This document shows, in pieces, positions 1 through 64,000 of a stretch of DNA of 64,000 bases; position 1 is the first letter of the stretch; each line of letters begins with the position of its first letter. The position numbers and the translations under genes were made by a program. The notes beneath the pieces are model-generated. The model ran no database searches, was not told the origin of the DNA, and was given only the letters and a program-made list of their open reading frames with translations. Origin of the DNA: Macrostomum lignano (taxonomy: Eukaryota). Where the stretch lies: assembly GCA_002269645.1 (NCBI GenBank), contig NIVC01003750.1, positions 15,026 to 79,025 of the forward strand, read 5' to 3'.

Positions 1-589
1 ACAACAGTTGTAAACATGCTGGTTAATACGCTCGTAGCCGTATAAAATATGAGTGCCAAGCACACGATACACAGCACTGTTATTAGCTAATTAACAAGGC
101 TATTTAAAAGCACTTGGGCCGGGCAACTCACTGAGAAGATTATCATGCAGTTCAGTTACACTGCACTGAGCCGCAACTGCGCCGCCTGAAACACATGCAT
201 CAGATCTGAATGAATCCACTTCATCAACAGTCAGTTAGCAGTGACAAGGTGACAAGCGGTTCTGTGACCAGAGTGTGAGAAAGCTAACTGCGTGCGCTTA
301 AGGAGTTAGAGATAGACCAGACTTGAGCACGGCTCACATGAGATTATCACTGCATAAAGAATAAATAAATAAATGCTGAAAATCTACTAATTTTAGACAG
401 TTAAATCGCATGGAAGCGACGACCCGCAGGGCATCACCTATGAACAGGTCCAGTCCGCGAGCAGCTGCAAGCCGGGGCATTTTAATTAATTATTTCAACT
501 AAATTTAAAATTACAGTACAATTTAACAAATTTGTGTCTCTTCAAGACATCAATAAACTCTCTCACCGAATTACATCAATGGATATTTG

Positions 590-1315
590 TATGACCCAAT
601 GACCTCACATAATATTGTGATTTAATGACCTCACCTAATTTCTAATGACCCAATGACCTCAACTTAAATTTTAAATGACCAAATTACCTCAACCTAATTT
701 TTAAATGACCCAATGACCTCAACCTAAATTTCGAATGACCCAATGACCTCAACCTAGTTTTGAATGACCCAATGATCTCAACCTAAATTTTGAATGACTT
801 AATGACCTTAACCTAAATTTGTGAATGACCCAATGACCTTAACCTAAATTTTGAATGACCCAATGACCTTAACCTTAATTTTGAATGACCCAATGACTTT
901 AACCTAATTTTTAATGACCTAATGACCTCAACTCAATTTTTAATGACCAAATGACCTCAACCTAGTTTTTAATGACCCAATGACCTCAACCTAGTTTTTA
1001 ATGACCCAATGACCTCAACCTAAATTTAGAATGACCCAATGACTTCAACCTAAATTTAGAATGACCCAATGACCTTAACCTAAATTTTGAATGACCCAAT
1101 GACCTTAACCTAAATTTTTAATGACCCAATGACTTCAACCTAAATTTAGAATGACCCAATGACCTCAACCTAAATTTTGAATGACCCAATGACCTTAACC
1201 TAAATTTTGAATGACCCAATGACCTTAACCTAAATTTTTAATGACCCAATGACCTTAACCTAAATTTTGAATGACCCAATGACCTTAACCTAAATTTTGA
1301 ATGACCCAATGACTG
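590..1315. repeat. ~30-bp minisatellite (AATGACCCAATGACCTTAACCTAAATTTTG)
   Basis: Direct tandem copies visible. Confidence 0.9.
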
Positions 1316-1512
1316 AGTCTAGCTCTAACATTTTATGACCCAAATTACTTTGTCTCCAATAATTATGAGCAAACAAGCATATAAATGAGCATTCATTTAA
1401 GCAAAAAATAATTGACAACATTTTGACAAAGTGACCCGGTGACCCGGGAGATCATCAACCCGTTCCAAACGCAGCCTAACTAATTTCTACAGCAAAAGCA
1501 AAAGGAACCCAC

Positions 1513-19753
<18,241 letters not shown>

Positions 19754-20839
19754 TTTATGGCTTCAGTAGCAAACCTATTGAGGAGCCTAAGATGCAAAAT
19801 ACCGTTTGATCACAAGTTAATGAATGAGTAAGTGCGAACGCGGAAAAGGGCTATAATTAATAAGCTACACAACACCACCGGACTGTGCCTAGATAAGTAG
19901 TTAGTAGACAAACAAGATACGATATATAAACAACACTACACTTCAAGTCGTTTTTAAAGACAAATATCCCAATACAAGCAGTCCAGATAAGTCCTAAAAG
20001 TCAAGAGAAAAGTAAATCACATTTATTCATAGCACGTGATATCTGAAGTTAGTTACTTGTATGGCTTGATCGCAAGCGGTGAATGACGGTGAAAACAAAA
20101 ATTTCTTTTCTTTTTCTGGGAAACCTCTCTTTTTCAATTCAATATCTTCTAACTACCTTTCTTAACATTCAAAAATACTTTTTAAGTTTTTATATAATAC
20201 GTGATATTATAATCATCCTTTTGTTTTTGTCCAGTTAATTACTAAAACTACGCATTGTATTTCTACTTTTTGTTAATACCTGTTAAAATTTATCAATTTA
20301 ATTGGACCATTAAAAGAAATGAATAGTATAGTAAAACACAACATTCGCCAATCGAAAAAAAATTGAAAAATCGAACTCAAAATGCAGGAAATTATTAAGA
20401 AAGCTGTTTATCTGGTTATATTTTTTACGATTATTCAGCCAAAATTTACATGTAAGTCGACATCAATTGCATGAAATTTAGGAAGTTAAATATGTTGTAC
20501 CCGTGCAGAATTAAGCATGCAGTAATCTGATGCGTTTAATTGGGCTAATGCTTAATGGCAATACACACTGAACATGTATTAAAAAAATTTCAGACGCCAG
20601 AATCCTCAACAAAAGGCTAGACTATGGTCTTTTCGAGTCGTCTCAACAATCCAGCAGCTATTTTGTCAATGAAAATGAAGTCTATCTTTGTTTCAACAAG
20701 ACAGACAAAGAAATCGACGGCTTTTTTATTTTCATTCCAACAACGTGACAGACAGCGGATATCACTGGCTAGTTGTAAAACTGCGCAGACTAATTGCGAT
20801 TTCCGCCGTGACCATTCAGAGCAGAGGCAAGAGTTGAGT

Positions 20840-21107
20840 TTCTGCCTGTTGTCTGTCTCTGTCCTTTTGTCTGTCTTTCTCTCTGTCTGTCCTTTTGCCC
20901 GTCTTTCTGTCTGTCTGTCCTTCTGCCTGTCTTTCTGTCTGTCTGTCCTTTTGCCTGTCTTTCTGTCTGTCTGTCCTTTTGCCTGTCTTTCTGTCTGTCT
21001 GTCCTTTTGCCTGTCTTTCTGTCTGTCTATCCTTTTGCCTGTCTTTCTGTCTGTCTGTCCTTTTGCCTGTCTTTCTGTCTGTCTGTCCTTTTGCCTGTCT
21101 TTCTGTC
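20840..21107. repeat. 28-bp tandem repeat (CTGTCCTTTTGCCTGTCTTTCTGTCTGT)
   Basis: Direct tandem copies. Confidence 0.9.
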
Positions 21108-21152
21108 ATGAGTAGTATTTCGTCATCTTCACCCACTCCGATCAACCTGCAG

Positions 21153-23752
21153 AACTGTCTTCTAGGGAGATCTTCAATCGCTCAGTCGGCATCGAAGTGT
21201 GGTTGCAGAGTCAGCCCAGTGATTTCCAGCTAGACAGACAGCACAGTTGCAACTCAAGCAGAACTGCATTGGAATTTAAGAGGACAAAAGCCAGCTGGGC
21301 CTTTTGTGGCACATCATTAGGAGATTCTGCTGGCCAAAAACTTACTGTGAATTGCCCAAAGACTGAAGTGGTGAATCAAAAGCTAATCATTTTGCATTTG
21401 GTATATCTAATGATTTTGCTACCCATCGCAGGCATCTGCTCCTGACACCAACATCCTTGATTCTTGGTGCCAAACGCCGATTTCAGGCACCAAGCAATTT
21501 CCGAAACCGACACCCCCTCCGATTTCCGACACCGACACAATCTTTTCCCGACGCCAAACCACGACTTTCGACGCCAATATCTGGTTCCCGACACCACAAC
21601 CCCTTATTGAATATTTCAAATCTCTGACTTCCGCACAAAAACACTCAATTCGCATCCGCAGACCAGCATGCTTAAACACTCAATTCACATCCGCAGACCA
21701 GCATGCTTAAACACTCAATTCGCATCCGCAGACCAGCATGCTTAAACACTCAATTCACATCCGCAGACCAGCATGCTTAAACACTCAATTCGCATCCACA
21801 GACCAGCATGCTTAAACACTCAATTCGCATCCGCAGACCAGCATGCTTAAACACTCAATTCGTATCCGCAGACCAGCATGCTTAAACACTCAATTCGTAT
21901 CCGCAGACCAGCATGCTTAAACACTCAATTCACATCCGCAGACCAGCATGCTTAAACACTCAATTCGCATCCGCAGACCAGCATGCTTAAACACTCAATT
22001 CGCATCCGCAGACCAGCATGCTTAAACACTCAATTCGCATCCGCAGACCAGCATGCTTAAACACTCAATTCGCATCCGCAGACCAGCATGCTTAAACACT
22101 CAATTCGCGTCCACAGACCAGCATGCTTAAACACTCAATTCGCATCCGCAGACCAGCATGCTGTTGTTGCGAAAGCCGGTAAGCCAACTGCCTGGCGAAA
22201 ACTACATGGCATTTTCCAACCTCTGGCTTGGAGAAGACGCCGACTACTTCGATTCGTCTGGTGAGCGAGTGGCTAGAAGAAGTGGCCATGAAAAATGAAG
22301 GATATTTACTGTAAATCTGAAGGTGAATTTCCAAAACCCCAGGTACCCCAAGTACGCCAGTATAGTGTCTGTAGTCGGCTCGCATGTAAGCATTAGAAGC
22401 ACAGAATAAGGCCGGAGATAGCAAGCACCTGGCAGGAACATCAACACAGGCCACAAATCCAATTCAAACAAGCATCTTTGACTTACTTACTTCACTTAGC
22501 TGCAGGGTGGTCTGTAGACACAGCGGGGAGGCAAGGAAGTGGTCAAACTAGAATTCACAAACAAGCATCAGTTATGCAGCTAATTAAATTGGTTGAACTT
22601 GCTGAATCCGGCCCAGTTTGTTTAAACCGCATCGGGGTGAGAATTTGTTCCCAATTCAAATTTGACTGCTAGCTGCTAAAATTATAACAAATCACCAAGT
22701 GTTGCCTTGGCGGAAATTTTCAGGAGAGGGCCCGGACCGACTGCGCCTCGGCCCGATGCTCCTGGCTGGGGCAATTCCGCTGGCAGCTATCCTCATTGCC
22801 GCTGCCACTCTGGCTATTCTCTACGCCAGGATGCAGGTGATTTGGCCTTTGCTTTTGTGTGCGAAAGTCAGGGAGTGCGATTCGGGATGTCAGATTTTAG
22901 GGGCTCAGCTTGGGTGTGTCAGGGACTACAGTTTGTGTGTGTCAGGGACTGCAGTTTGGGTGTGTCAGGGACTGCAGCTTGTGTGTCAGGGACTGCAGTT
23001 TGGGTGTGTCAGGGGCTGCAGCTTGTGTGTCAAGGACTGCAGTTTGGGTATGTCAGGGACTGCAGTTTGGGTGTGTCAGGGACTGCAGTTTGGGTGTGTC
23101 AGGGGCTGCAGTTTGGGTGTGTCAGGGTCTGCAGATTGGGTGTGTCAGGGTCTGCAGATTGGGTGTGTCAGGGTCTGCAGTTTGAGTGTGTCAGGTCTGC
23201 AGATTGGGTGTGTCAGGGGCTGCAGTTTGGGTGTGTCAGGCTGCAGCTTGAGTGTCAGGGACTGCAGCTTGAGTGTCAGGGACTGCAGCTTGAGTGTCAG
23301 GGACTGCAGTTTGAGTGTCAGGGACTGCAGTTTGAGTGTCAGGGACTGCAGTTTGAGTGTCAGGGACTGCAGCTTGAGTGTCAGGGAGAGGCTCGAGTCT
23401 TGTCTGAATCACTCTGCACCTGTGTGACTGCAAACAAATTTTACCGGAAAGCAACCAAAGCCACAAAAATCGAGCTTCGACTTCCACCTGACCCTCCGAG
23501 CAGAAGCAGGTGCTCAAGGCCAGAGCGGCCACAGAGCAGCAGCAGCAAGCTGAGCAGCGGACCGAGGATTACCAAGGCCTGGGCAGCCGCATCAGCGCCC
23601 TGTTCTACTCCCAGGCTGTGCATCTCTTCTCGGCTAGCGGGCCACAAGTGGAAGAGGAGACGGGCATCTACGATCAGGTGCTGATTCTGGGCGAGCAATC
23701 CAAGCATGCGCCTGACAACGAGGAGTCCAAACCCTCGCATAGTAGCGGGTAG
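21153..23752 (+). CDS. Candidate single-pass membrane protein, last four exons (21153-21370, 22152-22260, 22724-22836, 23510-23752)
   Basis: Phase-compatible AG/GT sites, hydrophobic segment MLLAGAIPLAAILIAAATLAILYA, cytoplasmic tail with tyrosine motifs (DYQGL, IYDQV) and a stop; no recognisable family. The last two exons are the best supported. Confidence 0.5.
21650..22160. repeat. 35-bp tandem repeat (CTTAAACACTCAATTCGCATCCGCAGACCAGCATG)
   Basis: About 14 near-identical direct copies with no spacers. Confidence 0.95.
22910..23390. repeat. 23-bp then 21-bp tandem repeat (GTGTCAGGGACTGCAGTTT core)
   Basis: Direct tandem copies. Confidence 0.9.
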
Positions 23753-23999
23753 CCTTTCGGTGCTAAGTAGGCGTCACAGGCTTATGGACAGCTAAGTAGA
23801 AGGATTATAATTGACAATATCTCTTCTTATGGACATCTGTGATTCAAATGATTTTGTGCGCACGGGCTCGTGGGGATGTGCGCATTGAACTTAATCCAAG
23901 TAAGGTTTGCAGGGGGTGGCCTTTCATAGATTTTGCAAGTCTAAAAAAGTGACAGGGCAACTCACAAGCAGCAAAAATTGTAAAGTTCTGACAATCTTC

Positions 24000-24230
24000 A
24001 AGCGAACTGTCTATGGCCAATGCCTCCAGTCGCTTGATGCGGCCGGAATAGCGAACTGTCTATGGCCAATGCCTCCAGTCGCTTGATGCGGCCGGAATAG
24101 CGAACTGTCTATGGCAAATGCCTCCAGTCGCATGATGCAGCCGGAATAGCGACTGTCTATGGCCAATGCCTCCATGCAGTCGCTTGATGCGGCCGGAATA
24201 GCGAACTGTCTATGGCCAGTGCTTGATGCG
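24000..24230. repeat. 49-bp tandem repeat
   Basis: AGCGAACTGTCTATGGCC recurs at 24001, 24050 and 24099. Confidence 0.85.
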
Positions 24231-24443
24231 GGACTTGGACGCATATAAAGCATATTTGCTCCATTTGCAGTCCAGAGGTTCATAATGTGATATATCAGTT
24301 ACCATGCGTAGATAATAAAAACACTAGATGGGTCACTCGCCTATTTCATGAATAAGCTACTTTCAATTGGGCGTCTGTATAGAGTTTTTTGGATATATAT
24401 TTGTGCACCAAGTAAAATTTTAATTTTATATTTAGATTATGAC

Positions 24444-25239
24444 TATAGCATTTTGCAGTCAAGTTTGAACTGCGGGCATTCAAATTAGACAAGAAGGGAA
24501 GAGCCAAATTTCAGAATCCGTCCCCAAGTCAAGCAGAACTTTATGTCTGTGGTACAAACTGAAACACACTGACGGGCACTCAATTTAGACAACGGGCATT
24601 CAAATTAGACAAGCAGCGGAAAGTCTGTGTGCCAGAGAGAAAGACCATGGACAATCCGATTCGTCGCTATGCAAGAATTTCCAGAGAGAAGCGTGACCTC
24701 ATTATTGGGGCATGCCAACGTGGTGACTCTGTGGCTGAAATTGCCAACATGTTGGATGTCAAGAGATCATCAGTGTACAACATCTGGAACAAGTTTGTTC
24801 AGGATGGCCAGCGATACGCGCTACCAAGGGGAGGAGCCAGGCACCGTCGAATGAATCCTGCAATGAAGGACCATCTGGCCGCCTTGTTGAATGCCAACCC
24901 TCTGATGACACTCGGGCAAATGCGGGAATCGCTTCTTGTTCATTGATGTGCTGAGCACCCTGTTTTGTTTGTTCACACATGCTTACTTTGTTATAACTTG
25001 TTCTTATCTTCATAGTTCAGGGTTCACAGAATGGTTGTCTGACAACAGACGCAACACGATCTTGAATTGCCCAGCCAATGCGCCTGAGAACTTGTCTAAT
25101 TTGAATGCCCCTTGTCTAAATTGAGTGCCCACCAGTGTGATTTTGTCTAGGCCATAGATAGCATTTGTGCCAGCAGTGAGATCTGGTCAAGCGTCTAATT
25201 TGAATGCCCGCAGTTCAAACTTGACTGCAAAATGCTATA
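24444..25239 (+). mobile_element. Internally deleted Tc1/IS630-like DNA transposon with IR/DR ends
   Basis: About 47-bp perfect outer TIR (TAGCATTTTGCAGTCAAGTTTGAACTGCGGGCATTCAAATTAGAC), inner repeats of GGGCATTCAAATTAGACAAG on both arms, TA at the ends. Confidence 0.8.
24647..24946 (+). pseudogene. Transposase N-terminal HTH DNA-binding fragment without DDE domain
   Basis: GDSVAEIANMLDVKRSSVYNIWNKF HTH followed by a RGGAR linker, typical of Tc1/IS630. Confidence 0.75.
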
Positions 25240-25405
25240 GTAGCAATCAGCGCCCCCCGTTGGGGAGCCAAAAAATGCAGTACAAGTTTATGAATATATT
25301 TGTCTTCAACTTGAATCTCCAATGTGAGAATCGATTGGTCTATGCGTCGTATTCTTTTATTTTTAGACCTTCTGAGCTTCTGAGCCATATGACTAGCCAA
25401 TCCTA

Positions 25406-25610
25406 GCTTATCCTTTATAGTCTATGGCTCATAGACTAGGCTGGACGCAGCTAGGCCCTTCGTATTCAGCGTAGGCAGGATTCTCACTTTGGATGGCTTT
25501 TTATCACTTTGCTTATCCTTTATAGTCTATGGCCCATAGACTAAGGCTGCACGCAGCCAGGCCCTTCGCAGTCAGCGTAGGCAGGATTCTCACTTTGGAT
25601 GGCTTTATTC
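25406..25610. repeat. 105-bp direct duplication, each copy with an AGTCTATG/CATAGACT palindrome
   Basis: Copies start at 25406 and 25511. Confidence 0.8.
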
Positions 25611-26022
25611 TCAGTTAGGCTGACAAAACCAATACCCATGCTTTAAGGGCGTTAATGGGAAAATCAGAGGGCGCCGTTAGGCGCCCGAGGATTTCTCATT
25701 GTTTAGCAATTTGACGATCATTATTCGCATATTTTATGCAGAACAATAATTACTACAAACAATGCATTGTCTGTAGGATCGTCAAACAGAAAACTCGCCA
25801 GACAATCGTTGTCACTCACTGGGACCGCTGATTATTTATCCATTGTACCATGACCTTTGTGCCCGCTGGGCACTTATTCTTGCCTTTTAATGCCATAGAC
25901 TACATTTAAGCCCGCTTACACGAGTCAAACTTACTTACTTACTTACTACTGACGGGGGGCGCAGGCGCCGCGAATAGGCCGCGAGGCCCCTATCGCAACC
26001 CCAAGGTAAAAGAGCACAAGGA

Positions 26023-31107
<5,085 letters not shown>

Positions 31108-32339
31108 TTAGCCAGCAGCCAACTACTTAGCAGCCACCTGCCCCGCAAAAAAGCAGCAGGGGGGATCCGTCCCCCACCAGCAGACCAAGACGAGGAAGCT
31201 AGCCGCTTCCACGCCAGGCCAGAACGAAAAGGAGGGGGAAGAGCCTCCTCGAAAAACGAAAAGCTGGCGGATGTCACAGAGTCCCTCGGTTTAAGTTGCC
31301 GTTTGCCCCCCACGAGTCAAACTTACTTTAAGTATCAGATTAAACATGCCTTTTGAGGGAGTTATTTGTATAAATCACGAGGGCCTGAGGCCCGAGGGAT
31401 TTATGAAAATAACTCCCGAAAAAGGCATGTGTAATCTCGTATAAACCATAGACATAAATACTTTATGGGATATTATTGAATATTACCAAATAAAATCCCG
31501 GAGAACGCAAATATTGTCACGGAAAGTCTTTATTTCTATGGATTATTGTCATTTAACGCCCGATTGTCTATTTGAAACTTACTCTAATGCAAATTAGCGG
31601 GCAGTAAATGTCATTAACTGCCCGCCAATTTTGTCCCACTTTGTCAAGGACACAAATGTCTATGGCACAATAATAGTACTACCCATGCTTTGCGGGCGTT
31701 AATAGTACATTAATACCCATGCTTTGCGGGCGTTAATGAGAAATCAGAGGGCGCCTAACGGCAGATCCGGGAAGAGTGGGTGAGTTCTACCACCCTAATT
31801 ATTGTGTCATAGACATTTGTGTCCTTGACAAAGTGGGACAAAATTGGCGGGCAGTTAATGACATTTACTGCCCGCTAATTTGCATTAAAGTAAGTTTGGC
31901 ATAGATAATCGGGCGTTTAATGTCATTAACTGCCCGCTAATTTACATTAACTGCCCGCTAATTTGCATTAACTGCCCGCTAATTTGCATTAGAGTAAGTT
32001 TCAAATTGACAATCGGGCGTTAAATGACATTAACTGCCCGCTAATTTGCATTAGAGTAAGTTTCAAATAGACAATCGGGCGTTAATGTCATTACCACGCT
32101 CGCGCTATCGCGCTCGCGCGCTAATAACATTAACACTCAAAAATAGTGCAGAAGAATATATCATTAACTGCCCGCTAATTTGAATTAAAGTAAGTTTGAC
32201 TCCTGCAAGCGGGCTTAAATGTAGTCTATGGCATTAAAAGGCAGGAATAAGTGCCCAGCGGGCACAAAGGTCATGGTACAATGGGAGATTATACATACGG
32301 TACTAGAGGTACAGTGTAAACAATAAGCAAAATCACGAG

Positions 32340-33000
32340 TGGCGTAGCGAGTTCATTGGATCTGGTTCCGTCAGAAAACAATATCCCCCAATCGAGGATG
32401 GTGACCTAGATCGACTGCGGAAATACTTTGACAGAAGCACAGCAGAGCGTCTCCAGGATGAAGTGATTTTTGTGTGACTCTATACGTTGGGTGAACGCGG
32501 CCAAGAGCACCTAAAGTTTCTCAAGAAGAAGGGTACTTTGGTAGAAGGAGTTGACGCTGATGGCGAAGCATATCTTGGCCTGCCGGATCTGCCAACGAAG
32601 AATCAATCGACTGAACCGACACGTGCTAAGAATAATATTACAAAGCAAGCTCTTCTCTATGGACAGCAGCGAGAGCTTGTAGTCTTCTACCGGAGAGCAC
32701 AAAGGATTCATCCTTCTTTCCACGACCATTGACCAATGATGGAAGCGGTAACCTTCGGTATTCGGCCAATCAAGTTCGAGGCATTAACTGGTTAGCCAAC
32801 TTCATGCGTCATCTGTGCCAAGTCTGCCATTTGTCCAAAGCGTAATACTAACCATTGTATTAGAGTAACGCGCATCGCAGATCTGCACGAATGTGGACAC
32901 AACCTGGACGACATTATGACTATTACAGGGCAGAGGGCCAAGTCGACCGTCCGGCGTTACCTGTCTAGAAGGCGTGATCGGTCTATTAAACTAGTTTCGA
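32340..33000 (+). pseudogene. Crypton-type tyrosine recombinase (DUF3504-like) relic
   Basis: PPIEDGDLDRLRKYFD...ERLQDEV, LGERGQEHL, TKNQ, and NTNHCIRVTRIADLHECG...IMTITGQRAKSTVRRY, matching H-x-x-R ... TGH ... Y; contains stops and frameshifts. Confidence 0.75.
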
Positions 33001-33899
33001 CGTCCATCAGTAAGGCGCTTGACCGAACGATTGCAACTACATCACATTCTAATCCCGATGTCAATGTTTCGACCGGAGCTTCCGTAGCTGCTGTCGTGGA
33101 CGTGGGTGATGCTGCTGATACATATGAGATCGTGCAGATGACAACTAAGGACCGTGACGAGAAAACAAGCATCATTCTCAATTTCAACGGCAAATTTGAT
33201 AATTTCACGTTTCAAATCAAGGGGACGTAAGTCACGGGAAAAGATATGTGATTTGATAAATGCTGATGTGTCATAACAATTAGCTAATTGCTTTTAATGC
33301 TTCACTACACACATTTAAAAATGCATTCTATGTTTTTTCTATGCTTGGTTTTGTTAAAATGTGTGCTTAAATGCGTATTCTGTTTCTCTGTGCTCAATTT
33401 GGTGACATGTGTGTGCAAAGTGCATATTCTACGTTTTTCTATGCTCTCAATTTGTTTAAATGTATGTAAAAATGCGTATTCTACGTTTTTCCACGCTCAA
33501 TTTTTTAACGCACAGTTTGTGTAAAAATGCGTATTTAGTCCATCTATGCTTTTGTTTTGTTCATCCATGTATTTGTTAGCGCATGTGTTAAAATGCGTAG
33601 CTTTCCTATGATTTTCTATTCCTAATGTTTTTCATGCATTGAACGTTTAGTACAATACGTATAAAATAAATTGTCTATGGCAAAATTTTCAATCATCGTT
33701 AAACAATCAATCTTTGACTGAAGCGTTGTTAGTATGGTAAACCATAGTAACAATATAATCCCAAACAGCAGAATCTTTTTTCTACTAAAGGCGTGAAGGC
33801 GTAAGAGCCGTTTCTGTGGTAGCTAAATCCGTTTTTGACAACAAACGAAACCACTGCACAAAAACATTCTACTGTGGATCATCTTACACTGTCAATAAC

Positions 33900-35012
33900 A
33901 TGACGGCGCAACGAACTCTCGGTGGGATGAGCACCATTTGCCTGTGGTTCGCTCTGGCAGCGCTTCTGACCTACGTAGCATACACTGCAGTGTCTCGAGA
34001 GCGTAGCAACATTGTCAAACTGTCCGAGATCAAGGCGGACAAACTAGATCCAGTGGAGAAAAAGTGCCCAGCTTATCAGGAGCTCCGTCGGATCGATTTT
34101 CTAAGTCCTTTTTTGCGCCACCAGCTGTGCCGAGGCACGGAGGCCTACAAACGGTCAAAGAATGGATTCCCTATTTGCGAGTTGAAAACACCGCCTCCGG
34201 AGAAGCTGCTCGGCATCGTGCGACAGAAAAGTGAGATTATCCCCATGGTTAACATTCGCGGCGCAAAAACACCCATCAGGGGTTACAACGGCGAAGATTT
34301 GATTTCGGATGCAATCCGGAAGAACAAAGCCTGGGAGCCAGAGTTAGCCCGGATTATCTTAAAGATTGCCCAGCAGATACCACGCGTAACTTTCTTGGAC
34401 ATCGGTAGCAATATCGGGGTGTACACTGTTCAGGCTGCACAGCTGGGTTTACCAACGCTAGCTCTGGATGCCAACATCCGCAACCTGTTGAGGCTGCATC
34501 TTACCCTACAAGCTTTATCACTAAAGGCTACTCTCATTTGGAACTTCATTGGAAACAACCAGCAGCTCCAGTATCTTAAATTCCCTAAGGAATCCAACGT
34601 TGGTGCCGGCAGAAAGAGTTTGATGAACGATGGTTCAGAGGAAAACTGGCTTAATGACACGATTCCCATCATGCCGATTCGCAGCGAAAAGCTTAGCCGC
34701 CTAATCAAGACTAAGGATGTCGTAATGAAGATGGACATTGAGAAAGGGGAAGCTACTTTTTTGGAGTCGTCAGGCAGTCTGTTCAACGAGTTCAAAATTT
34801 GGGCGGTACAAATGGAGTGGCAGGGTAGCTTGTCAACGGAGCAAGACAGGATGAAGATTTTGGATTTCTTCACAAAAAGAGGTTACACTGCATGGAAAAG
34901 CCCAAATGTTCAGCGCCTTGTTTCTTCTCAGTGGAAGACCTGGGGCGACATGATCGACATTCTTTGGCTGCACAGCGACTTTCAGCTAAAGCTGCTGGCT
35001 CTGAAGAAATGA
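33900..35012 (+). CDS. FkbM-family SAM-dependent methyltransferase with N-terminal membrane anchor, intronless
   Basis: FLDIGSNIGVY SAM-binding motif, VMKMDIEKGE FkbM motif, hydrophobic ICLWFALAALLTYVAYTAV near the N-terminus; intact 370 codons. Confidence 0.85.
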   Translation: MTAQRTLGGMSTICLWFALAALLTYVAYTAVSRERSNIVKLSEIKADKLDPVEKKCPAYQELRRIDFLSPFLRHQLCRGTEAYKRSKNGFPICELKTPPPEKLLGIVRQKSEIIPMVNIRGAKTPIRGYNGEDLISDAIRKNKAWEPELARIILKIAQQIPRVTFLDIGSNIGVYTVQAAQLGLPTLALDANIRNLLRLHLTLQALSLKATLIWNFIGNNQQLQYLKFPKESNVGAGRKSLMNDGSEENWLNDTIPIMPIRSEKLSRLIKTKDVVMKMDIEKGEATFLESSGSLFNEFKIWAVQMEWQGSLSTEQDRMKILDFFTKRGYTAWKSPNVQRLVSSQWKTWGDMIDILWLHSDFQLKLLALKK

Positions 35013-36389
35013 GGCATTGCCACCCATTCCGCTAACTCCTGGCAAAATGAGTCGTCACTGTTGTAGCCTTTTATAGCTTACAAAATTGCCTGCTCAAATA
35101 AATGAGCAGGCAAATACCTTGAATGATATTCCAACTTTGATATTATTGTGTTTATTACATGGATTTATTACAAAGTGAGATCGAAACAAGTTTTTGAGGA
35201 AGAGTTGATGTTCCAGACTCTCGTTTAAAATAAACTTTAAATCTACAAGCGTTTTTTTTGTCTTGACACACCACGATGAAACTCGTATACTGAGTGTAAA
35301 AACTCTATCATAACTATACCCAAAAATAGTCAAAAGTTCCACCCACCAAGCAAGATACTCGTATTTTTACTCACCTTTTACTGTGCATTTTAAATGACAC
35401 GTTTTCTCTCTAACTACGCGTGATCTGTACAGGTGGAACTTTTGACTGTTTGCTGAGTATATTATTTATGTATATGTATATGTATATGTATATTGAGTTG
35501 CAATAATCTTAAGAAAAGATGCGTTGCCAACCGGGCCCGTCCCCCGAACGAAGGCGTCAGCTCTAGTACACCGCAGTAAAGAAGATTACAGTAGCTCGTA
35601 AGTATGCAAGCAATCAGAGGCAAAGCCAATGAGGACAACATGTGAGGGGTGATAAAATATTGTAATATTTAGTATTTAGTATCTGTGTCAGTTACGAGCG
35701 TCAGGGCTAAAAAGAGCTGAAAAGTTACTTTGCGCCTTGCTGATACTCGTACATTTTGCAGCAGCAAAAATCTGCCTTCAGTGAAGATTTCACTTTGCCA
35801 ACCCCAAACTACTTATAGTAGACTAAATCAGTGGTGTGTTAGTTATTCATTGGAAAAAAACTAAAAAATGCTAAATACGATTTCGGGTGATAAATTGACT
35901 CTAAAATGCCGAGACAATGTTGCATATTTGGCAATATCTATTTTAGATTGCACTGGCAGTATTATTCAATATTCACACTCAACCCATGAGATATTTTTAC
36001 ATCCTAATTGGTTTTCTCAATTGATAGTATTGCTAGATTCGAAATACACAACTTTGTCGACAGATTTTAACGGTCAATTTAAGTTTTCTGCGCATGGTAT
36101 TCATATTAATGATAGCAGCGAAATGTTAATCAATAATTAATCTCTGCCTATAAAAATGAAATAATAGTTTTATGTATAACAATACGGCTCAGCATGAACA
36201 AAATGATATTTCAATATTATTCTGTATTTTCTGCGCTAAACAGCTGCCTGAGATCTCACGCGATGTTATTCAGTTCAAGAATGCAGATTTTCCTGCCTTG
36301 TTTATCGTTCATTTTGCAATGAATGAAATAAATTTTGCATCAAGAATGGCGCCTGGCCAACTTGGCTTTTAAATAAGATTGTCGTAACA

Positions 36390-39255
36390 CTGTCTACCAG
36401 GTGACACTCCTGTCTAACAGGTGACACTCCTGTCTAACAGGTGACACTCCTGTCTAACAGGTGACATCCTGTCTACCAGGTGACACTCCTGTCTAACAGG
36501 TGACACTCCTGTCTAACAGGTGACATCCTGTCTAACAGGTGACACTCCTGTCTAACAGGTGACACTCCTGTCTAACAGGTGACACTCCTGTCTAACAGGT
36601 GACACTCCTGTCTAACAGGTGACACTCCTGTCTAACAGGTGACACTCCTGTCTAACAGGTGACATCCTGTCTAACAGGTGAAACTCCTGTCTAACAGGTG
36701 ACATCCTGTCTAACATGTGACACTCCTGTCTAACAGGTGACACTCCTGTCTAACAGTTGACACTCTTGTCTACCAGGTGACACTCCTGTCTAACAGGTGA
36801 CACTCCTGTCTAACAGGTGACACTCCTGTCTAACAGGGGACACTCCTGTCTAACAGTTGACACTCCTGTCTAACAGGTGACACTCCTGTCTAACATTTGA
36901 CACTCTTGTCTACCAGGTGACACTCCTGTCTACCAGGTGACACTCCTGTCTAACAGGTGACATCCTGTCTAACAGTTGACACTCCTGTCTAACAGGTGAC
37001 ACTTCTGTCTAACAGCTGACATCCTGTCTAACAGGGGACACTCCTGTCTAACAGGGGACACTCCTGTCTAACAGGTGACACTCCTGTCTAACAGGTGACA
37101 TCCTGTCTACCAGGTGACACTCCTGTCTAACAGGTGACACTCCTGTCTAACAGGTGACATCCTGTCTAACAGGTGACACTCCTGTCTAACAGGTGACATC
37201 CTGTCTAACAGGTGACACTCCTGTCTAACAGGTGACACTCCTGTCTAACAGGTGACACTCCTGTCTAACAGGTGACACTCCTGTCTAACAGGTGACACTC
37301 CTGTCTAACAGGTGACACTACTGTCTAACAGGTGACACAGCTCCTGTCTAACAGGTGACACTCCTGTCTAACAGGTGACACTCCTGTCTAACAGGTGACA
37401 CTACTGTCTAACAGGTGACACAGCTCCTGTCTAACAGGTGACACTCCTGTCTAACAGGTGACATCCTGTCTAACAGGTGACACTCCTGTTTAACAGGTGA
37501 CACTCCTGTCTAACAGGTGACACTCCTGTCTAACAGGTGACACTCCTGTCTAACAGGTGACACTACTGTCTAACAGGTGACACAGCTCCTGTCTAACAGG
37601 TGACACTCCTGTCTAACAGTTGACACTCCTGTCTAACAGGTGACACTCCTGTATAACAGGTGACACAGCTCCTGTCTAACAGGTGACACTCCTGTCTAAC
37701 AGGTGACACTACTGTCTAACAGGTGACACAGCTCCTGTCTAACAGGTGACACTCCTGTCTAACAGGTGACACTCCTGTCTAACAGGTGACACTCCTGTCT
37801 AACAGTTGACACTCTTGTCTACCAGGTGACACTCCTGTCTAACAGGTGACATCCTGTCTAACAGTTGACACTCCTGTCTAACAGGTGACACTTCTGTCTA
37901 ACAGCTGACATCCTGTCTAACAGGGGACACTCCTGTCTAACAGGGGACACTCCTGTCTAACAGGGGACACTCCTGTCTAACAGGGGACACTCCTGTCTAA
38001 CAGGGGACACTCCTGTCTAACAGGGGACACTCCTGTCTAACAGTTGACACTCCTGTCTAACAGGTGACACTCCTGTCTAACAGTTGACACTCTTGTCTAA
38101 CAGGTGACACTCCTGTCTAACAGGTGACACTCCTGTCTACCAGGTGACACTCCTGTCTAACAGGTGACATCCTGTCTAACAGGTGACACTCCTGTCTAAC
38201 AGGTGACACTCCTGTATAACAGGTGACACAGCTCCTGTCTAACAGGTGACACTCTTGTCTAACAGGTGACACAGCTCCTGTCTAACAGGTGACACTCCTG
38301 TCTAACAGGTGACACTACTGTCTAACAGGTGACACAGCTCCTGTCTAACAGGTGACACTCCTGTCTAACAGGTGACACTCCTGTCTAACAGGTGACACTC
38401 CTGTCTAACAGGTGACACTCCTGTCTAACAGGTGACACTCCTGTCTAACAGGTGACACTCCTGTCTAACAGGTGACACTACTGTCTAACAGGTGACACAG
38501 CTCCTGTCTAACAGGTGACACTCCTGTCTAACAGGTGACACTCCTGTCTAACAGGTGACACTACTGTCTAACAGGTGACACAGCTCCTGTCTAACAGGTG
38601 ACACTCCTGTCTAACAGGTGACATCCTGTCTAACAGGTGACACTCCTGTTTAACAGGTGACACTCCTGTCTAACAGGTGACACTACTGTCTAACAGGTGA
38701 CACAGCTCCTGTCTAACAGGTGACACTCCTGTCTAACAGGTGACACAGCTCCTGTCTAACAGGTGACACTCCTGTCTAACAGGTGACACTCCTGTCTAAC
38801 AGGTGACACTCCTGTCTAACAGGTGACACTCCTGTCTAACAGGTGACACTCCTGTCTAACAGGTGACACTCCTGTCTAACAGGTGACACTCCTGTATAAC
38901 AGGTGACACTCCTGTCTAACAGGTGACACTACTGTCTAACAGGTGACACAGCTCCTGTCTAACAGGTGACACTCCTGTCTAACAGGTGACACTCCTGTCT
39001 AACAGGTGACACTACTGTCTAACAGGTGACACAGCTCCTGTCTAACAGGTGACACTCCTGTCTAACAGGTGACACTCCTGTCTAACAGGTGACACTCCTG
39101 TTTAACAGGTGACACTCCTGTCTAACAGGTGACACTACTGTCTAACAGGTGACACAGCTCCTGTCTAACAGGTGACACTCCTGTCTAACAGGTGACACTA
39201 CTGTCTAACAGGTGACACAGCTCCTGTCTAACAGGTGACACTCCTGTCTAACAAG
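36390..39255. repeat. 20-bp palindromic satellite (CTAACAGGTGACACTCCTGT) with 19- and 23-bp variants
   Basis: About 2.9 kb of tandem copies. Confidence 0.97.
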
Positions 39256-39380
39256 CGCCTTCTAGCTGCTGTCTTTAGCATGTTGCACATCTAGCATATT
39301 GGAAACTGGCAGGCCAAGAGCATTGCCAAGTCAAAGCTAGTTAAGTGTATATGAGAAACAACGCATGTTCAGCGCCCCTG

Positions 39381-39960
39381 TTATTTAGCTGCCATCGGCG
39401 GGGCTCCCCGGCCCAGCATAAACCGGATGGACTTCCGGCCGGCCGCCTCCGCCGCAGCCTCGGCCGCCGCCGCCTCCAGATGGCGACGTCTCAACCTTCG
39501 CTCGTGCTCGCACCGAGCCGTGACGTAATCCAGCGGCATGTAGTGCTCGAACTCGGAGCCGTTCACGTACAGCAGCAGGTTCCACTCGCCTGTCCGGTAG
39601 TATGTCCGGATGATCCGCCTGCGCCGCTCCGTGAGCTGGAACGGGACTCGATCCCGGTACACCCAGTAGCTGACGATGTCGCCGGAGATGACGCTGAAGG
39701 CGGCCACCAGCTCGTACTTGCGCCGCTGCCCGCCAGCGGCACCGAGGGAGGTCGCAGTCGGCCGCTTGTTGATTTTCTGCTCAAAGTGACGGCGCAGCAG
39801 CTCGCGGCAGTCCGCGTCCATCAGGGCCGCGGCGGCCATGGTGGCTGGTGGCAGCCGGATCGGGAAGTGCAGCGGCTGCGACCTGGCTGTCTGGCGCTTC
39901 TGCTGATGAGGCAGCTGCTGCTGCTGGCTGCTGCTCGAGTTCGACGACTCGTGGCCTGAA
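39381..39960 (-). CDS. Probable coding exon of unknown product
   Basis: GC-rich open frame with host-like codon usage (DCRELLRRHFEQKINKR...YELVAAFSVISGDIVSYWVYRDRVPF); no family recognised and boundaries uncertain. Confidence 0.45.
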
Positions 39961-40039
39961 GGAGTTTGAGACTCATTTGAGGACACGGTCTGATGAGGCT
40001 TAATGACATGATTCTGAGCACCCAACACCCTCACCTCAA

Positions 40040-40420
40040 GGACTAGCTCACTCCTGACAGAGATGATTCTGAGCACCCAACACCCTCACCTCAGGGACTC
40101 ACTCCTGACAGAGATGATTCTGAGCACCCAACACTCTCACCTCAGGGACTCACTCCCGACTGAGATGACTCTGAGCACCCAACACCCTCACCTCAGGGAC
40201 TCACTCCTGACAGAGATGATTCTGAGCACCCAACACCTTCACCTAAGGGACTCACTCTTGACAGAGATGATTCCGAGCACCCAACACTCTCACCTCAGGG
40301 ACTCACTCCTGACAGAGATGATTCTGAGCACCCAACACCTTCACCTAAGGGACTCACTCCTGACAGAGATCACTCTGACTCCTCAACACCCTAACCTCAG
40401 GGACTCACTCCTGAGAGATT
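40040..40420. repeat. 51-bp tandem repeat
   Basis: GATTCTGAGCACCCAACACC...GACAGAGAT, about 7 copies. Confidence 0.9.
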
Positions 40421-40974
40421 ATTCTGGGCCTCCAGAGCCTTACAGTCAGACTCTCGATCCCCACACATGATGTGATTTTAAGCCGCACAAAACAGACTCA
40501 CTTCTGCTCACCTGGAACTTCCCAGAGCTAATTAGTGAGCAGGAAGTTTTCTGTTGGTTTTACTTCGGTACCCAGGCGGCCAATTCTTTCTGCTTCAAAG
40601 CTACTATTAAAAAAGAGTCTTCTACTGTCCCAGCAAACTTTTTAGACTTCTTCAGCAACGCGTTTCAGGCAAGCGGCCAGCTGAGTTGCTTCAGTGCTGG
40701 GAAATTGCTCAGCAAGACAGACATTGCGGGGGCACACTTTTAGCCAACTACTAAGCGAATCATTTTGCCCCAATAGCGTTTGAGCTCTCGGAGCTGCGCC
40801 ACAAATTCTGGCCTGCGAGTTCCAAGAAGCTTTTATTGATTGTTCAATAGCAAATGGCTTGCAGAACTTTGTCTCCTGAGCACATTTGAATGTACTTTTA
40901 ATCCTCATTTCTTTATCAGCTCTGCAATTTACTACTGGGGTCATAGCATACCCCAAATGAATGGCACGTCTCAT

Positions 40975-41705
40975 AGCCGAGCTCAGAGACCCGCTCATAG
41001 CTCAGAGACCAGCTCATAGCTCAGAGACCAGCTCATAGCTCAGAGACCAGCTCACAGCTCAGAGACCAGCTCACAGCTCAGAGACCAGCTCACAGCTCAG
41101 AGACCAGCTCACAAGTCAGAGACCATCTCACAGCTCAGAGACCAGCTCACAGCTCAGAGACCATCTCACAGCTCAGAGACCAGCTCACAGCTCAGAGACC
41201 AGCTCACAGCTCAGAGACCAGCTCACAGCTCAGAGACCAGCTCACAGCTCAGAGACCAGCTCACAGCTCAGGGACCAGCTCAGAGACCAGCTCACAGCTC
41301 AGAGACCATCTCACAGCTAAGAGACCAGCTCACAGCTCAGAGACCAGCTCACAGCTCAGAGACCAGCTCACAGCTCAGAGACCAGCTCACAGCTCAGAGA
41401 CCAGCTCACAGCTCAGAGACCAGCTCACAGCTCAGAGACCAGCTCACAGCTCAGAGACCAGCTCACAGCTCAGAGACCAGCTCAGAGACCAGCTCACAGC
41501 TCAGAGACCAGCTCAGAGACCAGCTCACAGCTCAGAGACCAGCTCAGAGACCAGCTCACAGCTCAGAGACCAGCTCAGAGACCAGCTCACAGCTCAGAGA
41601 CCAGCTCAGAGACCAGCTCTCAGCTCAGAGACCAGTTTAGAGACCAGCTCAGAGACCAGCTCTCAGCTCAGAGACCAGCTCAGAGACCAGCTCAGAGACC
41701 AGCTC
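40975..41705. repeat. 19-bp minisatellite (AGCTCACAGCTCAGAGACC) with 12-bp variant
   Basis: Direct tandem copies. Confidence 0.95.
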
Positions 41706-42179
41706 ATATTGCAGGTCATCAGCAGCATAAGCGGCTCACCGCAGTGGTTCACGCTGGTGTGCTCAACAGTGAGAAGGGCATCCTCCATTGGCCAGGCGAA
41801 CGAAGCTGGAGCCTCTCTCAGTCTGCAGTTGATAACCTGGTGGCTGCACATGACCTATCAAACGCATCAGGCGCAGTTCCGCAACTGAACAGGGCGGGTA
41901 AACAGCTTTATTGTTTGGCCGTGCAGAAGGCGGGAGAGAGGCGGCTGCTGCGGGTCGGTACTAACGGCTGGTTGCCATGGAGACGAAAAGTTGCAGGCTA
42001 GAAAATTTCCAAATTTGACAGAGTTTGATAGCTAGGAACTTTGACTGTGAACTTGGGCAAAATTTTTCAAATGCAGAATATAAAGTAGATTTTGAACTCA
42101 AAAATACTCAAAGTTAAACTGCTTGTCTCGATTTCCACTATCAACTCTCTGAGCTTCCTCAATTGGTCGATCAGCTATC

Positions 42180-42910
42180 CCCCCTCCTTACTCTGTCCCT
42201 CACCTTCCTCACCCTGTCCCTCACCCTGTCCCTCACCCTCCTCACCCTGTCCCTCACCCTCCTTACTCTGTCCCTCACCTTCCTCACCCTGTCCCTCACC
42301 CTGTCCCTCACCCTGTCCCTCACACTCCTCACCCTGTCCCTCACACTCCTCACCCTGTCCCTCACCCTGTCCCTCACCTCCTCACTCTGTCCCTCACTCT
42401 CCTCACCTTGTCCCTCACCCTCCTCACCCTGTCCCTCACCCTCCTTACTCTGTCCCTCACCTTCCTCACCCTGTCTCTCACCCTGTTCCTCACCCTGTCC
42501 CTCACCCTGTCCCTCACCCTCCTTACTCTGTCCCTCACCCTCCTCACTCTGTCCCTCACCTTCCTCACCCTGTCTCTCACCCTGTCCCTCACCCTGTCCC
42601 TCACCCTGTCCCTCACCCTGTCCCTCACCCTCCTCCCCCCTGTCCCTCACCCTCCTCACCCTGTCCCTCACCCTCCTCACTCTGTCCCTCACCCTCCTCA
42701 CCCTGTCTCTCACCCTGTCCCTCACCCTGTCCGTCACCCTGTCCCTCACCCTCCTTACTCTGTCCCTCACCCTCCTCACCCTGTCCCTCACCCTCCTCAC
42801 TCTGTCCCTCACCCTCCTCACCCTGTCCCTCACCCTCCTCATCCTGTCCCTCACCCTTCTCACCCTGTCCCTCACCCTCCTCACTCTGTCCCTCACCCTC
42901 CTCACCTAAT
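42180..42910. repeat. Degenerate 9/12/21-bp CTCACCCTGTCC repeat
   Basis: Direct tandem copies. Confidence 0.9.
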
Positions 42911-43349
42911 CCCTCACCTAGCAACCTGTCTCCCAGCGTGCATGCTCTAAAAAATTAGAAATATTCCAGCAATTCAAAGTGGTTACCAGCAAACGCGTCC
43001 CGCACATAAACTCCTCTCTCTGTATTTCAGACAGGATCTCGAGAAACCTGACCCGCTCATCATTGATGCGCCCGCCTACTGCAGGAAATATCTGTCTGAA
43101 ATTCTCCTCACGATGACCTCGACTCAGATCAGTGCCAAGCGCATCTCGCAGTTCACTCAACCCACTTGGCGCACATTTGCATGTTGAGTCCGGCTCAGCT
43201 CGGTCGCACGTTAATATTGCATGCCCGCCCGCGTACAGGGAAGGTTAGCGTGAAGCAGATGGGAGAGGCTAGATGCGAGCCATGGACTTCTAAATAAACA
43301 TCTGGCCTGGAGACCAAGCACTGCCTCTGCCACTCCAGCCCAGTCCCGG

Positions 43350-44520
43350 GTCTCTGTCTCACCCTGTCCCTCACCCTGTCCCTCACCCTCCTCCAGTCAG
43401 TGACCAGTCCCGGGTCTCCATGGCAACAGTCCCGGGTCTCCATGGCAACAGTCCCGGGTCTCCATGGCAACAGTCCCGGGTCTCTGTCTGATTCTGTCCC
43501 TCACCCTGTCCCTCACCCTGTCCCTCACCCTGTCCCTCACCCTGTCCCTCACCCTGTCCCTCACCCTGTCCCTCACCCTGTCCCTCACCCTGTCCCTCAC
43601 CCTGTCCCTCACCCTGTCCCTCACCCTGTCCCTCACCCTGTCCCTCACCCTGTCCCTCACCCTGTCCCTCACCCTGTCCCTCACCCTGTCCCTCACCCTG
43701 TCCCTCACCCTGTCCCTCACCCTGTCCCTCACCCTGTCCCTCACCCTGTTCCTCACCCTGTCCCTCACCCTGTCCCTCACCCTGTCCCTCACCCTGTCCC
43801 TCACCCTGTCCCTCACCCTGTCCCTCACCCTGTCCCTCACCCTGTCCCTCACCCTGTCCCTCACCCTGTCCCTCACCCTGTCCCTCACCCTGTCCCTCAC
43901 CCTGTCCCTCACCCTGTCCCTCACCCTGTCCCTCACCCTGTCCCTCACCCTGTCCCTCACCCTGTCCCTCACCCTGTCCCTCACCCTGTCCCTCACCCTG
44001 TCCCTCACCCTGTCCCTCACCCTGTCCCTCACCCTGTCCCTCACCCTGTCCCTCACCCTGTCCCTCACCCTGTCCCTCACCCTGTCCCTCACCCTGTCCC
44101 TCACCCTGTCCCTCACCCTGTCCCTCACCCTGTCCCTCACCCTGTCCCTCACCCTGTCCCTCACCCTGTCCCTCACCCTGTCCCTCACCCTGTCCCTCAC
44201 CCTGTCCCTCACCCTGTCCCTCACCCTGTCCCTCACCCTGTCCCTCACCCTGTCCCTCACCCTGTCCCTCACCCTGTCCCTCACCCTGTCCCTCACCCTG
44301 TCCCTCACCCTGTCCCTCACCCTCCTCCAGTCAGTGACCAGTCCCGGGTCTCCATGGCAACAGTCTCGGGTCTCCATGGCAACAGTCCCGGGTCTCCATG
44401 GCAACAGTCCCGGGTCTCCATGGCAACAGTCCCGGGTCTCCATGGCAACAGTCCCGGGTTTCCATGGCAACAGTCCCGGGTCTCCATGGCAATAGTCCCG
44501 GGTCTCCATGGCAACAGTCC
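43350..44520. repeat. Compound satellite: pure 12-mer CTCACCCTGTCC array with flanking 22-mer CAGTCCCGGGTCTCCATGGCAA arrays
   Basis: The 12-mer/spacer/22-mer block occurs twice, with junctions at about 43385 and 44320. Confidence 0.92.
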
Positions 44521-45049
44521 ACTAGGATACTCCGCAGCGAGAGGTCGCGGAACTCAGCAGATGCTGTCAGCCTGCCTCCGTGCTCACTCTGAGCTTGCAT
44601 AATTCATTGAGCGATTCTCTACCCGACAGCCCGGCTGCTCTGCAGGCCATGGGCCACAAAAATCTCACTGCAGATTTGTTAATTCAAGGTGAATAATTCA
44701 AACGACAGGAACCTTTGCCGGCAATAATCTGGGGCTGCAAATCAATTCGGTCTTAACTGCTTAGCCAGTGTATTTTTCAGTTGGGATGCACTAAAATAGT
44801 TGCCGCCGTGAGGCAGAGGGCCTTTAATTCTGCTGGAGGATATTAAAGGGGGCTGTTAAAGCTTAAAGCGAATTTTATAGAACTTTGGCGGATAGAAAAC
44901 ACATACATATTTTTTGCTTTTTAAAATGTTCAAACATACTACTAATACATGATTATTTAAGTAGGCGAACTCGCTAAGTCAAAAGCGTAAACCAGAAATA
45001 CCTTACGTTGGGGGCACAGAGAAGGTCAATCTAATTAGCATATGCAAAT

Positions 45050-45273
45050 TTAGTCCCCTCCCGCGTCCTCCGCATCTTCAGCGGGGGCGTCGCCGCCTTC
45101 ATCTTCGTCTGGAGGAGGCGGCGGTGCCGAATCGTCGGCGTCTTCGCCTGCGGGAGCGTCGGCATCGGCGTCGGGGGCGTCGGCAACCTCGGCGGCGTCG
45201 GCGTCCGCGTCGCCGTCGTTGGCGGCGGGAGCGGCTGCCGTCGCGGCTTCGTCGTCGTCAAGCGGCTTCTCTT
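45050..45273 (-). CDS. Acidic Ala/Asp-rich terminal exon of an unidentified gene
   Basis: CTGCAG acceptor, EEKPLDDDEAATAAAPAANDGDADAD...GGD then TAA; GC-rich codons. Confidence 0.55.
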
Positions 45274-46379
45274 CTGCAGTAGATAAAAAATATTCGGAAA
45301 TTTTTAACAGCTCAAGTATATATTATTTCGAATATTCGCATTTGACTACTGCCACCGGGCGATCAGTAGAGTAAAAAGGTAAAGTTGTGCACCTTTACTT
45401 TTTGTTGTGTTTCGAGGATTGTGCGGAGGGCGGGAGTTGCGAAAGTGGAAGAGTTCAGTAAAAGTACGCAGTGCTTAAAGCTGCTTGAGCTTATAAGCAA
45501 ATCTTAAGAAACCAGGCAATTTTCAATTTTTAAGTCGGGATGAGGTTGTGTTGCTGGCCTGGCTTTCAAATTAAAAGTTTAAGATTCCTTTATCGCCAAG
45601 GCCTTACGATAGGCTGACAGTAAGGGGTGTTTTGAAAAGTTTAACACATTAGAAATGTTCAAGCAGAAATCAGAAAAGTACATCGTGTCCGTTTTAAATG
45701 GTCTGCATTTCTTAAAGGTTTGTGCCGGAAATACAGTAATAAGTGGGACAGTTCTTGCAGCAGATATTCGGTCAGTAAGTACTTATTAAATAATCAATGC
45801 AACCGGTTGGCGAGCAGTACATTTAGTGCGGAAATAGTTTTATATAACGACAATTGCAAAGTAGAGTCAACTGTCCACCGCTACCATCAGACAGTTGCTA
45901 AGGCACATTTAATAAGCAAGGAAGCATGCTGCGTGACTACACAAGTAAATGAGCACTTACTCTGCCTGATCAGCCTCTGCTGTGCGTGTGGGAGGCCCGA
46001 TAACAAGCCGACACAGATTAGCGAGTTCAGTCTGTACATTTGGGGCATCTACTACTCATAGTAGCTTGGAAATCAATGCAGTGCAAAATTTGGGAGAAAA
46101 ATTGAAAAAAAAGTTATTCGGTCAATAAAAAATCATGCACAAAATTATTGGGGCTCTGGTGGAAATCCCGAACTGCTCAATCAGTGCCGGCTGTTCGAAC
46201 TCGGGACCTCTGAGTTTTCAACGGGCAGAAGGGGAGGAAAAACGCGATTTTTTGTTATGAATAAAACCAAAACTGTTACTTTTACAGACTGCATAGTACT
46301 TTTACGAGTTAGTAATATTTTTACGAGCTGGTATATAAAGTCAATTTAGCTTTATATACCAGCAAAAACCTCTACATGT

Positions 46380-47445
46380 AGTCTGAATGTACTATACAAG
46401 CAGCCTGTACATGTTGAATGCACTGTACAAGTAGGCTGTACATGTTGAATGCACTGTACAAGTAGAATGTACATGTTGAATGCACTGTACAAGTAGCCTG
46501 TACATGTTGAATGCACTGTACAAGTAGACTGTACATGTTGAATGCACTGTACAAGTAGCCTGTACAAGTTGAATGCACTGTACAAGTAAACTGTACATGT
46601 TGAATGCACTGTACAAGTAGACTGTACATGTTGAATGCACTGTACAAGTAGCCTGTACATGTTGAATGCACTGTACAAGTAGCCTGTACAAGTTGAATGC
46701 ACTGTACAAGTAAACTGTACATTTTGAATGCACTGTACAAGTAGCCTGTACATGTTGAATGCACTGTACAAGTAGCCTGTACATGTTGAATGCACTGTAC
46801 AAGTAGCCTGTACAAGTTGAATGCACTGTACAAGTAAACTGTACATGTTGAATGCACTGTACAAGTAGACTGTACATGTTGAATGCACTGTACAAGTAGC
46901 CTGTACATGTTGAATGCACTGTACAAGTAGCCTGTACATGTTGAATGCACTGTACAAGTAAACTGTACATGTTGAATGCACTGTACAAGTAAACTGTACA
47001 TGTTGAATGCACTGTACAAGTAGACTGTACATGTTGAATGCACTGTACAAGTAAACTGTACATGTTGAATGCACTGTACAAGTAAACTGTACATGTTGAA
47101 TGCACTGTACAAGCAGCCTGTACATGTTGGATGCACTGTACAAGTGGCCTGTACATGTTGAATGCACTGTACAAGCAGCCTGTACATGTTGGATGCACTG
47201 TACAAGTAAACTGTACATTTTGAATGCACTGTACAAGTAGCCTGTACATGTTGAATGCACTGTACAAGTAGCCTGTACAAGTTGAATGCACTGTACAAGT
47301 AAACTGTACATGTTGAATGTACTGTACAAGCAGCCTGTACATGTTGAATGCACTGTACAAGTAGACTGTACATGTTGAATGCACTGTACAAGTAGCCTGT
47401 ACAAGTTGAATGCACTGTACAAGTAAACTGTACATGTTGAATGCA
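46380..47445. repeat. 31-bp minisatellite (TGTACATGTTGAATGCACTGTACAAGTAGCC), cut by the Polinton terminus
   Basis: The last unit stops at GAATGCA immediately before AGTAGT. Confidence 0.95.
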
Positions 47446-47714
47446 AGTAGTATATAAAAAGACGCTTCTAGACCCAGAGCACTTTTTTAATGACCGTTTT
47501 AAGGGTCTAGAGGGGGGACACGGGGGGTAAATAAAAAAACACATCTAAACACCATTAATACATCTAATCACCCATAATCACCCCTAACAATAAAAATCAT
47601 TCCCAACACTTCCAAACACTCCCCAACACCCCCCTCGCGTCCCCCCTCTTAAGACCTTACAAACGGTCATTAAAAAAGTGCTCTGGGTCTAGAAGCGTCT
47701 TTTTATATACTACT
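47446..47714. repeat. Terminal fold-back: AGTAGT...ACTACT inverted repeat (~55 bp perfect, ~80 bp imperfect) around a G-free spacer
   Basis: 47446-47499 is the reverse complement of 47661-47714. Confidence 0.9.
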
Positions 47715-47936
47715 ACTCTATAACCCCTTGCCCGCGCCGCAGGCGCGAAGGGTAGGAAAGAATAGAAGCTATTTATAGTCAGCTCACCTACCCACCCAAC
47801 ATTCCATTTAGACCAGATTTTAGACCAAACAAAACTAGACTATCGTTTTGGTTTTCGTTTTCAAAAATTTGGTCTAAAATCTGGTCCAAATGGAATGCAG
47901 ACAATCTTTTTTCTGTTACTAAAAATAGAACAAAAA

Positions 47937-48335
47937 ATGACACACGTTACACATATGCAAAATCTGAATGAATTGCAGGTAGGAGACCCAGTTGAATACC
48001 GAGGTGAGGGGCTTTTTGATGTGGTTGGAACAGCAGCAAATTTTGTTAAAGACAATATGGGGCTTATAGGGCAAGCTGGCTCCGCAGCAGGTTCTATAAC
48101 AAATGCTGTAAAAGGAGGAATTGAAGCAGCTAGAGCGGCAGAAGAACTAAAGAAATTGAGAGATTTTAACGACACCCTCTCACAAATAAATGCAATAAAA
48201 GATTTAAAGCTGGCACAAGCCGCACAACCAACAGAAACCCCCACGAAAAGCGCGCCAATAAGTAATAAAGATATTCAGGATTTTAATAAAATGTTAACCA
48301 CAATTAAAGGCGGAAAAGGATTAAAGAAATTTTAA
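47937..48335 (+). CDS. Polinton core/membrane-active protein candidate with adenain-type cleavage motifs
   Basis: YRGEG-LFDVVG amphipathic stretch, IKGG motifs; the start codon (47895, 47937 or 47955) is uncertain. Confidence 0.6.
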   Translation: MTHVTHMQNLNELQVGDPVEYRGEGLFDVVGTAANFVKDNMGLIGQAGSAAGSITNAVKGGIEAARAAEELKKLRDFNDTLSQINAIKDLKLAQAAQPTETPTKSAPISNKDIQDFNKMLTTIKGGKGLKKF

Positions 48336-48345
48336 CAATATAAAA

Positions 48346-49008
48346 ATGGACACAGATAACGACCGCTTATATTTTATAGGAGAAATTGTAGATACTTTAG
48401 ATCTAGATGATAATAAACATAGCCACACAATGTTAAAAAGATTGGATCGATTAGGTAAAAAGTTTGACTACGACATCGATACATTTAAACTCGCAGCAAA
48501 ATATGCACAAGAAGGAAGGCCGATATCCTTTAAGAATCGCGGCAGAAATTATAGGTTGACAGACTCCGATGTGAAATTTTTAATGGAGACTCACACTAAA
48601 AAGGACGGCGGATTACTACCCATTCTACCGCTTCTTTTAGGACTTGGCGCAGCTGGAGCAGTCGGTTTAGCCGGAAAAAGAATTCATGATAATGTAAAAC
48701 AGCTAGGAGAGTTAAGAGCGAAACAGGGGGGAATCTTGCCCCTTGCAGCTTTGCTCCCAATAATTTTTGCAGGAATTGGAGCAGCTGGAGGAGTTGCTGG
48801 CGGAGCAGCTGGAATTGCAAAAGCAGTAAATGACAAAAAAGCTGCGGACGAAAAAGCTAAAAGAGAGGCCGAATTTCAAAGACAGCAAATAACGCAGGAC
48901 GCACAATTTAAACAAAACTTATCGATACAATTAATAGTAGTTCAGCAACAGCTGAGCAAAAAAGAAATGCAGAAGCTAGGTTATCAGCTGGAAAAGGTTT
49001 ACTGTTAA
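48346..49008 (+). CDS. Adenovirus pX-like core protein with two GG-(I/L)LP motifs
   Basis: KDGGLLPILPLLLGLGAAG and KQGGILPLAALLPIIFAGIGAAGG resemble adenovirus pX MRGGILPLLIPLIAAAIGA. Confidence 0.7.
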   Translation: MDTDNDRLYFIGEIVDTLDLDDNKHSHTMLKRLDRLGKKFDYDIDTFKLAAKYAQEGRPISFKNRGRNYRLTDSDVKFLMETHTKKDGGLLPILPLLLGLGAAGAVGLAGKRIHDNVKQLGELRAKQGGILPLAALLPIIFAGIGAAGGVAGGAAGIAKAVNDKKAADEKAKREAEFQRQQITQDAQFKQNLSIQLIVVQQQLSKKEMQKLGYQLEKVYC

Positions 49009-49019
49009 ATGGCAGTGGT

Positions 49020-49319
49020 TTGGTACTAAAAGGAACAACCCAAGGAAGTGGAGTTGTCGCAGATAAACTACATGAATTTGGCCAAACTTTAGAAAAAACG
49101 GGTGAGAAAGCTAAAGGATTTTTTGACAATATTGGATCCAATTTTAGGCCAGCAGTTCAGAAGATTTTTACTAAGTTAGGAAAAGATTTTAACATCATTG
49201 AAAAACACGACGGAAGCGGATTATATCTCGAAATGCGACCAAAAGCAGGTTCAGGAATTTTCTTAAATTCAAATGTTATGGGCAATGGATTGCTATTACC
49301 AAAAGCAGATCTCGAATAG
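49020..49319 (+). CDS. Small Polinton protein with GSG/GNG repeats and an amphipathic helix (pVI-like)
   Basis: TQGSG, HDGSG, KAGSG, VMGNG; the GEKAKGFFDNIGSNF segment looks amphipathic. Confidence 0.55.
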   Translation: MVLKGTTQGSGVVADKLHEFGQTLEKTGEKAKGFFDNIGSNFRPAVQKIFTKLGKDFNIIEKHDGSGLYLEMRPKAGSGIFLNSNVMGNGLLLPKADLE

Positions 49320-49402
49320 ACTCCTGGGGGGTGGGTCAAGACACCAAAAACGCAAATTAAAAAATCAATAATTCAAACATTATATAAATTTTATTCTATA
49401 AA

Positions 49403-52400
49403 ATGGAAGCAATTTTAGCTCAAATCGACAACCCTGAACTTAGAGCACAATTAATAGCTCAAATCGATGCACAACGAATTGCCGATAGGGCTGAAATAGA
49501 AGCAAGAATTAGGGCAGAAAATGAGATACGTTTAGAAAGACAATTAAATGATATTAATAACCCCCAACCACAAGTACAAAATGGAGCTGAAGTAATATAT
49601 ATAGATATAGATATAAATACAAATTATAAAGAATATTTTAAACAAATGAAAGATAAATTAAAGACTATATTAAACAATTATACTATAAGGCCAAATAACA
49701 AACGACAGCCAATTAAGTATAAAATAGAAGTTGAAACAGAATTTAAAAAACCAAATATTCTTAATGCAAATTCAGAAATTGAAGTAATAAATAACTTTTC
49801 ACAAGAATCATATAAAACATTATTATCAATGGGAAATTACAACAATCAATTCGATCAAATAGAAGCTGAGTTTGATGAATGGATAGATAAGATGACAGAA
49901 AACGGATCTGGGTTTATATTTGTATCCTGTAATTCAGCAATAGTAAAGATTGCACCTATAGAAATTCTTAAAGGACGATCACATATGAAGCTCAAATTTA
50001 AATCACCTATGATTATAAATCCAGACAATAAAGATAATAAATGTTTATTATGGTGTTTATTAATTCATAAATATCACAATCAAGTAGAATCACACATTAA
50101 TAAAATATATAATTATAGACAATATGAGGATGAAATAATAATGAAAAACATATCATACCCAGTAGCAATAGATGATATATATAAGATTGAAAAAATGAAT
50201 GGTTTAAATATTAATGTGTTTACAATTGAAGAACCAAAAGATCTAGAAGAAATTTTAACCGATCCAGAATGGTATAAGAAAAGGTGTTATCTTGTTAAGC
50301 CAGCAACTGATATAACAGCACCAGATCAAATCGATCTTTTGTACATGCAGCGCGAAAATGAAACACATTATATATACATAAAAGATATTAGTTCTTTTTT
50401 AAGAGAAAATAGAAATAGATATCCACTATGTAGAAATTGTTTTACATTTAAAAAGGATGAAACAGCTCTTAAAAACCACCAACGATTTTGTTTAGATCAC
50501 AAATTTACTAATGCTATAATGCCAGCATCTGAAGATGCAACCCTAAAGTTCCAACAACATTATATGGCAGTTAAAAAACCAATAGTAATATATGCTGATT
50601 TTGAAGCAACAAATGTTCCCTTAAAAGAACCACAAACAGTATCTGATGACGATCATGCAAAGCATGCGACCCTACGAGACGGTGAATGCACAAAAAAATT
50701 GGCACAACAGTTTCCGAATAGTTATTGTATATATGTACACTCTGTAGCTGATCATATATTTAAATCAAGGATGATTACTTACCACGGTAATGATGCAGCT
50801 AAGCACATGGCAGAATCATTAGTAAATGTATTTGAATATATTCAAAATCAATATGATAAATTATCAAAAAATATTAATATGACAAATAAGGATAGAGACA
50901 ATTATAAAAATGCAACAAATTGTTTTATGTGCAAAAGACATTTAAGTAAGAATAATAAGATACGAGAACATTGTCATCTAACAGGAAATTATCGAGGGGC
51001 AGCATGTAGATCATGTAATGCAAAAGAAGGAAAAGGATGTAAGGAAATACCAGTATTTTTTCATAATGGTCCGGATATGATTTTCATTTCTTAGTTCGAG
51101 AATTGCTTCATTTAGGAAAGGATGAATATGAAATAAATATATTACCTAAAACATCAGAAAATTACATATCAATAACATATGGTAAGAAATACTCCCATCT
51201 AGTTTTTCTAGATTCCTTGAGATTCTTATCAACATCTTTAGCAAATGTTGTTTCATCATTAGTTCCAAAACCATGGGATTTAGAAATAGTAAAGAAAAAC
51301 TTTCCAATCTTATTGAATCGTTTCAAAAAAGAAAAACTATCCGAGGAAGAACTAATGCTATTAACTCGTAAGGGCATCTACCCATATGAATATGTAACAT
51401 CTGAAAGAGTATTTTTCATACCGAATTACCCCCAATTGAAAAGTTTTATTCAACATTATCACAAACAAACATAAGTGAATCGGATTATGAACACGCTCAA
51501 AAAGTATGGAAATACTTTAATTGTAAAACATTTAAAGATTATCATAATCTATATCTTAAAGCAGATGTTCTCCTATTAGCTGATGCATTTGAAAACTTTA
51601 GGAATCATACATATGAGAATTTTAAAATTGATCCCGCATATTGTTTCAGTGCACCGGGATTAACATGGGCTTGTGGTTTGAAACATACAGATGTTAAGAT
51701 TGATTTACTAACTGATCATGATATGTTGTTAATGATTGAGAGAGGAATTCGCGGCGGATTCTCGGTGTACTAGGAGATAGATATACTAAAGTAAATAATA
51801 AGTATCTTCCAAATTATAATAAAAAAGAAAAATCATCATATGTATTATATCTAGATGCAAACAATTTATACGGTGGTTGTATGAAACAAAAATTACCAAT
51901 AGCTGATTTCCAATGGGAAGATGACCCCGATTATTACAAAAATATTCCCGAAGGAAGGGGCTGTATCGTAGAAGTGGATTTGCAATATACTCGGGAAGCA
52001 AAAGCAAAAACATATAAATATCCTTTAGCTCCAGAGCATTGTTCAGTTAATGAAGATGATTTATCACAAACACAAAAAGATTATCTTAAAGTAGATAATG
52101 CAAAACATCTAGCAACAAAAAAATTAATATTAAATTTACATGATAAGAAAAACTATGTAGTGCATTATAAGCTTCTACAATTTTATGAAAAGCAGGGATT
52201 AAAAGTGTCTAAAGTACATCGAACAATATCGTTTATTGAGGAAGATTGGTTAGCTAAATATATTGACTTTAATTCAAATCAGAGACAGATGTCAAAAACA
52301 ATTTTGAGAAAGATTATTGGAAATTAATGAATAATGCTTTTTATGGAAAAACGGTTGAAAATATTAGAGATAGAACCCAATTCCATTTAGAAAAGGATAT

Positions 52401-53394
52401 TGATAAAGCAAAGAAATATTTCTCAAAACCTAACTTTAAAGACTTTATAAAATTTGATGATAACTTTATGGGTATTCATATGAGAAATAAAACAACAAAA
52501 TTTCTTAAACCAATATTTATTGGAATGGTTGTTTTAGATTATGCAAAGCTGGTAATGTATGAATATTATTATGATGTTATAAATAAAACATGGCCAGATA
52601 ACTATCCAATATATGCAGACACCGACAGTTTGGTATTTAAGGTTGAAACAGAGGATCGGGCAAAGCCCGCGAACCAAAGGTTCGATGTCTATAAAGATAT
52701 GGAAAAAATTAAGGATACACTGGATACCTCCGACTATCCGGATAACCATCCTTTAAAATCAGATCAAAATAAAAAAGTTGTACTTAAAATGAAAGATGAA
52801 TTAAATAGCAAAATCATAACCGAGTTTATAGCAATAAGATCAAAATGCTATGCATTTAAAGTTTTAGGACAGGAGGGAGAGGTAAAAAAAATAAAAGGGG
52901 TATCAAGGGCAGCAGTTAAAAAGATAACATTTGATGATTATAAAAACGTACTTTTAGATTACCTTAATACAATTGAAAATTATCATGCTCCACAATATCG
53001 ATTAAATTCAGATAAGCATCAGATGTTTGTCATCGAGACAGATAAAAAAACATTAAGTCCATTTGATGATAAAAGATATTTAGATGATAAAATTAAAACA
53101 TATCCATATGGTTTAAAAGAAGAGATAAAAAATATGATAAAAGATAAAAAACAAAAAGAAGATATAATAAGCAAATATAATGAATACAAAGAGGCAATAA
53201 ATAATTATTATTACGATTGTGATTGCGAATCCGAATGTGAATGTGAATATAATACATTTCTAGAATATGAAAAAGATATAGATAATTATTATTCAACATT
53301 TCCAAAAGAACTTAAAAAATTAAATAAGGAAAAAGTCTTGAATAACTGGAAGAGATTAACAGAAAAATTACTTATCGGGTCTGTAAAAAACTAA
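49403..53394 (+). CDS. polB: Protein-primed family B DNA polymerase (pPolB), four single-base frameshifts (~51070, 51415, 51775, 52300)
   Basis: IYADFEA ExoI, FHNG(S)GYD ExoII, RKGIYPYEY, LYLKADVLLL, LDANNLYG motif A, KLMNNAFYGKT motif B, YADTDS motif C. Confidence 0.95.
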
Positions 53395-53727
53395 AGCATG
53401 TAATTGTTTGAGCAAATCATTAACTTCAATTTCATATATTATTGAGCACCAATTATCCTCACAGTCGTCAGGGTAACTTAAACAATCCTTTATTTTTTTC
53501 CTAAGTTTTTTTATTTTTCTAACCAATCTATCTATTTCAATTTCAATTACTATTTCAGCATAAACAATATCTTGTCTTAAAAAACGTTTTCTTTTATCTA
53601 TCTCATATCGGATGGGAAACATATCGTCCCCATACTCATGATATTTCTGAGATATAATTATATTTATTTTTTTATTAATATCATTAAGTTCACGCTCTTT
53701 AGTGATAAGGATTTTTATCGTATCCAT
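53368..53727 (-). CDS. Polinton hypothetical protein (helical, basic)
   Basis: 119-aa ORF in a gene-dense region, AT-rich upstream context. Confidence 0.55.
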   Translation of the reverse strand: MDTIKILITKERELNDINKKINIIISQKYHEYGDDMFPIRYEIDKRKRFLRQDIVYAEIVIEIEIDRLVRKIKKLRKKIKDCLSYPDDCEDNWCSIIYEIEVNDLLKQLHALVFYRPDK

Positions 53728-53742
53728 TTTCTTATAAAAAAT

Positions 53743-54075
53743 TTAGTCTTCGTCGTCATCCTCCCAAACAGCCGCCAATTTTACAGTCCTATCACTCTTT
53801 TTATTATTTGTTTGTTTTAGTTTAAATTGCAATCCACCCTCGTTGCAGTATTTCATAACAAACGCTTTAGGTTTATTAATAACTAAAACAGGAAAATTTT
53901 TAACATCATCTCCGCTTAGACATAAAATTTTTTGCCCATCTAATTGTAAAAATATCGATTGAAGTCCAATAAATTTAACCTGTCTCAAACATACAATATT
54001 ATATTCTTTATTCTCCAACATATTGGGTGTGAGATAATTAATCACATTAGAATCGGTTTTGAACCAGCTCTCCAT
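53743..54075 (-). CDS. Polinton hypothetical protein with acidic C-terminal tail
   Basis: MESWFKTD...WEDDDED; ATG preceded by an A-run. Confidence 0.55.
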   Translation of the reverse strand: MESWFKTDSNVINYLTPNMLENKEYNIVCLRQVKFIGLQSIFLQLDGQKILCLSGDDVKNFPVLVINKPKAFVMKYCNEGGLQFKLKQTNNKKSDRTVKLAAVWEDDDED

Positions 54076-54102
54076 TTTTAATCTAAAAAAATAACAAAAA
54101 AA

Positions 54103-54615
54103 ATGAAAGACATTTATGTTTGTAATAAATGTAATGTGACTATGCACAGAGGGCAAACAGCAAACGGAGATATATATCATATGTGTTATTCATGTTCTAA
54201 AATATATCAATTTGAAAAAACAAAAAAGATTGAAAACTCATATTACTATTTTAAAAATACAATTTTAAGAAATCTTACAAGAGACATTTCTGATCCAATT
54301 TTAATTCCCGGAAATAATGTTTATTTATATAATAACTTTTTCCATTTAAATAAAGGAAAGGGATTAAGTTCGAAAGACTCCGAAAGGATTTTAATTTTAG
54401 TTGGATATTATTTCAATTTTCTTATTCGAGAGAATACAAAGTTTATAAGGATAGGTAACATACCTAACGAAATGTTATTGAAAAAGTCATTGGAATTTTT
54501 ATGTATTGATAAAAAATTTAAACCTAGGATCAGAAGAGAGTTACCACTTTGGGAAGAATATATAACATATGCATTAGAAAAACTAAACAACCTGAAGTTC
54601 TACCGCACTTCCTGA
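54103..54615 (+). CDS. Polinton hypothetical protein with N-terminal zinc ribbon
   Basis: CNKC...CYSC. Confidence 0.6.
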   Translation: MKDIYVCNKCNVTMHRGQTANGDIYHMCYSCSKIYQFEKTKKIENSYYYFKNTILRNLTRDISDPILIPGNNVYLYNNFFHLNKGKGLSSKDSERILILVGYYFNFLIRENTKFIRIGNIPNEMLLKKSLEFLCIDKKFKPRIRRELPLWEEYITYALEKLNNLKFYRTS

Positions 54616-55236
54616 CCGCGGGCTTTGTGCCCAGTAGCAATAGTTTCAGGTTCGTAAATGCCTAATGTTTCTATCGGTGGAGCTTTGGGTTTATCGAGTC
54701 TCAACTCTTTTAATTCCATATCGGTAAAAGTTTCAACATCTAAAATTCTATTTCTATCTTTTAAATATTTTTCATATAACTCAACCGCGGTTGATAATTC
54801 ATGAATCGTTATCTCTCCGTCATCCAATATTTTTTGCACATATAAATATAACTGATTTTTATATTGCTTGGCAACATCTCTTAATGATTTATATTTTTCC
54901 TTTCTTTTTTTAAGATATAATTTAATTGCTAAAAGTATTGATAAGTTCTGATCAATTCAAAACCTGATATTGAGCCAATTGAAATACCTAAAAATAATTG
55001 AGATAAATTAAGAGTTGGAATAGATTGTAAAATACCTAAAACGATTACACATAACATTGATAAGCTTCCAAATCCAATATTGAAAAATCCATATTTCTTA
55101 TATGGTTTGAAACTCTTCTTACTTTTTTAGTATATAAATCATAATCATAGTTAATACGATCAACATTACTTAACATCTGACCTTTACGTTGGTTGAACCG
55201 GTCGCGTTCCCATTTATCTGCTTCAGATACCGACAT
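54600..55236 (-). pseudogene. Polinton membrane/coiled-coil protein, frameshifted
   Basis: The pieces join into a helical protein with a central hydrophobic hairpin (LGISIGSISGF) and a ILDDGEITIHEL...YEKY tail. Confidence 0.55.
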
Positions 55237-55248
55237 TCTCGTCTATTT

Positions 55249-55548
55249 TTAATAGCACCAAAATGAATTCCCCACGCTCTTTGGGTATTTGCCCGAGCTC
55301 AATAGGTATTGTATTGGAGTTATTCTTTCTTTTTTCTCCCATTTAAATCCTATTTTCCAAAACTCTTGAAGTATAATATGATTTTTTAATAACTTAATTA
55401 ATTCTTGAAGCTTCTTATTATCCTGAACATTTACAGTACTAAATAAAAATTTGGTATGAGATTTGAATGTTTTTATATTTGATTCTTGTTTAGGAATAGG
55501 AATAATAACATTATTTTGCCGCATCGATGGAGTTCTACTAAAAGCCAT
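55249..55548 (-). CDS. Polinton hypothetical protein
   Basis: 99-aa ORF with ATG preceded by an A-run. Confidence 0.45.
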   Translation of the reverse strand: MAFSRTPSMRQNNVIIPIPKQESNIKTFKSHTKFLFSTVNVQDNKKLQELIKLLKNHIILQEFWKIGFKWEKKERITPIQYLLSSGKYPKSVGNSFWCY

Positions 55549-55586
55549 TTTATATATAAATATTTAGATTTGTACGGGTGGTTTTT

Positions 55587-57425
55587 CTAAATAAGCGGTA
55601 GAGGAAAAACATAACCAAACGATGTGCTACCACAAACGGCTGCGCCACGAATAAAATGTGCAGCATCCGATCCTCCAGTTCGAGCACCAAAACCCATAAG
55701 GGTTCCAGTTTATCAAGTTCCCCAAGTTCCACTATCATATGTGAAAACGTTCTGCCAATGAGGGTAAGAATCACCAAACATTGTATGACTTAATGATACC
55801 AAACCCTTTGATTTAAAATATTAATTTCAAATAAATGCCAATCGCCGTTATCAATATTTGCATAATCTACCGTTTGATCTGCGTCAGTATTAACATCCGC
55901 GCGGCTTGATCCGTCTGATTTTTTATTACTCCATACAACGCCAAATTTATCATGCCACTCACTTGCAAAAACTATCAATCCGGCGTCGGTTGTTAATCCA
56001 GTCCCACCTTCACTTGTTGGGCGTTCGTGACAATATGCATAAAACCAAACCGCATCTGCACCATCTCCTGTAGAATTAGCGACTCGGAAATAGAAAGACG
56101 CAGATATATTTTGAAAATGTGTGAAATTGAATTGTAATGCCCCACTTACTCCACCAGTTTCACGAGTAATTCTAGCTCCATTTTGATAATCGATATAAGA
56201 AGCGTCGCCAATTAAAGAACCAACTGGATATATATCTCCAGCGGTTGTTGGATTTTGATATCCAGTCCAATTACAAATTACTGGCTCGAATAATGCGGCA
56301 TCAATCGCGGAATATTATCCAATTTATTTTTATCACCGGCAGACATTCTACCATTTGAAGTTGGAGTTGCTACCTGATCTACGTACGCTCGCGGGGTAGC
56401 AGATAGTATTTCATTTGGCCAATTAAGATCTTGAATTTCAACTCGGTGTTCAAATAATTGTATTAGACGAACCTCGATAGGTTGTGTAGCGGTGCCACCA
56501 GTTGGGAATAAAACGCTATAATATTTCCAAAAATTAACCGTTAAATTAGTTAACGCAAATGAAGTTGCTTGAATTGGTGATCCCGACGTTCGTAATACCG
56601 TCCATGCATCGGTAGCAACATTTTTTGCACGAACCGACCATCCCGAGGGTATCTCAATAGTTGCGCTGCCTGTAATTCTTAATTCATTTATTCTTCGATT
56701 ATAACCTAAAAATTCAAATTGAATTTCCATATTGGTTGTGGTTCCGGTATTTGGTGACCATTGTGTCGCAAGGCTTCCATCTCCAACTCGAAAAGCATCG
56801 TTGGTATTTTCGGATGCTGTAAGAACAACATCTGGATTTGAAGTATTTGATGTAAGCGGCGTGGCAAAAATATCGGCGTCGGTTACATTAGCTCGAGCGT
56901 TGACCTGCCCTAAATTGACCGAGTCTGTGGCCTCTGTTCCAAATAATAAATTTGTTAATTTAAAATTATTCATATTGATATTGCCGTTACGACTACCAAC
57001 CTGATTATCGACATAGTTCTTATCAACTACCGAGTTATTCGTTGTAATTGCAACATTTATAATTCGATTGTTATCCATATCTAAAGTTCCGGTTGCGGTG
57101 GCTTGAACATAACGCGAATCAGAATCAGTTCGAGAATAAGAATCAGTTATATCTCTTTTTAAATTTAACCCAGTGTCAACCTCTGATTTTGTATATGAAT
57201 CGCTAATATCTCTTTAAGATTTAATGAAGTATCGATTTCAGTTTTGGTATAGGAATCTGCAACATTCCGTTTCAAATTTAGTTTAGTATCAACTTCACTT
57301 TTTTTATAACCTTCATCTTCATTAATATATCGATTATCTCCAAATGTAACACTTATTCCACCAGATGTGCCACCACCACCACTACTTGTTGTTCCGTTCC
57401 ATGAGGGTGTTCCAGAAAATATCAT
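55587..57425 (-). pseudogene. Fibre/receptor-binding protein candidate: phage tail-fibre-like repeats, beta-sandwich and L-type-lectin-like domain; frameshifted
   Basis: SYTK(T/S)E(I/V)D repeats, DMDNNRIINVA...KNYVD, MNNFKLTNL...DSVNLGQ, NGRMSAGDKNKLDNI, SASFYFRV...GDGADA, GFGARTGG. Confidence 0.65.
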
Positions 57426-57921
57426 TTTTTACTGTCTATTTTATAGAGTCTAAAATCGTCTAAACTCGTCGATCGAACCTTAGGTTCGCATGCTTTGCAT
57501 GATAGTCTTAAATACTTGTGGTTTACACGAGCTTCATTCGAAAGTCGATATAAAAAATATAACGCTGCTTGTCCGCAATAACTTTTATCAAAGGTTTGAA
57601 ACTGTTCGTGATGATCTCCACATAAACGATTTTTAGTATGATTAAATTTGTCTTTTATTTCCTGTAACGGAGGAAGCGCGTATGAATCAAAAAAATAAAC
57701 AAGTTTTGGTTTTGAATAAACTGCTGACCAATGAACACCGTTTTTTTGTTGTGTTTCAATATTACAATGAAAGATCCATATTGTGGTAAGTCTTTGATCT
57801 CATCTCGCATAACACATCTGAATGGTTTTATTTTTAACTGCCTCGCCCAATTTGTTAATTCGATATTGCTTGTTGTGTCCGTTCCATATCTTTGTTTAAA
57901 ATCATCCCACGTCATGGTCAT
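57422..57921 (-). pseudogene. Adenain-like cysteine maturation protease, frameshift near 57735
   Basis: GVHWSAV, FFDSYA, QTFDKSYCG (His/Asp/Gln/Cys catalytic set). Confidence 0.85.
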
Positions 57922-57922
57922 T

Positions 57923-58132
57923 TTATGTTCCTGAAAAACTCTTGGTTTTAGTTAGTTTCGTAGGTGTGGGTTTTAACAATTCCTTTCTTATTTTATCAGC
58001 TTGTAACTGCCTTAATTTTGCTAGTTCTAGTTCGTAATTATCTTCAGCTTTTTTAACTTTTTCTGATTGTTTTTTTATTAAATTATTATTATTATCGTGC
58101 TTTGCACGCGAACATGTTGTTCGATTACCCAT
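57923..58132 (-). CDS. Small coiled-coil protein with MG start
   Basis: 69 aa, sits between the penton and protease genes. Confidence 0.55.
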   Translation of the reverse strand: MGNRTTCSRAKHDNNNNLIKKQSEKVKKAEDNYELELAKLRQLQADKIRKELLKPTPTKLTKTKSFSGT

Positions 58133-58176
58133 TTTTACTATAGGAAACGGACAAAGTCCTCGAACCTTTGGTTCGG

Positions 58177-58884
58177 CTAAACCTGTTTTATACGTAAAAT
58201 CACTGTTATTGACTGCCCACCAAAACTTATTAATCTATCGCTTTCATCTACAATCCTAATATAAATTGATTGAACATTATATTGATTTAATGGGTAATAT
58301 ATTGGGGTTTGAGGTGATACAATCATTTTCTCTCCAATTGGAACAGCAAGAAATGGGATTGAATAAATAATTCCACGTTGAACCAAAACTCCGTTATCGT
58401 CTGTTATATAACCACCGTTTGAAATGTCGGTTGTTATATTAATTGTATTTACTCCACCCTCTATATTTCCAACTGTATCACCGGTGCTTGATGTGGTAAC
58501 TATTCGGGAATTAAATCCAAGTATGGTTCTGAGTGAATTTGCAATTGTGAAATCAACCTGATATCCGGATCCTAGTGATAGTGTGAATCTGCCAGACGGT
58601 AAATCAACACCTATAACAATCGCGCCTGCTACCCAATCGCCGTTAGATGTTAATTCTCCTTCTATATAAGCATTCAAATCAGTATAGCTATACGCTCCTG
58701 GGTTAACGCTAAATGTTGTCCAATTGGCTCCGGAATCTTTAGAATATCTAAATTGATTATTTGTTGCATTAATTAATTGAGGCATGTTGAAAACCGAAAA
58801 TAGTATTAAACCTATTTGATAACTTAGGCTTTGATCAAGTTGTAATGGATCGCGCAATTGAATCCGTTGCTCGCTGGTTGTCAT
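58177..58884 (-). CDS. Minor capsid protein (penton)
   Basis: PLQLDQSLSYQIGL...NATNNQFRY...VNPGAYSYTDLN...SLRTILGF...PIYYPL...IRIVDESDRLISFGGQSITVILRIK, the Polinton penton pattern. Confidence 0.85.
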   Translation of the reverse strand: MTTSEQRIQLRDPLQLDQSLSYQIGLILFSVFNMPQLINATNNQFRYSKDSGANWTTFSVNPGAYSYTDLNAYIEGELTSNGDWVAGAIVIGVDLPSGRFTLSLGSGYQVDFTIANSLRTILGFNSRIVTTSSTGDTVGNIEGGVNTINITTDISNGGYITDDNGVLVQRGIIYSIPFLAVPIGEKMIVSPQTPIYYPLNQYNVQSIYIRIVDESDRLISFGGQSITVILRIKQV

Positions 58885-58981
58885 TATAAACTGTAATGTT
58901 GTACTAAATTTTGAATTAGTTCGATCTACCAATTGTTTTATAGTATTAAATTTGTAGTCATTTTTATAGTGGGAAATTAAT

Positions 58982-59069
58982 CGGACGAAGTCCGCGTTCC
59001 GAAGGAACGATCGAACGAAGTTCGCGACCCTATGGGCGATCGTACGAAGGTACGCGTGCTATGCACGAT
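58982..59069. repeat. Three tandem 29-30-bp double-hairpin elements (family also at 50654, 52657, 57472, 58096, 58148 and 59491)
   Basis: Each unit is C-stem-triloop-stem, G, CG-stem-triloop-stem-CG, AT, with different but compensatory stem sequences. Confidence 0.85.
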
Positions 59070-59857
59070 CCTCTTCTTCCTCATTATCTTCTTTTATCAA
59101 ATTTGTTAAAATTCTATGTTTCCTTTCTAACCTCGGATTGATATAAATATGTTTGTATTGGCTATCATCCCAAATTTTTTTACACATACTTTTAAATGGT
59201 TTTGCATCCAACCCGGGATTAAATCTAGCGTGAATATTTTGTAGATCATAGTTATCTAAATCAAACATTACACAACAGCTAGCATTCTTTTTATTAATCG
59301 ATTCTAATTCTCTAAAGGATTGAGTAAGATAAAAAGCTCCAATTCCATCTCCTCTACCACTAAAAAAATTTCCTTTTGTAATTCTTGATCACCGTCATTA
59401 ATACAATCATCAAAATAATTAGTGTTTTATCATGTTTTGGAATTTGATCATAGGCTAATCGGGTTGATACTCTAACAGTTGGGGCTCGATCGGACGAAGT
59501 CCGCGACCCTTCGGGGCGATCGGTGATGTTTTCTGGCTGTTGTGCCATTGTTTTACATAAATCCTCAATGTCTGCTAGATTAAATCGCGGTTCGTCATCA
59601 TCCTCATATTGCTCATATGCTCTTAACATTCTAAACAAGACATCTTTTTTTAATTTGTTTTTTAATCCATGTTTAAGAAATTCATAATATTTTATTCTAG
59701 GTTTGTTAGTATAAATTATTAAATTATTATAGTCTAGCATTCCATCTGTTGTTAATAATCGTAAACAAAGTGTGTTTTTCCTTTACCCGATCCCACCAAT
59801 TACTAAACAAAGAAAAGGATCATTTGGAAATATCTTATCGTGTTTTGCCTTTACCAT
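59059..59857 (-). pseudogene. FtsK/A32-type packaging ATPase, frameshifted
   Basis: Walker A GGSGKGKT (one extra G), Walker B LII(F)DDC (one T missing), SGRG..IGAFYLTQS. Confidence 0.85.
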
Positions 59858-59879
59858 TTTTAAAGAAATAATTTAAATA

Positions 59880-61375
59880 GGCGCGACGGTCGGAGACCTG
59901 CACTCATTTTACAGCGGCGCGTCCGAACAATCGTGCCATCAGCTTTAGCAATTGCATATATTCCGTCTAGAAACAATACGTGGGCGTCAAGTGCCTGATT
60001 ACCGGTTTTATTAATCTCTAACATATAATTAAGTCCAATATTGGCTACGTTTCTTTCTGTGCCGTTAGATCATAAACAACCACTGGATGAATGTTTAGAA
60101 CTTCTGTGGGTGTGTACTGAGGGACGGCATACGCTTCATTTTTAGCATAATCTTGATAATATTTTATAAAATCATTAACATTATTATTTGCTATATTTAA
60201 ATTTAGGGGGTCTTTAACCGGATAATATTGATCATCAACCTGCAGGCGGATATTCTGAACATTAAACTCGTTAATTGCAGCAACTGCGTTGTCTGTTGCG
60301 GTAGCTGCTTGTGCTGCTATGTCACCGATTGAAGCCAATATAAATCCCCATTTGTCTTTTACTCCTTCTATTTGTTATCTTAAACCAAACAAAAATATAT
60401 CTCACCCGACGTTTTGATGTCAGTATTTGCCACTGGAATGAATCCTGATTGTTATTAATGGTTCGCATAAAGTGTCTACGATTCAAATAAAATATTTCCT
60501 GATCATGCGTTAACTGATTATCGATGTGTTTTAAAAGCGGAGCTGTTACCTCAATAGTTGGTACGACTAATTGAATTGAATCTATACGAACTGCTATATC
60601 GGTTGAAATTGAGGTTCCATAAAGTATCCTAGGCTGATATCCACCAGATATTTGCAACTGTATCCCAAATTTAATCCTTTCCATACCCGATTTGGTGAGA
60701 AAAAACCCAAATAGTGGAAAGATTGAAAAGTCTGCTCATATGCTGTTGCTGTGGTTAAAACCGCGACTGGGAATTTATTCTGACGATCTATAAAACCAGT
60801 ATTAATATCTTTTGTATTAGTCATAGTGGTTACAACTGGAACTATGTTTGTATTAAGGTAAACAATTAGCGCTGCAGTATCTGCACCGGCTGCGTTTTGT
60901 ACATTAGGGAAAACTACTGCTTGACCGTTACCTTTATCCGGCATCCACCCAACATTATCACCAACTTGTTTTGATAAATAAGTATAATTTAAATGTTTCA
61001 AAACTCCATTAATCTCTGCGGGGTTTGATGATGTCTCAACCTCAGCACCATTAACAGTTAGTTGAGCTTGGGAAAAACATTTATAAAACCAATCATTTTC
61101 TATATTATTCCGGATCGATCTGCGATATCTCCGGCTGCAAGAGCAGTTCCATCATTTCTAGTATACAACCATCTAACGCGGAAAAACGCATTTTTCATAT
61201 CAATTATAGTGTTGGTTGCGCCGATGTCAAAAGTTACCGTTCCAGTAGTAAAGTTATTTGAATTATCACTTGTTTGGTAGGGTATAATTTAAATCTCTTG
61301 CTCTGACCTCATTAATATACTGTCGGTGCTTTTTGAAATGAAATTTATCACTCCACATAGTTTTGTTTCAGCCAT
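59880..61375 (-). pseudogene. Major capsid protein (double jelly-roll), several frameshifts
   Basis: TVTFDI...IDMKNAF, FSQAQLTVNGAEVE, IRIDSIQLVVPTIE, FQWQI...RYIFVWF, VVVYDLT; size and position typical of a Polinton MCP. Confidence 0.8.
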
Positions 61376-61423
61376 TTTTTTAAGTTAAAAAAGTTTTTTT
61401 ATGTTAAAAAAATGAGTCAATTT

Positions 61424-62080
61424 ATGGACGTTGATGGAGAGTTAGCGATTTATAAAGAGAAGCAAAGATATTCTGATTTTGTTAGAAATTTACAAAAAAG
61501 AAAGTTAGGAATACAATTAGCGGTCTGAAAGATTTGCTGCTCCTTTTGTTAATCCTATTACTGGGAAATTAGTGAACTAGAAAAACAGATAAAGATCTTC
61601 TGGAAAAAATTGCTAAAAATACGGAGCCAAAAGAGGATGAAATTTTGGATGAGCCGCCAGCTTATGATGTTTGATCAAGCTCAATTGAGAGTTGCAGAGA
61701 TTAGGGCTGCAGAAAGGGGTGGAGTTGATGAATATCCGAGAGCTGCACCAACTAGTATTGCTGTGACAGATTTAGGTAATAATAATTTATCGAATTGGTG
61801 GAGTTGATAAAAATCGAAATGAACTATATAGAGAATTGTGGCGGAGCATATAATATTGTTATGAACCCTAGGGTAAAATTTAACCCTGAATTATATACTA
61901 GGGATGAATTAGTAAGTGCAAAAATTTTTTATGATGAGTTGGGAGTAAGAGCTGCTAAAATACCAGCTTGTATAAAAGGATTGTTAATTCTATAATAACA
62001 AACCAGCTGTTGGAGAAGGATTTAAACACGCGAAAATTGTTTTAGCTGCTGCGAAAGCTGCTGGACATACTGGAGTTTAA
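61424..62080 (+). pseudogene. Fragmented Polinton hypothetical ORF(s)
   Basis: Short open segments in different frames; no family recognised. Confidence 0.3.
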
Positions 62081-62108
62081 TTAATTGTTAAATTTATTTT
62101 TTTATAAA

Positions 62109-62650
62109 ATGGAACCTAAAAAGATTTGTATTAAGTGTAAACAAGAAAAACCAATGACGAAAGAATTTTATTTTTGGAGAAATGATTCAAAAAAATTTAG
62201 AAATGATTGTCGATCTTGTCATAATACCTCATCTACTATTTGGATGAAAACAATAAAGATAAATTTAATGATGAATATAGAAAAAACAAGTATCACACTG
62301 ATGATAATTACAAAATATTGTTTTAATTAGAAATAGAATTAAATTGGGCGTTGAAAAATTTTAATGACAAGGACTATATCTCATATCTATTGCACAAAAG
62401 AATTCTTTTTTGATTGGTTAAATTTCACAAGAAATATTATGTTCAAAAGATTATACTGGAAAGTTTAGATATTGATCATTTCATTCCCGCTTCTTCGTTT
62501 AGTTACAAATGAAGATCAGATGAAAAAGTCTGAACATTGGACAAATAAAAGATACTTAACTAGCGTAGATAATAACTATAAAAAAGTTAAACAACCAACA
62601 ATTGAAGAGTTTGCAAAAATTGGTGCTTTCATGTATTTTTAAGGCTATTA
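62109..62650 (+). pseudogene. Free-standing HNH endonuclease with N-terminal CxxC...CxxC, frameshifted
   Basis: CIKC...CRSC; LDIDHFIPASSF...HWTN...DN, resembling the large-DNA-virus HNH pattern IDHIIP...HYTNLQPL...N. Confidence 0.7.
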
Positions 62651-62653
62651 AAA

Positions 62654-63360
62654 ATGAACCAAATAGTGTTTGAAGGAGGATTGTTAGATGTTCAAAAAGG
62701 ATTAACAAGCTTACCACCAATCTTTACTACTGGTAAATATACAGGGGAACTACACCTACCATCAATGAACTTCACAGGTTAACCCGTGGCCTGAGTGAGG
62801 AAGGCAATGTCCTTGCTAGTCACTATTTGTGGCGACATCTCCAAATTGCGTGAAACCCGTCATACAGCTTCAAGTACCACTTCAATTGAGAAATCTTTTG
62901 AAGGAACAGAGGTAACTCCTCTTCTCGTCTCCAACAGGTAAAAGCTTGAAGACACGGTGGCAATGCGCAGCCAAGCTCCTAAGTATTTTAAATATAAGGA
63001 GAAGGTTCAGAGAGCAGACGGAGATGGGCGGTAATTATCGCCGCTTAAGGTGTGCTCCAGCCTCTTCGAAAGATTGAGGGTAAACTACCCGGGACTAGCT
63101 TAGATTTGAGATTAAATCCTGACAATACTCCAAAAGCCGATTCAATTCCAATAAATGGATTGATTGGTTAGCATACTATCACGACTTAGCATATAGAGAT
63201 GCTGACAAGAACCCCCGAGGAAGCATTAAGATTAAAACATGAAGCCGATCAAAAAATGATTCAAGGATTAGATAACTTGCAGGGATTATCGGTAGGTCAA
63301 AAATTAACTAGGTGGATGGTTAAAAAGATTTGCAGTCTAAAGTTAAATTTGGTTTGGAAT
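62654..63360 (+). pseudogene. Parvovirus-type phospholipase A2 (PLA2X-like), split by a group I intron (exons 62654-62779 and 63088 onward)
   Basis: The spliced product reads ELHLPSMNFTG/PGTSLDLRL...PIN-IDWLAYYHDLAY...KHEAD (GPG Ca-loop, HD dyad); a further 1-nt frameshift near 63157. Confidence 0.85.
62780..63087 (+). ncRNA. Group I self-splicing intron, IC1-like with P5abc
   Basis: P1 with U-G wobble, P10, P3, P4, P5a/b/c, P6, P7, P8 and P9 pairings are all readable; removal restores the GPGT motif; the terminal nucleotide is A, not the canonical G. Confidence 0.85.
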
Positions 63361-63404
63361 TAATTATAATCAACATGGAAATAATTGTGTTGAGTGTTTG
63401 TTGT

Positions 63405-64000
63405 TAAGTGCGGTGGGTTAAGTTCTGATGAGGCAAAGATTCTTCATAAAGAATATCGAAAACCTAAATTTTATAGAAAAATCATGAACTTCAAAAAGAA
63501 TGAAATTTGGTATGCTGATTTAATGTCGATGCGAACGAAAGAGGATATAAATATATCTTAACCATATTAGATGGTTTTACTCGACGCGTGGGCTGTTCCT
63601 TTGAAATCCAAAAAAGGAGAGGATGTTGCTGCTGCTTTTAGAAGTCTTGGAGAAAAAAGGCGAAAGTTTGTGTGTTGACGAAGGAAAAGAATTTTACAAT
63701 CCTCATATGTATAAATTATATCATTTTGAAAAAGGACAAGAAAGGAAAAAAGGACGCGAATGGGAGTATATTAATAAAATTTATTCTATTTTATGAGAGA
63801 GTAAAAACGCATTAATAGAAAGATTTAATAAATTTAGGTAAGAAATTATGGTTTCAGTTAGTCTTAATGTAACCAAAAGTGGTAAAAATATTACCAGACG
63901 TAGTGAAAGATTATAAACAATTCATATCATTCGGCATAAAGATGACTCCTCAACAAGCTATAACAATCCTGAAAATGTTAAAGGTACTTTTGGAGAATTT
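63405..64000 (+). pseudogene. int: Retroviral-like (rve) integrase of the Polinton, frameshifted and truncated by the window end
   Basis: IWYADLM, YKYILTILDGFTR..WAVPLKSK, VDEGKEFYN, ALIERFN, YN..YHSAIKMTP. Confidence 0.88.

Follow-up and report, generated by a model that had tools for sequence, protein, structure and literature searches.

The locus examined here raises the question of what a 308-nt insert is doing inside a PLA2 gene of a virus-like element, and how a gene interrupted in this way could still yield a protein. The gene lies at the end of the window, by which we mean the whole 64,000-nt stretch of DNA that was analysed, and consists of three parts.

62654..62779, forward strand: exon 1 of the PLA2-integrase gene, 42 codons, the last being the Gly of the PLA2 motif
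62780..63087, forward strand: group I intron of IC1 type without an ORF, with an in-frame stop at its start and A at its end (assigned by RF00028, intron-less alleles and P9.0)
63088..64000, forward strand: exon 2, the rest of the PLA2-like domain followed by an rve integrase; it is broken, its first stop lying at 63169-63171, and truncated where the contig ends

A previous sequence-only reading had placed a 308-nt insert at 62780-63087, and we arrived at the same coordinates. It had also taken the insert for an IC1-like group I intron and had named the covariance model RF00028 as a check. With a 391-nt stretch as the query, this Rfam model, whose cut-off is 50 bits, matched 62770-63078 over its whole length with 56.8 bits (E 5.8e-14), and the architecture is of the IC1 type, in agreement with that proposal. 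No match was returned when 4 kb or the entire 64-kb window served as the query, an effect of the search filter, indicating that routine Rfam scans overlook such introns. The helices are arranged along the intron as follows.

62775..62793, forward strand: P1, whose pair at the 5' splice site is U.G (62779/62789), together with the guide that forms a partial P10; three lineages share these five P1 pairs
62797..62833, forward strand: P2 and P2.1, supported by pairing and by sister introns, in which the P2.1 loop is the site of the nuclease ORF
62836..63026, forward strand: P3 (62836-62842 with 63020-63026) around P4-P6, P5abc with an A-rich bulge and a GAAA loop, and the 5' strand of P7, supported by RF00028, pairing and a constrained fold
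63010..63058, forward strand: P7 (63012-63016 with 63053-63057), containing the G-binding G-C pair 63012/63057, and P8
63059..63087, forward strand: P9.0 (63059-63060 with 63085-63086), P9 and the terminal base

At the coordinates tested, P1, P2, P2.1, P3, P4, P5, P5a, P5b, P5c, P6, P6a, P7, P8, P9.0 and P9 are fully paired. P2, P2.1, P5 and P9.0 are additions to the helices listed previously, which pair as described except for P10, where five of six pairs form in the window and four of six in the other two 3' haplotypes. A fold constrained to the model also forms upper P5a and P6b, at -94.3 kcal/mol versus -100.7 kcal/mol without constraints. Minimum-energy folding was abandoned as a route to the core, which it did not recover, and plain folding was only weakly better than that of shuffled sequences (z -1.89, 4/100); it is the covariance model and the covariation that carry the case. 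As judged from the pairings, subgroup IC1 fits, given P2.1, P5abc with its A-rich bulge and the GAAA-capped P5b; we take the criteria (P2.1, P5abc with an A-rich bulge, a GNRA-capped P5b) from the Tetrahymena model. The P9.0 pairing sets the last intron base at 63087 independently of the intron-less alleles. When nearby G residues were considered as an alternative end, two were found to keep the frame, one of which lies inside P9 while use of the other would lose the Pro-Gly codons, and both were rejected. The P6a tetraloop receptor at 62976-63001 is one base off the canonical 11-nt form, which sister lineages retain.

A search of the genome with RF00028 revealed at least 28 further introns with scores of 72.7-91 bits (28 scored, from about 29,353 rough candidates). 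These sister-type introns, of about 880 nt, occupy the identical Gly|Pro site in a second Polinton family, and 16 of the 28 contain an ORF of at least 200 aa, which begins within the P2.1 loop and extends into the core; no nuclease ORF is present within the intron at any of the 39 window-type loci. A third lineage, found on a JGI metagenome contig (L228), has the same site and the same ORF and scores 80.6 bits with RF00028. In a count made by eye across three lineages (the window, L055 and L228), 13 pairs have changed on both sides (two in P3, one in P4, three in P5a, one each in P5b and P5c, four in P7 and one in P9), with one U.U mismatch. P7 is invariant in all 39 window-type loci, and the flipped third pair of P7 seen between lineages is accompanied by a changed last base of J8/7; in the Tetrahymena structure, as we understand it, the three positions are joined in a base triple. 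P2 has a different sequence in some copies of the window's family, with four of five pairs changed on both sides and the helix kept. Most stem variants among the window-type copies preserve pairing, and the copies that break a pair do so in P8 (three), P9.0 (six) or P4 (one). Model and covariation together show that the RNA folds as an IC1-type ribozyme.

An extra 30-nt domain of two hairpins between P5c and the A-rich bulge (as in L022 and L055), with compensated stems, is present in 14 of the 39 window-type copies and in the sister type, and is missing from the window copy. Loose ends at 62400-63600 in sequencing runs X1 and X11 suggest more intron variants, which differ in their P2.1 inserts and have another exon-2 context.

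The identity of the interrupted gene was established through P0037, a naturally intron-less protein taken from an ENA record, which scores above the cut-offs for both PF08398 (40.5 bits) and the rve integrase domain (39.6 bits). Residues 7-44 of P0037 align to 62666-62779 and residue 45 resumes at 63088, with no gap or overlap. This alignment across the site identifies the host gene as a PLA2-like domain fused to an rve integrase, domains that PF08398 and PF00665 detect in natural relatives; the former label of PLA2 gene was thus correct but incomplete. The precise insertion into the PLA2 motif is confirmed by the same alignment, the intron falling between the Gly and Pro codons. The claim of a frame restored across the insert holds at the junction, which is exact, but not for the whole of exon 2, which in the window copy is broken by the stop noted above. 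Short indels distinguish the window copy from the read contigs of all four sequencing runs, and some of the damage may therefore have arisen in assembly, close to where the contig ends. A weak search of the protein collection found no full-length protein of the window's family.

Intron-less copies, for which the sequence-only reading had proposed a search, exist in the same genome as precise alleles. A search with P0037 gave 113 scored matches (from 1973 candidates), 18 of which span the site unbroken, 15 of them at 74-79% and three at 61-62%; most other matches begin at residue 43-47. The five intron-less alleles retrieved are all continuous and include three of the window's family, one of which is identical to the window exons at 109/125 and 63/68 nt. 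All of the first 50 loci examined were intron-bearing because the queries were biased, and the intron-less alleles surfaced when an intron-less protein served as the query. An exon-2 scan of viral contigs found one intron-less element; scans of viral contigs with the nuclease and with the intron-less protein found no close relative. A third, very abundant Polinton-type family carries an uninterrupted PLA2 gene (150 scored PF08398 matches of 426 candidates). The best PF08398 matches, of which six of the 150 were inspected, come from this other, intron-less family; its site (L090-L095) also reads GGNCC, yet all six copies inspected lack an intron.

Variant counts among the copies indicate that both exons are under strong purifying selection. 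Exon 1 has 15 synonymous and three non-synonymous variants (38 of 39 copies). In the PLA2 part of exon 2 the numbers are 33 and two among 24 copies with an open frame, and 27 and two among the 18 of these that end in A; in the integrase part they are 56 and 44, a ratio of 0.18 (24 open-frame copies). Because exon 1 can reach the rest of the gene solely through splicing, while the intron opens with a stop and the exons are selected, we infer that the intron is spliced, presumably by its own ribozyme from a nuclear transcript. No exon-exon joint was reported in any of the four sequencing runs, which are represented by contigs, three guessed to be RNA and one of unstated type. All four runs cover the region, and among the pieces listed both splice sites are crossed unspliced. 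Since contigs drop rare forms and may derive from DNA, these runs neither show nor exclude splicing.

The window intron ends in A, whereas the terminal G of group I introns is nearly universal according to the accessible text of two reports (PMC6545197, PMC8146996) and is found in all 28 sister-type introns and in L228. The terminal A had been put down to a damaged or misassembled copy, an explanation that does not hold, as a comparison of 39 distinct window-type loci at 63087 found A in 30 and G in nine. Use of the window copy to draw the sample has skewed it towards A. Introns of both lengths include A-ending ones (18 short, 12 long), and the same is true of G. In the A-ending haplotypes P9.0 is intact, and P10 contains three G-C pairs next to one another. 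By the same reports, the hexacoral ND5-717 intron also ends in A and its ligated exons occur in vivo with reduced efficiency (PMC6545197, PMC8146996). We regard the terminal A as a common natural allele that probably still ligates the exons, at a slower rate, helped by the intact P9.0 and the better P10.

It is also conceivable, if rather doubtful, that the family is a real homing intron in which the A allele is dead or nearly dead in splicing and is spread by recombination among copies, with the PLA2-integrase supplied in trans by G-ending or intron-less copies. Such copies do exist (nine of 39 loci, and three intron-less copies of the window's family), and the near-universal terminal G, the lack of a spliced joint in the four runs and the bias of the sample to A suit this reading. 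A and G copies moreover share stretches of exon 2 (three shared 45-mers); given this sharing and the occurrence of both on both lengths, the exon selection may not be the work of the A copies, and recombination could carry a poor allele. What makes us doubt it is that 382 open exon-2 codons are kept in 18 of 30 A copies, close to six of nine G copies, the A is found on introns of both lengths, and P7 is invariant while most stem variants keep pairing.

How the intron spreads is suggested by the ORF of its sister introns, which belongs to the Eco47II family (PF09553, 30.1 bits; cut-off 25.9). The predicted model of this nuclease is confident across the first 160 residues and resembles EcoO109I (E 6e-5, TM about 0.5). 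Among 17 homologues at 46-63%, ten end in a translated ribozyme core. In L055 (1092-1778) the nuclease frame crosses the ribozyme core for about 70 codons; homologues keep this read-through, and the read-through part is disordered in the model (pLDDT under 50). Distant relatives (about 30%) are free-standing in giant-virus and metagenome loci, where a C5 methylase adjoins them in eight of nine loci scanned; they were rejected as intron-borne, with a core beside the match in one of 90 loci (L228). The genome contains 114 nuclease matches versus 12 C5-methylase matches, the latter in exon-like triplets, so the enzyme is an orphan in this genome, without a methylase partner. The window-type introns have no nuclease ORF of their own, and a slot just upstream of exon 1 was compared across their loci.

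62109..62673, forward strand: slot upstream of exon 1, occupied by an endonuclease VII/HNH-like ORF that is broken in the window copy

At the 39 window-type loci, the slot holds an endonuclease VII/HNH-like ORF in 34, a free-standing Eco47II-family nuclease in four and neither in one. The free-standing nuclease matches the intron ORF at 66-67%. In a tree of 40 proteins, with a midpoint root and no clade test, the free copy and the intron ORF of this genome are sisters (90/82) within a clade rich in intron tails (95/93), a topology that favours, not strongly, exit of the nuclease from the intron. The tree lends no support to a giant-virus donor of the nuclease, those enzymes forming a distant clade.

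The likely target of the nuclease can be approached through its family. In the accessible text of one report, an Eco47II homologue is assigned GGNCC, "without certainty" as to the methylated base (PMC10305163). The Gly-Pro codons always spell GGNCC, and the intron interrupts exactly that word at the empty site. GGNCC occurs twice in the window's element versus 10.7 expected, which makes it the most strongly depleted among 16 such words, and none of 200 Markov simulations was as low; ratios in host control sets are 0.63-1.1, with GGNCC ranking first of 16 in two small ones, and 0.56 in the repeat-rich part of the host. In metagenome loci of the distant nuclease relatives, the depleted word is CCNGG, not GGNCC. 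We would put GGNCC as the core of the nuclease site at nearly even chances. A narrower specificity, GGWCC, found no support: both sites left in the window read GGTCC, and either base is present among the intron-less alleles. Alleles that lack the intron and keep GGNCC intact persist. An enzyme that cuts at five bases and has no methylase partner would be expected to damage the host genome, so the real site must be longer or expression restricted. Selection on the nuclease is weakly measured, with three synonymous and six non-synonymous variants (ratio 0.51, 10 copies). The nuclease probably cuts the empty site, and the intron probably spreads by homing.

The same enzyme might instead be a weapon against co-infecting viruses, acting as a restriction-like exclusion, or a mere passenger, with the intron moved along by recombination. 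We consider this unlikely, and the two roles are compatible. The C5 methylases beside the distant relatives would suit a weapon, as would the depletion of GGNCC across the entire element and not solely at the intron site, and competition between viruses has been proposed for the introns of Bodo saltans virus in the accessible text of that report (PMC5871332). That the ORF lies within the intron, as it does both in the two lineages whose DNA was read and in ten of the 17 homologues, speaks for homing instead, as does the fact that the family's word is split exactly by the intron.

The intron-bearing gene is part of a larger element with the following features.

47446..64000, no strand assigned: Polinton/adintovirus-type element between an AGTAGT terminal motif and the end of the contig, recognized by its genes and its terminus
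48346..49008, forward strand: pX-like gene, match below cut-off
49403..53394, forward strand: pPolB-like gene (Atlas lead, score 0.93, PF03175 in 20% of members)
58177..58884, reverse strand: minor-capsid-like gene, matching Preplasmiviricota clusters and L310

These genes, and the rve integrase above cut-off in relatives of the window gene, agree with the Polinton-type element recognized before. The GC content of the element falls to about 30% from 47446, and one terminus is present. Within the window, PolB had no Pfam match and a packaging ATPase no match, and a major capsid was likewise unconfirmed. The terminus at 47446-47714 contains an 82-nt inverted pair around 105 nt, and one of the two GGNCC sites lies in a 30-nt hairpin after it (47800-47897). 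In the PolB-like gene, the N-terminal part (49403-51094) has an endonuclease VII domain (PF02945, 29.4 bits), which recalls the nuclease insertions described in the accessible text on nematode Polinton polymerases (PMC10748475).

Several observations place this element in the animal's own genome. The assembly comprises 764 Mb, and the intron recurs in it at 94-100% in at least 40 copies (40 scored, from 212 candidates). Wnt exons accompany a window-type copy on contig C506 and a sister-type copy on C67, and on C757 a window-type copy occurs with a central Hox homeobox, closest to abd-A/Antp; the window itself carries ANTH-domain exons. The stretch is present in 18 sequencing runs from six studies under one organism label; none of the runs listed is recorded as RNA, and 14 are guessed to be RNA. 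From this linkage, the ANTH exons and the runs it follows that the DNA is animal nuclear and not contamination, as the sequence-only reading had assumed in naming an animal host. No COX1 was found above cut-off in the assembly. Three features, at 4977-9044, 26023-31107 and 16345-17472, are set among long minisatellites: two that from their motifs we take to be an LTR retroelement (gag-pol-like frames) and a LINE with an RNase H-like end, and the ANTH-domain exons.

A reading in which viral replication and splicing take place in a microbe associated with the animal, such as a protist, and the intron integrated in the germ line is inert, seems quite improbable. Relatives do come from environmental assemblies whose host is not given, the Polinton-like-virus introns published so far, in the accessible text, are from protists (PMC12220804), and splicing was not seen in the four runs. 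There are, however, many young independent insertions in this genome: a terminus is present in 18 of 24 oriented sister-type copies, those 18 have 15 distinct flanks, and 12 insertions have identical cores. PLA2-type genes are moreover typical of animal adintoviruses, by the accessible text (PMC8502044), and all 18 runs with the stretch bear the one organism label. Contamination, an assembly artefact or a spliceosomal intron resembling a ribozyme is effectively refuted, even though the window copy lies at a contig end with short indels against the read contigs, by the 40 or more copies, the Wnt and Hox linkage and the six studies, and because the sole stop-free in-frame GT-AG pair would take out six codons of the conserved motif.

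We thus consider it likely that the locus represents a mobile group I intron family at the Gly|Pro site of a PLA2-integrase gene, self-splicing and spread by Eco47II-type homing. The family occupies one PLA2-motif site in Polinton-type viruses, including families in an animal nuclear genome. In the mechanism we propose, the ribozyme would leave the viral transcript by self-splicing, so that the PLA2-integrase can be made, and the nuclease, without a methylase, would cut the empty site with its GGNCC core and so spread the intron by homing. The window's intron is the ORF-less form, the nuclease being in some family copies a separate gene just upstream. More tentatively, and short of even confidence for the whole, we suggest an active self-splicing intron in a protein gene of an animal virus, gating its integrase, with a newly recruited Eco47II homing nuclease that reads the invariant Gly-Pro codons, a working A allele, and all stages of the cycle (empty, nuclease inside, nuclease outside, ORF-less) in one genome. 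To our knowledge, Polintons have no RNA polymerase of their own, and this multi-copy natural case makes it testable whether a group I ribozyme splices from nuclear mRNA in animal cells. It also contributes a new candidate family of homing nucleases and two terminal alleles, A and G, that coexist naturally, and serves as a warning that default Rfam scans miss such introns.

We found no earlier description of this host context and nuclease family of the intron, and full-text literature, with most subscription papers outside it, did not describe group I introns in animal Polintons or in PLA2 genes. The previous remark that none were known from Polintons has to be narrowed, since RF00028 introns have been published for Polinton-like viruses of the protists Rhodomonas lacustris, Paulinella and Desmodesmus (PMC12220804). 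These are likewise group I introns in a small integrating DNA virus; they measure about 300-380 nt and interrupt a gene whose first part is short. They lie upstream of the capsid gene, and the accessible text gives no analysis of a nuclease, an intron-less allele or splicing, whereas the host here is a bilaterian and the gene a PLA2-integrase (PMC12220804). Animals are described, in the text available, as lacking group I introns save in non-bilaterian mitochondria and in a shark rDNA spacer, the latter reported in a 1997 meeting abstract (PMC10964413, PMC8393795). The hexacoral ND5-717 intron shares the A in place of G at its end, but is mitochondrial, obligatory and fixed, whereas A and G alleles coexist here in one nuclear element family.

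In architecture the window intron resembles the IC1 introns of nuclear rDNA (Tetrahymena type), with P2/P2.1, P5abc with an A-rich bulge and GAAA loop, and P9.0, and its ORF-less state recalls the ORF-less rDNA forms explained as remnants after nuclease loss (PMC3679873). The accessible text of that review places nuclear group I introns exclusively in microbial rRNA genes and their nucleases all in the His-Cys box class (PMC3679873); here the gene encodes a protein, the host is an animal and the nuclease is of the PD-(D/E)xK type. The previous inference that the virus took the ribozyme from a microeukaryote is not supported in that form. IC1-like words also occur in introns of environmental viruses: among 122 loci chosen by one core word, P2.1 words are found in seven and a word like the A-rich bulge in 96. 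One 18-nt core word finds more than 122 group I-like introns in IMG/VR contigs (L106-L227), several per locus in some. Other Polinton-like elements, at the identical PLA2 site, harbour the nearest relatives of the intron.

Essential genes of Bodo saltans virus likewise contain "parental" introns with a nuclease and "offspring" introns without an ORF; by the accessible text, this giant virus has a protist host, its nucleases are of the HNH and GIY-YIG types, in RNA polymerase genes, and it is not integrated in an animal genome (PMC5871332). I-Ssp6803I and I-Bth0305I are PD-(D/E)xK homing endonucleases in which, as here, a restriction-type fold serves a group I intron; they belong to other families (PF11645; Vsr-like), and the text available lists Eco47II (PF09553) solely as a bacterial type II restriction enzyme (PMC3424549). 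In collaborative homing, a free-standing nuclease adjoins an ORF-less intron (PMC11296320), an arrangement comparable to that at four of the 39 window-type loci, with the difference that the same nuclease family is found here both inside and outside the intron in one genome.
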